Below, piece by piece: positions 1 to 64,000 of a stretch of DNA of 64,000 bases. The stretch comes from Eubacteriales bacterium (lineage in GTDB: Bacteria; Bacillota; Clostridia; Oscillospirales; CAG-382). A model generated the notes under the pieces. That model did not search any database and had not been told where the DNA came from. It saw nothing but the letters and a program-made list of their open reading frames with translations. The stretch lies in the NCBI GenBank assembly GCA_045536535.1, contig JAZSNS010000027.1, forward strand, positions 45,573 to 109,572, given 5' to 3'. The stretch's first letter is position 1, and each line of letters begins with the position of its first letter. The position numbers and the translations under genes are program-made.

Positions 1-749
1 GGGCAAGAAACTTTATCGATGATGCGCTCGTAATGGTCGCTGTCGGCATTGACAATGACTTTTTCGCACTGATCGAAAATCATTTTTTTGCACGCGAGAT
101 ATTCGTCAAAATCACTGTGTTCTGCCGCGCCGATATGGTCGGGCGAGAGATTTGTGAAGATGCCTGTGTTAAAATGAATGCCGTATGTTCTGTCAAGTTT
201 GAATCCCTGTGAGGTCGCTTCGATGATTGCTGTATCGCAACCCTCATCGAGCATTTCTTTGTAGAATTTGTGGATGATATATGATTCGGGAGTTGAATTT
301 ACTGTATCGTAGAATTTATCGCCGATATAAACGCCGGTTGAACCGATAACGCCGACTTTATGTCCTGCGGCTTCGTAAATGCTTTTCAACATAAAAGAAA
401 CGCTGGTTTTTCCCTTTGTGCCCGTTATTGCAATTGTATTGAGTTTTTCGGCGGGACGGCAAAAAAGGTTTGCACTCGCGACCGCAAGGAATTTTCTTGT
501 GCTTTCGACTTTTAAAATCAATGCATCGTCAGGAAGTTCGATGTCTTTTTCAACGGCAAAAATACGTGTTCCGAGATCATATGCGTTTTTTGCAAAATTA
601 TGGCCGTCGTTCTGAAAACCGCTTATGCAAACAAAAATTGTGTTTTCTTTTGCTTTTCTTGAATCATAGACAACGTCTTCGACCGATAATTCGGGGGTGA
701 ACTTGCGAGAATTATAATGGATTCCTTTTAAAATCTCACCGAGCGTCAT
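1..749 (-). CDS. murE: UDP-N-acetylmuramoyl-L-alanyl-D-glutamate--diaminopimelate ligase (partial, runs off window start)
   Basis: Manual translation from ATG at 749: MTLGEILKG...VYDSRKA...ITGTKGKTS (P-loop)...TPES...IEATSQG...FTNLSPDH. Not in the ORF track because it is truncated. Confidence 0.9.
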   Translation of the reverse strand, partial: MTLGEILKGIHYNSRKFTPELSVEDVVYDSRKAKENTIFVCISGFQNDGHNFAKNAYDLGTRIFAVEKDIELPDDALILKVESTRKFLAVASANLFCRPAEKLNTIAITGTKGKTSVSFMLKSIYEAAGHKVGVIGSTGVYIGDKFYDTVNSTPESYIIHKFYKEMLDEGCDTAIIEATSQGFKLDRTYGIHFNTGIFTNLSPDHIGAAEHSDFDEYLACKKMIFDQCEKVIVNADSDHYERIIDKVSC

Positions 750-754
750 TTTGT

Positions 755-1558
755 TTACTCCTTTGAATTTGTATTCATTGTTCCTTTGAAAACGGTTTTG
801 CAGGTTCCTGTGATGAACATGTTTCCGCATGCCCTTGTGCACACCCGTATTTTTCCGCCTTTTTGATGTATATCTACGTTGCTTTTGCACCGATTCATTG
901 AGTGAGCGGCAGCGACGCACGCGCAACTTCCCGTTGAACATGAAAGCGTTTCGCCGATTCCTCGCTCCCAAACACGCATCTCGATATCGCATTCGTCGTT
1001 GATTTTTGCAAATTCAACGTTCGTTCCGTTTGGGAAAGCAGGGTGACCTTCAATGGCGGGGCCGTAAAAATTGAACTCGTCATCATTCATTGAGTTTACG
1101 AAAATAACACAATGAGGGTTGCCAATTGAAACATAAATATAATTGAAACTCTTTCCTGCGACTTCAAGTCTTCCGTTTTTTAAAACCGAAGGGACTCCGA
1201 TTTCGGCAGTGATTGATTCGCCATCAACTTTTAAAGATCGAATTCCCGCATTTGTTTCGGCATTAAGATGGCGTTTGCGGAAGTATCCGTTGTCGGTGAC
1301 GTATTTTGCCGAACAGCGAAGCGCGTTTCCGCAAATTTCCGCCTCGAAACCGTCGGGGTTAAAAACATGCATGGCAAAATCCGCGGATGTTGATTGCGAG
1401 ATATAAACAGCGCAGTCTGCGCCGACACCGTAATGTCTGTCACACATAAGTTTCAGCAGTTCTTTGTCGGGCAGAGAAGTTTGTGAGGGGCTTCCGAAAA
1501 CCACAAAATCGTTGCCGAGTGCTTCGATTTTGGAAAATTGCATAGAACACACCTTCAT
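755..1558 (-). CDS. dapF: Diaminopimelate epimerase
   Basis: GNDF, EICGNALRC, GNPHCV, NVEF, VWERGIGETLSCSTG motifs. Confidence 0.95.
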   Translation of the reverse strand: MKVCSMQFSKIEALGNDFVVFGSPSQTSLPDKELLKLMCDRHYGVGADCAVYISQSTSADFAMHVFNPDGFEAEICGNALRCSAKYVTDNGYFRKRHLNAETNAGIRSLKVDGESITAEIGVPSVLKNGRLEVAGKSFNYIYVSIGNPHCVIFVNSMNDDEFNFYGPAIEGHPAFPNGTNVEFAKINDECDIEMRVWERGIGETLSCSTGSCACVAAAHSMNRCKSNVDIHQKGGKIRVCTRACGNMFITGTCKTVFKGTMNTNSKE

Positions 1559-1700
1559 TATATCATTTTTGTTTTGTTTTTCAATATCTTAAATAAATTT
1601 TCATTGATCAAGATTTGTTGGTCAAAATTATTGAATTAACACTTGCAAATTAATAAATTTGTGTTAAAATATTATAAAGTTGTTGTATCGGGAGGTTAAC

Positions 1701-2282
1701 GTGAATAACGGTTTTTATGCAATGCTGTTCAGAATGAAGCATATTAAACGTTGGGGTATAATGCATTCCATAATTCCTGACCATCTCTCGACTCATTCTC
1801 TTGAAGTTGGGTTTATCGCGCATTCTTTGGCAATAATCGGAAACAAAAAATTCAACAAAAGTTATGATTGCGAATGCATCGCCGTGAAAGCTATTTATCA
1901 CGATGTTCCGGAGATATTCACCGGTGATATTCCCACTCCTGTCAAATATTACAGCGATGAGACAAAAGTTGCCTATTCTGCGGTTGAAGAAGCGTCTTTG
2001 AAAAAACTTACCGAGATGTTACCCGACGAATTTAAAGACGATTATATCGGGCTTTTCGATTATTCATCAGATGAGAGAACGCTCATTAAAGCGGCCGATA
2101 GGATTTCCGCCTATATCAAATGTAACGAAGAGAAAAACTACGGAAATCACGAGTTTGAAAAGGCAGGGGACAGGTTGCTTCTCACGATCAAAGAGATGAA
2201 TTGTGATGAGGCTGATTATTTCCTTGAACATTTTCTTGAACCGTTTGGATTGCCCATTGATTCTATTATTGTAAAAGAATAA
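1701..2282 (+). CDS. yfbR: HD-domain 5'-deoxynucleotidase (YfbR-like)
   Basis: RMKHIKRW, HSLEV, YHDVPE..TGDIPTPVKY, KAADRISAY; GTG start at 1701 after GGAGG. Confidence 0.85.
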   Translation: MNNGFYAMLFRMKHIKRWGIMHSIIPDHLSTHSLEVGFIAHSLAIIGNKKFNKSYDCECIAVKAIYHDVPEIFTGDIPTPVKYYSDETKVAYSAVEEASLKKLTEMLPDEFKDDYIGLFDYSSDERTLIKAADRISAYIKCNEEKNYGNHEFEKAGDRLLLTIKEMNCDEADYFLEHFLEPFGLPIDSIIVKE

Positions 2283-2330
2283 TTTTGCTCTTAAAAAATT
2301 TAAATACATTATTTTAGAGAGAGGTATTTT

Positions 2331-3119
2331 ATGAAAATTGGCCTTATTTCGGATTCTTTAAGACTCGGTTTTGAAGACAGCATCAAAGCCGCAAACAAAC
2401 TTGGTGTCACCGGTGTTCAAAAGTATATGACATTTGGCGATTTTACTGCTGAGGATTTGACGGGTGCAAGGCTCAAAGAAGTCAAAGATATTATGGACTC
2501 GAATGGTCTTGTTTTTTCGGCAATCTGCGGCGATTTCGGTGTTGATCTTGATGATGAAGACGTTGTTGATAATTCAAAACGCGTTCTCGATAAGGCAAAA
2601 GAACTCGGATGCCATATCGTAACCACTCACATCGGCCATCTCTATGAGGAAGAAGATGCGCGTATGGAAAAAATCAGAAACAATGCTCGCGAACTTGCTC
2701 TCTATGCTGACAGCATCGGTTCTGTTTTTGCGGCTGAAACCGGCACCGAAAAGGCGGTGGTTCTTAAATCCTTCCTTGATTCTCTCGGTGCAAAAGGACT
2801 TCGTGTGAATTATGACCCCGCTAACCTCGTCATGGTCGCGGGTGACGATCCTGTTGCAGGTGTCTATACACTTCGCGATTATATCGTTCACACCCATGCA
2901 AAAGACGGCATTAAGACCGGCGACACAACCTGGCTCGAACTCCCTCTCGGTCAGGGTGGCGTTGACTTTGACAAGTATCTTTTGGCACTGAACGATATCG
3001 GTTATGACGGATATCTGACTATCGAACGCGAAGTTGGGGATGATCCCGCCGGTGATATTGGCATGGCGGTCGATTTCTTGCGCGTCAAACTCAATACTCT
3101 CGGCATCAAACTCGGTTAA
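2331..3119 (+). CDS. Sugar phosphate isomerase/epimerase (xylose-isomerase-like TIM barrel)
   Basis: AAETG, NYDPAN, HTHAKD, LTIERE metal-binding motifs. Confidence 0.85.
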   Translation: MKIGLISDSLRLGFEDSIKAANKLGVTGVQKYMTFGDFTAEDLTGARLKEVKDIMDSNGLVFSAICGDFGVDLDDEDVVDNSKRVLDKAKELGCHIVTTHIGHLYEEEDARMEKIRNNARELALYADSIGSVFAAETGTEKAVVLKSFLDSLGAKGLRVNYDPANLVMVAGDDPVAGVYTLRDYIVHTHAKDGIKTGDTTWLELPLGQGGVDFDKYLLALNDIGYDGYLTIEREVGDDPAGDIGMAVDFLRVKLNTLGIKLG

Positions 3120-3126
3120 AATGATT

Positions 3127-3159
3127 CGGGCGGAGTCTTTTTCTCCGCCCGTTTGTTTT
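3127..3159 (+). terminator. Rho-independent terminator
   Basis: CGGGCGGAG / CTCCGCCCG stem followed by TTTGTTTT. Confidence 0.8.
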
Positions 3160-3315
3160 GTCGTTCAATATCAGTCTATAATATTCTTATTGATTTTGTT
3201 CTGCTTTTATGTGACAATGCTCGCTTTTTTCAGTTGGCAAAATATACAAAAAACATTCTTGCGGTGTTGATGCATAAGTAAAAATGCAGAAAAAGGAATT
3301 TAAGAATAAAATTAC

Positions 3316-3344
3316 TTGATTTTTTGAATATAAAAGTGTATTAT
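3316..3344 (+). promoter_or_regulatory. sigma-A promoter of the decarboxylase operon
   Basis: TTGATT-N17-TATTAT upstream of 3408. Confidence 0.55.
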
Positions 3345-3407
3345 TAATTCAGTAAAATATAATAGGGAAGAATTGAAGTTCTTTCCTTACGAAAGGAAGT
3401 TCGGTCT

Positions 3408-3764
3408 ATGAATTTAACCACGCTTATGAAGTTCGGCGAACACATCACTGAACAAACCCCGATCGGCGAAAGAGTGTTGTTCGGCCTTCAGGTTGTCGGC
3501 ATCGGCATGGGTGTTGTTTTCGGTGTTTTGGTTTTGTTGATCGGTATTCTTCAACTGTTCAAGTTGTTCTCGGTCAAGAAGCCCAACAAAAAAACTGCCG
3601 GCGCTCCCGCACCTGCTGCAACCGCTGCTCCGTCCGGCGCTGCGCCTGTCGCTTCCTCTGAAGAGGAAAAAATCGTTGCTATTGCTACCGCTGCAATTGC
3701 AGCTGCTCGCGGTAAGAGCGAATGTGATTTCAATGTAATTTCGATTAAAAAGATTGTTAAATAA
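3408..3764 (+). CDS. oadG: Na+-translocating decarboxylase gamma/delta subunit (OadG family)
   Basis: Single TM helix GMGVVFGVLVLL, Ala/Pro linker, VAIATAAIAA; operon context. Confidence 0.85.
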   Translation: MNLTTLMKFGEHITEQTPIGERVLFGLQVVGIGMGVVFGVLVLLIGILQLFKLFSVKKPNKKTAGAPAPAATAAPSGAAPVASSEEEKIVAIATAAIAAARGKSECDFNVISIKKIVK

Positions 3765-3778
3765 AAGGAGATTTTATC

Positions 3779-4177
3779 ATGGCAAAGAAGTATATTGTTA
3801 CCGTTAACGGCACCGGTTACGAAGTAATCGTTGAAGAAGCAGCGCTCGGCGCAAACTTCACCGCAGCAGCTCCCGCTCCCGCAGTAGCTCCTGCTCCTGC
3901 TCCCGCTCCCGCAGCAGCACCCGCTCCTGCAGCAGCTCCCGCTCCCGCAGCAGCTCCCGCTGACGGCGTTCAGGTCAACGCTCCGCTTCCCGGCACCGTT
4001 CTTCGTGTTTGTGTTTCCGCAGGCGCAGCAGTGAAGAAGGGCGATGTTCTCTGTGTTCTCGAAGCAATGAAGATGGAAAATGATATCGTTGCTCCTCAGG
4101 ACGGTACTGTTGCAAGTGTGTCCGCAACTCAGGGTGCTTCGGTTAACACCGGCGATCTTCTCTTTGTTATCGGTTAA
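3779..4177 (+). CDS. Biotin carboxyl carrier protein
   Basis: EAMKM biotinylation motif, Ala/Pro linker. Confidence 0.95.
   Translation: MAKKYIVTVNGTGYEVIVEEAALGANFTAAAPAPAVAPAPAPAPAAAPAPAAAPAPAAAPADGVQVNAPLPGTVLRVCVSAGAAVKKGDVLCVLEAMKMENDIVAPQDGTVASVSATQGASVNTGDLLFVIG
3863..3961 (+). repeat. Coding low-complexity tandem repeat (GCAGCAGCTCCCGCTCCC-like) encoding the Ala/Pro linker
   Basis: Repeated APAPAA units inside the biotin carrier. Confidence 0.8.
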
Positions 4178-4218
4178 TTATTTATCGTTTTTAAAGAGTT
4201 ATTGAAAGGTGTTAAATT

Positions 4219-5442
4219 ATGTTTGAAGCATTGAAAGGATTGTTTGAACAATCCGGTTTTGGTAGTTTGTACAATGCCGAACAACCTTTTGAATATTTCG
4301 GCATAACTTCAAGTTTTGACTTTGGCACTATCATAATGCTTTTGGTTGCTTGCGTTCTTTTCTATCTTGCTATCGTCAAGAAGTTTGAACCGTTGCTTTT
4401 GCTTCCTATTGCATTCGGTATGTTGCTCGTTAATATTCCCGGTCCGATCGGCGACGCGGTTTTCCACAGCGAATATTTTATTAATGCCGAAGGCGTTATT
4501 AACTGGAAAGAAATCGGCGCTCACGGCGGTCTCATCGACTATTTGTATCTCGGCGTTAAACTTGGCATTTTCCCGCCGCTCATCTTCCTTGGTGTTGGCG
4601 CAATGACCGACTTTAAACCTCTTATCGCTAACCCCAAGAGCCTTTTGCTCGGTGCTGCCGCTCAGCTTGGCGTATTCATTGCCTTCTTCGGAGCGCTTAT
4701 GCTCGGATTCACGGTTCCCGAAGCTGCTTCCATCGGTATCATCGGCGGCGCAGACGGTCCTACCGCTATTTACGTCACAAAATCGCTTGCTCCTAATCTT
4801 TTGGGCGCAATTGCAATTGCTGCATATTCTTACATGGCGCTCGTTCCTTTCATTCAGCCTCCGATCATGAAGGCTTTCACTTCCAAGAAAGAACGTCAGA
4901 TCGTTATGGGTCAGCTCCGTAACGTTACCAAAACCGAGGAGATTATTTTCCCGATCGTAGTTGCTTTGGTTGTAAGTATCATTCTTCCTTCTGCTGCGGC
5001 ACTCGTCGGTATGCTTATGCTCGGTAACCTTCTCAAAGTTTCCGGAGTTGCTGATAGACTTTCAAAGACTGTACAGAACGAACTTATGAACATCGTTACG
5101 ATCATGCTCGGTGTTTCTGTCGGTGCAACTGCCGATGCAGCGAACTTCCTCAAAAAAGAAACGCTGTTTATCATCGTACTCGGTCTTTGTGCGTTTGCGT
5201 TTGCGACCATGGGCGGTGTATTGTTCGGTAAACTCATGTGCTTCATCACCAGAGGCAAGATCAATCCGCTTATCGGTTCTGCCGGTGTTTCTGCCGTTCC
5301 TATGGCAGCTCGTGTTTCGCAGACCGTCGGTCAGAAAGAAAACCCTGCAAACTTCCTCCTTATGCACGCTATGGGACCCAATGTTGCAGGTGTTATCGGT
5401 TCTGCCGTTGCCGCAGGTGTATTCCTTGCGATGTTCAAGTAA
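4219..5442 (+). CDS. oadB: Na+-translocating decarboxylase beta subunit
   Basis: [48 protein letters not shown]. Confidence 0.95.
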
Positions 5443-5463
5443 TTAACGGAAAGGTGATTAAAA

Positions 5464-6879
5464 ATGGCTAATAAAGTAAAAATTACAGAAACAGTTCTTC
5501 GCGACTCTCACCAGTCGCTTATCGCTACCAGAATGACCACCGAAGAAATGATCGAGATTCTTCCCGAACTCGACAAAGTCGGCTATCATTCTCTTGAAGC
5601 ATGGGGCGGTGCTACCTTCGATTCCTGCCTCCGCTTCCTTAACGAAGATCCTTGGCAGAGACTCCGTACTATCAAAGATCACTGCCCGAACACCCCTCTC
5701 CAAATGCTTTTCAGAGGTCAGAACATTCTCGGTTACAGACATTACGCTGACGACGTTGTTGAATACTTCGTTCAGAAGTGTGTTGCAAACGGTATGGATA
5801 TCATTCGTATCTTTGATGCACTCAACGATCCCCGTAACCTCAAAACCGCAATTGACGCTACCAAGAAAGAAAAGGGACACGTTCAGGCCGCAATTTCCTA
5901 CACGACCGGTCCCGTTTTCACTAATGAATATTTTGCAAAATATGCAAAACAACTCGAAGAAATGGGCGCAGACAGCATCTGTATCAAAGATATGTCCGGT
6001 CTTCTTAAACCCTATGACGCTTATGATCTCGTAACTGCGATCAAGTCTATCGTTAAGATTCCCGTTCAGCTTCACACTCACTACACCAGCGGTCTCGCTT
6101 CCATGACTGTTCTCAAAGCGATTGAAGCAGGTGTTGACGTTGTCGATACAGCAATTTCTCCTATGGCACTCGGTACTTCTCAGCCTGCAACCGAACCTAT
6201 CGTTGCAACCCTTCAGGGCACTCCGTACGACACGGGCCTCGATCTTGCTCAGCTTGATAAGATCTCGAAGCATTTCGATGCTCTCCGCGAAAAATATATC
6301 GCAAACGGCCAGCTCGATCCCAAACTTTTGAAGGTTAACGTTAACGCTCTTATGTATCAGGTTCCCGGCGGAATGCTTTCCAACCTTCTTTCTCAGCTCA
6401 AACAAGCCGGCGCAAGTGAAAAACTTCAGGAAGTTCTTGAAGAAGTTCCGCGCGTAAGAGAAGATGCCGGCTATCCTCCTCTTGTAACTCCTACCTCTCA
6501 GATCGTCGGTACTCAGGCTGTGTTCAACGTTCTTCTCGGCGAAAGATATAAGAACGTCACAAAAGAATTCAAGGGTATGATCAAGGGTGAATACGGTAAG
6601 ACTCCCTGCAAGATTGATCCTGAATTCGTTAAGAAGATCATCGGTGATGAAAAGCAGATCACCTGCCGTCCTGCTGATGAAATCAAGCCCGAACTCGATA
6701 CCCTCAGAGAAAAACTCGGCGCAAAAGCACAACAGGATGAAGACGTTCTTTCCTACGCTCTCTTCGATCAGGTCGCTCTCAAATTCTTTGATAAGAGAGA
6801 TGAAGGCGTTGCAATTGCAAACGCTCTTGCGAATGCTTCCGGCACCAAATATAACGTTAATGTTCGCGAAGTAAAATAA
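5464..6879 (+). CDS. oadA: Oxaloacetate decarboxylase alpha subunit / pyruvate carboxyltransferase (no fused biotin domain)
   Basis: LRDSHQSLIATRM, WGGATFD, IKDMSG, HTHYTSG, QVPGGMLSN, PLVTPTSQIVG. Confidence 0.92.
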   Translation: MANKVKITETVLRDSHQSLIATRMTTEEMIEILPELDKVGYHSLEAWGGATFDSCLRFLNEDPWQRLRTIKDHCPNTPLQMLFRGQNILGYRHYADDVVEYFVQKCVANGMDIIRIFDALNDPRNLKTAIDATKKEKGHVQAAISYTTGPVFTNEYFAKYAKQLEEMGADSICIKDMSGLLKPYDAYDLVTAIKSIVKIPVQLHTHYTSGLASMTVLKAIEAGVDVVDTAISPMALGTSQPATEPIVATLQGTPYDTGLDLAQLDKISKHFDALREKYIANGQLDPKLLKVNVNALMYQVPGGMLSNLLSQLKQAGASEKLQEVLEEVPRVREDAGYPPLVTPTSQIVGTQAVFNVLLGERYKNVTKEFKGMIKGEYGKTPCKIDPEFVKKIIGDEKQITCRPADEIKPELDTLREKLGAKAQQDEDVLSYALFDQVALKFFDKRDEGVAIANALANASGTKYNVNVREVK

Positions 6880-6885
6880 GTTGAT

Positions 6886-6919
6886 AAAAAAGAAGCAGGT
6901 CAAAAGACCTGCTTTTTTT
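6886..6919 (+). terminator. Terminator (probably bidirectional)
   Basis: AAGCAGGTC/GACCTGCTT stem with A- and T-tracts. Confidence 0.8.
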
Positions 6920-6925
6920 ATGAAG

Positions 6926-6954
6926 AAAACCCGAGCAAATTTGCTCGGGTTTTT
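6926..6954 (-). terminator. Terminator for the convergent gene
   Basis: AAAACCCGAGCAA..TTGCTCGGGTTTTT. Confidence 0.75.
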
Positions 6955-6962
6955 GTTATGAA

Positions 6963-8033
6963 TTAAAGATCAAGTTTCAGATCATTGTCTTTGATCCAAC
7001 CGATTTTTCTCATCAATTCGCTGAAAAGAAGAGTTACAACTGCAGGAAGAACCACACAAAGCAGAACCAAACCTATCCAGAACATCGGAGAAGAAAGATC
7101 ATCGGCAGCAGAAATGACACCGAGCGGACCGACAAGCCCGCAAGTGCCCATTCCGGCGTTTACGCCGTTGTTTGTCATTTTGAACAACATGGTGGACACA
7201 GGTCCTAAAATTGCTGATGAAAGTATCGTGGGGATCCAAATTAAGGGTTTCTTGATAATGTTGCCCATTTGAAGCATTGATGTTCCCAACCCCTGCGCAA
7301 CAAGGCCGCCGACTTTATTAGCACGATAGCTCATTACTGCAAAGCCGATCATCTGGCAGCAACAACCGACCGTTGCGGCGCCACCGGCGAGTCCCGAAAT
7401 ACCGATCATTGCACAAATCGCGGCGGAACTGATAGGAAGTGTGAGAAGAATGCCGACAACCACAGAAATGATGATGCCCATAACGAACGGGTGCATTTCG
7501 GTAGCTGTGTTGATGAAATCGCCGAGATAATACATTGCATATGCAATGCCGGGGCAGAGAAGCCACGATGCTGCAAAACCGACGCAGATCGTAACGATGG
7601 GGGTTACCAAAATGTCAACTTTTGTTTCTTTATAAACAAGTTTTCCGATTTCGCAAGCGATAAGTACGGCGACAAATGCTCCTGCCGGACCTGCTGTATA
7701 CATTTTATCTTCAACAGGACCGGGGACGGCAAATGCGTTATATCCGATAGCGCCGACTACGACGGATGAGAAGAGAACCAAACCTTCGGCTTTCAAAGCA
7801 AAGGCAACGGCAACACCAATTGCGGCACCGCAAACAAAAGCATTTTGCGCAAACCCGGCAATGTCGAGTATGAATTCAGCGTTTGTCCATTCGCCGAGAG
7901 TCTTTAAGATTGTACCGATCAAGAGCGAAGCGAACAAACCCTGAGCCATAGCACCCATGGCATTGACGAAATAATTCTTCCAAGAAATGTCGATTTTTTT
8001 CTTTTTGAGAAATTCTTTAAATTTCAAAATCAT
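6963..8033 (-). CDS. PTS EIIC-2 family membrane protein (orphan IIC-like permease)
   Basis: AMAQGLFASLLIG, LTLPISSAAI, QGLGTSMLQ, GMGTCGLVG; start uncertain (8069/8033/8027). Confidence 0.8.
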   Translation of the reverse strand: MILKFKEFLKKKKIDISWKNYFVNAMGAMAQGLFASLLIGTILKTLGEWTNAEFILDIAGFAQNAFVCGAAIGVAVAFALKAEGLVLFSSVVVGAIGYNAFAVPGPVEDKMYTAGPAGAFVAVLIACEIGKLVYKETKVDILVTPIVTICVGFAASWLLCPGIAYAMYYLGDFINTATEMHPFVMGIIISVVVGILLTLPISSAAICAMIGISGLAGGAATVGCCCQMIGFAVMSYRANKVGGLVAQGLGTSMLQMGNIIKKPLIWIPTILSSAILGPVSTMLFKMTNNGVNAGMGTCGLVGPLGVISAADDLSSPMFWIGLVLLCVVLPAVVTLLFSELMRKIGWIKDNDLKLDL

Positions 8034-8112
8034 CACTCCAATTTTGCTTTTTATAAATCTTAAAACCAAAATTGAGCGTTGTCAATGTTAAGAATGTATA
8101 AAAATACATTCA

Positions 8113-8886
8113 TCAACTCATTTGTTTTCGCATTTTTTCCAAAGCGCTTTTTTCAAGACGGCTTACCTGCGCCTGTGAAATGCCGATTTCTTTTGAGACC
8201 TCGGTTTGCGTTTTTCCGTTGTAGAATCTCATGAGGAGAATGTTACGTTCGCGCTCGCCCAAAGTTCGGATGGCATTTTTTATTGCAATACTGTCGAGCC
8301 ATGCATCGTCGTTTGAATTATCGTCTTTGATTTGGTCAAGGACATAAAGTGAGTCACCGTTATCTGAATAGATCGGGTCATAAAGCGAAATCGGTTCTAA
8401 TATTGCGTCCAAAGCACGTGCAACAATTTTTGGATCTTCGCCGAGTTCTTTTGAAATTTCGTCGATCGTCGGTTCGTGCGAGAGTTTTGACGAAAGCTGT
8501 TCTTTTGTTTTCAGCGCTCGGTATGCCATGTCTCTTAATGAACGCGGCACGCGTACAGAATTGAAATCTCGAAGATATCTTCTGAGTTCGCCGATTATCA
8601 TTGGCACTGCATAAGTTGAGAATTTTACATTCATTGTTGAATCGAAATTGTCAATTGCTTTGATCAGTCCTATGCATCCGACCTGAAATAAATCATCGGG
8701 GTTTTCACAGCGGTTTTTGAATGATTGGATAACGCTTAAAACAAGTCTCAGGTTTCCGTTGATCAACTCGTCACGTGCATCAGCATCACCGTTCTTGACG
8801 CGTTCAAGTAAAGTCAACTTTTCCTTTTCGGTAAGAACTTTTAACTTTGAAGTGTTTACACCACATATTTCAACTTTGTTATACAT
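8113..8886 (-). CDS. sigG: Sporulation sigma factor SigG
   Basis: Diagnostic N-terminus MYNKVEICGVNTSKL; NLRLVLS, DDLFQVGCIGL, GISQAQVSRLEK; ATG 8886 after GGAGG. Confidence 0.95.
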   Translation of the reverse strand: MYNKVEICGVNTSKLKVLTEKEKLTLLERVKNGDADARDELINGNLRLVLSVIQSFKNRCENPDDLFQVGCIGLIKAIDNFDSTMNVKFSTYAVPMIIGELRRYLRDFNSVRVPRSLRDMAYRALKTKEQLSSKLSHEPTIDEISKELGEDPKIVARALDAILEPISLYDPIYSDNGDSLYVLDQIKDDNSNDDAWLDSIAIKNAIRTLGERERNILLMRFYNGKTQTEVSKEIGISQAQVSRLEKSALEKMRKQMS

Positions 8887-8888
8887 AA

Positions 8889-8943
8889 AAGACCTCCGAA
8901 ACGTTTTCACATGGAGTGTTCCCGTTTCGGAAGTCTTGAATGC
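8889..8943 (-). promoter_or_regulatory. sigma-F/G-type promoter nested in an RBS-sequestering 15-bp hairpin
   Basis: Minus strand GCATT-N15-GGGAACACTC; stem AAGACTTCCGAAACG / CGTTTCGGAGGTCTT contains the RBS. Confidence 0.65.
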
Positions 8944-8964
8944 GTTTGAAATATGTAAAATTTC

Positions 8965-10230
8965 TTATTTATCTTTCTTTTTTGATTTGACAGCTTTAAA
9001 GGTACAGGTGAAGACGGTTCCGTTGTTTTCGTTGCTTAAAACAGAAATATTAGCTTCATTGTTTTCAATAATTCTTTTTGCAAGCGAAAGTCCCAAACCG
9101 CTACCGCCTTTATCGCGTGATCTTGCTTTGTCAACACGGTAAAATCGCTCGAATAAATGCGGAATGCTTTCTTTCGGAATAGGTTCGCCGGTGTTGAATA
9201 CCGAAAGAAATGCTTTGTCACCGTTTGTTTTAAGAGTGAACTTGATTCTGCCGTTTTCGTTTGAATATTTAATTGCATTGTCCAACAGAATTATCATTAA
9301 ACGCTTGATGGAAATTTCATCTGCTTTGACAATGACGTCATTTTCGATATCAATATCAAATTGCTTGCCGTTCTCAAAACAAACGCTTTCAAAAGGAAGA
9401 ACCGTTTCATATGCGGCATTGCTTATGTTAAATTCGGTAAGTTGAGGCTTTTCCTCGCCTTCGTCGGTTTTTGCCAGATATAGCATCGAGTTAACCATGT
9501 CAGACATTCTTGTTGCGCCTTCTTTGATATATCCAAGCCATTTTTGCTCGTCTTTGACGTTTGAATCTTCGTGGGAAAGGATTATGTCTGCATTGGTTGC
9601 GATAACAGCGATCGGCGTTTTTAACTCATGAGAAACGTCCGCGATAAACTGTTTTTGTCGGTTGACTGTGTTTTCAACAGGTTTGACGGCAATATTTGCA
9701 ACAAGTATTGATATAATTAAAAACGCCACAAATGCGATCGAACCGCTTATTACAAAAGAAATTGCCAACTGTCTTAAAGACTCATCTTCGTATCTCTTGT
9801 CAAGCAAAACGATTCGCTTGCCGTAACGCGTTTCGGAACAGAAAAAACGCATGTTGTATTTATCAATGACACCTTCGACGGTATTTTCGGATAAAACGGC
9901 GTTGATCAAATTTATGATATGCTTCTTTTGAAATTCCGTTATTTCCGAGCTTTTGTCGATCCCATCGATCGTAAAGGTCTTTTTAGATTCATCGATATCA
10001 ATGACAAAGGTTGTCAGATATGAATATTTAGGTTCGGGCGCATCTTCCGGTTCTATAAAGTAATCAATTTTGTCAAGATGATTCTTTGATATGTCGTGCA
10101 TTGCAGCTCGGCTGTACTCTTCCAAATCGTTTTTGGTATTAAAATAGAGTAAGCAAAAGGCCGTAAGCATTACGACAGATATCAAAATCATATTTGTTGA
10201 TATGAATTTTAATTTAAGTCGTTTAATCAA
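8965..10230 (-). CDS. Sensor histidine kinase (CiaH-like)
   Basis: Two TM helices, FIADVSHELKTP H-box, LLDNAIKY N-box, FERFYR, GSGLGL. Confidence 0.93.
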   Translation of the reverse strand: MIKRLKLKFISTNMILISVVMLTAFCLLYFNTKNDLEEYSRAAMHDISKNHLDKIDYFIEPEDAPEPKYSYLTTFVIDIDESKKTFTIDGIDKSSEITEFQKKHIINLINAVLSENTVEGVIDKYNMRFFCSETRYGKRIVLLDKRYEDESLRQLAISFVISGSIAFVAFLIISILVANIAVKPVENTVNRQKQFIADVSHELKTPIAVIATNADIILSHEDSNVKDEQKWLGYIKEGATRMSDMVNSMLYLAKTDEGEEKPQLTEFNISNAAYETVLPFESVCFENGKQFDIDIENDVIVKADEISIKRLMIILLDNAIKYSNENGRIKFTLKTNGDKAFLSVFNTGEPIPKESIPHLFERFYRVDKARSRDKGGSGLGLSLAKRIIENNEANISVLSNENNGTVFTCTFKAVKSKKKDK

Positions 10231-10233
10231 AAT

Positions 10234-10923
10234 CTAATTTTCCTTTTGTATGTCTTGTATATCAAGATGATATCCGATTTTTCTTACGGTTGAAATCGTG
10301 ACGTTTGAATTCAAAAAACTCAATTTTTTACGTATGAATGATATATAAACCTCAACGTTATTGTCTTCGGCATCGGAGAGATAACCCCAAACTTTGGTGA
10401 TTATGTCTTCTTTTGAGAAAATTTGTGTTGGGTTTGACAACATCAACTTTAAAATCTCAAACTCTTTGTGTCCGATATGAAGGCTTTTGCCGTTGCAGGA
10501 GAGTGTATATCCGTTAAGGTCGAGTGTAAGGTCGCCATAACCCACCTCATCAATTATAACATCGCCGGTACGACGGGAAAGTGCACGTATTCGCGCTAAC
10601 AACTCGTCTTTTGAAAACGGTTTTGTGAGATAATCGTCGGCGCCGTAGTCAAGACCTTTAACTTTATCGCTGACATCATCACGTGCGGTCAACAGAATTA
10701 TCGGCGTGTTGATCTTCTTGGCTCTAAGATTACGAAGCACGTCAAAACCGCTTATTTTGGGGAGCATAATGTCGAGCACTATAACGTCATATATACCGGA
10801 TTCGGCGAAAGCAAGACCGTCTTCGCCGTCGTAAACGGCATCGCAGGTGTATTTTTGAGATCTGAAAATCTCGCATATACTGTCAGCAAGCCGCTGTTCG
10901 TCTTCGACAACCAGAATGTTCAT
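10234..10923 (-). CDS. OmpR-family response regulator (CiaR-like)
   Basis: ILVVEDE, LDIMLP, GADDYLTKPF, VEVYISFIRKKL; ATG 10923 after GGAGG. Confidence 0.93.
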   Translation of the reverse strand: MNILVVEDEQRLADSICEIFRSQKYTCDAVYDGEDGLAFAESGIYDVIVLDIMLPKISGFDVLRNLRAKKINTPIILLTARDDVSDKVKGLDYGADDYLTKPFSKDELLARIRALSRRTGDVIIDEVGYGDLTLDLNGYTLSCNGKSLHIGHKEFEILKLMLSNPTQIFSKEDIITKVWGYLSDAEDNNVEVYISFIRKKLSFLNSNVTISTVRKIGYHLDIQDIQKEN

Positions 10924-10966
10924 AAAACCCTCCTTGAACGCCATTTCAAACAATACTCATATCATC

Positions 10967-10999
10967 ATTAAAACGCTAACCACTTAAAAATATCTTAAA
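10967..10999 (-). promoter_or_regulatory. CiaR-type direct repeat with -10 element
   Basis: Minus strand TTTAAG-ATATT-TTTAAG, then 10 nt, then TTTAAT. Confidence 0.6.
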
Positions 11000-11023
11000 A
11001 GGCGGGAAAATCCCGCCTTTTTT
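10997..11023 (-). terminator. Terminator
   Basis: AAAAGGCGGGA..TCCCGCCTTTT. Confidence 0.75.
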
Positions 11024-12074
11024 AAGGTTTGATTGTTAAAGTTTCGGTTTCGATAGGGTCGCTCTTAATGATGGATTTGTCATGCATCGAAAGGAGAAAC
11101 ATTGCAGACCCAACTGCTGCAAACAAAAGACTTATGATAAGTAATTTCCAGAAAATTGCGGAATAAGAAGGGAAGTACTCGGCAATATCTGCGGGAACCG
11201 TATTACGAAGGTGGATAAGCCAAAACGCCTTGCTTTTAAGCGCAGAAAGGTGGAATCCGTTCTTTGTAACAAATTCGAGAACAACACCGATATATTGACC
11301 GATCGCAGAAAAAATCAAAGCGTTGACCGGAACGGTTATATATGCTGCAAGGCTGACTTTTTTGCAGAAAATACGATATCCGTAATATGACAACACCGAA
11401 ACCGCAAAGCCCGCAATACAGAAGATATAACGAACTTCACTGATGCTAATTTTGAGCTTGCTCAGTTCGGGCGAGAGTACGTAATAAAGCAGGAAATAGA
11501 CGAGGAGACCGATCAAGGAGAAACCAACAGAGCCAAGAATTCCGTAAAGAATTTTCCCGCTGGCATTTTCGGCATTTTTCTTTTCGGCATTTTTCTTTGC
11601 CTGCTCGACAAATTCGAGAGCGCAATGCTCGCACATGATGTGATTTTCTTTGCCGTTTGTGACTTTTTTGGGTTTTCTTGAACCGAATTTATTGCCGCAT
11701 ACAGAACAGTATTCTACGCCTCTGGTTTCGTTTTCAATAAGTATTTCAATACAACGGTCTAATAACTTTAAAAACGTGGCGACAGAACCGTTGGAATAAA
11801 CACGAAGTCCGTCTTCTGAAATTGAATAATCAACGATGGAATATTCGGAAAGTTCGGCAGACAGTTTTTCGGAAACTTTAAGGTTTGAAATGCTGTTTTC
11901 ATCGCAATCGGGACATCTGTAATTTATGAACAGAATCTTTTTGCCTGAATTTTCATAAACGGTTACAAGATATCCGCCGTAAATCGCATAGGCATGGCTT
12001 TTGTCGGAAGAAGCGCCTTCTACATAAACGAAACCGTTTTCTTCCAAGTTTTTTGCTAAACTTTTAGTTATCAT
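11022..12074 (-). CDS. Hypothetical membrane protein with a putative Zn ribbon
   Basis: 350-aa ORF; CSVC...CEHC followed by about 4 hydrophobic helices. Confidence 0.75.
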   Translation of the reverse strand: MITKSLAKNLEENGFVYVEGASSDKSHAYAIYGGYLVTVYENSGKKILFINYRCPDCDENSISNLKVSEKLSAELSEYSIVDYSISEDGLRVYSNGSVATFLKLLDRCIEILIENETRGVEYCSVCGNKFGSRKPKKVTNGKENHIMCEHCALEFVEQAKKNAEKKNAENASGKILYGILGSVGFSLIGLLVYFLLYYVLSPELSKLKISISEVRYIFCIAGFAVSVLSYYGYRIFCKKVSLAAYITVPVNALIFSAIGQYIGVVLEFVTKNGFHLSALKSKAFWLIHLRNTVPADIAEYFPSYSAIFWKLLIISLLFAAVGSAMFLLSMHDKSIIKSDPIETETLTIKP

Positions 12075-12156
12075 AACATAACATCCTAAATTGTATTCAA
12101 TTTATGATATCACCGTATGAGTTAAAAATGGTTAATAAATTGTTAACAATTTGTTG

Positions 12157-12936
12157 TCATGTGATAAGTAAGTCCGTTAGAGAGAACAGAACAAAACCGA
12201 ACACGAACGAATATGTTTCTTGATTGTATTTTTTGATCAATAAGATCAATGTTTTAGAAAAGATAAAAACACCGAGAATTATACCGCCTATCAAAGGAAG
12301 TAAGTACAAAAAGTCAAACGTTTTGATTGCGAAGATCGTTCTTTCGTAAATTCCGAAAAAATACATCATGTACGAAAAACTTATTGCCGGCAACACAAGT
12401 GCAAGAGCAAGAGGAATGCCGATTATAAATAAGAACAAGACGCTTTCATGATTGAAATTGGTTTTTGCAACCGTTGAAAAAATCGAAATCAGACCCGAAA
12501 CTATAATACCGAAAAGCATAAATAAAGTTTTCTTGAATGACAATGATATTTTCAAATTGTTTTTTACGAAGAAATATGTACTTATTGCGGCAAGAGTACA
12601 GAAGGTGTATTTGGAAAGCAAAGGGAAGTATTCGCAAAAAAACGTTATTGGGCCGGAAAACGTAACGACCGAAACGATAGCTCCGACAGAAAGCGGCAAT
12701 AAAAAACAAACGGATTTTTTCGCATGGGAGAAAAAATTGCCGATGCTGTCTAAAATTTCTTCAAACACTCCGAAAACCATTGCGGTTGTGCCGCCGCTGA
12801 CTCCGGGAATGAGCGCTCCGAGACCGATAAAAAAGCCCTTGAAGAATTTGTTGAATAAATTTGCGATTTTCGAATTCAAAAAAACACCGCCCGGATAAAA
12901 ATTACTACATATTAATATGCGCATAAGTATTGACAA
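12157..12936 (-). CDS. DUF368-family membrane protein
   Basis: IPGVSGGT and LPAISFS repeat motifs; true start probably the TTG near 12879. Confidence 0.8.
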   Translation of the reverse strand: MSILMRILICSNFYPGGVFLNSKIANLFNKFFKGFFIGLGALIPGVSGGTTAMVFGVFEEILDSIGNFFSHAKKSVCFLLPLSVGAIVSVVTFSGPITFFCEYFPLLSKYTFCTLAAISTYFFVKNNLKISLSFKKTLFMLFGIIVSGLISIFSTVAKTNFNHESVLFLFIIGIPLALALVLPAISFSYMMYFFGIYERTIFAIKTFDFLYLLPLIGGIILGVFIFSKTLILLIKKYNQETYSFVFGFVLFSLTDLLIT

Positions 12937-12958
12937 AATGTAAAAATATTTGTATTAT
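12930..12958 (+). promoter_or_regulatory. sigma-A promoter of the pot operon
   Basis: TTGACA-N17-TATTAT. Confidence 0.7.
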
Positions 12959-12998
12959 CAATTATGAATCAATATAAATTATTTATAAATATACGGAG

Positions 12999-14138
12999 TT
13001 GGAATTGAACAGAAACGAACACGGCGCTCTTGTAAGCCTGCAAAATATTTCGGTAAAATTTGATGATGACCAAATACTTAATAATATAAGTCTTGACATA
13101 AACGAAAAGGAATTTGTCACGCTTTTGGGGCCGTCGGGTTGCGGCAAAACTACCACTTTGAGGATTTTGGGCGGCTTTGTTAAACCTGATAGCGGTGATG
13201 TTTTCTTTGAAGGAAAGCGTATAAATGACGTTCCTCCTTATCAAAGACAGATCAATACTATCTTTCAAAAATATGCGCTCTTTCCGCATCTTAACGTTTA
13301 TGAAAATGTCGCATTTGGTCTGCGTGTACAGAAAAAACCCGAAAAAGAGATCAAGAAGATCGTTAACGAGATGCTTGAACTTGTCAATTTGAAGGGTTTT
13401 AATAAGCGCGACATAAATTCGTTGAGCGGCGGTCAGCAACAACGCGTCTCGATTGCACGTGCGCTTGCCGTGAAGCCGCGTGTTCTTTTGCTTGATGAGC
13501 CGTTGGGGGCTTTGGACCTTAAACTCCGTAAGGATATGCAGGTCGAACTTAAAGGTATACAGCAACGTCTTGGCATTACTTTCGTTTATGTAACTCACGA
13601 TCAGGAAGAAGCTCTTTCGATGTCTGATACCGTTGTTGTTATGGATAACGGACGTATTCAGCAGATCGGCACACCGCTTGATATTTACAACGAACCTCAG
13701 AATGCTTTTGTTGCTGACTTTATCGGTGAAAGTAACATCATTGACGGTGTGATGTTGGAGGACTTCAAGGCTTCATTTGCGGGAAAGACTTTCGATTGCC
13801 TTGATAAAGGCTTTGAGAAGAACGAGCCTGTTGATGTTGTTATCCGTCCCGAAGACGTTGATGTTGTTCCTGTTGAAAAAGGTATGCTTTCGGGTGAAGT
13901 TACAAGTGTTACATTCAAGGGAGTTCATTTTGAAATCATTGTTGATATAAACGGTTTCAAATGGATGATTCAGACGACCGATTTCGAACCCGTCGGTGCA
14001 AAGATCGGTCTTTATATAGAACCCGACGCGATCCATATCATGAAGAAAAGTGAATATTCCGGAGTGTTTGGCGATTACAGTTCTTACAGTGATGAACTCG
14101 AAAAACTTTCCGAGAATGTTGAGGAAGAAGATGAATAA
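12999..14138 (+). CDS. potA: Spermidine/putrescine ABC transporter ATP-binding subunit
   Basis: [31 protein letters not shown] tail. Confidence 0.93.
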
Positions 14139-14973
14139 ACGCTCGTCACTCCTACAACGATTTGTTGCAGCGCCTTATGCATTTTGGGCATTTATATTTA
14201 TAGTTATTCCGTTGGTAATGGTTGCTTATTACACCTTTACGAACGGCGAAGGCGCGTTCACGTTCGATAATATTTTGAAATTAGGCGAAAGGGAATATGT
14301 TTCCATTTTCTTCCGCTCGGTTGTTTACGCCTTTCTTGCAACCGTTTTGTGTTTGTTGATTGCGTTTCCTTTGGCATATTTTATTTCACAAACCAAACCG
14401 AGCACGCAAAAGATCGCGATCATGCTCATTATGCTTCCGATGTGGACAAACCTTGTTATCAGAACGTATTCACTCGCGAATATAATTCAGGATACAGGTG
14501 TTGTTAACAACGTTTTACAATCGTTATCAATCATTGAAGAACCTATCCATATGATAAATACACCCTTTGCGGTAATTCTCGGTATGGTATATAACTATCT
14601 GCCTTTTATGGTGTTGCCTATCTATACTGTTATTTCCAAGCTTGACAAGAGTGTTATTGAGGCATCACAGGATCTCGGTTGTAACAAATTTTCGGTTCTG
14701 ACAAAGGTTATTCTACCGCTTTCAAAAAGCGGTATTGTTTCAGGAATAACGATGGTTTTTGTCCCTGCAATAAGTACCTTTTATGTCTCTAAAAAACTCG
14801 GCGGAACCGACAACCGTCTTATCGGCGAAGTTATTGAAGATTCGTTCTTTTACAGCGAAAACTGGAACTTCGGAAGTGCTATTTCGTTTATCCTTATGAT
14901 AATCATTATGATTTCGATTTTTGTTATCAATAAGTTTTCCGATGATGAAGAAGGCGGAGGTATGATTTTATGA
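14131..14973 (+). CDS. potB: Spermidine/putrescine ABC permease
   Basis: [19 protein letters not shown]; ATG 14131 after GAGG. Confidence 0.9.
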
Positions 14974-15785
14974 AAATACTCTCTAAAATCTATATCTGTC
15001 TGATATTTGTTTTGCTTTATGCTCCCGTTGTCGTAATGATCGCATTTTCATTCAATTCAAGCAACAGTTTGGTCGAATTCACCGGTTTTTCTGCACGTTA
15101 TTATTTGGAAGCATTTAATAACGCCAAGGTTATGGATGCGTTTAAAAATACGTTGATTCTTGCGGTATGTACAGCCGCAATTTCCGGTATTTTAGGAACT
15201 GCAGCGGCTGTCGGCATCAGCCGCATGCGAAGTAAATATGTTCGTCAAACCTTGATGTCGGTCACAAACATTCCGATGATGAACCCGGACATCGTTACCG
15301 GTGTTTCCATGATGTTGCTTTTCATTTTTGCAGGGGCTTTGCTCGGCATGCAATCGACGTTGAGTTTCTGGACAATGCTTATCGCGCACGTGACATTCAG
15401 TTTGCCTTACGTCATTCTTTCGGTGATGCCTAAAATTAAGCAAATGGACAAGCACCTTCCCGAAGCAGCGATGGACCTTGGATGTTCTCCGATTATGTCA
15501 TTTTTCAAAGTTGAATTGCCGTGCATTCTTCCGGGCGTTATTTCGGGAATGCTGATGGCATTCACTCTTTCGCTTGATGATTTTGTTATCAGCTACTTCG
15601 TAAAGGGTACAGGCTTTGAAACTTTGCCGATCTATATCTATTCCGCGGTCAAGAAAGGTGTTCGTCCTTCGCTTTATGCCGCAAATACGATCATAATTAT
15701 TGCAGTTCTTGCTTTGCTGATACTCATTAACTTTGTCGGTGACAAAGATAACAAAACAAAATTGAAAAAGGGGACCAAGAATTGA
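14970..15785 (+). CDS. potC: Spermidine/putrescine ABC permease
   Basis: EAAMDLG, FTLSLDDF. Confidence 0.9.
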   Translation: MKILSKIYICLIFVLLYAPVVVMIAFSFNSSNSLVEFTGFSARYYLEAFNNAKVMDAFKNTLILAVCTAAISGILGTAAAVGISRMRSKYVRQTLMSVTNIPMMNPDIVTGVSMMLLFIFAGALLGMQSTLSFWTMLIAHVTFSLPYVILSVMPKIKQMDKHLPEAAMDLGCSPIMSFFKVELPCILPGVISGMLMAFTLSLDDFVISYFVKGTGFETLPIYIYSAVKKGVRPSLYAANTIIIIAVLALLILINFVGDKDNKTKLKKGTKN

Positions 15786-17041
15786 AAAGAAAAATTTCCT
15801 TCGTCCTTTTAACGATACTTTTGCTTTCCTCGATTTTAAGCGGGTGTGATTTTGAGGAAGAAAGTTCTCTCGAATATGTTGATACGACAACCAAGTTCGA
15901 TTATTCGAAATATGAAGGTATTGAACTTAGCGTTTATAACTGGGGTTATTATATTTCTGATGGTTCGGATGGATCGATCGACGTTAACGAAGAATTCGAA
16001 AAGTTAACAGGTATAAAGATCTTATATGATAACTACGATTCAAACGAAAGCCTTTATGCTAAGCTTGACGGAGGCGGTGCTGATTATGATGTTATCATTC
16101 CGTCGGATTATATGGTTGGAAGATTGATCGAGGAAGGTTATCTTGCCGAACTTGATTTTGATTATATCCCTAACTATAAATATGTTGCTGAAGAGTATAA
16201 AAATACCGATTATGACCCCGAAAACAAATACAGCGTTCCCTATAACGTCGGAATGGTCGGTGTTATTTATAACACAACAATGGTTAAAGGAACCCCCGAC
16301 AGTTGGTCTTTGATGTGGGATGAGGATTATTCGGGTAAAATTTTAACCTTTAATAACCCCCGTGACGCATTTGCTATCGCCCAGTTTTATCAGAACCTCG
16401 ATATCAACGGAACCGATGAAAAAGATTGGGATAAAGCCTACGAAAAACTTGCCGAACAGAAAAACCTTCTTCAAAGCTATGTTATGGATGAGGTTTTCAA
16501 CAAAATGGAAAGCGGCGAAGCCGCGATCGCGCCTTATTACGCAGGCGACTTTTTGACGATGTACGGTAATAATTCCGACCTTGCGTTTTATTATCCCAAG
16601 GAGGGCACCAATCAGTTTATTGATGCCGCTTGCGTTCTGAAAACTTCGAAACACAAAGAGGCGGCGGCTCTTTACATCAATTTCTTGATGGACCCGGAGA
16701 TCGCAAAAGCGAACGCTGAATATATGTATTACGCTTCGCCCAATACAGCGGTCGTCGAAGATGAAGAATATATTGAATTCTTGGCTGAACTTCATCCGAG
16801 CGCCTATGATATTCTTTACGGTTCGGCTTGGAGTGTCCCGACCGATTCCTTTGCTAATCTTCCTGATGAAACAAAGGGCTATATGGCTGAAAAATGGACT
16901 CAACTCGGTGCAACAATCACCGAAGAAAGCGGAAATTATACCGTTTATTGGATTTTCTTCGCGGTCGTTTTGTTGATTGTTGTTTATTATATAATCAGTA
17001 AGATCAAGAAATCCATCAGAGAAAGAGTGTGTAACGAATGA
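15782..17041 (+). CDS. potD: Spermidine/putrescine-binding protein with extra C-terminal TM helix
   Basis: Lipobox LSGC, VYNWGYYI, YDVIIPSDYM, PKEG. Confidence 0.9.
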   Translation: MKRKISFVLLTILLLSSILSGCDFEEESSLEYVDTTTKFDYSKYEGIELSVYNWGYYISDGSDGSIDVNEEFEKLTGIKILYDNYDSNESLYAKLDGGGADYDVIIPSDYMVGRLIEEGYLAELDFDYIPNYKYVAEEYKNTDYDPENKYSVPYNVGMVGVIYNTTMVKGTPDSWSLMWDEDYSGKILTFNNPRDAFAIAQFYQNLDINGTDEKDWDKAYEKLAEQKNLLQSYVMDEVFNKMESGEAAIAPYYAGDFLTMYGNNSDLAFYYPKEGTNQFIDAACVLKTSKHKEAAALYINFLMDPEIAKANAEYMYYASPNTAVVEDEEYIEFLAELHPSAYDILYGSAWSVPTDSFANLPDETKGYMAEKWTQLGATITEESGNYTVYWIFFAVVLLIVVYYIISKIKKSIRERVCNE

Positions 17042-20000
17042 AAAAGACGTTATGTATTTTAATTTCTTTTGTTCTTCTTCTGCCTTTTGCTGTTTCATGC
17101 GGGAACAAAAATGAAACCGCCGGATTTATAGAAGGTTTTGATTTTATCGTTAAGTTCGAGGACGTTGAGATAAAAGCCACTAAGATCAATGCCTCTCCCG
17201 AAAAAGGAAATGCGGCGATTTATACTCGCGATTATATTCTTGACGGTGAACATTCGGTTGTACTTGGCGAAGAACAGAAGGGAAGAGTTGCGTTTTCAAT
17301 ACGGCGTAACGATAAAAACGGTAACGTTGATTTTGAAGTTGTAAAACGCTATGAAGAAAACGTTTCTGAAGCAATCATTCCCGTTAACGGATTCGTTATC
17401 ACAATTCCTGCCTCACAGATGGTTGCAAGTGAGGTGAAAGAGGGCACAAAGGTTTCGGTGACGGGTTATGATTCTGTCGTGAAAACGGTCGAACGCCTTG
17501 ATCTTGCTACTTTTGCACCCAATTATAATACCTCAACTTCAACACGCCGTATTAATTTTTTGAATCCTGTTAATGATTTTGAAGAAGAAAAGATTTATTT
17601 CATAAACAGCGATTTTGAAAAGGAAAAGTCGATTGGAATTGATAATATTGCCGTGACTTTGAAAAAACGCAGCGGACTGAATTATGACGTTGTTTCGGTA
17701 AGTGAACTTGATAATGTTAAAAAAACTGTCGGTGATGAAGCTGTTCTTATTTTCACCGGAGATTACAATATTTCTTACGCCAAACATTATTTCGGAGAAA
17801 CGAAAAAGGTTACAGTGTCTATGTTAAAGAAAGCAAACGGGTTCAGTGACATTCCGGCGGTTAATACGAAAAACGGCGTTATCCGATTTGACGAAACCGC
17901 TTTCAACATTAAAACGATCGAAAAAGACGGCGCTTATGTGTTTGATTGCAACTTCTCGTCTGCAATTACACCTGCGACCGATAAAAAACGCGTTGATGTT
18001 GTTATTGCCGAAGGCTATGTTGTAAAAGTCGGCTCCGAGGGAGAACGCTCTCTCATTCCCGGCGGAAACGGTTTTGTCATTACCTTTGTCGGTGAGGATT
18101 CTGTCAACAGAGCTTCTGCTTTCTCGGTCGGAAAAACTGTTGAATCCTGTTTGATTGATTTTGTCGATCTGCCTGCGCAATATGTTGAAATTAACGGCAT
18201 TTTCTTTGAGATAACCCATGTTGACAAATTCCGCGGTCAAGAGGGAATGTCTGTACTTTATACGTCGGATTACGGTAAATCCACCAACACAAATATGTAC
18301 GGTTCGGAAATCGTTATTAAAGACGGCAAAGTTAAATCGGTTCATTTCAGCGAGGGCAATGCCGAAATTCCCGACGACGGATATGTTTTAAGCATTCATA
18401 ACGATCATCTTTCTCATACGGACATTCTTGATATTAATGTTGGTGATGACGTTAAAATTTCGCTCGATGGACCGGCTTACGGTGTTTCTGAACTCACATA
18501 CAACACCATAAATCAAGACAGAGGCGAAGATTTTCTTGTTCTTTACAGAAACAAAGTTTCAACCGGCACCAACGGTTACGGATATGAAATCGCCGTTGAT
18601 AAAAACGGCAATGCCGTTGCTGACGGATATAGCGGAAACATAAAGATACCGGAGGGCGGTTTTGTTCTTTCGGGACACGGCATCAACAAGACGGCGCTTG
18701 AAGCTGCTTATGAGGTCGGTGAACGCATTTTCATTGATGAGCCGACAAATGGGATAACGATCATCAGAACGCCCGATTTGAAGGTCAAGGCGGCTCAGCA
18801 GAGTTTGTCAACCGTGAGCGATCTTCTTGATAATGCCAAAGCCGCTTATCTGAATATTGATTACAAATCGGCAAATGATCAAATCGTTAATTTGTCTTCG
18901 ATGATCAAAGATGCGGAAAACGCATTTGAACAGTACGATTTTGAAAAAGCATTTTCTTATGCACAGTCGGTTGTTACCACCTGTAATAATCTAAAATACG
19001 CAATGATCGAATCGAAAGGTGTTCAGAACCGTGCGGTTTGGTACAGAAGCACGGAAAAAAGTGATGCCGAAGTTGAGGCGACTATAAAGAAGATAAAATC
19101 CCTCAACGTTAATTCGCTCTATCTCGAAACATGGTATGAAGGATATTGCATTGGTAACAAGGTTGAGATCGAAGGTATCAATGTAACTCGTGATACCGAT
19201 TTTGATGTTCTCGAATCCTTCATCAGAATCGGTCACGAAAACGGTATTGAAGTCCACGCTTGGGTTCACAATTTCTTTGTCGGTTTTTATTATAAAGACG
19301 GAAGAAATTATCATAATCCTGTTTTCGCCGAGGAACGATTCAAGGATAAATATCTTTTGGACCGCGGCGGAAATGAGAATTTCTATTATACAGCCAACGG
19401 CAATTATTGGTTTTTCCTCAATCCAAATGATCGCGAATGCCGTGATTTGATTCTCAATGTTTATGAGGAACTTATTACGAATTATGATCTTGACGGGCTT
19501 CATCTTGACTATATAAGATATCCCGAGTTGAATATGGTTGACGGCGGCCCTTATGATTTTGGTTACAATCAGGATATTATCGACGGTTTTGCAAAGAAGA
19601 CCGGCATAAAGACCGATCCGCGAAAACTTGTTGAGGGTTCAGCCGATCATCAAAAATGGGTTCAGTACCGTTGCGATATTATAACAAGTTTTGTCGGCGA
19701 GGTTTATGATCTTGTCAACAAACTTGACAAGGATCTGTGGCTTTCGGGAGCGACTTATCCTGACATCGCTTTGTTCAAACAAACTATTTTCCAGGACGTT
19801 GTAACGTTCGCTGAAAAGGGATATTTTGATGAACTCTATTCGATGTCTTACGGCGTTGACAATGCCTATGTTCTTGAAACCGTTAACGGGTATCTTGAAG
19901 TGACCAAGGACAGAATGTTCTATACCGCAGGACTTGCGGCGTTCCTTGAAACGACCAAAGAGAACTTTGCATATCAACTTACGGAGGTTGATATAGCGGG

Positions 20001-20436
20001 TGCTGACGGTGTTGCTGTCTTTGCGCTTGCAAATATCGGCCCTGACAGCTATCAGTATGAGATTATTAACGGCGCGTTCAAAGCGCCCTCGGTTCAGGTT
20101 AACCGCTATTCGCAAACAACAAGTGCCCAGATGGATTATATCTGTCAGAAGATCGATAATATCAGTTTTATATGCACGATTCTGGACGATGAAGATTTTG
20201 CTTTCATCAAAAACGAATGCGCAGAGATTAAGGATTTCAGCGAAAAATTGGATTTTGAAAATGCTTCCAATGCTCAAAAAATCTCTTGGGGCAGAGAAGC
20301 GCTCAAAAAGATTGCTTCTGCAAAAACCTCGATCAAATCCCGATGCGGTGATAACGAAGAAACGCAGGCGATTCTCGTTGAGTTTGAAAATCTTGAATAT
20401 TGGCTTAATATCAGCATTAAGCGCGATAGTAAATAA
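17038..20436 (+). CDS. Large lipoprotein with GHL10 (family-10-like glycosyl hydrolase) domain and N-terminal repeats
   Basis: Lipobox AVSC; RAVW, IEVHAWVH, FLNP, YDLDGLHLDYIRYP; four IPxxG(F/Y)V repeats. Confidence 0.8.
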   Translation: MKKTLCILISFVLLLPFAVSCGNKNETAGFIEGFDFIVKFEDVEIKATKINASPEKGNAAIYTRDYILDGEHSVVLGEEQKGRVAFSIRRNDKNGNVDFEVVKRYEENVSEAIIPVNGFVITIPASQMVASEVKEGTKVSVTGYDSVVKTVERLDLATFAPNYNTSTSTRRINFLNPVNDFEEEKIYFINSDFEKEKSIGIDNIAVTLKKRSGLNYDVVSVSELDNVKKTVGDEAVLIFTGDYNISYAKHYFGETKKVTVSMLKKANGFSDIPAVNTKNGVIRFDETAFNIKTIEKDGAYVFDCNFSSAITPATDKKRVDVVIAEGYVVKVGSEGERSLIPGGNGFVITFVGEDSVNRASAFSVGKTVESCLIDFVDLPAQYVEINGIFFEITHVDKFRGQEGMSVLYTSDYGKSTNTNMYGSEIVIKDGKVKSVHFSEGNAEIPDDGYVLSIHNDHLSHTDILDINVGDDVKISLDGPAYGVSELTYNTINQDRGEDFLVLYRNKVSTGTNGYGYEIAVDKNGNAVADGYSGNIKIPEGGFVLSGHGINKTALEAAYEVGERIFIDEPTNGITIIRTPDLKVKAAQQSLSTVSDLLDNAKAAYLNIDYKSANDQIVNLSSMIKDAENAFEQYDFEKAFSYAQSVVTTCNNLKYAMIESKGVQNRAVWYRSTEKSDAEVEATIKKIKSLNVNSLYLETWYEGYCIGNKVEIEGINVTRDTDFDVLESFIRIGHENGIEVHAWVHNFFVGFYYKDGRNYHNPVFAEERFKDKYLLDRGGNENFYYTANGNYWFFLNPNDRECRDLILNVYEELITNYDLDGLHLDYIRYPELNMVDGGPYDFGYNQDIIDGFAKKTGIKTDPRKLVEGSADHQKWVQYRCDIITSFVGEVYDLVNKLDKDLWLSGATYPDIALFKQTIFQDVVTFAEKGYFDELYSMSYGVDNAYVLETVNGYLEVTKDRMFYTAGLAAFLETTKENFAYQLTEVDIAGADGVAVFALANIGPDSYQYEIINGAFKAPSVQVNRYSQTTSAQMDYICQKIDNISFICTILDDEDFAFIKNECAEIKDFSEKLDFENASNAQKISWGREALKKIASAKTSIKSRCGDNEETQAILVEFENLEYWLNISIKRDSK

Positions 20437-20445
20437 ATATAAAAG

Positions 20446-20478
20446 AAAAAACAGCGGAGTTTAAACTTCGCTGTTTTT
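20446..20478. terminator. Bidirectional terminator
   Basis: AAAAACAGCGGAGT / ACTTCGCTGTTTTT between convergent genes. Confidence 0.7.
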
Positions 20479-21288
20479 ATATATTAAATCCGAAATTTTA
20501 GAAAATGCAAATATATCGAGTTCTTCGCCTCGAACGTTTTCCGGAAAACCCGCTTCTTTGATGATTTCGATAATTTTCTGCTTTGAAATTGAACTTCCGA
20601 AATAAGAATTCAGGGAATTCGAAAGGGTTTTTCTTCTCTGAGAAAAAGCGGCACGAATGACTTTGAAAAGCGTCGCCTTATCAATAGGTTTCACGATCGG
20701 TTCTTTATGAAGATCGAAACGAATAACGGCGCTGTCAACCTTGGGCTTCGGGTCGAACGAACCTGCTTTAACGGTGAAAAGCCGTTTTACGGACGCGTAA
20801 TAACTTATCGAAGCGGTGATCGCACCATAACCTTCGGCGCCGGCTTTTGCGCAAAATCGTTCGGCAACCTCTTTTTGAACCATAACGGTTATCGTTTTGA
20901 AGCCGTATTCCCCTTCGAGCAGTTTCATGACAATATCAGTCGTGATGTAGTAAGGGAGATTTGCACAAACACAAACCTGCTTATTGCCGAATTCCTCTTT
21001 TATAAGTGAATCTATATCTGTCTTTAATATGTCGGAATTAATGATTTTAACGTTGTTGCATTCCGCTAACTTCTGAGGTAAAATCTCCATCAATTCGGTA
21101 TCGATCTCGATTGCAACAACCTTGCTTGCGACGGCAGATAACTCACGTGTCAAAATGCCGAATCCCGGACCGATTTCAATAACGGCGTCATCGGGTTCGA
21201 TTCCGCTTTCGGCGGCTATTCTTTTTGGTATTGCAGAATTGGTGAGGAAATTCTGACCATACTGTTTTTTCTTCTTGAATTCAGCCAT
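20461..21288 (-). CDS. rsmA: 16S rRNA m6,2A dimethyltransferase
   Basis: GQNFL, EIGPGFG, ANLPYYIT, PKVDSAV, FSQRRKTL. Confidence 0.95.
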   Translation of the reverse strand: MAEFKKKKQYGQNFLTNSAIPKRIAAESGIEPDDAVIEIGPGFGILTRELSAVASKVVAIEIDTELMEILPQKLAECNNVKIINSDILKTDIDSLIKEEFGNKQVCVCANLPYYITTDIVMKLLEGEYGFKTITVMVQKEVAERFCAKAGAEGYGAITASISYYASVKRLFTVKAGSFDPKPKVDSAVIRFDLHKEPIVKPIDKATLFKVIRAAFSQRRKTLSNSLNSYFGSSISKQKIIEIIKEAGFPENVRGEELDIFAFSKISDLIYKNSEV

Positions 21289-21845
21289 TATTCTTTTTCT
21301 ATAATCGTGAGGAATTTGGCGGTTCCTTCAACAGCGTGCTGTCCGTGAGGAATCGAGGCGGTGAAATAGATAGAATCGCCTGCGTCAAGCTTCATTGTGC
21401 GAGTGCCGACAGTGACCTCGATCGCGCCTTCGAGAACATAATTGAATTCTTGCCCGGAATGCGAAACAAGAGGCGAACGTTTGTCATTTGAAGATAAAGT
21501 GACGATCATAGGCTCTTTGTCGCGGCCGATAAAGTTATGAGCCAATGCTTCGAACGAATAGCCGGGGTAACGTTCAATGATAACACCTGCGTTTTTTCTT
21601 GTGACACAATATTCTGCCATACGAGGTGCTTCGCCGAGGATAAGTTCGGTAGCATCGACGCCGAGCGCTGCGGCGGCGGAATAAATGACGCTGATAGGAA
21701 TGTCTCTTTCGCCGTTTTCATAAGAGAGATATTCATCGAGAGAAATGTCAATTGCGTCGGCAACTTCCTGCTCGGTCATATCGACTGCGTCGCGCAGATA
21801 TTTAATTCTTTGAGCGATTTGTTGAATCTGTTCGTTGACGTTCAT
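21288..21845 (-). CDS. XRE-family HTH + cupin transcriptional regulator
   Basis: N-terminal HTH (YENGERDIP), C-terminal cupin HSGQEFNYVLEG...GDSIYF..PH. Confidence 0.88.
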   Translation of the reverse strand: MNVNEQIQQIAQRIKYLRDAVDMTEQEVADAIDISLDEYLSYENGERDIPISVIYSAAAALGVDATELILGEAPRMAEYCVTRKNAGVIIERYPGYSFEALAHNFIGRDKEPMIVTLSSNDKRSPLVSHSGQEFNYVLEGAIEVTVGTRTMKLDAGDSIYFTASIPHGQHAVEGTAKFLTIIEKE

Positions 21846-21913
21846 CTGTATGCTCCATTTATATTTGTTAAAGAAATTATATCATTTATAACATTGTCAG
21901 TCAAGGGACAATA

Positions 21914-22705
21914 TCAATTAAACTCAATATTGTCAAGCACTATTTTTCTGCCTTTATAGGAAAACGCATACTTTTTGAACTCGTCATCCGAAAGGGAATT
22001 GATAAAATCAATGCTGATGTTATTGATTCTGGAATTTTCGAAATATGGTATAGGTGAAATGTCTGCGCATGAATTGTGAGGACATACGTTTTGGCATATA
22101 TCGCATCCCCACACGATATGGTTTTCTTTTAGTAACGATTTTTCAAGGTTGCTTTTGGTTTTCTTTTGAGAAATGGCGGATAAACATTTCGAACGGTCTA
22201 TTCCTTGCGGCATTATAGCTGAGTTGGGGCAGGCATCTATACACATTCCGCAATTTTCGCAAAAATTGATTTTTAAAGCCTTTTTTTCGCAGGGGGCGTT
22301 TGTTAGTATAGTTCCTAAAAATATGAAACTTCCATAGACATTATTTATCAAGAGCGAGTTTCTTCCGATGATACCGAGCCCGCATTTGGCAGCTGCCAAC
22401 TTTTCGTTGATCGGGGAATGATCGCAAAAACCATAAAATTCATAGCCGGTGATTTCTTTCATCAATGGAATTATCCGCTCGAAAAGCGTGGCGCTGAATT
22501 TATGGTAATCGTAGATTCGTGCGTATTCGGAGAAACCGTCGTTTGCGATTTCCTTTGTTGATCGGTAGGGGATACAAAACATTATTACGCTTTTTGCGTC
22601 TTTTGGCAGAATACGTTCGTTAATGATTTCGCATTCGCTAATGTCGATCGCTCCGACACATTCTATTCCTTCGTTAAGTAAAATCTCTTTTATGGAATCT
22701 AACAT
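21914..22705 (-). CDS. queG: Epoxyqueuosine reductase (QueG-like)
   Basis: YARIYDYH, GLGIIGRNSL, CxxCxxCxxxCP, GCDICQNVCP. Confidence 0.75.
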   Translation of the reverse strand: MLDSIKEILLNEGIECVGAIDISECEIINERILPKDAKSVIMFCIPYRSTKEIANDGFSEYARIYDYHKFSATLFERIIPLMKEITGYEFYGFCDHSPINEKLAAAKCGLGIIGRNSLLINNVYGSFIFLGTILTNAPCEKKALKINFCENCGMCIDACPNSAIMPQGIDRSKCLSAISQKKTKSNLEKSLLKENHIVWGCDICQNVCPHNSCADISPIPYFENSRINNISIDFINSLSDDEFKKYAFSYKGRKIVLDNIEFN

Positions 22706-22717
22706 AATACCTCAAAT

Positions 22718-22756
22718 AAAAACGCGAGCAATCCGTTTTGGTTGCCCGCGTGTTTT
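22718..22756 (-). terminator. Terminator of the rpsF operon
   Basis: ACGCGAGCAA / TTGCCCGCGT stem with minus-strand T-tract. Confidence 0.65.
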
Positions 22757-22765
22757 GTAGACTGA

Positions 22766-23095
22766 TTAGTCGGTGATATAAGGAATAAGTGCGAGATGTC
22801 TTGCTCTCTTAACAGCGACGGTGAGCTGTCTCTGGTGAAGAGCACAAGTGCCGGTTACGCGGCGGGGAAGAATTTTAGCGCGTTCAGAAAGGTTCTTTCT
22901 GATGCGAACGGTATCCTTATAATCGATATGATCTACCTTATCGGCGCAGAATGCGCAAACTTTCTTTCTTCTCTTGTTACGGAAAGGAACTCTTGCGCCC
23001 TCGCGCTGTTCGCGGGGTTCTCTGCTTTCTCTAACTTCGTTCTGTTCAGCAGGTGCAACAGTTTCTTCGGTAACAACAACCTGTTCGTTATCCAT
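22766..23095 (-). CDS. rpsR: 30S ribosomal protein S18 (Zn-binding type, acidic N-terminal extension)
   Basis: [27 protein letters not shown]. Confidence 0.96.
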
Positions 23096-23117
23096 GATTT
23101 TCCTCCTTGATTAAAAA

Positions 23118-23552
23118 TTAGAAGGGCAATTCGTCGTCTGCGGAAAGATCCTCAAAACCGGAATCTGCCGTGGGTGTGCTGTAAGTGGGTGCGGCGTTTT
23201 GTGCCATGGGTTGTCCGGGCATGCCTTCGCCTTTTCTGTCGACGAAAGAAACTTCATCGGCAACGATTTCAACGTTGTAATGTTTAACGTTGTTATTGTC
23301 GGTCCAGTTACGGTTTTGAAGAGTGCCGGAAACAAGAATAGGTCTGCCTTTTGCAAAGAAACGCGAAACAAATTCAGCGGTTTGGCGCCAAGCAACGATA
23401 TCGAAGAAATCGGTTTGAGGCTGTTCGCCCGCACGAGTGAATCTTCTGTTTACCGCAATGCGGAATCTTGTAACGGAAATTCCGTTGGGGGTAGTCTTCA
23501 ATTCGGGATCGGCAACAATATTGCCAACAAGTATTACTCTATTGAATGCCAT
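23118..23552 (-). CDS. ssb: Single-stranded DNA-binding protein
   Basis: NRVILVG, C-terminal DDELPF. Confidence 0.96.
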   Translation of the reverse strand: MAFNRVILVGNIVADPELKTTPNGISVTRFRIAVNRRFTRAGEQPQTDFFDIVAWRQTAEFVSRFFAKGRPILVSGTLQNRNWTDNNNVKHYNVEIVADEVSFVDRKGEGMPGQPMAQNAAPTYSTPTADSGFEDLSADDELPF

Positions 23553-23584
23553 GGTATTACCTCACATTTCAGCGGATGAATTGT

Positions 23585-23869
23585 TTACTCTTCGCATTTA
23601 ACGATGAGCGAACGAAGAATGCCGTCGGTGATGTTATAAATTCTGCTGAGTTCGCTCGGGAATTCAGGCGCCGATGCGAATTTGACGAGAACATAATAAC
23701 CTTCGGTTAAATCTTCGATGGGGTACGCGAATTTTCTGTTGCCCCATTCATTGATCGATTCCACTTCGGAATTCGAACTAATGAGCGAGGTGAACTTTTC
23801 AACGAGTGCTTTAACGGATTCTTCGCCGAGCGCACTGTTGACAACGAAAATTGTTTCGTACTTGTTCAT
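23585..23869 (-). CDS. rpsF: 30S ribosomal protein S6
   Basis: MNKYE, WGNRKFAYPI, EGYY. Confidence 0.96.
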   Translation of the reverse strand: MNKYETIFVVNSALGEESVKALVEKFTSLISSNSEVESINEWGNRKFAYPIEDLTEGYYVLVKFASAPEFPSELSRIYNITDGILRSLIVKCEE

Positions 23870-23877
23870 CTTTCTAC

Positions 23878-23922
23878 ACCTCCTTCTGGACTTTGACTCC
23901 GACTCATGGACGGAGTAAGGAG
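23878..23922 (-). promoter_or_regulatory. S6:S18 (rpsF) autoregulatory leader RNA
   Basis: Minus strand CTCCTT pairs with the RBS AAGGAG; inner ACTCCG/CGGAGT stem; bulge with CCAG (CCR) motif. Confidence 0.65.
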
Positions 23923-24000
23923 AAAACTAAAAGTTTTCGTACTTATCAAGTATATCACAAAAAAGCCAATTTGTCAACAACTTTTTGCATGATACAGTTG

Positions 24001-25122
24001 TTAGGAATCTTTGTTTTGGTTGTGCCTTTTGAGCAAGCGGCGAATTCTTGCAGCGCTGTCGAGGAGCGGTGAAATGGATTCATCGTTATTCAGCGTACAA
24101 AGAATTTTCGCAATGAACTTGGACATATCGACCTGAACGAACCAAGGACGCTTCAAAAGTTCTTCGGGCGCATAGGTAAGGTTGGTCGAATAGAGTTTTT
24201 TGAGTTTGCCTTCTTCGTAAAGTTTGTCGAACTTTTCGAGACCGCTCGTGAAGAATGCGAAGGAAACAGCTGCATAAACGTCGCTGACGTTCTGTTTCTG
24301 GATTTCGTTGATGACGTCAATTACAGATTCGCCGGAAGCGATCATATCGTCAATGATGAGCACGCGCTTACCTTCCAAAGGACCGCCGATGTATTCATGC
24401 TGTACGATGGGGTTCTTGCCGTTTACGATTCTGGAATGATCTCTTCTTTTATAGAACATACCAACGTCAAGACCGAGAACGTTTGCATAATAGATCGCTC
24501 TGTCCATAGCGCCGGTATCGGGACTGATAACGGTCATGTTATCCTTGAAAATGTCATCGCCTTCATTCTGAATGAAACGTTTGAGCATGGAATAGGTAGG
24601 ATAAATATTTTCAAAAGAAGTGCCGGGGATGGCATTGTAAATGGTGGAGTCATGTGCATCAAAGGTAAGAATGCAATCAACACCGAGATTTTGAAGTTCT
24701 TCAAGCGCCTGTGCGCAGTCAAGAGATTCTCTGCCCTTTCTCTTGTGTTGACGGGATGAATAGAGAAGAGGCATAAGGACGGTGACACGGCTCGCTTTAC
24801 CGCCGATCGCCGAAAGAACGCGCTTGATATCGCGGAAATGGTCATCGGGACTCATGTGATTCTCATAACCGAAGAGGTCATAGGTGCAACTGTAATTGCC
24901 GATGTCGCAAAGTATGTAAATGTCTCTGCCTCTGACAGAGTCGTGGATTTTAACTTTGCCTTCGCCGTTGCTGAAACGAACTTCTTCAATGGGAATGATG
25001 TAACTTTCCGATTCATCATCATTTCTTAACTGACGGATAAACTGATCAACTTCTTTGCCGAGCTGGGCGCAGCTTTTAAGAACAATTAAACCCATTTTTC
25101 CGTGGTGTTGAACTTGTGCCAT
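24001..25122 (-). CDS. prs: Ribose-phosphate pyrophosphokinase (long clostridial form)
   Basis: RFSNGEGK, VISPDTGA, IIDDMIASGES PRPP motif. Confidence 0.92.
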   Translation of the reverse strand: MAQVQHHGKMGLIVLKSCAQLGKEVDQFIRQLRNDDESESYIIPIEEVRFSNGEGKVKIHDSVRGRDIYILCDIGNYSCTYDLFGYENHMSPDDHFRDIKRVLSAIGGKASRVTVLMPLLYSSRQHKRKGRESLDCAQALEELQNLGVDCILTFDAHDSTIYNAIPGTSFENIYPTYSMLKRFIQNEGDDIFKDNMTVISPDTGAMDRAIYYANVLGLDVGMFYKRRDHSRIVNGKNPIVQHEYIGGPLEGKRVLIIDDMIASGESVIDVINEIQKQNVSDVYAAVSFAFFTSGLEKFDKLYEEGKLKKLYSTNLTYAPEELLKRPWFVQVDMSKFIAKILCTLNNDESISPLLDSAARIRRLLKRHNQNKDS

Positions 25123-25279
25123 GATAACACTCCTTGTCAATGAAATTAGCCATATATATTCTAACTAAAAAAAATCAATTTGTATATTGACTAATTTCAC
25201 AAAACAAACTATTTTTTTTGTTTCTTTTAAAAGAATTTGTCTAAACTTTGAAAAAAAGCATGTTTTATTAAATAAATAA

Positions 25280-25326
25280 TTGACTTTATTTTATGTGTAT
25301 GATATTATATACAAGAACAAAAGTTC
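25280..25326 (+). promoter_or_regulatory. recA promoter with Gram-positive LexA (Cheo) box
   Basis: TTGACT-N17-TATTAT with TG extension; GAAC-AAAA-GTTC at 25315-25326. Confidence 0.8.
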
Positions 25327-25342
25327 GTATGGAGGTATCAAA

Positions 25343-26404
25343 ATGGCGATTAAAGATGTAAAAAATGACAGTAAGAAACTCGCGCTTGAAACCGCGCTTG
25401 CTCAAATAGAAAAACAATGCGGTAAAGGCTCGATCATGCGTCTTGGCGAAAATGCGGGGATGGAGATCAAAAGTGTTCCCACCGGTTCGCTTTCGCTTGA
25501 TGTTGCTTTGGGAATCGGCGGTGTGCCGAAGGGCAGGATTATTGAAATTTACGGTCCTGAATCTTCCGGTAAAACGACACTGGCACTTCATATAATTGCC
25601 GAAGTTCAAAAGCAGGGCGGTGAAGCGGCTTTCATTGACGCCGAACACGCATTGGATCCTATTTATGCAAGAGCTCTCGGCGTTGATACCGATTCGCTTC
25701 TTGTCTCTCAACCCGACTACGGTGAACAGGCGCTCGAAATAACCGAGGCACTCGTTCGTTCCGGTGCGGTTGAAGTTGTCGTTGTTGACTCTGTTGCGGC
25801 GCTTGTACCTAAAAATGAAATTGATGGTGACATGGGTGATTCGCACGTCGGTCTTCATGCACGTTTGATGTCTCAGGCTCTCCGTAAACTTTCGGGTGCG
25901 ATTGCGAAATCAAGTTGTATCGTTATTTTTATAAACCAGCTTCGTGAAAAAGTCGGTGTTATTTACGGAAATCCCGAAACAACGACCGGTGGACGCGCTT
26001 TGAAGTTTTATGCCTCCGTGCGTCTTGACGTACGCAAATCCGAACAACTCAAAAACGGCAGCGAAATTATCGGTAACCACGTTAAATGTAAGGTTGTTAA
26101 GAACAAAGTTGCTCCCCCTTTCCGTACCGCTGAATTCGATATTATTTACGGCAAGGGTATTTCAAAGGAAAGCGAAATTATTGAACTCGGTATCAATTGC
26201 GGCGTGATTGATAAAAGCGGCTCGTGGCTTTCGTACAACGGCGAAAAACTTGGCCAGGGCAAAGATAAAGTCCGTGCACTTCTTGAAGAAAATCAAGCGC
26301 TTGCCGAAGAACTTTCGGAAAAAATTCTTGCGCACTATACCGGTTCTTCTCAAAACGATATTAAGGAATCCGTCAGCGCCGAAGAATTTTTCGGTGAAGA
26401 ATAA
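25343..26404 (+). CDS. recA: Recombinase RecA
   Basis: [30 protein letters not shown]; ATG 25343 after GGAGG. Confidence 0.98.
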
Positions 26405-26407
26405 TTC

Positions 26408-27022
26408 ATGTTTATCGTAGATTCTGTCCGCTGCGATGACAACAGCAACGAAGCGGTTGTTGTTTGCGGCGGAGAAAGATATCGTATCACCGTTCATGAT
26501 CTTGAACTGTTGGAGATCGAAGAAGGAATTGAACTTGATGAAGACGGTTTTGCCGCGCTTCAAGAAGCGTTTGAGAGGCTCACTTGTATTAAGAAAGCGT
26601 TTGATTATCTTTCTTATGGTGACCTGTCGGAACGTCAACTTCGAGATAAATTGACGCGTAAGTTTTCCAAGGAGCTTTCCGCCGATGTGGCTGCATTATT
26701 TGTAGAACGCGGTTATGTTAACGATGCACGTCTTGCGGAGCGATATGCCGAAACCTTTTATGAATTTAAGAATATGGGTTTGGGTCGTATTCGCAATGAA
26801 CTGTATCGGCGCGGTATATGTCGCGAAGATATCGAGAACGCTCTTGCTAAATATGAGTTTGAAGATCAAAGCGAGAGAATTGAAGAATTTATCAGAAAAA
26901 AATATGACATTTCCAAAATGAATGATATAAAATACCGTCAAAAGGTTTATTCGGGTGCATTGCGCGCCGGCTTTAACGGTTCTGACATCGGAGATGTTAT
27001 AAGGAATTTTGAAAGCGAGTGA
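26408..27022 (+). CDS. recX: Regulatory protein RecX
   Basis: AFDYLS..SERQLRDKL, GYVNDARLA, IRNELYRRG; directly after recA. Confidence 0.88.
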   Translation: MFIVDSVRCDDNSNEAVVVCGGERYRITVHDLELLEIEEGIELDEDGFAALQEAFERLTCIKKAFDYLSYGDLSERQLRDKLTRKFSKELSADVAALFVERGYVNDARLAERYAETFYEFKNMGLGRIRNELYRRGICREDIENALAKYEFEDQSERIEEFIRKKYDISKMNDIKYRQKVYSGALRAGFNGSDIGDVIRNFESE

Positions 27023-28353
27023 AGGATATGCCGATTAAGGTTGGCTTTGTTTCTTTGGGTTGTCCGAAGAATCTTATTAACACCGAAGTTATGCTTGCCA
27101 TGCTTGTTGATCACGGCATGGAGATTGTAGCGGAAGACATCGAGGCAGATGTTATCGTTATAAACACCTGTGCATTTATCGAAAGTGCTAAAAACGAGGC
27201 TATTGATAATATACTTGACATAGCATGGTTAAAAAAGAACCGTTCGTTAAAGGGTATTGTTGTTACGGGTTGTCTGCCGCAGAGATATAAAGAAGAATTT
27301 TTGAAAGAGCTTCCCGAAGTCAATTGTATCCTCGGCACGGGTTCTATCGAAGACATTTGTGAGGCTGTTGAAGTTGCATATAAAGGCGGAACATTCAGCA
27401 GTTTTAAAAATGTTGATGAAACTCCCCTCGGCGGAGAACGAGTTATAACCACGCCCGAATATTTTGCCTATGTGCAAATTGCAGAAGGATGTGATAACCG
27501 TTGCACATATTGCGTTATTCCCGACATTCGCGGTAAATTCAGAAGCCGTAAAATGACAGATATTATCGACGAGGTCGAAAATCTCGCAGATATGGGTATT
27601 AAAGAGATCTGCCTTGTTGCTCAGGACACAACGCGATACGGAGAGGATCTTTACGGCACTTATGCACTTGACAGCCTTATATCCGCGCTTTCTGAAATTG
27701 AAGGCATTGAATGGATAAGAGTTCTCTATTGTTATCCCGACAGAATAACCGATGGTCTTATCAATGAATTCAAGACCAACGACAAACTTTTAAAATACAT
27801 AGATATGCCCATTCAGCATATTAATGATGATGTGTTAAAGGCGATGAACCGCCGCGATACCGCTGAAAGTATCAAGAACGTCATCGGTAAACTCCGTTCG
27901 GAAGTGCCGGGGATAGTTTTGCGAAGCACGGTTATCATCGGTTTTCCGGGCGAGACCGAAAAACAATTCAACGAACTTCGTTCCTTCCTGAAAGATACAA
28001 AGTTTGAACGACTTGGAGTGTTTGAATATTCGCGCGAAGAAGGAACCCCTGCGTACGATATGCCTCGTCAGGTGACTGCCAACACCAAGAAGAAACGCTG
28101 CGAAGCGATCATGAGCGATCAAAATCGGATCCACAACGATTTTAATGCTGGTTTTGTTAATGAGACTGTAAGAGTGATTTGCGAGGGATATGATCCTGTT
28201 TCCGAGTGTTTCTTCGGACGTTCTTATGCCGATGCGCCTGATATCGACGGAAAAGTTTACTTCACTTCATCGAAAAGGGTTCGTGACGGCGAATTTGTCG
28301 ATGTGAGAATCACCGAAGTTCTTGATTATGATCTTTTCGGCAAGGTTTGCTGA
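27019..28353 (+). CDS. rimO: Ribosomal protein S12 methylthiotransferase
   Basis: SLGCPKN, EGCDNRCTYC radical-SAM motif, DAPDIDG TRAM domain. Confidence 0.93.
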   Translation: MKDMPIKVGFVSLGCPKNLINTEVMLAMLVDHGMEIVAEDIEADVIVINTCAFIESAKNEAIDNILDIAWLKKNRSLKGIVVTGCLPQRYKEEFLKELPEVNCILGTGSIEDICEAVEVAYKGGTFSSFKNVDETPLGGERVITTPEYFAYVQIAEGCDNRCTYCVIPDIRGKFRSRKMTDIIDEVENLADMGIKEICLVAQDTTRYGEDLYGTYALDSLISALSEIEGIEWIRVLYCYPDRITDGLINEFKTNDKLLKYIDMPIQHINDDVLKAMNRRDTAESIKNVIGKLRSEVPGIVLRSTVIIGFPGETEKQFNELRSFLKDTKFERLGVFEYSREEGTPAYDMPRQVTANTKKKRCEAIMSDQNRIHNDFNAGFVNETVRVICEGYDPVSECFFGRSYADAPDIDGKVYFTSSKRVRDGEFVDVRITEVLDYDLFGKVC

Positions 28354-28373
28354 AACGTTTACGGAGGAAAAGT

Positions 28374-28988
28374 ATGAACCTTCCCAACAAATTGACCCTA
28401 GGAAGAATTATCGCGATACCGTTCTTCGTGTTCTTTCTGGTCTATAATTTTTTTGAAAATCCTGATATAAGCCGTATTATCGCCGCTGCATTTTTCCTTG
28501 TAGCATCTTTTACCGATTTTTTGGACGGATATCTTGCCAGATCGCGCAATTTGGTCACTGACTTCGGAAAGTTCATGGATCCGCTAGCGGATAAATTTCT
28601 TATTCTCGGTGCGATGTTTGCGATTTGTTTTTCGGATTACATTTTTGAATATGATGAGGCCTTTTTAACACTCATTCCTGTTGAAGTTATTCGTCATTTG
28701 TTTTTCTGGACAGCGATCGTTGTTGTGTTCCGCGAACTTGCTGTCACTTCAATGAGACTTGTTGTTGCAAATTCTAACGGCGCTGTCATTGCCGCGAATA
28801 AGTTAGGAAAAATCAAAACCGTAACCCAAATCATAGGCACATCTGCCGTAATGCTCGAACCCGTTATTCTTCCGTTTTGTCACGGTTGGGTAACGTTGCT
28901 CTCGACGGCAGCAATGTTGTTTTTCACGGTTCTCTCCGGCTTCAATTATATCAAATCATATTGGAAGTTTATCAACACTAACAAATAA
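28374..28988 (+). CDS. pgsA: CDP-diacylglycerol--glycerol-3-phosphate 3-phosphatidyltransferase
   Basis: MNLPNKLT, TDFLDGYLAR...FGKFMDPLADK. Confidence 0.93.
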   Translation: MNLPNKLTLGRIIAIPFFVFFLVYNFFENPDISRIIAAAFFLVASFTDFLDGYLARSRNLVTDFGKFMDPLADKFLILGAMFAICFSDYIFEYDEAFLTLIPVEVIRHLFFWTAIVVVFRELAVTSMRLVVANSNGAVIAANKLGKIKTVTQIIGTSAVMLEPVILPFCHGWVTLLSTAAMLFFTVLSGFNYIKSYWKFINTNK

Positions 28989-28997
28989 GAGGCATTT

Positions 28998-30389
28998 ATG
29001 AAACTTTTTAATACACTTTCACGACAAAAAGAAGATTTTGTCATTCGCGACGGGGAAGTAAGGATGTATGTTTGCGGACCGACCGTATATAACTATTTCC
29101 ATATCGGAAATGCGCGTTGTTTCGTTGTTTTTGACATGCTTCGCCGTTATCTCGAATATCGCGGAAACAAAGTTACTTTCGTTCAAAATTTTACAGACGT
29201 TGACGATAAACTCATTCGTGCCGCAAAGGAGAATAACACAACTGTACCTGCGATCGCCGAAAGATTTATCAATGAATATTTCACCGACGCGCGCGGGCTC
29301 GGCGTTCATGATGCTACAATTCATCCCCGTGCCACCGAGAACATCGACAAAATCATTGAAATAGTTGAAAAACTTATCATAAACGGAAATGCATACGTTT
29401 CGGGTAACGATGTCTATTTTGATTCTCAGAGCGACAAGCAATACGGCAAACTTTCTCATTACAACATGGAGGATCTCGAAGCGGGCGCACGCATTGACGT
29501 TAACGAGGTAAAGAAGCATCCTTTTGACTTTGCGCTTTGGAAGGGAAAGAAAGAGGAAAGTGAAATTTCATGGACCTCTCCTTGGGGGGAAGGTCGTCCC
29601 GGCTGGCATATCGAATGCTCTGCTATGGTCAATAAGTATCTCGGGACGGATATTGATATTCACGGTGGCGGAGTTGATTTGATTTTCCCTCATCATGAAA
29701 ATGAAATTGCGCAGAGTGAATGCGCAACCGGTTGCACCCTTGCGAGATTTTGGCTCCACAACGGACATATTAACGTTGATAACAAAAAGATGAGCAAGTC
29801 AGCCGGTAACTTCTTCTTGGTTCGCGATGCTGCCGGAAAATACGGATACAAAGCGGTTCGTTTCTTCCTGCTCTCGTCGCATTACAGAAGCCCTATAAAT
29901 TACAGCAACGATATTCTTTCGCAAGCATCTGCCGCTGTTGAACGATTGAATAATTGTTTGGGTAATATTGATTTCGCAGCTAAAAATGCACAAGGTGATT
30001 TGTCTGAAAGAGAAGCAGAAAGCATTGAGCTTCTCAAAGCAAAGAAGAACAGCTTTATCGAAGCGATGGACGATGATCTCAATACCGCCGATGCGATCGG
30101 ATATCTCTTTGAAATGACCAGAGAAATCAATACTGTTATAACAAACGGCGCGTCGAAAGATTTTATTGATGCGGTTAACGAGATATATGTTCCGCTTTGT
30201 GATTTGCTCGGTTTCGGCAGAGAGGAATCCGATGTTGACGTTGCCTACATCGAAGAAATGATCGCAAAACGTACCGAGGCGAAGAAGGCGAAGAATTTTG
30301 CCGAAGCCGATGCGATCAGAAATGAGCTTCTTGAAAAAGGTATCGTCCTTGAAGATACCCGTCAAGGTGTTAAATGGAAAAAAGTTTAG
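28998..30389 (+). CDS. cysS: Cysteine--tRNA ligase
   Basis: CGPTVY, HIGN, GWHIECS, KMSKS. Confidence 0.97.
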   Translation: MKLFNTLSRQKEDFVIRDGEVRMYVCGPTVYNYFHIGNARCFVVFDMLRRYLEYRGNKVTFVQNFTDVDDKLIRAAKENNTTVPAIAERFINEYFTDARGLGVHDATIHPRATENIDKIIEIVEKLIINGNAYVSGNDVYFDSQSDKQYGKLSHYNMEDLEAGARIDVNEVKKHPFDFALWKGKKEESEISWTSPWGEGRPGWHIECSAMVNKYLGTDIDIHGGGVDLIFPHHENEIAQSECATGCTLARFWLHNGHINVDNKKMSKSAGNFFLVRDAAGKYGYKAVRFFLLSSHYRSPINYSNDILSQASAAVERLNNCLGNIDFAAKNAQGDLSEREAESIELLKAKKNSFIEAMDDDLNTADAIGYLFEMTREINTVITNGASKDFIDAVNEIYVPLCDLLGFGREESDVDVAYIEEMIAKRTEAKKAKNFAEADAIRNELLEKGIVLEDTRQGVKWKKV

Positions 30390-30787
30390 AGTTTATCAAA
30401 CGAAATTACAGCCCGTTGGTTCTCGCATATTTGGGTGATTCGTTTTATGAAACACTTGCAAGAGAATATGTTATTTCTGACGGTGATTGTGTTGTTTCGA
30501 AATTGAACGAGCGCATCAAGGACATAATAACAGCTGTTTCGCAAAGCAGATTGATAGGTTATATGTTGCCTTTGCTTGACGAGACCGAAACATGGTTTTA
30601 TAAAACGGGCAGAAATGCACGTAATACGCATCACTCGCGAAGTGCTGAAGCGGTTGAATATCGCCGTGCAACGGGTTTGGAGTGCCTTTACGGATATTTT
30701 TATCTTTCCGGACGCACTGATAGGGCGAAGGAACTTTTGGAGATTGCTGTAAGGCAATCAGAAAGTGATATGGGGCAAAAACAATGA
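30374..30787 (+). CDS. mrnC: Mini-ribonuclease III
   Basis: LAYLGDS, GRNA, YRRATGLECLYG; follows cysS. Confidence 0.88.
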   Translation: MEKSLEFIKRNYSPLVLAYLGDSFYETLAREYVISDGDCVVSKLNERIKDIITAVSQSRLIGYMLPLLDETETWFYKTGRNARNTHHSRSAEAVEYRRATGLECLYGYFYLSGRTDRAKELLEIAVRQSESDMGQKQ

Positions 30788-31392
30788 TCGACCTTACTCA
30801 AAAAGAAAGAGAAGTTTACGAATATATATCCGTTTGCCTTGAAAGAGACGGTTATGCACCCTCGGTGAGAGATATTTGTGCCGCTGTCGGTATTAAATCC
30901 ACCTCATCGGTGCATGAATATTTAAGACGTCTTTCTGAAAAGGGATATATTAAAAAGTCTTCGGGCAAAAGTCGTGCTTTGAAGATCGAAGGTAATTCGC
31001 AAAGCGAAAGTGCGAAGATGAAACGAGTCCCGATTCTCGGCAGAGTAACCGCCGGACAACCTATTCTGGCCGTTGAAAACTATGACGGATATGTTGATTT
31101 TCCCGCTACGATGGCTCGCGGCAAAGCGAATCTTTTTGCATTGCGCGTTATGGGAGAAAGCATGATCGAAGCAGGTATACTTGATGGGGACATCGTCGTT
31201 GTTGAAAGCAAACGCTATGCCGATGACGGAGAAATTGTTGTTGCGATGATCGAAGACGAAGCGACAGTCAAAAAATTCTATCGTGACAACGGCAGAATCA
31301 GGCTTCAGCCGGCAAACCACACGATGCAACCGATTTACGCAAGGGAAGTCACTGTTCTCGGAAAAGTAATTGCAAATTTCAGATTTTATTGA
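30784..31392 (+). CDS. lexA: SOS repressor LexA
   Basis: PSVRDIC, VTAGQP cleavage site, GESM, ATVKKF. Confidence 0.95.
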   Translation: MIDLTQKEREVYEYISVCLERDGYAPSVRDICAAVGIKSTSSVHEYLRRLSEKGYIKKSSGKSRALKIEGNSQSESAKMKRVPILGRVTAGQPILAVENYDGYVDFPATMARGKANLFALRVMGESMIEAGILDGDIVVVESKRYADDGEIVVAMIEDEATVKKFYRDNGRIRLQPANHTMQPIYAREVTVLGKVIANFRFY

Positions 31393-31465
31393 TAGGTCTC
31401 TCCGCTATGATAAAATATGCCCAAATATTCAGTTGAATTATGTCAATATTTTTTTGAATTTGCTA

Positions 31466-31495
31466 TTGACATATAGGTTTCATTTGTGGTATTCT
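31466..31495 (+). promoter_or_regulatory. tRNA promoter
   Basis: TTGACA-N18-TATTCT with TG extension. Confidence 0.55.
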
Positions 31496-31515
31496 ATTCG
31501 AGCGGTTGCAGACAT

Positions 31516-31591
31516 GATCCATTAGCTCAGCCGGTAGAGCACATGACTTTTAATCATGGTGTCCGGAGTTCGATTCTCCGATGGATCACCA
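31516..31591 (+). tRNA. tRNA-Lys(UUU)
   Basis: GATCCAT/ATGGATC acceptor, CATGA-CTTTTAA-TCATG anticodon arm, TTCGATT T-loop, encoded CCA. Confidence 0.96.
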
Positions 31592-31626
31592 AAAAGCCGA
31601 ACACTGTAACGGTGTTCGGCTATTTT
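31592..31626 (+). terminator. Terminator after tRNA-Lys
   Basis: AGCCGAACAC / GTGTTCGGCT stem followed by ATTTT. Confidence 0.75.
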
Positions 31627-31657
31627 CTTAATTATAATCTTTTTTAGGAGTTATATC

Positions 31658-32143
31658 ATGAGCAATACCGTAAATGTCGAAATTAAAATGGAAAACGGCG
31701 GAGTTATTAAACTTGAACTCTATAAAGAGATCGCGCCGATAACCGTTGACAATTTTGAAAAGCTTGTTAATGATAAGTTTTATGATGGTTTGATATTTCA
31801 CCGCGTTATTGCCGGATTCATGATTCAGGGCGGCGACCCGACGGGCACAGGCATGGGCGGTCCCGGTCATCAGATCAAAGGCGAGTTCGCTTTGAACGGC
31901 GTTAAAAATGAACTCTCTCACAAAAGAGGCGTTATTTCGATGGCACGTTCGATGAATTACAACTCCGCAGGAAGTCAGTTCTTTATCTGCCATGCTGACA
32001 GCACCTTCCTTGACGGCCAATATGCCGCGTTCGGCAAGGTAACGGACGGCATTGAAACTGTTGATGAAATTGCTTCTGTATCAACGAATTTTAATGACAA
32101 ACCTCTTGTTGAACAAAAGATTGAATATATAAGAATTATTTAA
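31658..32143 (+). CDS. ppiB: Cyclophilin-type peptidyl-prolyl isomerase
   Basis: FHRVIAGFMIQGGDP, SMAR, GSQFFI. Confidence 0.92.
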   Translation: MSNTVNVEIKMENGGVIKLELYKEIAPITVDNFEKLVNDKFYDGLIFHRVIAGFMIQGGDPTGTGMGGPGHQIKGEFALNGVKNELSHKRGVISMARSMNYNSAGSQFFICHADSTFLDGQYAAFGKVTDGIETVDEIASVSTNFNDKPLVEQKIEYIRII

Positions 32144-32167
32144 TATCTTTGATTTGGGAATTTTAAT

Positions 32168-33814
32168 ATGTTAGAGAATTTCTTGCCGAGAATCAATTTT
32201 GATTCATACGAAGATTTCAAAACAAATTACAAAGTTAATATCCCCGAAGGTTTCAATTTTGCTTATGACGTTGTTGATTCATGGGCTGCGCAGGATAAAA
32301 ATAAACCTGCATTGCTTTATTGTAACGATGATGGCATTCGTCACATGTACACCTTTGAGGATCTGAGAAAACTGTCAAATAAAGCGGCCAACTTTTTTGC
32401 TCAAAAAGGTGTGAAAAAAGGCGACCGCGTTATGCTTATGCTCAAACAAAGGCCGGAAGCATGGATATGCATTCTTGCTTTGTGTAAACTCGGTGCGGTT
32501 TGTATACCGGCCACTTTTCAACTTACCAAAAAGGATATAGTTTACCGTTGCAACGCCGCAAGGGTCAAGATGATCGTTGCAGTTGACGATGATAATATCC
32601 TCAAAGCGATCGAAGAATCTTTTGGTGAGTGTGAATCGCTCGTTGGTGTTGCTGTTGTCGGCGAGAAGATTCCCAATGGATATATCGATTTTCGTAACAG
32701 TTATATCGGATGTGCTGATGAATTCACACGTGTTCCCAACGATGTGAAGGATCCTATGCTTCTTTATTTTTCTTCCGGCACGACAGGCATGCCCAAAATG
32801 ATTCTGCATAATTATGCATATCCAATCGGGCATATTCTCACGGCTAAATATTGGCAGCACGTTGAAGAAGGGAAACTTCATTTGACGATGTCGGATTCCG
32901 GCTGGGCGAAATTTGCATGGGGCAAAATTTACGGTCAATGGATCTGCGGCGCTGTCATTGTTGCTTATGACAACGAGAAGTTCAACGCAAAAAACACGCT
33001 TGAACTCATCCAGGAAATCAAGTTGACGACATTTTGCGCGCCTCCGACGATCTTCCGTTTTTTGATTAAAGAGGATATCGCACATTATGATTTTTCTTCG
33101 ATCAAACATTGTTGCATCGCGGGTGAACCTCTTAATCCCGAAGTTTTCAATAAATTCAAAGAACTTACCGGACTTACTTTGACCGAAGGATTCGGTCAAA
33201 CCGAAACTCCCGTCATTCTTGCGAATTACGACGGAATAGAGATAAAACCCGGTTCCACCGGAAAACCTTCGCCCGATTTTGATCTCGATATCGTTGATGA
33301 AAACGGCAACAGTTGCGAAGACGGTATTGTCGGAAACATTGTTGTCCGCAACCTTTCAAAGCATTATCCCGCAGGACTTTTCCAGGGATATCAGGAAGAT
33401 GATGCCGCGAACGCAAAAGCGTTCATGAACGATTGCTATTACACCGGCGATACAGCATGGCGTGATGCAGACGGATATTATTGGTTCGTTGGCAGAAATG
33501 ACGATGTTATTAAATGTTCCGGATACAGAATCGGTCCGTTTGAGGTCGAAAGTGCTCTTATGACGCACCCTTCTGTCCTTGAATGTGCGGTTACTGCGGC
33601 ACCTGATCCTGTTAGAGGTCAGGTTGTAAAGGCGACTATCGTTCTCGCAAAAGGTTATACAGCGAGTGAAGAGTTAAAAAAAGAAATCCAAAACCATGTC
33701 AAAAAAGTCACAGCGCCTTATAAATACCCTCGGATCGTTGAGTTTGTTACCGAACTTCCCAAAACAATCAGCGGAAAGATTAAACGCTCAACGATTAGGC
33801 AAGGCGAGAACTGA
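32168..33814 (+). CDS. AMP-forming acyl/acetyl-CoA synthetase
   Basis: YFSSGTTGMPK, EGFGQTE, YTGD, GRNDDVIK, PKTISGKI. Confidence 0.9.
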   Translation: MLENFLPRINFDSYEDFKTNYKVNIPEGFNFAYDVVDSWAAQDKNKPALLYCNDDGIRHMYTFEDLRKLSNKAANFFAQKGVKKGDRVMLMLKQRPEAWICILALCKLGAVCIPATFQLTKKDIVYRCNAARVKMIVAVDDDNILKAIEESFGECESLVGVAVVGEKIPNGYIDFRNSYIGCADEFTRVPNDVKDPMLLYFSSGTTGMPKMILHNYAYPIGHILTAKYWQHVEEGKLHLTMSDSGWAKFAWGKIYGQWICGAVIVAYDNEKFNAKNTLELIQEIKLTTFCAPPTIFRFLIKEDIAHYDFSSIKHCCIAGEPLNPEVFNKFKELTGLTLTEGFGQTETPVILANYDGIEIKPGSTGKPSPDFDLDIVDENGNSCEDGIVGNIVVRNLSKHYPAGLFQGYQEDDAANAKAFMNDCYYTGDTAWRDADGYYWFVGRNDDVIKCSGYRIGPFEVESALMTHPSVLECAVTAAPDPVRGQVVKATIVLAKGYTASEELKKEIQNHVKKVTAPYKYPRIVEFVTELPKTISGKIKRSTIRQGEN

Positions 33815-34221
33815 TGGATAGGTTATATTCAAAATCAGCATTGATTATTAAAGCGGCGTTCTGTGTTATCCTTGCGCCGCTTTATATGTTGTTGTCGAAT
33901 CTTCTTTATATCGAAGACGGATTTCTTTTTATACTTGTGACGGTTATTCCCATCGGGTGTTTGTTCACTCTGCCGTTTTGGCTGACGGCATTTCACTTGC
34001 TGAAATATCGTGTTAAGAAAATCGGTAGGTTCATTCTTCTTGATGCGGCGGTTTGTTTGGCACCTGCTCTGATCAGCACTGTTTTTTGTGAACTTGTGTA
34101 TGTTTTGATCAACGGAAAAACGGCTGCCGATGGTATTTTGACGATCATTTTCGCGTCAATATTCTTTATAATATCTTTGATATTCTGGCTTTTGTATTTT
34201 ATTTCTTCAAGAATAAAATAA
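33814..34221 (+). CDS. Hypothetical 4-TM membrane protein
   Basis: 135-aa hydrophobic ORF translationally coupled to the upstream gene. Confidence 0.7.
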   Translation: MDRLYSKSALIIKAAFCVILAPLYMLLSNLLYIEDGFLFILVTVIPIGCLFTLPFWLTAFHLLKYRVKKIGRFILLDAAVCLAPALISTVFCELVYVLINGKTAADGILTIIFASIFFIISLIFWLLYFISSRIK

Positions 34222-34223
34222 AA

Positions 34224-34300
34224 CCGCTCTTAGCTGAGCTGGATAGAGCTACGGATTCCGATTCCGTAGGTCGGGGGCTCAAATCCCTTAGGGCGGGCCA
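34224..34300 (+). tRNA. tRNA-Arg(CCG), non-canonical or possibly degenerate
   Basis: CCGCTCT/AGGGCGG acceptor, ACGGA-TTCCGAT-TCCGT anticodon arm, CCA end; T-loop reads CTCAAAT. Confidence 0.85.
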
Positions 34301-34309
34301 CGAAAGAAT

Positions 34310-34347
34310 CCTCTTTTGTCTACCAAGACAAAAGAGGTTTTTCTTTT
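34310..34347 (+). terminator. Terminator after tRNA-Arg
   Basis: CCTCTTTTGTCT / AGACAAAAGAGG followed by TTTTT. Confidence 0.8.
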
Positions 34348-34405
34348 ATTTCAAACACCTTCGGTAGTTAGAAACGTCCAACGGGGCATTTTTTTTGAAT
34401 ATGTA

Positions 34406-34446
34406 TTGACAAGACTGTTACAACTGTATATAATTAGCATATACAG
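34406..34446 (+). promoter_or_regulatory. Consensus sigma-A promoter overlapped by a YtrA-type operator
   Basis: TTGACA-N17-TATAAT; inverted repeat CTGTATAT-N7-ATATACAG (34424-34446). Confidence 0.8.
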
Positions 34447-34466
34447 CATAAACAAAGGGTGATGAC

Positions 34467-34844
34467 GTGAACATACTAATTGATAATAAAAGCGGGACAC
34501 CGATTTACGACCAGATATATTCGCAAATCAAGAGCCAGATTATTAGCGGCACTTTAAAAGAGGATGAGGTGCTGCCGTCTATTCGTGGGCTTGCTAAAGA
34601 TCTCCGCATCAGTTTTATTACCACCAAGCGTGCTTATGAAGAACTTGAAAAAGACGGCTTTATTTATACGCTTCCCGGCAAGGGGTGCTATGTTGCACCA
34701 AAGAATGTCGAACTACTTCGGGAAGAAAATTTAAAGAAGATTGAAGGACATATAGACGAGATCGTTAGACTCGCTGCTTCCTGTAATTTGAGCAAAAAAG
34801 ATATTATTGAAATGGTTAATTTCAGTCTGGAGGAACAAGGATGA
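34467..34844 (+). CDS. GntR (YtrA subfamily) regulator
   Basis: PIYDQI, LPSIRGLAKDL, KRAYEELE; short C-terminus. Confidence 0.9.
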   Translation: MNILIDNKSGTPIYDQIYSQIKSQIISGTLKEDEVLPSIRGLAKDLRISFITTKRAYEELEKDGFIYTLPGKGCYVAPKNVELLREENLKKIEGHIDEIVRLAASCNLSKKDIIEMVNFSLEEQG

Positions 34845-35683
34845 ATGCACTTGAAATTAGAAATCTAACAAAATCATATCCCGGCTTTACGCTGGATAAT
34901 TTGAATTTGACGTTGCCAAGCGGATGTATCATGGGGCTGATCGGAGAGAACGGTGCCGGAAAGAGTACCACGATCAAACTCATTCTTGATATGATCCATA
35001 AGGACAGCGGAAGCATTATCATCCTCGGAAAAGATAATACCTACAATATTCAGCTCACGAAGGAAGATGTTGGTGTTGTAATGGATGAGGTGGGGATTCC
35101 CGAATGCCTCACAGTAAAACAAGTCGGTAAGGTAATGAAAAACACCTTTCGCAACTGGGATGATGCGGAATATGCTCGTTTAGTACAGAAGCTTGCGTTG
35201 CCGGACAGAAAGCAGTTTAAAGAGTTTTCCCGTGGTATGAAGATGAAGCTGGGTATCGCCATAGCTTTATCTCATAATGCAAAATTGCTCATTCTGGACG
35301 AGGCAACATCGGGACTTGATCCTGTGGTGCGTGATGAAGTGGTTGAAATGTTTTGCGACTTTACAAGAGATGAAAACCACTCCATCCTTATTTCCTCTCA
35401 TATTGTCAGCGATCTTGAAAAGCTGTGTGACTACGTGGCCTTTCTACACAAGGGAAAACTGCTTCTCTGCGAGGAGAAGGATCAATTACTTGCCGAGTAC
35501 GGTTTGATACACTGCACTACTGAAGAATTGCACGATCTTCCGGCAGAGGCAATTAAGTATACGAAGGAAAATCCATATGGCATTGAAGTAATGGTGCGGA
35601 GATGCGCCGTGCATGCAGGTGTTAATATCAGTCCTATTAGCATTGAGGAACTGTTTGTGTTTATGGTAAAGGAGGCGAAATGA
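34841..35683 (+). CDS. ABC transporter ATP-binding protein
   Basis: GENGAGKST, FSRGMKMK, LDEATSGLD. Confidence 0.92.
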   Translation: MNALEIRNLTKSYPGFTLDNLNLTLPSGCIMGLIGENGAGKSTTIKLILDMIHKDSGSIIILGKDNTYNIQLTKEDVGVVMDEVGIPECLTVKQVGKVMKNTFRNWDDAEYARLVQKLALPDRKQFKEFSRGMKMKLGIAIALSHNAKLLILDEATSGLDPVVRDEVVEMFCDFTRDENHSILISSHIVSDLEKLCDYVAFLHKGKLLLCEEKDQLLAEYGLIHCTTEELHDLPAEAIKYTKENPYGIEVMVRRCAVHAGVNISPISIEELFVFMVKEAK

Positions 35684-35684
35684 A

Positions 35685-36314
35685 ATGAAAGGATTGCTAC
35701 TCAAAGACTGGTATATGATGAAGAAGTATTGCAAATCGTATATCATTATCGCCGCTGCCTTTACTGTTCTTTCTCTTGCCAGCAAAGGCAATATGTTCTT
35801 CGTTTTCTATCCTTGCCTGTTGTGCGGTGTGATTCCGGTCAACCTGCTTGGATATGACGAAAGAAGCCGGTGGATGCAGTATAGTGGTACAATGCCCTAT
35901 ACAAAAGCGCAGCTTGTTTCTGCAAAATATCTGATAGGTTTACTTTCTCAAACTGCTATGCTTCTTGTGATGGGAATTGCACAGGGCATCAAGACAACTG
36001 TTAGCGGAGATTTTGTATGGAATGATTTTATCGTGCTTATGCTGATGATGCTGATTATGGCTACACTGACGTCGTCAATCTCGCTACCGTTCATATTCAA
36101 GTTAGGCGTTGAAAAAGGACGAACCGCTTATTATGTGATGATCGGTATGGTTTGCGGAGCAAGTGTTTTGGCATCGAGCTTCTTTAGAGGTCAATTTGTT
36201 GCTGAGGTTCAGCCTAATGCAATCCTCGCTGTCCTTGCTGTTATCGGTATCGGTGTATATGTTCTCTCGTGGTATCTATCGGTAGTATTCTTCAAAAAAA
36301 GAGAGATACAATAA
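35685..36314 (+). CDS. ABC-2 transporter permease
   Basis: MKGLLLKD, YDE..W, MP...V.AKY; about 6 TM helices. Confidence 0.88.
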   Translation: MKGLLLKDWYMMKKYCKSYIIIAAAFTVLSLASKGNMFFVFYPCLLCGVIPVNLLGYDERSRWMQYSGTMPYTKAQLVSAKYLIGLLSQTAMLLVMGIAQGIKTTVSGDFVWNDFIVLMLMMLIMATLTSSISLPFIFKLGVEKGRTAYYVMIGMVCGASVLASSFFRGQFVAEVQPNAILAVLAVIGIGVYVLSWYLSVVFFKKREIQ

Positions 36315-36406
36315 GGTTAAAGCGCCACATTGCTGCGATCCCTCAACCTGTTTTACGTACCGTTTCACTTTCCTTTGCACCGTTATACTGCTCTTTCGCA
36401 AAAAAC

Positions 36407-36432
36407 AAAAGGACTTCTTCGGAAGTCCTTTT
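36407..36432. terminator. Bidirectional terminator
   Basis: AAAAGGACTTC-TTCG-GAAGTCCTTTT. Confidence 0.75.
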
Positions 36433-36504
36433 ACTTTATATTCACAGGGTGCAAAACGGTTTTAACTATTAGTTCATGCTCAATCGGGAAGAAAAAACTT
36501 TGTC

Positions 36505-37857
36505 TTATTCTTCTTCGGATTTGAATCTGTCGGGTAAAAATTCATCGGGGATATATTTATTCAGCGTCATGCGCAAAGTATCCAACGAGAATTTGCCGCC
36601 GACAAGAGTTGAAGCATGTGATTTTTCGTAGTTAGACACACCGTGTTCGGCGGCCAGTTCAGAAGTATAATCTTTGAGATAATAAATTTTGAAGTTTCTG
36701 TATCCGGTGTCGTTTGAAGCGACTTTTGATTCTTCTGTGTAATGAGTAACGGTAGGAATAAACATCGGCGCTTCGATCGAAACATCGCCGGTTTTAGCGT
36801 CTTTGCGGATGTTGAGTTCAAGCATGCCCGCAAGCATATTTTTGGCGTTATACATGCCCGAAACAAAGTTGCCGAGAGAATAAACAACCAGTGTTTTTGT
36901 TCCGTTTGAAGATGTCATCCATTCCATGGGTTGGATAACGTGAGGATGCATGCCGAGAACAACGTCAACGCCGAGTTCGCAGAACAATTCGGCATATTCA
37001 AGTTGCTCGCTGTTGGGACTGTAACTGTCTTCCCAACCCCAATGACAGGAAGCAATAACGATATCGGCCGCTTCTTTTGCCAGCTTTACCTGCTTTTCAA
37101 CAAGCGGTCTGTTGAACGTAGGAATGACGAAAGTGCTGTTTTTGGGAAGAGGGATGCCGTTTGTGCTATATGTGTAGGCCAGAAAAGCGACTTTGATTCC
37201 TTCGCGTTCGATAACGGTGATATTGTTGGTTGATTCTTCATCGGGATAGTAACCGATAACTTCAACGCCGTTATTTTCGAAAACGTTGTTGCAGTTTTCA
37301 AGATATCTGGTGTCACCGGAATCGAGCATATGGTTGTGGGCAACATTAGCGACGTCGAATCCAAGGTCAACAACTGTGTCGGCGATAGCCTGCGGAGAGT
37401 TGAAGCAGGAATATCCGTGTATTGCGCCGCTTGTGCCGCCAACAAGTGTTTCTTGATTGATATATGCTATATCCGCATTGCTGATTTTATCGGCAACGTG
37501 CTCATAGATCTGTGAAAAGTCATATTCTGCGTTGTGCAGATCGGTGTATGAAGGAGTTGTACCGTTTTTTGCCGCGGCTCTGTTGATCGCATCATAAAAA
37601 ACAGACGGATGAATGATGTTGTCGGGGCAAGCGAGGAAAGTGATTACGTTATCTTGTTCGGCTTCGCTAATGTCCGGTTTGGAAGAATCAACTTTTGAAT
37701 CGGAATTGTTGTTTGAAACGTTGATTGATGTTTCGCTTGATTCATTTGATCCGTCTGAAAATTCTTCATTAAAAACACCGCATGCGGTTATTGTAGGAAC
37801 AACCAATAAAACCACAAGGAGCAAGGCGATGAATTTTAAAAATGTGTGTTTTTTCAT
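36505..37857 (-). CDS. CapA-family (PGA_cap) metallophosphoesterase-fold lipoprotein
   Basis: Lipobox ITAC, NQE, AHNHMLD, HWGWE, GMHPHV, YSLGNF. Confidence 0.88.
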   Translation of the reverse strand: MKKHTFLKFIALLLVVLLVVPTITACGVFNEEFSDGSNESSETSINVSNNNSDSKVDSSKPDISEAEQDNVITFLACPDNIIHPSVFYDAINRAAAKNGTTPSYTDLHNAEYDFSQIYEHVADKISNADIAYINQETLVGGTSGAIHGYSCFNSPQAIADTVVDLGFDVANVAHNHMLDSGDTRYLENCNNVFENNGVEVIGYYPDEESTNNITVIEREGIKVAFLAYTYSTNGIPLPKNSTFVIPTFNRPLVEKQVKLAKEAADIVIASCHWGWEDSYSPNSEQLEYAELFCELGVDVVLGMHPHVIQPMEWMTSSNGTKTLVVYSLGNFVSGMYNAKNMLAGMLELNIRKDAKTGDVSIEAPMFIPTVTHYTEESKVASNDTGYRNFKIYYLKDYTSELAAEHGVSNYEKSHASTLVGGKFSLDTLRMTLNKYIPDEFLPDRFKSEEE

Positions 37858-37954
37858 GTTATCTCCTGTAAAATATATTATTAAAAACAATTATAACTCT
37901 TTTTATTTAAAAATCAACATTATTCTTATAATAATATGTTAGGTTCTTTAATAC

Positions 37955-37983
37955 TTGACAATTTTGTTGCGAAATTATATAAT
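37955..37983 (+). promoter_or_regulatory. Consensus sigma-A promoter
   Basis: TTGACA-N17-TATAAT. Confidence 0.75.
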
Positions 37984-38010
37984 AAAATAAATAAATTAAG
38001 GAGATTTGTT

Positions 38011-41000
38011 ATGAAAAAAGCGATTGGATTTATTCTCTCGGCTATAATAGTAATTTCATGTTTTCCTTTCGTCGTTTTTGCTGCTGAACCGGAGGTGATT
38101 TCCGGAAGCAGCGCAAGCCTTTTTTGCGACGGCGCAGATAGTGTTTCTATCGGAGGAATTAACGCTTCGGTCGGTTCGGACGTTGATTTTGAAGTCAATT
38201 TTTTTGCTTCTGACGCGTCCTCTGCATACAGCTTCATTTATCTGAATAACAAACAGATTGCGCCTTTGGTAAATGGCGAAAACGTTATTAAGTTAAATAC
38301 CAAAGATCTTGCCGAAGGCGACAATGAACTTAAAATCGTTCTCGGCGTCTCCAATAAAACCTACAATTTCACAGATGTTTACGGAACTTATAACATCGAT
38401 GACGTAACTTTTGAATCAGTTCGATTTAACGGTCTTGGTTTTGATAAACCCGCTAAGATGAAACTTTATATGCCCAAGGTTGGCGCTGCCGGTGTTACTG
38501 TTCAGCTTGCTGATTATTCTGACGGCATTTTGGTTGGCGATGGCTGGTTCCAGGATACAGGTCTCGGCGGAAGCACTCCTGAAACACCCGTTATGATCGG
38601 ATATGTTTTCCGAAAACCCGAGTTGTCCGATGCGTTCATCGTTGATACAACAAAGATGAACGACGGTAAACAGGTTGCAGTTTTTTCAAAGGACGGCAAA
38701 ACCGTCAGCGAAAAGGAATACATCGTTGACAACACCGCACCCAAAATCGAATTTTCTGTGGCTAACGGCGGTTACGTTTCGCGATTGGACAAGATCACTT
38801 ATAAAACCAATGATATAACCTCTGTTGATTCTGCTTTGTACCTTGACGGTAAAGAGGTTTCTGACATCTATGCAAAGAATCTTTCTTTGGGAAATCATGT
38901 TGCGTATGTAATTGCAACCGACGCTGTCGGAAACACTTCTCGTACAACAGTTAATTTTAACGTCACGAATAAACTTTATAACATTTCCGTTAAAGACGAT
39001 GAACTCACTATGTCTGTTTTGGGTGATGCTTCGCTTTATTCCGCGGAACTTTTAAAAGACATTCGTATGTATGAAAACCGCTACGGCGAATTTGATCAGG
39101 ACTATCTTCGTTCTTCTGATGAAGTTTTGGTTTCGTTCAATAACAAAGCGGAACTGGTAACAAAAGCTATCGGAGACAGTGTTCCTTATCAGTCCTTTGT
39201 TATAAATACGTCGAAGGCAAAAGGCGAAGATGTTCTTGTTTCTTACACCGGCACGACAGGCAACGGTTCAGGCATTGTTTTGAAAGCTTGGAACTATAAA
39301 GATTCCTGTTGGGATATCATCGGAAAAACCGAAAGCGGAGTTCCTGTTACGGTTTCGGCGAACATTGAAAAGTATACATATAAAAATCGTATGAGAGTTA
39401 ACGTTGCGCCCGATTTGGTATATAACGGAAGCAATACGATCATTTGGAACTCTGATACTCAATATTACTCTCGTTTCGATGATCTTAATGAATTTTATTA
39501 TAAGATCTGCGAATATACCGTTGAGGAATATAAAGCAGGCAATATAGGGTATTATGTTCATACAGGTGACTTGATCGACCAGGCACACATGGGCGATGAA
39601 ATTGCTCATTATGAATATCAAGTCGCTGATAAGGCACAGGATATTCTTGACGACGCGAATGTTCCTAACGGTGTTGTCAGCGGCAACCATGATATTTGTC
39701 ACGAATCCGCTGATTATAGCTATTATTGGCAATATTTCGGCGAAGACAGATATAAGGATTTTGATTGGTACGGTGGAAGCCTTAACAATAACATGCACCA
39801 TTACGACCTTGTTTCGATCGGTGCTCACGACTTTGTATTCCTTTATATCGGTAACTACAAAGAAGTTGAAGATGATACTGTTAACTGGGCGAAATCCGTT
39901 TGCGATGCTTATCCGAACAGAAACGTAATCGTTTGTACTCATGAATATCTTCTTCCTTCAGGAGAGTTTTCCTCTGACCGTTCAAAGGAAATGTGGGAAA
40001 AGATAATTGTTCCCAACGAAAATATTATCATGGTGCTTTGCGGTCACAACGAAGGTGTTTGTGATCAAATGCGTCGCGTTGGTGATAGCGACAGATACGT
40101 TCTTGAAATCCTTGCCGACTATCAATTTTCCGAACTTGGTGTCGGTCCTCAGCACGTGTTGAATGATTGCACTTGCGATGGCGAAGGTTTTGTACGTTTG
40201 ATGTCCTTTAATGAAGCCGGTCAGGTTATCACCAATACATATTCTCCCGTTGCAGAAGATTATGGGGTTTATCCCTACAATTTCTTCCCGTCATATGCCG
40301 ACAGTTTCGTATATGACCTTAAAATGGTTCCCTCGGGACGTTCGATTTGCACGAGCGAATTTAACGTTGTTTATGAATCTGAACACATCGGCAAGGTTGG
40401 CGACAAAGGCATTTCGCTTGAAAAATACGAAGCGTTTTATGCTGAGATCGAACGCGGCGGAGAAACTTATTTGTCGGAAGTTTACGTTTTGGATGAATAT
40501 AAAGTGAATTATATTCCTGCATTGCGTAATAAATATACCGAACCCGAATATGAAAAGACATTGACCACGGGTTATGCAAACGTCAACGAAAACTTCCGTA
40601 TGAACGAGAAGAACAAACGTCCCACTGATTCGTTCATTGATGTTGGGCTTGAACTTTTGCCGACGGATGCCGGCAAGTTGATCTATGCGTCCGGTAATAC
40701 GGATTACACAACCGCTGTGAATGAGAACGGCGGTATCACACTTTCGCATTCCGAAACGGGCGATTCGAATTGGGTTACTTTGACTTATGAACCGAACGGA
40801 AAATCGGGAGTTAATATCGACACGAGTGAGTATGACCGAATCTATTTCGGCGTTACCGCGGATAAAAACACAAAGTGGAATGCATCTCTTGTATTTATAG
40901 GGCCCGAAGTCAATTTCGCGCGCACAAAAGAAGTTGCATCAATGTTCGGTTATGTTAATGCGTTACCGAGTGATATAACAGGCACTTGGAACGGATATAT

Positions 41001-41490
41001 TGATCTTGAAGAACTCGGCATAACCGGTAATAAGACCGTGCTCGGGATTCACCTTGTTTCCGCAACACCGGGCGAGGAAATAACGTTTGATTATTTCTTC
41101 CTCGGCAAATCGGAAGGTCAAAAAGTCAGATTTATTACCGACGAAAAAACTATCGTGAGCTTCGAGGGCAAGGTTGGAGACAAAATCGAATTGATTGACG
41201 ACCCCTTCAAAGTCGGATATACTTTTGACGGCTGGTATACCAAACAAGAGGGCGGCGAAAAAATAGACGGTCCTATTACCGTCAAAAATGACACGGTAGA
41301 AGTGTTTGCAAGATTCACGAAAAAAGCATCATCGGCGAGAGATGTTGAGACCTTCAACGAAGAAATCAACATCCAGCTTTACTCAGCCTTGAAAGTTATT
41401 CTTGTGGTCGCTGTTATAATTATTGTGGTTGCCGTTATTGTTATCGTTCTTCTTGTGAAAAAGAAAAAGAAAAAGGATAAAGCGAAATGA
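38011..41490 (+). CDS. Secreted, membrane-anchored multidomain metallophosphoesterase with InlB B-repeat
   Basis: Signal peptide; SDTQ, HTGDLID, GNHD, THEY, CGH motifs; PFKVGYTFDGWY repeat; C-terminal TM plus poly-Lys. Confidence 0.85.
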   Translation: MKKAIGFILSAIIVISCFPFVVFAAEPEVISGSSASLFCDGADSVSIGGINASVGSDVDFEVNFFASDASSAYSFIYLNNKQIAPLVNGENVIKLNTKDLAEGDNELKIVLGVSNKTYNFTDVYGTYNIDDVTFESVRFNGLGFDKPAKMKLYMPKVGAAGVTVQLADYSDGILVGDGWFQDTGLGGSTPETPVMIGYVFRKPELSDAFIVDTTKMNDGKQVAVFSKDGKTVSEKEYIVDNTAPKIEFSVANGGYVSRLDKITYKTNDITSVDSALYLDGKEVSDIYAKNLSLGNHVAYVIATDAVGNTSRTTVNFNVTNKLYNISVKDDELTMSVLGDASLYSAELLKDIRMYENRYGEFDQDYLRSSDEVLVSFNNKAELVTKAIGDSVPYQSFVINTSKAKGEDVLVSYTGTTGNGSGIVLKAWNYKDSCWDIIGKTESGVPVTVSANIEKYTYKNRMRVNVAPDLVYNGSNTIIWNSDTQYYSRFDDLNEFYYKICEYTVEEYKAGNIGYYVHTGDLIDQAHMGDEIAHYEYQVADKAQDILDDANVPNGVVSGNHDICHESADYSYYWQYFGEDRYKDFDWYGGSLNNNMHHYDLVSIGAHDFVFLYIGNYKEVEDDTVNWAKSVCDAYPNRNVIVCTHEYLLPSGEFSSDRSKEMWEKIIVPNENIIMVLCGHNEGVCDQMRRVGDSDRYVLEILADYQFSELGVGPQHVLNDCTCDGEGFVRLMSFNEAGQVITNTYSPVAEDYGVYPYNFFPSYADSFVYDLKMVPSGRSICTSEFNVVYESEHIGKVGDKGISLEKYEAFYAEIERGGETYLSEVYVLDEYKVNYIPALRNKYTEPEYEKTLTTGYANVNENFRMNEKNKRPTDSFIDVGLELLPTDAGKLIYASGNTDYTTAVNENGGITLSHSETGDSNWVTLTYEPNGKSGVNIDTSEYDRIYFGVTADKNTKWNASLVFIGPEVNFARTKEVASMFGYVNALPSDITGTWNGYIDLEELGITGNKTVLGIHLVSATPGEEITFDYFFLGKSEGQKVRFITDEKTIVSFEGKVGDKIELIDDPFKVGYTFDGWYTKQEGGEKIDGPITVKNDTVEVFARFTKKASSARDVETFNEEINIQLYSALKVILVVAVIIIVVAVIVIVLLVKKKKKKDKAK

Positions 41491-42320
41491 AAAAAGCGGT
41501 TGCTTTGGCGTTGATATTCTTTATGCTCTTCGCCATTAATTTGACGGTTTTGGGCGAGGAAGAATATGGCGCTGCGCTGAATATCGAATATGAAGTAAAT
41601 TCATCAAATAATATTGTTGTTACAGCTTCTTTGCGCGATATTAAAGTTGAAAACGGCATATCACTTTCTGAATATGACATTTTCTACGAAGAAAAAGATC
41701 TGAAATTAGTTAACGTAAACGTTAACGTTCCCGATGAATGGTTGGCTTCGGTTTCCAGCGTTGATGATGTGAATTTTTCGCATCAAAAGTCGGACGGATA
41801 TTATATCTGGTCGCTTGCCTCCGAAAAGCCGATGCTTGGCGTAAAAGAAGACGATCAAATTTCCATTTCGCTTGAATTCGAACCTTTGACAAAGAAAGAA
41901 ACAGAAATCAAGTTCGATTATGTCCTTGTTACAAGTGATTATGAAAAAATCGTAAATGGCAAGGTTATGTACGATTTTGCACCTGTTTATACAAATGCGG
42001 CAAATATCAACATTGATCTTGATGACGTTACAACACCGGAAATTGATGTTAGCATTGAAGTTTCTTCGACCGATCTTTTGCCGTCGCCTTCGCAAACTTC
42101 AAATACAATTTCCGAAACGTCTGATGTTCAAAACGGAAACAGTTTGAACGGATTTGTTTCTATGCCGAATGTAAATAATTCGGATGTGAACCAAGATGAC
42201 TCTTCTTCGTTTAATTCAACGTGGATCATAGTGATTACGATCGTTATGGTGGTTTTGGTTGCGGTTGTTGTTCTTGTGATTCTCCTCAAACAGGATACGA
42301 AAGGCAATAAAAATGTTTAA
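41487..42320 (+). CDS. Membrane-anchored protein with cohesin-like beta-sandwich
   Basis: Signal peptide, GISLSEYDIFYEEKDLKLVNV cohesin-like pattern, Ser/Thr/Asn linker, C-terminal TM. Confidence 0.6.
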   Translation: MKKAVALALIFFMLFAINLTVLGEEEYGAALNIEYEVNSSNNIVVTASLRDIKVENGISLSEYDIFYEEKDLKLVNVNVNVPDEWLASVSSVDDVNFSHQKSDGYYIWSLASEKPMLGVKEDDQISISLEFEPLTKKETEIKFDYVLVTSDYEKIVNGKVMYDFAPVYTNAANINIDLDDVTTPEIDVSIEVSSTDLLPSPSQTSNTISETSDVQNGNSLNGFVSMPNVNNSDVNQDDSSSFNSTWIIVITIVMVVLVAVVVLVILLKQDTKGNKNV

Positions 42321-42927
42321 GTTTATCCGAGAAAATTCCGGAATTATTGTTAAGTTCATACTTACTCATGTCGTGATGTCGGTGCTTGGCATTATGGTTG
42401 GTTTAGCAGTCATTGTCATTGGCGGCGAATCGCAGGGTGTTGATATAATTTCTATCATCGCCGGTGTTTTTACTGTCGGTTTCATGTGCTTCATGCATTA
42501 TGACGATATGTATTTCTTTGCTGTTAAAGAGGGAATACGTGTTCGTTCCGAAGGTGCGGAACTTGATCGATGGAAGGGCGTTAAAATTGTACTGATCGCT
42601 TATTCGCCGGTCATTTTGATCGGTGTCGTTACGTCGATCATTGACATTGCTGCGGGCGGAATTTTGAATGTTTCTCCGATTGCATTGTTGGTCTATTATG
42701 CAGTTCAAGGTAGTTTTCTTCCTTTCTATGTAATTCGCGAGTATCTTGGCGTTACCGGATATGTGCTTATCACTTTGTTGCCTGCTGTTATCAGCGGTAT
42801 ACTTGGTTATACGATCGGTTTTAAAGACAAAACACTTCGCGGTTTGTTTGGCATGAAGGTCAAACCGCCTTATGACGGGCCGCTCGAAAGAAAGCCCAAA
42901 AAAGAAAACAACAAAAACGAAAAGTAA
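42313..42927 (+). CDS. Hypothetical membrane protein
   Basis: 204-aa ORF with about 5 TM helices, overlapping the upstream stop. Confidence 0.72.
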   Translation: MFKFIRENSGIIVKFILTHVVMSVLGIMVGLAVIVIGGESQGVDIISIIAGVFTVGFMCFMHYDDMYFFAVKEGIRVRSEGAELDRWKGVKIVLIAYSPVILIGVVTSIIDIAAGGILNVSPIALLVYYAVQGSFLPFYVIREYLGVTGYVLITLLPAVISGILGYTIGFKDKTLRGLFGMKVKPPYDGPLERKPKKENNKNEK

Positions 42928-42980
42928 TAATTTTTTGATCGGATCGCATATAATCTTACAAAAATATTTGTGAGGTTAAT

Positions 42981-43730
42981 ATGCGTTCTGATTTTAAAGA
43001 AGCGAAAATCAGTTTGAGCCTGATTGCATTGATTTTAGCATTGTCGATTGTTTTCTATTTCTTTGTTTCGATGTTTACTTCTATGGGTTACGAAGGATAT
43101 CGTAAAGCAAAGGCGTCAAATGCATCGAATGCATTTGATAAAAATGAAAGTCAGATCGTCGTTATTGACGCAGGTCACGGCGGGGAAGATCCGGGTGCAA
43201 ATGAGAACGGTTTGCTTGAAAAAGACTTGAATCTTGAAATTTCGGTTGCTCTTGGCGAATTACTCAATGCCTGTGGTTATCAAGCGGAACTGACTCGCGA
43301 GGATGACCGACTTCTTTACAAATCGGGCGAGGAAAACAGAAAAAAGTATCATGATCTGAGAAATAGGGAAGATTTTGCCAATAAATTTGATCGATCGATT
43401 TTTGTTAGTGTTCATATGAATAAATTTCCGCTTTCATACTGTAAAGGATTGCAAACGTTTTATTCTGAAAACAACCCAAAAAGTTTTGATTTGGCAAATA
43501 TCGTTCAGGAAAATTCTCGTTTGCTTCAACCCGACAATAAAAGAGAAGTAAAATCAGGAAACGAAACCATTTATTTACTCGAAAACCTTGAAATGCCCGC
43601 GGTTCTTATCGAATGCGGATTTTTGTCAAATCCCGAAGAATTTGCCTCACTTTCAGATGAAGATTACAGAAAAGCCCTTGTATTAACACTTTATTGCAGT
43701 ATTTCAGAATTTTTGGAGAACAGTCAATGA
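42981..43730 (+). CDS. cwlD: N-acetylmuramoyl-L-alanine amidase (CwlD-like)
   Basis: IDAGHGGEDPG, DLRNR, SVHMN, LIECGFLSN; upstream CATATAAT (42947-42954) resembles a sigma-E -10. Confidence 0.75.
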   Translation: MRSDFKEAKISLSLIALILALSIVFYFFVSMFTSMGYEGYRKAKASNASNAFDKNESQIVVIDAGHGGEDPGANENGLLEKDLNLEISVALGELLNACGYQAELTREDDRLLYKSGEENRKKYHDLRNREDFANKFDRSIFVSVHMNKFPLSYCKGLQTFYSENNPKSFDLANIVQENSRLLQPDNKREVKSGNETIYLLENLEMPAVLIECGFLSNPEEFASLSDEDYRKALVLTLYCSISEFLENSQ

Positions 43731-45097
43731 AAACCGAGTATATTTGTGAAAATTGCGGCTATGTCGCGTCGAAGTGGTATGGGAAATGTCCTCAATGTTC
43801 CGAATGGAATACATTTTCCGAACATGAAAGCGTTGCAACTGCGCCCGTGAAAACAAAAAAAGCGAAACCTAACAACTCGGTTTTAACGAATGAACCAAAA
43901 TCTTGTCGAATCAAAGATATTTCTTTTTTGGAAAAGGAACGAACAAGCACCGGTATCGGAGAATTCGACCGTGTTCTCGGGGGCGGCATCGTTTCGGGAT
44001 CAGTCGTCTTGCTTTCGGGCGAACCCGGAATAGGGAAGTCAACTTTGCTTTTGCAAATTTGTAAAGAGCTTGGTGAGCATGGAAGGGTTTTATACATAAC
44101 CGGAGAAGAATCTTCTGCACAGATAAAAATCAGATGCAGAAGGCTCGGTGTGGAGCATGATGAAGTTTTTGTTCTGAGCGAAAATAATATTGATGATGTA
44201 ATCGGCGAAATAAACGCAATTCGTCCCGAGGCTGTGATAATCGACTCGATTCAAACGATGTATGATGATAGTTACCCCTCGTCGCAAGGAAGTGTTACTC
44301 AAGTCAGACAATGCGCTCTGCGATTGATTAGTAAAGCGAAAGAAGACGGCGTTTCAATGCTTCTTGTCGGTCATGTTAATAAAGAGGGAGCCATTGCAGG
44401 CCCCAAGGTGCTTGAACACATGGTAGATGCCGTCCTGTATTTCGAGGGCGACAAACAACATGCATATCGCATTGTGAGAGCCGAGAAAAACAGATATGGG
44501 TCGACAAACGAAATAGGCGTTTTTGAAATGTGCGAGGACGGACTTGCCGAGATTGAAAAACCCTCCGAGATGTTATTGTCACAGCGCCCGAAAGGCGTTC
44601 CCGGCAACTGTCCGGTTTGCGTTATCGAAGGAAGCAGACCTATTATCGCAGAAGTACAATGTCTTGTCACGCCAACGGTTTATCCTTCTCCGAGAAGAAT
44701 GTCCTCCGGTATTGATTACAATCGTACCGCGCTGTTGCTTGCGGTTTTGGAGAAACGGCTCGGTTTGAAATTTTCAACCCAAGATGTTTATGTGAACGTC
44801 GCGGCCGGTATGCGATTGATCGAGCCCGCTTGTGATGCCGCTTGTGCAATGGCGATGATTTCTACATATAAGAACGTTACGATGCCGGATGATTTGATTG
44901 TGTTCGGCGAAATCGGTCTTGCCGGAGAATGCAGATCGGTTGCCAACACGAGTCAAAGGGTTAACGAGGCCGCGCGTTTGGGATTTAAACGTGTTGCATT
45001 GCCGTATCGCTCGATAAAATCACTGAATACTCCGAGTGGTATCGAGTTAATCCCGATCCGGAGCGTGTTTGATCTGCTCAAATTGCTTTGTGACTGA
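43727..45097 (+). CDS. radA: DNA repair protein RadA/Sms
   Basis: C4 Zn finger, GEPGIGKST, KNRYG, Lon-like C-terminus. Confidence 0.96.
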   Translation: MKTEYICENCGYVASKWYGKCPQCSEWNTFSEHESVATAPVKTKKAKPNNSVLTNEPKSCRIKDISFLEKERTSTGIGEFDRVLGGGIVSGSVVLLSGEPGIGKSTLLLQICKELGEHGRVLYITGEESSAQIKIRCRRLGVEHDEVFVLSENNIDDVIGEINAIRPEAVIIDSIQTMYDDSYPSSQGSVTQVRQCALRLISKAKEDGVSMLLVGHVNKEGAIAGPKVLEHMVDAVLYFEGDKQHAYRIVRAEKNRYGSTNEIGVFEMCEDGLAEIEKPSEMLLSQRPKGVPGNCPVCVIEGSRPIIAEVQCLVTPTVYPSPRRMSSGIDYNRTALLLAVLEKRLGLKFSTQDVYVNVAAGMRLIEPACDAACAMAMISTYKNVTMPDDLIVFGEIGLAGECRSVANTSQRVNEAARLGFKRVALPYRSIKSLNTPSGIELIPIRSVFDLLKLLCD

Positions 45098-45130
45098 TGT
45101 TCACAAATTGTTCATAAGCGAGAGGCGTGT

Positions 45131-45916
45131 ATGCAGGAAAGATATTGTGAACCTAATTTGGTAAAAACGAGATTGCGCAGGGCATTCGTTTCTCAGTTGA
45201 TGCCTGAACAACTTGTGTCAGAACTGAATGATCTTGGCATAATCACATACAAACTCGGAAAATCCACTAATATGAGTAGCGAATTGGCATATCATCCGGA
45301 TATCCTTTTGAATAACTTTCGTAAAGGACTTTGGCTTTGTGAAAGCAATGCGGAATATCTGCCTGATGAAATCAGCAGATCGATTTTCAGAGAATCGGAA
45401 ACGGAACTTTCGGATCTGTATCCGTTTGATTGTCCTTTTAATAATCTCCAATTGTATAAAACTTTAATCTGCGGAAAAAATGCGGATTATCTGATCAAAG
45501 CGTATGCTAAATATGAAGAAATGCGTATATTGTACGTGCCGCAGAATTATACAAAATGTTGCTGTGCTGTCGTTAATGAGAACGCGGTTATAACATCGGA
45601 TTATTATATAGGAAAAACGCTTCGGCTTAACGGATTTGATGTTCTGACGTTGAATGATACAGACGAAATCGGATTAAGAGGATTTAGTCACGGTTTGATC
45701 GGCGGCTGTTCTGTCAGTATATCAAAGACAATGTTGGGATTCACAGGTGATCTTAATAAATACAGATATGGAAACGATATAAGAGATTTTTGCAGTAATT
45801 ACGGAGTTGACGCAATTTCGTTGTCAAATGAGAGTCTTTATGATTATGGCGGTGTATTGCCGATATCGGAAATGATTCCGTACGGAGAAGATATTGAAGA
45901 AGAATTTATAATTTAA
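45131..45916 (+). CDS. DUF6873-like (GME-fold) hypothetical protein
   Basis: YHPD, YTKCC, ITSD, GLIGGCS, DYGG pattern. Confidence 0.65.
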   Translation: MQERYCEPNLVKTRLRRAFVSQLMPEQLVSELNDLGIITYKLGKSTNMSSELAYHPDILLNNFRKGLWLCESNAEYLPDEISRSIFRESETELSDLYPFDCPFNNLQLYKTLICGKNADYLIKAYAKYEEMRILYVPQNYTKCCCAVVNENAVITSDYYIGKTLRLNGFDVLTLNDTDEIGLRGFSHGLIGGCSVSISKTMLGFTGDLNKYRYGNDIRDFCSNYGVDAISLSNESLYDYGGVLPISEMIPYGEDIEEEFII

Positions 45917-45924
45917 ATGCAAAC

Positions 45925-45966
45925 GAAAAACCAGGCTTTTTTCAATTAAAGCCTGGTTTTTGTTTT
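45925..45966. terminator. Bidirectional terminator
   Basis: AAAAACCAGGCTTT / AAAGCCTGGTTTTT. Confidence 0.75.
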
Positions 45967-46061
45967 TATCCATTCCCCATATTGTATAAAATTTTTATTT
46001 TATACAATAGGTTCAAAGTTTGGACTGGGGAACTTGTATATTCTCTTTTTGGGTGTCAAAA

Positions 46062-46100
46062 GATATCAACCCCGATGAACAAACATCGGGGTTGAATTTT
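46062..46100 (-). terminator. Terminator hairpin
   Basis: TCAACCCCGATG / CATCGGGGTTGA. Confidence 0.65.
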
Positions 46101-46107
46101 GTATTGA

Positions 46108-47100
46108 TTATCCTCTGTCAATAAATACAGGTTCGTCGGTTGACCAAGGGTCTTCGGGCTTTTCTTCCGGGTGGTCTTCATAATAAGGATCAATTACATA
46201 TCGTTTTACAACCGGATATGCACAGTATACTCCCAAATATGTGAGGAATGAAAAGACGAACATGCATAATAAAACTATTGAAAATTGAGGCAGGATTATA
46301 AAAGCATAGAACAACGCTGCAATAAATATAATCGCGCCGATCAAACCAATGATATTCCTTTTGAAGCCGAGCACGGTCAGAAGAAACGAGTTTTTTATGA
46401 TCTTCCAAATTGACATCTTACATGTAACAAGTTGAATATACATATAAAAACGCATCACGTAATAAACAAGTGCAAAAAGTATTGATGCATAGAAGAATAC
46501 AAGGAAAATGAACTCGTTGTTTGATTCAACGCCGTATGCAATTATATCATATACGAGCAGACAAATGACTATCGCGTCTAAAATCCCGATGACTATTCCC
46601 TGCCGAATGTTCTTTTTAATAGCATAGAAGTAATCGTGCCAAGTGTCGATATATTCACCGATACATACGTTGCGCATGTTATAGACCATGCCGATCGTCG
46701 AAACACCGAACGTGAAAATGAGCGTTGCTGCCGAACCGATCATTATTTTTGAAGCTAAGGAAACGACAACTTTATCGGCAGATGCACCGAAAATGCCGAA
46801 TAATGAAACGGTCGCGGGGGATGCATCGTTCATTAATGCATTACTTACCTGCGGATAAAGCGGGTTTGCGGCGGCATCTGTGCTGCCGTTGAGGATGCCT
46901 GACAGGCCGAACAAAGCAACAAAGAAGAAGATGTTGCATAATGCGAAAATGAAGTTTGTGGCGGAAAACTTCCCTAGCCTCATTTTCATCAAACGAAAGA
47001 AGAAACCAAAACCGAGTTTTTTGTCAAACTCGACTTGTTTCTTTGTGATACCTTTCCCGTTCTTTTTGTCACCGGAAAAGAAATCATAAAGTTTTCCCAT
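46108..47100 (-). CDS. DUF624/YesL-family membrane protein
   Basis: DYFYAIKKNIRQG, IIKNSFLL, multiple TM helices. Confidence 0.75.
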   Translation of the reverse strand: MGKLYDFFSGDKKNGKGITKKQVEFDKKLGFGFFFRLMKMRLGKFSATNFIFALCNIFFFVALFGLSGILNGSTDAAANPLYPQVSNALMNDASPATVSLFGIFGASADKVVVSLASKIMIGSAATLIFTFGVSTIGMVYNMRNVCIGEYIDTWHDYFYAIKKNIRQGIVIGILDAIVICLLVYDIIAYGVESNNEFIFLVFFYASILFALVYYVMRFYMYIQLVTCKMSIWKIIKNSFLLTVLGFKRNIIGLIGAIIFIAALFYAFIILPQFSIVLLCMFVFSFLTYLGVYCAYPVVKRYVIDPYYEDHPEEKPEDPWSTDEPVFIDRG

Positions 47101-47109
47101 AAAATGACC

Positions 47110-48003
47110 TCATGCACGCGGATGGAATTTGATGTAACTTGTCTTCATCTTATCTTTAAGGAACTGCGCATAACGCTGTGTGGAAGCGATATCGGAATGA
47201 CCGAGAATAACCTGTATGTCATGAATATCCGCCCCGTTTTCAAGCAAATGCGCCGCAAATGAATGCCTTAATGTATGGGGCGTTATCGTTTTGGTTATGT
47301 TCGCACTTTTTGTATATGCTTTTAAAATCTTCCAGAATCCCTGACGCGTCATTTTTTCGCCGGTAACGTTCACGAAAAGCGCTTTTTCGCGTTGATCGGT
47401 AACGAGTAGTTTTCTCGATTTTTCAAGATACAATGAAACCGCTTTTGCGGCGATAGGATAAATCGGGATGAACCTCTCTTTATCTTCGCTGCCGCAACGA
47501 ATAAATGATAATTGCAAGTTGACGTCGTCTAAATTCAAATTTATCAGTTCCGAAACCTTAATGCCGGTTGCGTAAAGAATTTCGAGCATCGCTTTGTCGC
47601 GCATGCCTTTGATATCATTCACATTAGGTTGCGAAAGCAATGTCTCAACTTCTTTAGAGGAAAGAACCATAAGTTCTTTCTTTTCTGTTTTGTCGTTATG
47701 AACTGCTTTTGCAGGATTTGTTTCGCAGACGCCGGTCGAAATCAAAAACTGAAACAATCCGCGCATGGAAGAAAGCGTTCTGCTGACAGAGGGCGAAGAA
47801 AGACCGCAAGAAGCGAGGTGAGCCTTGAATTCGGCAACAACATCTGAATCTACATCAGCAAAATCATCAATGTTTGCAACGGCAGCATAATCAACAAACT
47901 TCTGCAAATCTCTTTTGTATGCCTGCAAAGTGTTATCAGATGACTTTTTCACATCGGAAAGATAACTGAAATAATTATTAAGTTGTGATGTGAGCGTGTT
48001 CAT
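47110..48003 (-). CDS. xerD: Tyrosine recombinase XerD-like
   Basis: SDNTLQAYKRDL, RDKAMLEILYATG, TRQGFWK, HTLRHSFA, LGHSDIASTQRY. Confidence 0.85.
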   Translation of the reverse strand: MNTLTSQLNNYFSYLSDVKKSSDNTLQAYKRDLQKFVDYAAVANIDDFADVDSDVVAEFKAHLASCGLSSPSVSRTLSSMRGLFQFLISTGVCETNPAKAVHNDKTEKKELMVLSSKEVETLLSQPNVNDIKGMRDKAMLEILYATGIKVSELINLNLDDVNLQLSFIRCGSEDKERFIPIYPIAAKAVSLYLEKSRKLLVTDQREKALFVNVTGEKMTRQGFWKILKAYTKSANITKTITPHTLRHSFAAHLLENGADIHDIQVILGHSDIASTQRYAQFLKDKMKTSYIKFHPRA

Positions 48004-48027
48004 TTTTTCACAACCGGTCATCTTTTA

Positions 48028-48663
48028 CTATCCTATCATTAAGTGATTAAAAAGTATATCAAAGCTATAAAATAAAGAAATGTTCAAAAAGAATAAAACA
48101 GTTAAATATATTAACGACAGCTTTAATTTGAAGTTATTTGAATTAAAACCCACAAATGAAATCGAGCCATAAAATATCTCGGTCGAAAGCAAAAGACCGA
48201 AAAAAGAGATGAATGCCAGCGTTAGCACGGCGGCGATCAGGCGCCAACCTGCGAACGATATGTTTCCGAACAAAACCGAATATTGGAAAATACCGCAAAC
48301 CGTCGCAATCAAAGCATTTAACAAAAAAGGGACGGCTCTTCCGAAAACGGAAAATCCCGAAAGCGCCGAAATAAACATGACGAGTACAAAGAAAAACAGG
48401 AAATACTCGCTGTTATAAACTTTGTGTATGAAAAGACACAAAAACTGCAAATTGGCGGAAAGCATCACACCGAGGAATAGGAATAGTAAATACTCGATTG
48501 TGAAAATCATGTATTCCCTTTTCCTTGAAATAAAACAGGCTCGGCTGAATTCCGAAAAACGGTTTCTGTATTTCTTATAAATATCAAATAACGTTCGTTT
48601 TTCTTCGGGCGGGACATATATAGTTAAAGCGCGAATATCGTTGTCCACATTCATTATAATCAC
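48028..48663 (-). CDS. Membrane protein, possibly a divergent SpoIIM
   Basis: About 5 TM helices; position immediately upstream of xerD; sigma-E-like CATATACC upstream. Confidence 0.5.
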   Translation of the reverse strand: MIIMNVDNDIRALTIYVPPEEKRTLFDIYKKYRNRFSEFSRACFISRKREYMIFTIEYLLFLFLGVMLSANLQFLCLFIHKVYNSEYFLFFFVLVMFISALSGFSVFGRAVPFLLNALIATVCGIFQYSVLFGNISFAGWRLIAAVLTLAFISFFGLLLSTEIFYGSISFVGFNSNNFKLKLSLIYLTVLFFLNISLFYSFDILFNHLMIG

Positions 48664-48696
48664 CGTTTAAGGTATATGCGAACAACATAGAGATAA

Positions 48697-49530
48697 TTAC
48701 AATTCGTCGGAAATTTCGTTTGCGCGTTTTGTACACGCGTTCATGGCGCGCGAAACGGCGCCGGAAAAATCATCATTTTCGAAAGAATTAAGAGCGGCGA
48801 GTGTGGTGCCGTTGGGTGAAGCTACGTTCTTGATAAGCGTATCAATAGACTCGTCACTTTTTTCGATCATGGTGACGGAACCTTTGATGGTTTTTAAAAT
48901 CAAAGGAAGAGCAACCGATCGGTCAATTCCCTGCTCAACTGACGCATCGAGCATTGCTTTGACAAAAAGATAAACGTAAGCAGGAGATGACCCATGAACC
49001 GAAATGATAGGATTCATCAGAGCCTCGTCAATAACAGCAACATGCGCTATCGCGGACATTGTTCTGCAAAACAGTTCAAAGTCCTTGGCAGAAACCAAAT
49101 CATTCTTAGATACGGCGAGAACACCCTCACCGACGAGGATCGGAGTGCTTGGCATTGTTCTGATGACAGGAACATCTCTGCCGCATGCGTTTATAATATG
49201 ATCGATAGAAACAGCGGCGGCAAATGAGACCAAAATACTTCTGTCGAGAAGACCGTCGATTTCGGATAACTGTTTAACGACACTTTTTACAACGTTGGGC
49301 TTTACTGCAAGAAAAATAATCTGAGCATCTGTTGCGGCATCAAAAAGATCGGTTGATGTTTTGATATTAAAAGATTTGAATTTTTCCAATTGCAACTCGT
49401 TGATATCGAAAACGGTTATGAACTCAGCGGGCACCGCTTTGGAAGATACAAGACCGCACGCCACGGCTCCTGCGATATTTCCGCCTCCGATAAACAGCAT
49501 TTTTTTATATTGTGCTTCGGTTCGCGGCAT
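48697..49530 (-). CDS. proC: Pyrroline-5-carboxylate reductase
   Basis: FIGGGNIA, LAVKP, RTMP, GSSPAY, VASPNGTT. Confidence 0.93.
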   Translation of the reverse strand: MPRTEAQYKKMLFIGGGNIAGAVACGLVSSKAVPAEFITVFDINELQLEKFKSFNIKTSTDLFDAATDAQIIFLAVKPNVVKSVVKQLSEIDGLLDRSILVSFAAAVSIDHIINACGRDVPVIRTMPSTPILVGEGVLAVSKNDLVSAKDFELFCRTMSAIAHVAVIDEALMNPIISVHGSSPAYVYLFVKAMLDASVEQGIDRSVALPLILKTIKGSVTMIEKSDESIDTLIKNVASPNGTTLAALNSFENDDFSGAVSRAMNACTKRANEISDEL

Positions 49531-49905
49531 ATTATGTACCTCTCATTCCGCAGTCGTGCATTTAATATAATAATACAAAAACCTCTTTATTTCAATAGAT
49601 TACAAGAAATATTTCAAAAATTGTTCATTATGCACATTAATTATGTAAACATGATTATGTAAACAACACAAACTGCGCGATATTTAGTGCACATGATGCG
49701 TCTCGGGCCTATATATTGTTTTTTGCGCTTTTTGTTTTTGTTATAATATTTGATTAAAATTGCAAAAATAGCAATTTGCACAAATGAGGCGGATATTTAT
49801 CGTTCTACTTTTTTATTGAATATGTTTCCTTTTGGTGATATAATGCTTTATGTAACAAGACAACGAATTTTATTGTTGTTCTTATTTGATTTTAAAGAGG
49901 AACTT

Positions 49906-50853
49906 ATGCGAGAAATTATTGTAGGAAAAAATGACGCCGGTCAAAGATTGGATAAATTCCTTACAAAAAAATATAAACATCTTCCCTTCTCTATGATGTA
50001 TAAGTTAATCAGAAAGAAGAAGATCACTGTTAACCGTAAACGAGCGAAAGAAAACCAGATTCTTAACGAGAGCGATCTTATTCTGATTTTTGCGCCCGAT
50101 GATCTTTTTTCCGAGAAAGCTCCGAAGCGCTTTAACTCGAAAGGAAAAATCAATGTCGTTTATGAGGACGAAAATATCATCATTGTTGATAAAGAAGAAG
50201 GGTTGCTCGTTCATTCGGACACAGATGATGAAGATGATACTCTCATTGATAGAATAACCACCTATTTGATTTCAAAAGGTGAGTTTATTCCGGAAGAAGA
50301 AAACAGTTTTTCTCCCGCGCTTTGTAATCGTATTGACAGAAATACCCAAGGGCTTGTCATCGCCGCAAAAAATGCGTCGGCGTTACGCGAAATGAATGAT
50401 ATTATCAAGCAACGAAAGGTAAGAAAAACATATCTTGCGGTCATTCACGGCGTTTTAAATCCAAAGGACGGTGAAATCAAACTTCTTCTCGAAAAGGATT
50501 CAAAAGAAAATCTCGTGCGAGTTAGAAAGCAAGCTACTTTATCTTCGAAAACCGCCGTCACCAGATACAGAACAGTTGACGTTGCCAGAGATAAGTCCCT
50601 TTCGCTTTTGGAAATAGAGTTAGTCACCGGAAGAACACATCAAATTCGAGCTAGTTTCGCTCACATAGGTCACCCTTTGCTCGGTGACGGAAAATATGCC
50701 GTTAACAAGAAAGATCGAGAAATGGGTTACAAATCACAGGCGCTTTGTGCCTATTCTCTTGAATTTATCGATTGTAAAAAATATGACACACTCGGTTATC
50801 TGCAAGGGCTGTATATTACGGCAAACAAACCCGATTTTTTAAAATTATTTTAA
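49906..50853 (+). CDS. RluA-family pseudouridine synthase with S4 domain
   Basis: GQRLDKFL, NRIDRNTQG, TGRTHQIR, GDGKY; ATG 49906 after GAGG. Confidence 0.92.
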   Translation: MREIIVGKNDAGQRLDKFLTKKYKHLPFSMMYKLIRKKKITVNRKRAKENQILNESDLILIFAPDDLFSEKAPKRFNSKGKINVVYEDENIIIVDKEEGLLVHSDTDDEDDTLIDRITTYLISKGEFIPEEENSFSPALCNRIDRNTQGLVIAAKNASALREMNDIIKQRKVRKTYLAVIHGVLNPKDGEIKLLLEKDSKENLVRVRKQATLSSKTAVTRYRTVDVARDKSLSLLEIELVTGRTHQIRASFAHIGHPLLGDGKYAVNKKDREMGYKSQALCAYSLEFIDCKKYDTLGYLQGLYITANKPDFLKLF

Positions 50854-50855
50854 CG

Positions 50856-50884
50856 AAAAAAAGAACCGCTTTTGCGGTTCTTTT
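50856..50884. terminator. Bidirectional terminator
   Basis: AAAAGAACCGC-TTTT-GCGGTTCTTTT. Confidence 0.8.
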
Positions 50885-50888
50885 CTTA

Positions 50889-52184
50889 TTAAAGTTCGTT
50901 TTTAATCAAGTCATCATAACTTTCGCGTTTTATTACCAACTTTTCGATTCCGTTAAAAATCGAAACCATTGCAGGTTTAGGAACGCGGTTATAATGCGAA
51001 GCCATTGAATAGTTATAAGCGCCCGTAACGGCAACCGCCAAAATGTCTCCGCGTTCAAAACGCTGAATAAGCATATTTTCTCCGATAAGATCGCCGCTTT
51101 CGCAGCATCTTCCTGCAACAGATGCGGTGTATTCCCTTTCGGAGTTGGCTTTGCTTGCGTTATAAACGGTGTATTTTGACTGATAAAGAGCATAACGAGG
51201 ATTGTCGCACATGCCTCCGTCGATGCAGACGTAATTCTTATAGCCCTTAATCTCCTTTACCGACCCCACTGTATAAAGCGTCATGCCGGCATCGCCGCAG
51301 ATATAACGACCCATTTCAAATAGGAAAACGGGACGATATAATCCTCTTTCATCAACGAGTTTATCAAGCTCGTTTTTGATCTCGCACATGATATCGTCAA
51401 TCTCAATAACGGGATCTTCTTCTGTATAGCGAACGCCGATTCCCCCGCCGAGATTGATTTTGCTGAATGTGACACCCAACTTGTTCTTAACTTCGAGAAC
51501 AAAATCGAGCATAATTTTTGCGGCATCGGTAAAAGGAAATCTATCGAAGATCTGACTGCCGATATGGCAATGTATGCCTTCTAGCACCAGGTTTTTGCAT
51601 TTCGATGCGGCTTCCACAAACTCGATTGCCTGACCGGTTTCGATAGCAACCCCGAATTTGGAATCGACACTTCCGGTAACAACCGCGCGGTGCGTGTGAG
51701 GGTCGATGCCGGGAGAAAGGCGAAGCAAAATGCTTTGAGTTACTCCGCGTTTTTCGGCTTCGTTTTGGATAAAAAAGAGTTCATCAAAATTGTCAACAAC
51801 GAAACCGCCGATTCGGCTTTCAAGAGCATAAATTATCTCTGCTTCTGTCTTGTTATTTCCGTGGAAATAGATTTTTTCGGCCGGAAATCCAACGCTCAAC
51901 GCGGTAAAAAGTTCACCGCCGGAGACAACATCGGCACCGAGCCCTTCATCATTGATGATTCGGTAGATATCTTTATAACTAAGCGCCTTACTGGCATAAA
52001 GAGGGAGACTCTCTTTGCCGAAATGTTTTTCAACAGCCGTTTTGTATTTACGGCAGTTGTCCCTGATTTTGTTTTCGTCGGTCAGATATAACGGTGTACC
52101 ATATTTTTTCGCAAGCGAAACAACGTCAACGCCCGAAAAAGTAAGGTGTCCGTTCTCTGACACTGAAATATTATCGTGAAGCAT
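50889..52184 (-). CDS. lysA: Diaminopimelate decarboxylase
   Basis: YASKA (PLP Lys), HCHIGSQ, NLGGG, CESGD, GAY; ATG 52184 after GGAGG. Confidence 0.95.
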   Translation of the reverse strand: MLHDNISVSENGHLTFSGVDVVSLAKKYGTPLYLTDENKIRDNCRKYKTAVEKHFGKESLPLYASKALSYKDIYRIINDEGLGADVVSGGELFTALSVGFPAEKIYFHGNNKTEAEIIYALESRIGGFVVDNFDELFFIQNEAEKRGVTQSILLRLSPGIDPHTHRAVVTGSVDSKFGVAIETGQAIEFVEAASKCKNLVLEGIHCHIGSQIFDRFPFTDAAKIMLDFVLEVKNKLGVTFSKINLGGGIGVRYTEEDPVIEIDDIMCEIKNELDKLVDERGLYRPVFLFEMGRYICGDAGMTLYTVGSVKEIKGYKNYVCIDGGMCDNPRYALYQSKYTVYNASKANSEREYTASVAGRCCESGDLIGENMLIQRFERGDILAVAVTGAYNYSMASHYNRVPKPAMVSIFNGIEKLVIKRESYDDLIKNEL

Positions 52185-52797
52185 CTGTTCCTCCGATGGA
52201 CATATCAATTATCTTCTGCCAAAGCGCATCTCTACCAATTCCCTTCACAGATGAATAAAGAAGCACTTCGGTATTGCTGCGCAAAAGGCCGCTTGACAGC
52301 AGTTTTGAGCAAGCTTCATTAAGTTGTGTTTTATTGAGCTTATCACATTTTGTTGCAACGATCATATAAGGCAATCCATAATGATCAAGATAGCTCAACA
52401 TCATCTTGTCATCTTCCGTAATGCCGACACGGATATCAATAAGTTGCAAAACGTATGTCAAAGAAGCATTATCAACGAAATAATGCTCTGTGAGCGATGA
52501 CCATTTGCTGATATCGCTTTTTGCGCGACGTGCGAATCCGTAACCGGGAAGGTCAACCAAAAATAGTTTGTTATCCACTTCATAGTAATTGACCGTTATA
52601 GTCTTACCGGGCTCTGAAGAAACTCTTGCAAGTTTCTTTCTGCCGAGCAAGGAATTGATGAGCGAACTCTTGCCGACGTTGGACCGTCCGACAAAAGCCA
52701 CTTGCGGGATTCCGCCTTTTATCAGTTGCCAAGGCAAACCTGCACTGATTTTCAGATCGGTTTTATGGAGATTAACTCCGCCAAAAGACATTTCCAT
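52171..52797 (-). CDS. engB: Ribosome biogenesis GTPase YihA/YsxC
   Basis: GRSNVGKSS, DLPGYG, TKCDK. Confidence 0.95.
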   Translation of the reverse strand: MEMSFGGVNLHKTDLKISAGLPWQLIKGGIPQVAFVGRSNVGKSSLINSLLGRKKLARVSSEPGKTITVNYYEVDNKLFLVDLPGYGFARRAKSDISKWSSLTEHYFVDNASLTYVLQLIDIRVGITEDDKMMLSYLDHYGLPYMIVATKCDKLNKTQLNEACSKLLSSGLLRSNTEVLLYSSVKGIGRDALWQKIIDMSIGGTDASR

Positions 52798-52802
52798 GAT
52801 TA

Positions 52803-55130
52803 TTAATTCAATGCAATCTTGAACACTTCCGAAATGTGTCTGACAGGAATAAATTCAAGTGCGTTTTTAACCTCCGAATCAAATTCATCAATATCAGGTA
52901 GATTTTCAAATGGAATGATTACTCTCTTCGCGCCGCATTTAAAAGCTGCCATGGATTTTTCTTTCAATCCGCCGATTGCCAGAACACGGCCGGTCAAAGT
53001 GATTTCTCCCGTCATACATACGTCGCGTTTCACACTCCTTTGGCTTAATTCGCTGACGATTGCGGTTGCGATCGTTATGCCTGCTGACGGACCGTCTTTC
53101 GGTATCGCTCCTTCGGGAACGTGGATATGAATATCGCGGTTTGAATAAAACTCAGCGTCAACGCCCAATTCATCGGAATGCTTTCTGATATAACTGACTG
53201 CCGCTTTTGCGCTTTCCTTCATAACGTCGCCAAGGTGTCCCGTAAGTTCCAGCTTTCCGTTACCTTTCATAGAACTGCACTCAATTCGAAGCATGTCACC
53301 GCCGAGATATGTCCATGCAAGACCGTTGACAATACCGACTTCGTCAGAATCGTAGATCTTATCCGGAATAAACTTCGCGGGGCCGAGCATCGAACGCAGT
53401 TCGGCAAGGTCAACATTGACTCGTTTTTCGCCTTCTACGATACGTTTTGCACTTTTGCGACACACTGATGCTATCTCGCGTTCCAAGTTTCTGACGCCGT
53501 TTTCGCGCGTGTAGGAGGTTATCAACGCCTTGATTGTTTCAACAGTAAATCTGCATTGTGATGACTTCAAACCGTGAAGTTTAAGTTGTTTGGGAATAAG
53601 GTGATTTTTTGCAATTGCAAGTTTTTCGTTATCCGAATAGCTGTCCATTTTGATAACTTCAAGACGGTCAAGCAACGGTGCGGGAATCGTTTCTGTTGTG
53701 TTTGCGGTTGCAATAAACATGCATTCCGAGAGATCCACAGGAATTTCAATGAAATTATCACGGAACGCACTGTTTTGCTCAACGTCAAGCACTTCGAGCA
53801 TTGCGCTCGTGGGATCGCCGTGAGAATCTTTTGTGAGTTTGTCAAGCTCATCAAACAGAATAACGGGATTAGAAGTGCCGGCGAGTTTCAGTGCGTTAAT
53901 TACGCGACCGGGCATCGAGCCGATATATGTTTTTCTGTGTCCGCGTATTTCTGCTTCATCTCGAATTCCGCCGAGCGAAATCCGAACGAATTTCCTGTTG
54001 GTCGCTCTTGCAATCGACTTCGCGATCGAAGTTTTGCCAACACCGGGAGGGCCGACAAGGCAAAGGATCTGTCCTTTAAGATCCGGTTTTAACTGTTTAA
54101 CGGCAAGGAATTCAAGAATACGATCCTTAACTTTTGTGATTCCGTCATGATCTTTATCTAAAACGCGTTTTGCGGCGTTTATATCAAGTCTGTCCTTGCT
54201 TTTTTTGTCCCAAGGCAGTTCGAGACAGGTCTCGATATAATTGCGAATAACCGTTGCCTCAGGCGTTCCGAAGGGCATCTTCAAAAGTTTTGAATTTTCC
54301 TCGATTAACTTTTGAGCGACATCATGCGGAAGATCGGCGGCTTTGATTTTCGCAGAATATTCATCACCATCGTCGATATCATCGCCATTTCCCTCTTCAC
54401 CGAGTTCATTGCGAATTGCACGCATTTGTTCTCGAAGATAAATGTCACGTTGTTGTTTTTGGAGATTAAAGCGAACCTTTTGATGAATACTGTTTTCCAA
54501 ATTGAAAATTTCAATATCTTTTTCAAAAATCTCACAAAGTTTGCGGATTCTCTTAACGGTATCATATTCTTCAAGAAGTTCTTTTCTTTCTTCGAAATTA
54601 ACGACAAAATTACTGGCTAGAAAATCGACGATGTGCGAGGAGTCGCTGATTTTCTTCACTTCATCAATAATTTCCTCAGAGGGTTTCTGAACGTAATTCA
54701 GATATTCCGAAAAAACATCGTAAAGTTCTTTTGTAGCAATGCGTTCTTGCGTAAAAGAACTTGCCCTTCTCCTTCTTCGTTCGGCAACCGAACAAAGAAT
54801 AATATCTTCAGTGATCACGATGTCTTCACGATCTGCGCGGCGAATACCTTCAACAACGACTTGGATCCCGCCGTCTTTTAAACGAGCGGAATGAACAACG
54901 CGCGCAATAACACCGGTCTTCATCAAATCGCCTTCGGTCGGAGCGATGACAGAAGGATCATGCTGAGGAACAAGAAACAGCGGTTCATCAGTGCTTTCAG
55001 CGTTCTTCAATGCATTGACAGAAGGTTTTCTGCCGATCTCAAAACTTGCGGTTGTACCGGGAAATATAACGATCCCCCGCAACGCAATTGTATTTAAAAA
55101 TTTGGTTTCTGTTTCAGAAGTAAATGTCAT
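52803..55130 (-). CDS. lon: Lon protease
   Basis: GPPGVGKTS, DELDK, PKDGPSAG, GGLKEK. Confidence 0.97.
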   Translation of the reverse strand: MTFTSETETKFLNTIALRGIVIFPGTTASFEIGRKPSVNALKNAESTDEPLFLVPQHDPSVIAPTEGDLMKTGVIARVVHSARLKDGGIQVVVEGIRRADREDIVITEDIILCSVAERRRRRASSFTQERIATKELYDVFSEYLNYVQKPSEEIIDEVKKISDSSHIVDFLASNFVVNFEERKELLEEYDTVKRIRKLCEIFEKDIEIFNLENSIHQKVRFNLQKQQRDIYLREQMRAIRNELGEEGNGDDIDDGDEYSAKIKAADLPHDVAQKLIEENSKLLKMPFGTPEATVIRNYIETCLELPWDKKSKDRLDINAAKRVLDKDHDGITKVKDRILEFLAVKQLKPDLKGQILCLVGPPGVGKTSIAKSIARATNRKFVRISLGGIRDEAEIRGHRKTYIGSMPGRVINALKLAGTSNPVILFDELDKLTKDSHGDPTSAMLEVLDVEQNSAFRDNFIEIPVDLSECMFIATANTTETIPAPLLDRLEVIKMDSYSDNEKLAIAKNHLIPKQLKLHGLKSSQCRFTVETIKALITSYTRENGVRNLEREIASVCRKSAKRIVEGEKRVNVDLAELRSMLGPAKFIPDKIYDSDEVGIVNGLAWTYLGGDMLRIECSSMKGNGKLELTGHLGDVMKESAKAAVSYIRKHSDELGVDAEFYSNRDIHIHVPEGAIPKDGPSAGITIATAIVSELSQRSVKRDVCMTGEITLTGRVLAIGGLKEKSMAAFKCGAKRVIIPFENLPDIDEFDSEVKNALEFIPVRHISEVFKIALN

Positions 55131-55140
55131 GTTTTCTCCG

Positions 55141-56091
55141 TTATTTGCCGAGCGATGCCGCCCCGATAATGCCGGCGTCGTTTCCGAGTTCTGCGGCTTT
55201 TAAAATGGTTTTCTTATCACTATGTCTTGAATATTGTTCGCGTTCGAGAATCTCGCGCAAAGGCGCAAGAAGATTTTCTCCCTGTTTGCTGACTCCGCCG
55301 CCGATCGTTAAAACTTCCGGCTGGAAAATGTTTACGAAATTAACAATGCCCGCACCGAGATAATCAACAAATCTGTCAACGATTTCCTGACCGGATTTAT
55401 CTCCCTGCTGCGCTGCGTCAAATGCAGTTTTTCCTGTCACGTTCTTGATATCTCCATCACAAAGGCTCCACATGACAGTATCGCTGTCTTCAAGCATTTT
55501 TTCTCTTGTCATTTTCATCAAAGCGGTTGCAGATGCATAGCATTCAAGGCAGCCTTTACGGCCGCATTCGCAATCAGCACCGTTTTTTTCAATGACGATA
55601 TGACCGAGTTCGCCGCCCGAGAAGTTGCAACCCGAATAAACTTTGCCGTTTATGATTATACCGCCGCCGACTCCTGTGCCAAGGGTAACACAAATTGAAT
55701 CCTTGCACCCTTTTGCCGCACCGAAAGTGGCTTCGCCTTTCGCAGCTGCATTTGCATCATTTTCTATGTATATTTTTTTAATACCTGTTTTTTCGGTAAG
55801 TTTTGCCGCGATCGGATAATTCAAAAAAGGAAGACTTGATGCATAAATTATCACACCTTTTTCCTGATCGGCGCTGCCGGGCGATGCAATACCTGCATAT
55901 TCAATATCTTCAACTTTAAGACCGGCATCGGAGATAACCTTCAAGCACAGCGCCGCCATGTCGTCAATTATTCTGTCTCCGCCTTGGTTGCGAACGGTAA
56001 CGCAAGTGTCTTTGTGAAGTATTTTGCCGTCATCATCACAAACGCCTGCTTTAATCGACATTCCGCCGAGATCTATTCCGAGATAATACAT
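55141..56091 (-). CDS. ROK-family glucokinase
   Basis: GIDLGG, ENDANAA, TLGTGVGGG, GELGH, CECGRKGCLE. Confidence 0.9.
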   Translation of the reverse strand: MYYLGIDLGGMSIKAGVCDDDGKILHKDTCVTVRNQGGDRIIDDMAALCLKVISDAGLKVEDIEYAGIASPGSADQEKGVIIYASSLPFLNYPIAAKLTEKTGIKKIYIENDANAAAKGEATFGAAKGCKDSICVTLGTGVGGGIIINGKVYSGCNFSGGELGHIVIEKNGADCECGRKGCLECYASATALMKMTREKMLEDSDTVMWSLCDGDIKNVTGKTAFDAAQQGDKSGQEIVDRFVDYLGAGIVNFVNIFQPEVLTIGGGVSKQGENLLAPLREILEREQYSRHSDKKTILKAAELGNDAGIIGAASLGK

Positions 56092-56107
56092 AATATTCTC
56101 CTTGATT

Positions 56108-57046
56108 TTATTCAAAAATACCTGCTTGTTCTTTTAATCTTTTATCGAATTCTTCTGCGGTATTATAACCCATTTTTTTAAGTCTGTGGTTCATCGCAGC
56201 GATTTCAATAATTACCGCAAGGTTGCGTCCGGGTTTAACGGGAACCGTGATAGAAGGGATTTTTATGCCAAGAATCTCCGTGAACTCCGAATCCAAACCG
56301 AAACGGTCGTAAAGTTTTCCCTGTTGCCAGTTTTCAAAATTGATAATCAAATCAATTTTTTCGGATTCCTTGACAGAACCCATGCCGAAAATTCGCTTTA
56401 CATCAACAATCCCTATGCCTCTTAATTCGATATAATGCCTAATCAGCGCAGGTGCACTGCCGACTAACGTAATCGCGGACACCTTTTTGATTTCGACAGC
56501 ATCGTCTGCGACAAGTCTGTGACCGCGCTTGACAAGCTCGACAGCAGTTTCGCTTTTACCGATGCCGCTGTCGCCCAAAATCAAAACGCCTTCGCCATAA
56601 ACTTCAACGAGAACACCGTGTTGCGTAATGCGTTCTGCAAGTGAAACGCTCAACCCCGAAGATATTGCAGCCATTAAAACAGAAGTGGATTTTTCGGCAA
56701 GGAACAAAGGTGTTTTACTTTCTGTCGCCGATTTTAAAAGCTCCGGAAAAATGTCCAGAGATGTTGTAACGATAACCGCCGGAACGTTATATGAGAAGAA
56801 TTTCTCTAGCGAAAGCTTGCGGGATTCCGGAGAAAGTGATGCAAGATAGCTGTGTTCCATGTTACCGATAACTTGAATACGTTCGTTTTCAAAATCGGTA
56901 AAGAAGCCTGCCAACGGCAAACCGGGTCGGCTCAAATCGGAGCGATAAATGAGAATTTCTTCATAATTTTCAGGCACATATATCGGTTGAAGATTATGAA
57001 TGCGAGCAATTTCAGAAAGCTTAATGCTATATTGTTTACTCTGCAT
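56108..57046 (-). CDS. hprK: HPr kinase/phosphorylase
   Basis: GDSGIGKSE, LVADD, ELRGIG, PGRN. Confidence 0.96.
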   Translation of the reverse strand: MQSKQYSIKLSEIARIHNLQPIYVPENYEEILIYRSDLSRPGLPLAGFFTDFENERIQVIGNMEHSYLASLSPESRKLSLEKFFSYNVPAVIVTTSLDIFPELLKSATESKTPLFLAEKSTSVLMAAISSGLSVSLAERITQHGVLVEVYGEGVLILGDSGIGKSETAVELVKRGHRLVADDAVEIKKVSAITLVGSAPALIRHYIELRGIGIVDVKRIFGMGSVKESEKIDLIINFENWQQGKLYDRFGLDSEFTEILGIKIPSITVPVKPGRNLAVIIEIAAMNHRLKKMGYNTAEEFDKRLKEQAGIFE

Positions 57047-57764
57047 TTTCGTTTATATCCTCCTGTTGATTATTTTGAATTCCTTTTGAAAGTTTTTTAT
57101 ATAACAAAAATTCATTAAAATGAAATGCGGCAATCAGAAACAGAACAATTGTGATCGGAATTACAATCGAGATAACGGCAATCGGATCACTTTCTCCGAA
57201 AAAGTGAGTCCAGATTTTAAAATAACCATTCAAAACGTCGATCATATAATTTCCGATTCGTTTAAACAGGTTTAAAAGTGCATATAAAATGCTGGTAGAT
57301 CTGCTTAGTGACAGATATGAAGAAATGCGACCGTCGCCTGCTTGTCCAAGGCGTTCAAGTAACTTTATCGAAAAGATATGATAACCAACAAGAAACGATC
57401 CACACTGCGCAAAGAAAAACGTATAAATAAATCTCCAAAAGTGATACAAAGCGTTCTTTTTAAAAACTTTGTTATCAAGTTCAATGCCCTCGTTTTCGGA
57501 CACAAAATATACCCAATTGTTATCAGAAACCAGTGGTTTAACACCTGAATTCAAACGCGATTTGAAATAAATCTGAGCGTCGTTGCTCTGAGGCGAAAAG
57601 TCTAGATGTTCTACAGAATATTTATATTTATGTTCGTCCGATTTTTCAAAATGATATCTCGAATCATTGATTTTTGTCAGCAAATGCCCGCTTTCGCCAA
57701 GCTCATTAAGCCATTGACACTCTTTATGTTTTGAAAAAAACACTTTGAAAAACTTAACTTCCAT
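57036..57764 (-). CDS. Hypothetical membrane protein (DUF2812-like N-terminus)
   Basis: ECQWLNELGESG.LL...YHF pattern; two TM helices. Confidence 0.65.
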   Translation of the reverse strand: MEVKFFKVFFSKHKECQWLNELGESGHLLTKINDSRYHFEKSDEHKYKYSVEHLDFSPQSNDAQIYFKSRLNSGVKPLVSDNNWVYFVSENEGIELDNKVFKKNALYHFWRFIYTFFFAQCGSFLVGYHIFSIKLLERLGQAGDGRISSYLSLSRSTSILYALLNLFKRIGNYMIDVLNGYFKIWTHFFGESDPIAVISIVIPITIVLFLIAAFHFNEFLLYKKLSKGIQNNQQEDINENAE

Positions 57765-57870
57765 CAACCTCGCCTCCTTAAACACTTATTATATATTATT
57801 TATATATAATTGTCAATTAAAATGACGATAAATGATATGTATCTACAACGATAAAAACTGTTAAAACCAC

Positions 57871-57899
57871 TTGAAAAAGATAGGAAATTATGATATAAT
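57871..57899 (+). promoter_or_regulatory. sigma-A promoter of ffs-dnaX
   Basis: TTGAAA-N17-TATAAT with TG extension. Confidence 0.75.
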
Positions 57900-57920
57900 C
57901 CAACAGATGAGATATGAAAT

Positions 57921-58191
57921 ATGGCCATACTAGTCGGGGAGTTAGCGGTGCCTTGTACCCACAATCCGCTACAGTGGGGGCGAAAGCTCTTTGAGGGCCC
58001 TGTTTGTGTCGCCGCGCCGCAGGTGCCTTGCCGAGAGGCGGGTCTTTGCGCAATTCGTACCTGTGAAATATGTCAGGTGGGGAACCAAGCAGCATTAAGC
58101 AGACCTACGGATGTGCCGCAAGGGTGCCTGTCTTGAGAGGACCCTTCGGTTTCCGGATGTAAGCAGTGTTCGAGATGAGATGTATGGTCAT
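57921..58191 (+). ncRNA. ffs: Large (Alu-domain) SRP RNA
   Basis: Helix-8 motif TCAGGTGG-GGAA-CCAAGCAGC, 5' Alu-like GCGGTGCCTTGTACC..AATCCGC, complementary ends, position upstream of dnaX. Confidence 0.9.
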
Positions 58192-58225
58192 ATTTTGTAT
58201 CTCATGATTTTTAGGAGGTGTATGA

Positions 58226-59737
58226 ATGTATTTATCGCTTTACAGAAAGTGGCGTCCAAAAAATTTTGACGAAATCAGCGGACAAGAGCATATTACCTCC
58301 ATTTTAAAAAAGCAGTCCGCAAACAACAGAGTTTCTCATGCATATCTATTTTGCGGCACCCGCGGTACAGGAAAAACATCGTCAGCAAAGATTCTTGCCA
58401 AAGCGGTTAACTGCGAAAATCCGATCGACGGCAACCCCTGCAACATTTGTTCATCATGCAAAGCAATTGATTCCGGTAGCGCAACCGATGTCCTCGAAAT
58501 CGACGCAGCGAGCAACAACAGGGTTGATAATGTACGCGATCTGCGCGATGAGGTTGTTTATCCGCCGTCTGTTTTGAAAAAAAGAGTTTATATTATCGAC
58601 GAAGTTCATATGCTCAGTGACAGCGCCTTTAATGCGCTGTTGAAAACGCTTGAAGAACCGCCTGAATATGTTGTTTTCATCTTAGCAACCACTGAAATCA
58701 ACGAGTTGCCTCCGACAATAATTTCTCGCTGTATACGTTTTGACTTTTCCCGCATTGATGAAGAAGCGGTCAAGAAACGCATCGAGTTTGTCGCAAACGA
58801 AGAAAATATTCTGCTGGCTGACGGCGCTTCCGAACTGCTTGCGCAATTAGCCGATGGTTCAATGCGTGATGCGCTTTCACTTTTGGAAGCATGCTCAAAC
58901 GGTTTTTCGGGTGCATTAACAAAAGATGCGATTCGAGGAGTTTTAGGGCTTGCCGGTGACGAAACCATTTTCCCGCTTTTGCATGCAATTGCAACAAAAA
59001 ACATTCCCGATGCTATTGATATCGTCGAGCAGATACATAAATCCTCAAAAGATATCTCTGTATTTATTGATGACCTTTCGCTTACGGTCAGAGATATCAT
59101 TATTGATAAACAACTGATACGATCTGGCCGAAAGAGCACACTTAAAAACGAATACGCCTATGTTTATGACGAATTAACCATTGAGCAGTTATTCTATATC
59201 AGTTCGATTCTTGAAGAAACGCAAAGCAGAATCACGCGGTATTCCATGAACAAACGCGTTGTTCTCGAGATGTCGGTCATAAAAATGTGTGACAGAACCA
59301 TTTCCGATTCACCGAAAGCGCTTGCGGCTCGCATTTCTGAACTTGAAAAGAAGTTATCGGTGATGATGGCAACCGGATATGTTCCTAACGAACATAATGT
59401 TTCGGTTGAAAATCCGGTTAAGACAGAAGATATTATTCCGGAGCAACCGGTTATTGATATTCCACGTGTTCAGTTCCGGGAAATTTCAGAGGTTTATGAA
59501 TTTCTCTCAAATGATCCCTCTTTGTCAGCCTTTTTAAAACAAGCGGTTGTTTTCCGCCAAGGCGATGAAATTATCATTTGCGGCGAACCGTTTATTCTAA
59601 ATATGATTCGGCGCGAAAGCGGAGTTGAACTCGGAAACGCTTTTGCATCGGTGATCGGAAAAGTTGTTACTATTAAGTTTGAGGAAAGCAACAACGATCT
59701 TTCGGGTCAACAAATTTCTCTTATTGATGAATTATAA
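58226..59737 (+). CDS. dnaX: DNA polymerase III subunit gamma/tau
   Basis: LYRKWRP, GTRGTGKTS, EIDAASN, IIDEVHML, SRC, GSMRDALS. Confidence 0.96.
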   Translation: MYLSLYRKWRPKNFDEISGQEHITSILKKQSANNRVSHAYLFCGTRGTGKTSSAKILAKAVNCENPIDGNPCNICSSCKAIDSGSATDVLEIDAASNNRVDNVRDLRDEVVYPPSVLKKRVYIIDEVHMLSDSAFNALLKTLEEPPEYVVFILATTEINELPPTIISRCIRFDFSRIDEEAVKKRIEFVANEENILLADGASELLAQLADGSMRDALSLLEACSNGFSGALTKDAIRGVLGLAGDETIFPLLHAIATKNIPDAIDIVEQIHKSSKDISVFIDDLSLTVRDIIIDKQLIRSGRKSTLKNEYAYVYDELTIEQLFYISSILEETQSRITRYSMNKRVVLEMSVIKMCDRTISDSPKALAARISELEKKLSVMMATGYVPNEHNVSVENPVKTEDIIPEQPVIDIPRVQFREISEVYEFLSNDPSLSAFLKQAVVFRQGDEIIICGEPFILNMIRRESGVELGNAFASVIGKVVTIKFEESNNDLSGQQISLIDEL

Positions 59738-59748
59738 AGGAGCATAAA

Positions 59749-60099
59749 ATGAAAGTAAGACTTCCAAAAGGCATGGGCGGCGGCCCTCAGGATATGAACG
59801 CACTTATGCGTCAGGCACAAAAGATGCAGGAAGACATGGCAGCAAAGCAAGCTGAACTTGAAGAATGCGAATATGATATCAGCGCAGGCGGCGGTGTTGT
59901 TAATGTCAAAATCAACGGCAAGAAAGAGATTCTTTCAATTTCTCTCGAACCCGAGATTATTGACCCCGACGATAAAGAAACGCTTGAAGATATTCTCGTT
60001 GCCGCTGTAAACGAAGCAATCAAACGTGTCGAAGATACCAACAGCGAAGAAATGGCTAAAATCACCGGATCAATACCCGGAATGAACGGCATGTTTTAA
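59749..60099 (+). CDS. ybaB: YbaB/EbfC nucleoid-associated protein
   Basis: QAQKMQ, AGGGVV, LEDILVAAVNEA. Confidence 0.93.
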   Translation: MKVRLPKGMGGGPQDMNALMRQAQKMQEDMAAKQAELEECEYDISAGGGVVNVKINGKKEILSISLEPEIIDPDDKETLEDILVAAVNEAIKRVEDTNSEEMAKITGSIPGMNGMF

Positions 60100-60112
60100 T
60101 CGGAGGCGTTGA

Positions 60113-60700
60113 ATGACACCAACTCTCGAAAGGCTCGTGAACAGTTTCGCTTCCCTGCCCGGGATCGGAAGAAAAAGTGCTGCAAGACTTGCATATCGTA
60201 TAATCGAAATGAGCGATGACGAGGTCAAAAGCTTCGCTGAATCAATTATTGATGCAAAAAACAGCGTCAAACTTTGCCCTGTATGTCAAGCCTATTGTGA
60301 AAACGGTTTATGTAACGTTTGCTCAAATGAACAGCGAAGCAACGAAACGATAATAGTCGTTGAAGACAATAAAGCGCTCGAAGCTATCGAGGAAACCCAT
60401 GAATACAGCGGAAAGTATCACGTTCTTCACGGTGTTATTTCCCCCGTCGACGGTATCGGACCCGAAGAATTGAAGATCAAGGAGCTGCTTGCGCGTTTAG
60501 ATGAAAACGTCAAAGAGGTTATAATTGCGACAAATCCGAGTGTCGAAGGCGAAGCGACGGCAATGTATCTCGGACGGCTGATTAAACCGTTTGGCGCAAA
60601 GGTCACTCGTTTGGCTTATGGTTTACCTGTCGGGGCAACGCTTGAATATGCCGATTCGGTAACACTTTTAAAGGCTATTGAAGGCAGAACAGAAGTATAA
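60113..60700 (+). CDS. recR: Recombination mediator RecR
   Basis: LPGIGRKSA, C4 finger, YHVLHG, ATNPSVEGEATA. Confidence 0.96.
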   Translation: MTPTLERLVNSFASLPGIGRKSAARLAYRIIEMSDDEVKSFAESIIDAKNSVKLCPVCQAYCENGLCNVCSNEQRSNETIIVVEDNKALEAIEETHEYSGKYHVLHGVISPVDGIGPEELKIKELLARLDENVKEVIIATNPSVEGEATAMYLGRLIKPFGAKVTRLAYGLPVGATLEYADSVTLLKAIEGRTEV

Positions 60701-60718
60701 TGAAAAGCAGAGCCATTA

Positions 60719-60751
60719 GCGAGACTTCCCATAAGGAAGTCTCGCAGTTTT
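60719..60751 (+). terminator. Terminator after recR
   Basis: GCGAGACTTCC / GGAAGTCTCGC followed by AGTTTT. Confidence 0.7.
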
Positions 60752-60921
60752 ATTCGCCAAATATATTTGTCGAGTGATATTGCTTCGCAGTTTTATTATG
60801 CTACGCATAGTGGTATTGGCTGCGGCAGTTTAGGCGAATAAAATACCACTGAAACCGTAAAGTTTCAATAACACTATTGCTTTTGGCAATAATATCACTC
60901 CGACGGAGTCGGAATAAAACT
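60746..60921. repeat. Nested inverted-repeat element: 4+4 nonamers with interspersed hairpins
   Basis: AGTTTTATT, AGTGATATT, AGTTTTATT, AGTGGTATT then AATACCACT, AATAACACT, AATATCACT, AATAAAACT. Confidence 0.85.
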
Positions 60922-60949
60922 TGACGAACATTATAATTTTGCGTATAAT
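60921..60949 (+). promoter_or_regulatory. sigma-A promoter starting at the last base of the repeat element
   Basis: TTGACG-N17-TATAAT. Confidence 0.7.
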
Positions 60950-61092
60950 GATCCTGAAGTTAAATGTTTTTGCAAGCATTTTGCAAATAAGGGTTTGAGA
61001 TTGGTCCTTGACCGCATTTGTAAAGACGAATGCGATGCCGGTTCTTCTTATAAGTCCGTTCGATAATTACTGATTTGTTTGGAGGTTTTACT

Positions 61093-61362
61093 ATGAAATC
61101 GAAGTGGAAAGATGCTCCCATGTTGCATAAGATTGTAACGATAATATCCATTCTTGCAAGTTTTTCCGTTGTTGTTTTGGCGGTATTACAGATGTTTGAT
61201 GTATGGAATCAAGCAATCAATATTTATATGCCCTTGATGGGAGTAACTATGCTTTGCCAAGCTTATATGCTATGGAATAAAAGTCGGAAAGTTGCATATT
61301 TCAGCATAGGAACGGCAGTATTCATTTTCATCTGTACAATTATTGTATTTTTTGTCAAGTAA
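61093..61362 (+). CDS. Small 3-TM hypothetical protein
   Basis: GGAGG RBS then ATG 61093; 89 aa, hydrophobic. Confidence 0.75.
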   Translation: MKSKWKDAPMLHKIVTIISILASFSVVVLAVLQMFDVWNQAINIYMPLMGVTMLCQAYMLWNKSRKVAYFSIGTAVFIFICTIIVFFVK

Positions 61363-61397
61363 CAAACGCACGGTGTATGCAAATTCCAAATTATAGA

Positions 61398-61442
61398 ATA
61401 ATAAAACTCCGACATATTCAAAATCTGTCGGAGTTTTATTAT
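61398..61442. terminator. Bidirectional terminator-like hairpin
   Basis: ATAATAAAACTCCGACA / TGTCGGAGTTTTATTAT. Confidence 0.75.
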
Positions 61443-61480
61443 CTTTATGAGAAGCAGCCTTAACGACTCTGCTTTTTGAT

Positions 61481-62086
61481 TTATATACCAAATAATGAAA
61501 TATTTGTCAGATGTTCAAAAAGAATCTTCGCGCCGAGGAGAATCAGCACAATTCCGCCCGCAATTTCAGCGCGGTTGTTGAGTTTGTTTTCTAAGATCTT
61601 ACCTACTTTAACTCCAAATGTTGACAAAACAAACGTAATAACAGCAATCAAGAAACATGAAGCGAATATTCCGAGAGCCAGATTTTCGCTTTTAAGTGGC
61701 ATCGAATCACAGGAAAAGACGATACCAACCGCCATTGCATCAATGCTTGTTGCGATTGCGAGAACTATCATTTCTTTAAATGAAAGCGCGTTGCAGCCAT
61801 CGCTTTCTTTGTCGGGATGAGTACCCTCCCATATCATTTTAATACCAATAAACAAAAGCAATGTGAATGCTATCCAATGGTCAAACTCACGAATTATCGT
61901 TCCAAAAGAATTCGCCAGAAAATATCCCATCAAAGGCATCAGTCCTTGGAAAATACCGAAATATGCTCCGACTTTTAAAGCATCGGAGTTCTTGGCCTTT
62001 CCTAACGTTATCCCTTTGCATATTGACACCGAAAAGGCGTCCAACGAAAGTATTATCGCATACGACAAAACAATAAATATGTTCAT
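61481..62086 (-). CDS. mntP: Manganese efflux pump MntP family
   Basis: LSLDAFSVS, FQGLMP, DHWIAF, ATSIDA, AEIAGG. Confidence 0.9.
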   Translation of the reverse strand: MNIFIVLSYAIILSLDAFSVSICKGITLGKAKNSDALKVGAYFGIFQGLMPLMGYFLANSFGTIIREFDHWIAFTLLLFIGIKMIWEGTHPDKESDGCNALSFKEMIVLAIATSIDAMAVGIVFSCDSMPLKSENLALGIFASCFLIAVITFVLSTFGVKVGKILENKLNNRAEIAGGIVLILLGAKILFEHLTNISLFGI

Positions 62087-62164
62087 TGTTACCTCATTAT
62101 AAATTGAGTATCCCGAATTTAATATAATAAATGTCAGTTGAATATACTTGTATTGGGTGACACG

Positions 62165-62773
62165 ATGAAGAAGAAGCTTTTATGTTTAACACTTGTTTTA
62201 ATGATTATCCTGACATTATTTACATTTCGATTTTCTAAATACTATTCGGCATCTTGCGACGTTTATGCACAAAATGGCATAAAAGGAGGTTTAACAAGAG
62301 AAATCAATTTGAATATCATTAATGAACTCAATAACGAAAAAACAACAAATAATCAATTAGTAAACATTAAATATCAATCAAGCGGTCAGATAAGCTCAAT
62401 AGAAATGAACTCTGTACAGATAAATTTACTTGCAAACAAACTGTCAGATGTCGTTTATGACTCAATAAGGACCTCTAACCACGATTTCGGTGTGCCTCTG
62501 GGCAATGCTTTGGGTTCAAAATTGTTTTCAGGTAAAGGGCCTGAGATAAAAATTGATATAGTACCTGTCGGCGCGGTTTCCTACGAAATAAAGAGCGAAA
62601 TGAGTAGCGGCGGTATTAACCAAACTCTTCATCGCGTTTATATCGAATACACGACCGAGATAGAATGTTTAGCTCCGTTTTACAAATCCAAAACAACGAT
62701 TGAAAATTCGGTTATAATCTCCGAAACGCTTATCGTCGGAAAGGTTCCCGAAGTCATTTTACCAAAAATTTAA
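62165..62773 (+). CDS. yunB: Sporulation protein YunB
   Basis: VPLG, GKGPEI, GINQTLHRVY, ETLIVGKVP. Confidence 0.88.
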   Translation: MKKKLLCLTLVLMIILTLFTFRFSKYYSASCDVYAQNGIKGGLTREINLNIINELNNEKTTNNQLVNIKYQSSGQISSIEMNSVQINLLANKLSDVVYDSIRTSNHDFGVPLGNALGSKLFSGKGPEIKIDIVPVGAVSYEIKSEMSSGGINQTLHRVYIEYTTEIECLAPFYKSKTTIENSVIISETLIVGKVPEVILPKI

Positions 62774-63525
62774 AAATTCATCTTGCGAGCACATTCAAAA
62801 GCAATAATCGAAATTGCACTGCATGCAGGCAACGAATAATGACAGTTTCTGGGATATTTGATTTTCAGACAAGTGTCTGAAATGTCGAGAATCTCTTGTT
62901 TAATGCCGCGTTTTTCGCCCCCGAAAACAAGACAAAGCGGCTTGCTCAATTTACAACGGTAAAGATCTTTCGCCTTTGCGTTCTTCGCGGTTGAAACAAT
63001 TTGATAGCCGTTTTCTTTCAATTTTTTACATGCTTCGGCAAGATCGGAAACACAGCACGCTTTGATCAGTTCAGATGCTCCTGCCGACGAACGGATGACG
63101 GTATCACTTGCGGTAAAGAAATTGCGTTCGGGTAAAATCACTGCATCGACACCGGCAGCATAAAGCGAGCGTAAGGCATATGCAAAATTGAAAGGATCCT
63201 CAATGCCGTCGAGCATAACTATGTATCCGTTCCGAAGAGAGAAAACCTCTTCGGACGGTGTGAAAATTCGCTCCCCGACCTCGGCGGCGATTCCGCCCGC
63301 ATTCGGGTTTTGCATTATTTCTGCAAATTCATCGCTCGAAACAAATTCGACATCAGCGCCGCAATTTAGAAGAGCCGCGTACTGTCGCTGTTCCGGCACG
63401 CGCAATTCGGAACGCATTACATTGTTATATCGGTTCTTTTCAATAAAAATCTTGTAAATATGTCGGCTTTTTGCTTCAATAACGCTTTTTACAGAAACAA
63501 AACCTCCGAGAACTGTCTTATTCAT
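62770..63525 (-). CDS. TrmH/SpoU-family RNA 2'-O-methyltransferase
   Basis: LDGIEDPFN, RSSAGA, VFGGEKRG, SLPACSA. Confidence 0.85.
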   Translation of the reverse strand: MNKTVLGGFVSVKSVIEAKSRHIYKIFIEKNRYNNVMRSELRVPEQRQYAALLNCGADVEFVSSDEFAEIMQNPNAGGIAAEVGERIFTPSEEVFSLRNGYIVMLDGIEDPFNFAYALRSLYAAGVDAVILPERNFFTASDTVIRSSAGASELIKACCVSDLAEACKKLKENGYQIVSTAKNAKAKDLYRCKLSKPLCLVFGGEKRGIKQEILDISDTCLKIKYPRNCHYSLPACSAISIIAFECARKMNF

Positions 63526-64000
63526 TTCCTGATTCTCCGGTTAAAATATTTAGTGCGGGAATAAAATCCCCTGCAACCGCATTCGTGGAATAACACATTG
63601 TGATTAAATGATCGTACTCCCTTGACGCAAGAAATTCCGCAATTGGAGTTTTGAACTTTTTGGGATTGATATAGTCGATTTTAGCATAATGTGAAGCAAG
63701 AAACGGTAACATGGGCGCAACACTGCTGTCGCCGATGATCAGCAAATTACCGCCTTCTGCATTTGAACAGATCTCATATCTTCCCGCTTCTCTTCCGAGA
63801 TAAATATTATATCTGGTTTGCGTAGACACCTCGTTGTTTCCGAGTGAATAATCCGAATAGACCGTTTCGCCGTCATAAACGTACATTTTGGTGTAAATTT
63901 CGGGAGCGCTGGAATATGATATGAATTTATCGGGATTTTGAAACATTGAATCGGAAGCAGTTGCGGTGTAATAACTTCCCAGAAAATCACCTTCGTATTT
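63518..64000 (-). CDS. DHHW/AlgX-like SGNH protein (partial, 5' end outside the window)
   Basis: Frame stays open to the window end (KYEGDFLGSYY...); LLIIGDSS...FLASHY..IDYI pattern. Confidence 0.55.
   Translation of the reverse strand, partial: KYEGDFLGSYYTATASDSMFQNPDKFISYSSAPEIYTKMYVYDGETVYSDYSLGNNEVSTQTRYNIYLGREAGRYEICSNAEGGNLLIIGDSSVAPMLPFLASHYAKIDYINPKKFKTPIAEFLASREYDHLITMCYSTNAVAGDFIPALNILTGESGNE

What the first reader, a model, noticed from the sequence alone, without database searches (positions are those of the whole stretch)
60746..60921. Ladder-like branched non-coding element: four nested, co-varying nonamer pairs, each flanked by its own hairpin
Seen: left nonamers L1 AGTTTTATT (60746), L2 AGTGATATT (60773), L3 AGTTTTATT (60789), L4 AGTGGTATT (60809); right nonamers R1 AATACCACT (60842), R2 AATAACACT (60867), R3 AATATCACT (60891), R4 AATAAAACT (60913). 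In nested order L1:R4, L2:R3 and L4:R1 pair perfectly although the three pairs differ in sequence, and L3:R2 has one mismatch. That is compensatory variation within a single copy. Every spacer is itself a hairpin: CGcCAAA-TATA-TTTGtCG, GC-TTC-GC, ATGC-TAC-GCAT, GAAAC-N6-GTTTC, ATTGC-N5-GCAAT, CCGAC-GGA-GTCGG. Inference: as ssDNA or RNA this folds into a rod with three consecutive four-way junctions. I cannot assign it to a known family (not a terminator, tRNA, CRISPR or simple REP). Candidates are a non-autonomous mobile or REP/BIME-like element acted on by an HUH/Y1 enzyme encoded elsewhere, a recombination site, or a structured ncRNA.
Basis: partly seen in the sequence, partly recalled or inferred. 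Interest (0 to 1): 0.88.

Follow-up and report, generated by a model that had tools for sequence, protein, structure and literature searches.

The report
Two-armed Gut-1 hairpin repeat after recR
The element is a diverged, full-length copy of the catalogued but unexplained "Gut-1" motif of gut Clostridia, a multi-copy intergenic repeat built from two mirror-image arrays of tiny hairpins that usually sits just behind tRNA genes.

Summary
In detail: eight nonamers and hairpin spacers lie at 60746-60921. Its left half matches Rfam Gut-1 (RF01706) at 40 bits, below the 50-bit cut-off. Three paralogs in the same genome pass the cut-off, and the whole element aligns end to end with true members.

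Gut-1 was found in 122 of 151 genomes of this bacterial family and 65 of 151 of the order. In 66 of 124 copies it follows a tRNA terminator directly.

The full unit is two inverted modules, each built as word-hairpin-word. Family-wide covariation supports the small hairpins and one long-range stem, L1 plus the hairpin-1 arm pairing with the centre.

The nested ladder is not specifically supported: scrambled registers score the same.

Loop types flip strand at the centre. They read cGNAg/cGNNAg on the minus strand of the left half and on the plus strand of the right half. This matches the DNA mini-hairpin motif, so I favour a strand-specific single-stranded-DNA element over an RNA. Function is unproven.

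The parts
60719..60745 (+). hp0: 11-bp hairpin GCGAGACTTCC-CATAA-GGAAGTCTCGC. With L1 as its T-rich tail it is the only terminator-like site after recR. It is part of the repeat unit, being shared with the paralog on contig C21.
60746..60826 (.). Left module: words L1-L4 at 60746, 60773, 60789 and 60809, alternating with hairpins hp1-hp4 at 60755-60772, 60782-60788, 60798-60808 and 60818-60826. On the + strand it matches the Rfam Gut-1 model at 40.0 bits.
60748..60758 (.). 5' strand of the long-range stem P1 (TTTTATTCGCC: most of L1 plus the 5' arm of hp1).
60833..60843 (.). Centre, the 3' strand of P1 (GGCGAATAAAA). It pairs with 60748-60758 over 11 bp and overlaps the first two bases of R1.
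60842..60921 (.). Right module: words R1-R4 at 60842, 60867, 60891 and 60913, alternating with hairpins hp5-hp7 at 60851-60866, 60876-60890 and 60900-60912. It is the left module type in inverted orientation.
60782..60788 (-). hp2. On the - strand it reads GCGAAGC, the exact DNA mini-hairpin motif.
   Evidence: motif from passages of PMC13037366
60798..60808 (-). hp3. On the - strand its core reads GCGTAGC (GCGNAGC type).
60900..60912 (+). hp7, CCGAC-GGA-GTCGG: a cGNAg triloop on the + strand.
60921..60949 (+). Sigma-70-type promoter TTGACG-17-TATAAT (11 of 12 matches) firing away from the element. Its -35 box abuts R4.
60950..61089 (+). Leader of the downstream small gene. About 55 nt (GGGTTTGAG...AATGCGATGCCGGTTC) are shared with the paralogous unit on contig C21, so the repeat unit extends this far. 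No Rfam match.
61090..61362 (+). Small membrane-protein ORF (90 aa from the ATG). No Pfam family reaches its cut-off.
61400..61440 (.). Bidirectional terminator hairpin between the small ORF and the convergent mntP. Its two arms carry the same word AGTTTTATT, which explains two further pattern hits.

Best explanation
SHOWN. The element is a diverged, full-length member of the Gut-1 family (Rfam RF01706), which is a multi-copy intergenic repeat of gut Clostridia.

Its real unit is larger than the Rfam model. It runs: a leading hairpin (hp0, usually the terminator of a tRNA gene, here the terminator of recR); a left module of 7-9-nt words alternating with 4-7-bp hairpins; a centre that base-pairs with the first word plus the first hairpin arm (stem P1); and a right module that is the same kind of module in inverted orientation.

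INFERRED. Each module works as a folded single strand on its own strand: the minus strand for the left half and the plus strand for the right half.
- On those strands the loops are the cGNAg/cGNNAg type that makes extraordinarily stable DNA mini-hairpins.
- The few wobble pairs also fall on those strands.

I therefore read it as a REPIN/BIME-like, structure-specific DNA element. It shows the same hairpin-plus-word signal on both strands when the DNA is unwound by replication, supercoiling or transfer. It spreads or is kept behind terminators, and it carries a terminator on one side and often a promoter on the other.

My odds:
- Gut-1 family member with this architecture: about 0.9.
- Acts as single-stranded DNA rather than RNA: about 0.45.
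- Mobile or once mobile: about 0.5.

The partner protein is unknown.
For: Family membership:
- Gut-1 covariance-model hit at 60745-60821, 40 bits, E 5.5e-6.
- 16 matches in the same genome, 3 over the cut-off, mostly as convergent pairs.
- End-to-end alignment with 49 other copies.

Architecture and stem P1:
- At least 8 contiguous base pairs between the first 22 nt and the centre in 105 of 118 unique copies, and at least 10 in 93. In mismatched-copy controls, 15 of 118 reach 10.
- 89% of cells paired, 10 of 13 pairs changed on both sides, covariation 0.50 against 0.18 in shuffles (0 of 500 reach it), and at most 0.22 when slid.

Inverted modules and strand flip:
- 91 of 130 unique left spacers have cGNAg/cGNNAg loops on the minus strand, against 1 on the plus strand.
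- 97 of 173 unique right spacers have them on the plus strand, against 0 on the minus strand.
- Exact GCGNAGC/GCGNNAGC occurs in 33 left spacers (minus strand) and 52 right spacers (plus strand), and in none on the opposite strands.
- G-T wobbles fall on the same strands: left 14 (minus) against 5 (plus); right 24 (plus) against 6 (minus).

DNA versus RNA stability:
- GCGNAGC and GCGNNAGC form extraordinarily stable DNA hairpins. The RNA versions are much less stable. The motif occurs at priming sites and hairpin promoters that act on single-stranded DNA (passages of PMC13037366).
- Most left loops are triloops: 181 of 269 are the complement of cGNAg.

Dynamics:
- None of 80 recR loci of related species has such an array.
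- Five species have recR-terminator-mntP with 40-83 nt between the genes, where this genome has 780 nt.
- Near-consensus copies of about 90 bits occur in many families of the order.
- Some genomes hold many near-identical copies and tandem arrays.
Against: - No transcript or DNA-structure data could be obtained.
- Rfam and its authors file Gut-1 as an RNA ('Y' in their table). GNRA-type loops are also good RNA loops.
- Wobble pairs in stem P1 (17 G-U/U-G cells in the 11 core pairs, columns 6-16) and at word position 1 are allowed on the plus strand only. That disagrees with the minus-strand preference of the left hairpins.
- Nearest-neighbour DNA folding shows no strand asymmetry.
- The G-U fraction of the hairpins (about 2.4%) equals that of the true RNA terminators next to them (2.3%). 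It therefore does not separate DNA from RNA.
- No Y1/RAYT gene is in this genome or in 3 of 5 high-copy genomes. No other candidate enzyme was identified.
- Copies within this genome are diverse, not a near-identical population.
- The terminator before type-1 copies always has an A-run, i.e. it is bidirectional. This hints at minus-strand transcription through the element.
Confidence: 0.4

Rival explanations
1. Gut-1 is what Rfam calls it: a structured non-coding RNA. Either one transcript crosses both modules, or each module gives its own small RNA. The hairpins and stem P1 would be RNA helices, and the words would be single-stranded recognition or pairing sites.
For: - Filed as an RNA candidate by its discoverers (passages of PMC2864571).
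- Strong covariation in P1 and conserved hairpins.
- Wobble pairs in P1 and at word position 1 fit the plus strand.
- 52 of 250 right-half loops are true GNRA.
- Type-1 copies are preceded by bidirectional terminators that could end a minus-strand RNA.
- In L118 a gene starts 18 nt after the last word, so the plus strand is probably transcribed there.
- In the window copy, promoter-like sites diverge from the centre.
Against: - No conserved promoter. In most copies the element starts immediately after a terminator.
- Promoter-like sites in the window region are no more frequent than in shuffles: 4 found against 3.4 expected.
- Loop types flip strand at the centre, so a single transcript carries half of its hairpins with loops of no known RNA stability.
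- Triloops predominate, and 33 of the 85 GNNA tetraloops in the right half are non-GNRA.
- No run on record as RNA holds this sequence, so nothing could be tested.
Confidence: 0.3
2. One strand (RNA or single-stranded DNA) folds the whole element into a rod. Left and right words pair in nested order, and the hairpins stick out at consecutive four-way junctions.
For: - Words of the two halves are complementary in every subfamily: 90.1% of cells paired, covariation 0.137 against 0.061 in shuffles.
- Folding of whole copies predicts word:word helices in 48 of 54 copies with RNA and with DNA parameters.
- Most two-armed copies have four left and four right words: 68 of 117 copies. One copy has five and five.
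- In the window copy 35 of 36 nested positions pair.
Against: - Parallel and scrambled registers score the same: 89.8% and 0.125; 90.3% and 0.137. The signal is copy-wide word identity, not pair-specific.
- Nested is best in 5 of 12 informative copies against 4.2 expected.
- Single deviant words are not compensated.
- The paralog on C21 breaks three nested pairs.
- In the common type, L1 pairs with the centre rather than with R4 (helix 1 is only 75.7% paired).
- P1 and the ladder exclude each other.
- Copies with only the left domain exist: L104, L111, L114.
- The strand flip of loop types has no reason in this model.
Confidence: 0.12
3. It acts as ordinary double-stranded DNA. The words are an array of protein-binding sites, direct on one side and inverted on the other. 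The array insulates a terminator from the next promoter or regulates that promoter.
For: - It always lies between a terminator and, often, a promoter. In five copies of this genome the last word abuts the -35 box.
- The right flank with the promoter is part of the conserved unit.
- Four to five words per side is typical of multi-site protein binding.
Against: - Words differ between copies within one genome: ATGAAAT, ATGATAT, AGTGATATT.
- Word spacing is irregular: 16-33 bp in the window.
- Nothing in a duplex-binding model explains palindromic spacers with strand-specific loop types and the covarying P1.
Confidence: 0.1

Closest known systems
Gut-1 RNA motif (Rfam RF01706; Weinberg et al. 2010, PMC2864571, passages seen)
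   Same: - Words of the GUGAAAU type alternate with short C-G-closed hairpins.
- The covariance model aligns to 60745-60821 over its whole length.
- Paralogs in the same genome pass the cut-off.
- Gut origin.
   Different: - The window copy scores 40 bits, below the 50-bit cut-off, and uses 9-nt words AGTKDTATT.
- The Rfam model covers one module of 77 nt. The real unit also has a fourth hairpin, the centre that closes stem P1, an inverted second module, a leading hairpin and a conserved right flank.
- The source paper lists it as found only in human gut metagenomes. Here it is placed in genomes of one order of Clostridia, including animal-gut MAGs.
- Whether the paper's Additional file 1 already notes the paired arrangement could not be checked, because supplements are closed.
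REPINs / BIMEs (inverted REP pairs served by RAYT transposases; PMC3116915 and PMC3337134, listing and abstract starts seen)
   Same: - Short, non-coding, intergenic and multi-copy.
- Two repeat units in inverted orientation.
- Thought to act as folded single strands.
- Several subfamilies coexist in one genome.
- Sits at the ends of transcription units.
   Different: - No RAYT/Y1 gene in this genome or in 3 of 5 high-copy genomes.
- The conserved parts are the linkers and the variable parts are the hairpins, the opposite of REP.
- Copies in this genome are diverse.
- It lies after terminators, not before them.
DNA mini-hairpins GCGNAGC/GCGNNAGC at single-strand initiation signals and hairpin promoters (phage G4 origin, RSF1010 ssiA, phage N4 early promoters; review PMC13037366, passages seen)
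   Same: - The same loop and closing-pair motif on a defined strand.
- Several hairpins side by side.
- In RSF1010, as I recall, two signals sit on opposite strands.
   Different: - Those signals sit in phage and plasmid origins and are recognised by known primases or polymerases.
- Here there are 9 or more chromosomal copies per genome, next to tRNA genes, with conserved words between the hairpins.
- No known enzyme is associated.
Intrinsic (rho-independent) terminators
   Same: hp0 plus L1 meets the terminator pattern. Each unit is a G+C-rich hairpin followed by an A/T-rich word.
   Different: The internal words are not T-runs (GTGAAAT in the common type). Only hp0 scores on the plus strand.

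Membership tests
Rfam Gut-1 (RF01706) | Covariance-model score at or above the gathering cut-off of 50 bits | tested here: not met
   The window copy scores 40.0 bits, E 5.5e-6, matched over the full model length 1-77. Three other copies in the same genome score 59-62 bits.
Rfam Gut-1 (RF01706) | Three short hairpins separated and flanked by four copies of a conserved heptamer-like word | tested here: met
   L1-L4 with hp1-hp3.
Rfam Gut-1 (RF01706) | Homology to accepted members along the whole element | tested here: met
   MAFFT alignment of the window copy with 49 copies, including ones of 59-91 bits. All words, the centre and P1 fall in the same columns.
REPIN / REP-RAYT system | Cognate RAYT (Y1 transposase, PF01797) in the genome | tested here: not met
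   0 matches in the own genome (86% complete). Matches in 2 of 5 high-copy genomes, none in G109, G126 or G084.
REPIN / REP-RAYT system | Two repeat units in inverted orientation able to form one long hairpin | tested here: inconclusive
   The modules are inverted and their words are complementary. The hairpins of the two halves are unrelated and the pairing register is undefined.
REPIN / REP-RAYT system | Population of near-identical copies within a genome | tested here: not met
   The own genome has about 9 copies of three word types. Near-identical sets exist in other genomes such as G109, G126 and G084.
DNA mini-hairpin motif (GCGNAGC / GCGNNAGC) | Exact motif on a consistent strand | tested here: met
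   In the window, hp2 and hp3 carry it on the minus strand and hp7 is cGGAg on the plus strand. In the family, 33 left spacers (minus strand) and 52 right spacers (plus strand) carry it, and none on the opposite strands.
DNA mini-hairpin motif (GCGNAGC / GCGNNAGC) | Hairpin actually forms in single-stranded or supercoiled DNA in the cell | not testable with these tools
   Needs probing experiments. The nearest-neighbour model does not capture the extra stability (review passage).
CRISPR array | Direct repeats of about 23 nt or more with unique spacers of similar length | tested here: not met
   The repeats are 7-9 nt, occur in both orientations, and the spacers are palindromes of 7-18 nt.
tRNA / tmRNA | Cloverleaf detected by ARAGORN | tested here: not met
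   No tRNA is called in the locus that contains the window's element (L008). tRNAs lie upstream of other copies, not within them.

The most novel reading that the evidence does not exclude
Gut-1 may not be an RNA at all. It may be a new class of chromosomal single-stranded-DNA element: two back-to-back arrays of d(cGNAg)/d(cGNNAg) mini-hairpins separated by guide-like words, one array per strand. It would be installed with its own terminator right behind tRNA genes across one order of gut Clostridia.

It could be a REPIN-like replicator with an unknown, non-RAYT enzyme, or a priming/restart or supercoil-sensing signal. It may be served by the small four-helix-bundle (PF05635, '23S rRNA intervening-sequence') proteins whose genes sit directly behind a subset of copies.
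Probability: 0.3. Interest if true: 0.8.

Novelty: new member of a known kind. Interest (0 to 1): 0.5.

Why it matters
Gut-1 has been in Rfam since 2010 with no host, context or function. In the library searched, only the discovery paper and one methods paper name it together with Rfam.

This window and its relatives add four things:
- **Hosts.** It occurs in an order of gut Clostridia, in 122 of 151 genomes of the window's family.
- **Context.** It sits directly behind tRNA and other terminators, and often before a promoter.
- **Full architecture.** It has two inverted modules and a covarying closing stem.
- **Strand-specific loop signature.** The loops match the most stable known DNA hairpins.

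If the DNA reading holds, an 'orphan RNA' becomes a new kind of structured DNA repeat. The question of what recognises it can then be tested directly. If the RNA reading holds, the extended model and the tRNA linkage still redefine the family.

Tried and rejected
**Expression.** The look-up of sequencing runs listed no RNA holder and only small-share DNA holders. Nothing was laid, so this gives no evidence either way.

**RAYT/Y1 transposase as partner.** Not found in the own genome. Found in only 2 of 5 high-copy genomes.

**PF05635 four-helix-bundle protein as obligatory partner.**
- Absent from the own genome.
- None of the 12 best PF05635 loci has Gut-1 nearby.
- The gene does sit behind some copies.

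**Nearest-neighbour DNA folding of each module on both strands.** Energies are alike, so there is no discrimination.

**G-U fraction as a DNA/RNA discriminator.** It is the same as in the neighbouring terminators.

**Mobile carriers.**
- No BLAST match of a canonical unit in the phage or plasmid collections.
- A three-word pattern scan of viral contigs returned mostly chance hits. Only 2 of the 80 listed loci hold real elements.

**Nested register.** Tested by permutation within copies and by alternative registers. No specific support.

**Loop-loop complementarity between halves.** Checked by eye in two copies (L107, L098); no consistent match.

**Promoters inside the element.** Promoter-like sites are present in the window copy but not above shuffles, and they are not conserved in the common type.

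**Other known RNA families.** Nothing credible besides Gut-1, tRNA and 5S rRNA.

**Considered from memory and dropped.** Integron attC, group IIC introns, Tn7-like ends and parS/Noc half-sites were considered because they resemble parts of the element. No defining feature could be shown.

**Supplements.** Additional file 1 of PMC2864571 may already describe details of Gut-1 that I could not see.

Full report
**What is there.** The window holds dnaX, ybaB and recR (recR at 60113-60700; Pfam). An 11-bp hairpin follows at 60719-60745, and the element runs from 60746 to 60921.

The word pattern AGTKDTATT occurs 14 times in 64 kb against 4.2 expected, and no shuffle out of 100 reached 14. Eight of the hits lie in these 176 bases. 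Both strands of the region fold much better than shuffles, with z -5.4 and -6.5.

- a fourth left spacer at 60818-60826;
- a central piece at 60833-60843 that is the reverse complement of 60748-60758 (most of L1 plus the first arm of hairpin 1);
- the upstream hairpin, which with L1 as its T-rich tail is the only terminator-like site behind recR.

A strong promoter, TTGACG-17-TATAAT, starts at the last base of R4. It leads to a 90-aa membrane-protein ORF, a bidirectional terminator and a convergent mntP.

**It belongs to a catalogued family.** An Rfam scan puts 60745-60821 on the Gut-1 model (RF01706) over its full length, at 40 bits and E 5.5e-6. This is under the 50-bit cut-off.

The same genome (1.55 Mb, 32 contigs, 86% complete) has 16 matches. 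Three pass the cut-off, and most form convergent plus/minus pairs about 20 nt apart.

The window copy aligns end to end with 49 other copies. Every word, the centre and the last word fall in shared columns.

The discovery paper lists Gut-1 as a likely non-coding RNA, not cis-regulatory, found only in human gut metagenomes (passages of PMC2864571). Its supplements could not be opened. Two library searches found no later functional work.

**Distribution and context.** By the titles of the nearest RecR loci, the organism is an uncultured gut Clostridium of the Eubacteriales/Oscillospiraceae kind.

- Gut-1 matches at E <= 1e-3 occur in 122 of 151 genomes sampled from the window's family, with 91 over the cut-off, and in 14 of 15 genera.
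- At E <= 1e-4 they occur in 65 of 151 genomes of the order, in 21 of 30 families.
- None of 14 control genomes has a match over the cut-off.
- Up to 29 matches were scored per genome. Near-consensus copies of about 90 bits occur in many families. Some genomes hold many near-identical copies and tandem arrays with a period of about 260 nt.

Of 124 unique copies, 66 have a complete tRNA gene ending 27-44 nt upstream, with only the terminator hairpin between. These tRNAs carry 25 different anticodons. At least 10 further copies show a tRNA 3' end cut by my fetch limits, as read by eye. About a dozen copies instead begin after a conserved 11-bp hairpin of the GCGGAGTGTCC type.

In this genome, copies follow tRNA-Leu, tRNA-Arg, tRNA-Asn (at the end of an rRNA operon) and tRNA-Tyr. 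The window copy and its paralog on contig C21 follow protein genes and share the leading hairpin. They also share the promoter and about 55 nt of leader.

None of 80 recR loci of related species carries such an array. In five of them, recR and mntP are 40-83 nt apart, where this genome has 780 nt. The unit here is therefore a gain, or a loss elsewhere.

**Architecture of the family**:
- a leading hairpin;
- L1 (CAAC[G/T]AAAT in the common type) with hairpin 1;
- three more words (GTGAAAT) alternating with hairpins 2-4;
- a centre that repeats the 3' arm of hairpin 1 and continues as the complement of L1;
- four inverted words (ATTTCAC) alternating with hairpins 5-7.

The commonest layout is four left and four right words, seen in 68 of 117 unique copies. 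At least three copies that I read in full have only the left domain, the centre and one right word (L104, L111, L114).

Words differ between subfamilies (GTGAAAT, ATGATAT, AGTGATATT) but are nearly uniform within a copy. All three types coexist in this genome.

**Which pairings are supported.** The long-range stem P1 (L1 plus arm with the centre) is strongly supported.
- It has at least 8 contiguous pairs in 105 of 118 unique copies and at least 10 in 93. Mismatched-copy controls reach 10 in 15 of 118. There are at least eight different arm sequences.
- On the alignment, 89% of cells pair and 10 of 13 pairs change on both sides. The covariation score is 0.50, against 0.18 in shuffles (0 of 500 reach it) and at most 0.22 when the partner is slid.

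The nested ladder gives 90.1% paired and covariation 0.137. A parallel register gives 89.8% and 0.125, and a scrambled register gives 90.3% and 0.137. So the signal is that all words of a copy agree, not that particular pairs co-vary.

Further tests of the ladder:
- In 12 copies whose words differ enough to be informative, the nested matching is best or tied best in 5, with 4.2 expected.
- Single deviant words are left uncompensated.
- The C21 paralog has the same right words as the window copy but breaks three nested pairs.
- In the window copy itself the minimum-energy fold uses P1.

P1 and the ladder exclude each other.

**The strand flip.** This is the observation that changed my reading.
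- Among unique spacers, 91 of 130 in left halves have loops that read cGNAg or cGNNAg on the minus strand, and 1 on the plus strand.
- 97 of 173 in right halves read so on the plus strand, and none on the minus strand.
- The exact strings GCGNAGC and GCGNNAGC occur 33 times (left, minus strand) and 52 times (right, plus strand), and never on the other strands.
- Wobble pairs follow the same strands: 14 against 5 in the left half and 24 against 6 in the right half.

The element is therefore two copies of one kind of module in opposite orientation, each with a preferred strand. It is not one strand designed to fold as a whole.

The loop motif is the one described for extraordinarily stable DNA mini-hairpins. 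The same review says the RNA versions are far less stable. It places such hairpins at the phage G4 origin, at RSF1010 ssiA and at phage N4 hairpin promoters (passages of PMC13037366).

Most left-half loops are triloops. In the right half, 33 of the 85 GNNA tetraloops are not GNRA. From memory, that fits the d(cGNNAg) rule for DNA better than the GNRA rule for RNA.

In the window, hp2 and hp3 are exact GCGAAGC and GCGTAGC on the minus strand, and hp7 is cGGAg on the plus strand.

**Caveats.**
- Nearest-neighbour DNA energies do not show the asymmetry.
- The wobble fraction equals that of the adjacent true terminators.
- Wobbles in P1 fit the plus strand.
- The always bidirectional terminators in front of the common type hint at minus-strand transcription.
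- No RNA data exist for this organism in the run index.

**Partners.** No Y1/RAYT gene was found here or in three of five high-copy genomes.

The only recurrent neighbouring gene is a small four-helix-bundle protein (PF05635).
- It lies directly behind the element in 5 of 45 loci examined, and also at G144:C7, G126:C27, G111:C2, G034:C4 and G002:C134 by coordinates.
- The family is in 110 of 151 genomes.
- It is absent from this genome.
- The 12 best PF05635 loci have no Gut-1 nearby.

I treat this as a lead only.

**Verdict.** The element is a new, diverged member of a known but unexplained family, so 'unassignable' is wrong. The ladder is possible but not specifically supported.

My best reading is a REPIN/BIME-like structured repeat whose two modules act as folded single-stranded DNA on opposite strands, installed behind terminators with a terminator and often a promoter of its own. 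I give the family assignment and the architecture about 0.9. I give the single-stranded-DNA mechanism about 0.45, and the RNA reading about 0.3.

Noticed in passing
window 60921-61089, and contig C21 (locus L004:1700-1830): The promoter and about 55 nt of leader (GGGTTTGAG...AATGCGATGCCGGTTC) are shared by the two paralogous units, although the downstream genes differ: a 90-aa membrane protein here and a 161-aa HExxH protein on C21. No Rfam match. It is either part of the repeat unit or an unknown leader motif.
   Followed up: partly
window 61400-61440: The bidirectional terminator between the small ORF and mntP has arms that end in the same word AGTTTTATT as L1 and R4. This accounts for two of the 14 pattern hits.
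   Followed up: partly
L110, L118, L119, L099, L109; G126:C27:71951-72247; G144:C7:7930-8223; G034:C4:22419-22724; G002:C134:7527-7832: Genes for small four-helix-bundle proteins (PF05635, '23S rRNA intervening sequence protein') sit directly behind a subset of Gut-1 elements, in the same orientation as the tRNA. In L118 the start codon is 18 nt after the last word.
   Followed up: partly
L096, L098, L105, L106, L123, L127, L129, L130, L133 (about 100 nt to the right of the element): A conserved right flank (...ACGAACGGTTATGTAAGAGTTCGAATTCATACGC...ATCTTTTTTGTAGCCCATAGACAG) with a tRNA T-arm-like GAGTTCGAAT, usually followed by another terminator. Its ACGAAC..TTAT part aligns with the -35/spacer of the window's promoter. 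No Rfam match.
   Followed up: partly
L107, L108, L112, L115, L116, L134-L139, L158, L184, L188: A second kind of leading hairpin (GCGGAGTGTCC-NNNN-GGACACTCCGC, with compensating changes), without a T-run and without a tRNA. It has its own conserved right flank, and these copies may belong to a larger repeat.
   Followed up: no
L110, L141, L148 (genome G084): Head-to-tail arrays of two to four complete Gut-1 units with a period of about 260 nt behind tRNA genes. Eight of eleven units examined share one identical terminator.
   Followed up: partly
L003 (contig C16:21-486 of the own genome): 5S rRNA, tRNA-Asn, a terminator and Gut-1 in a row at a contig start. Many Gut-1 hits in other genomes also lie within about 100 nt of contig ends, so true copy numbers are probably underestimated in draft assemblies.
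   Followed up: no
L097:175-356: A chimeric copy. Its first word and arm are of one type (CCACCC) while its centre is of another (GGATTTATTT), which shortens P1. This hints at recombination between copies.
   Followed up: no
window 60701-61480: The whole 780-nt recR-mntP spacer (hairpin, element, promoter, small ORF, terminator) corresponds to 40-83 nt in five related species. The small ORF may have arrived together with the element.
   Followed up: partly
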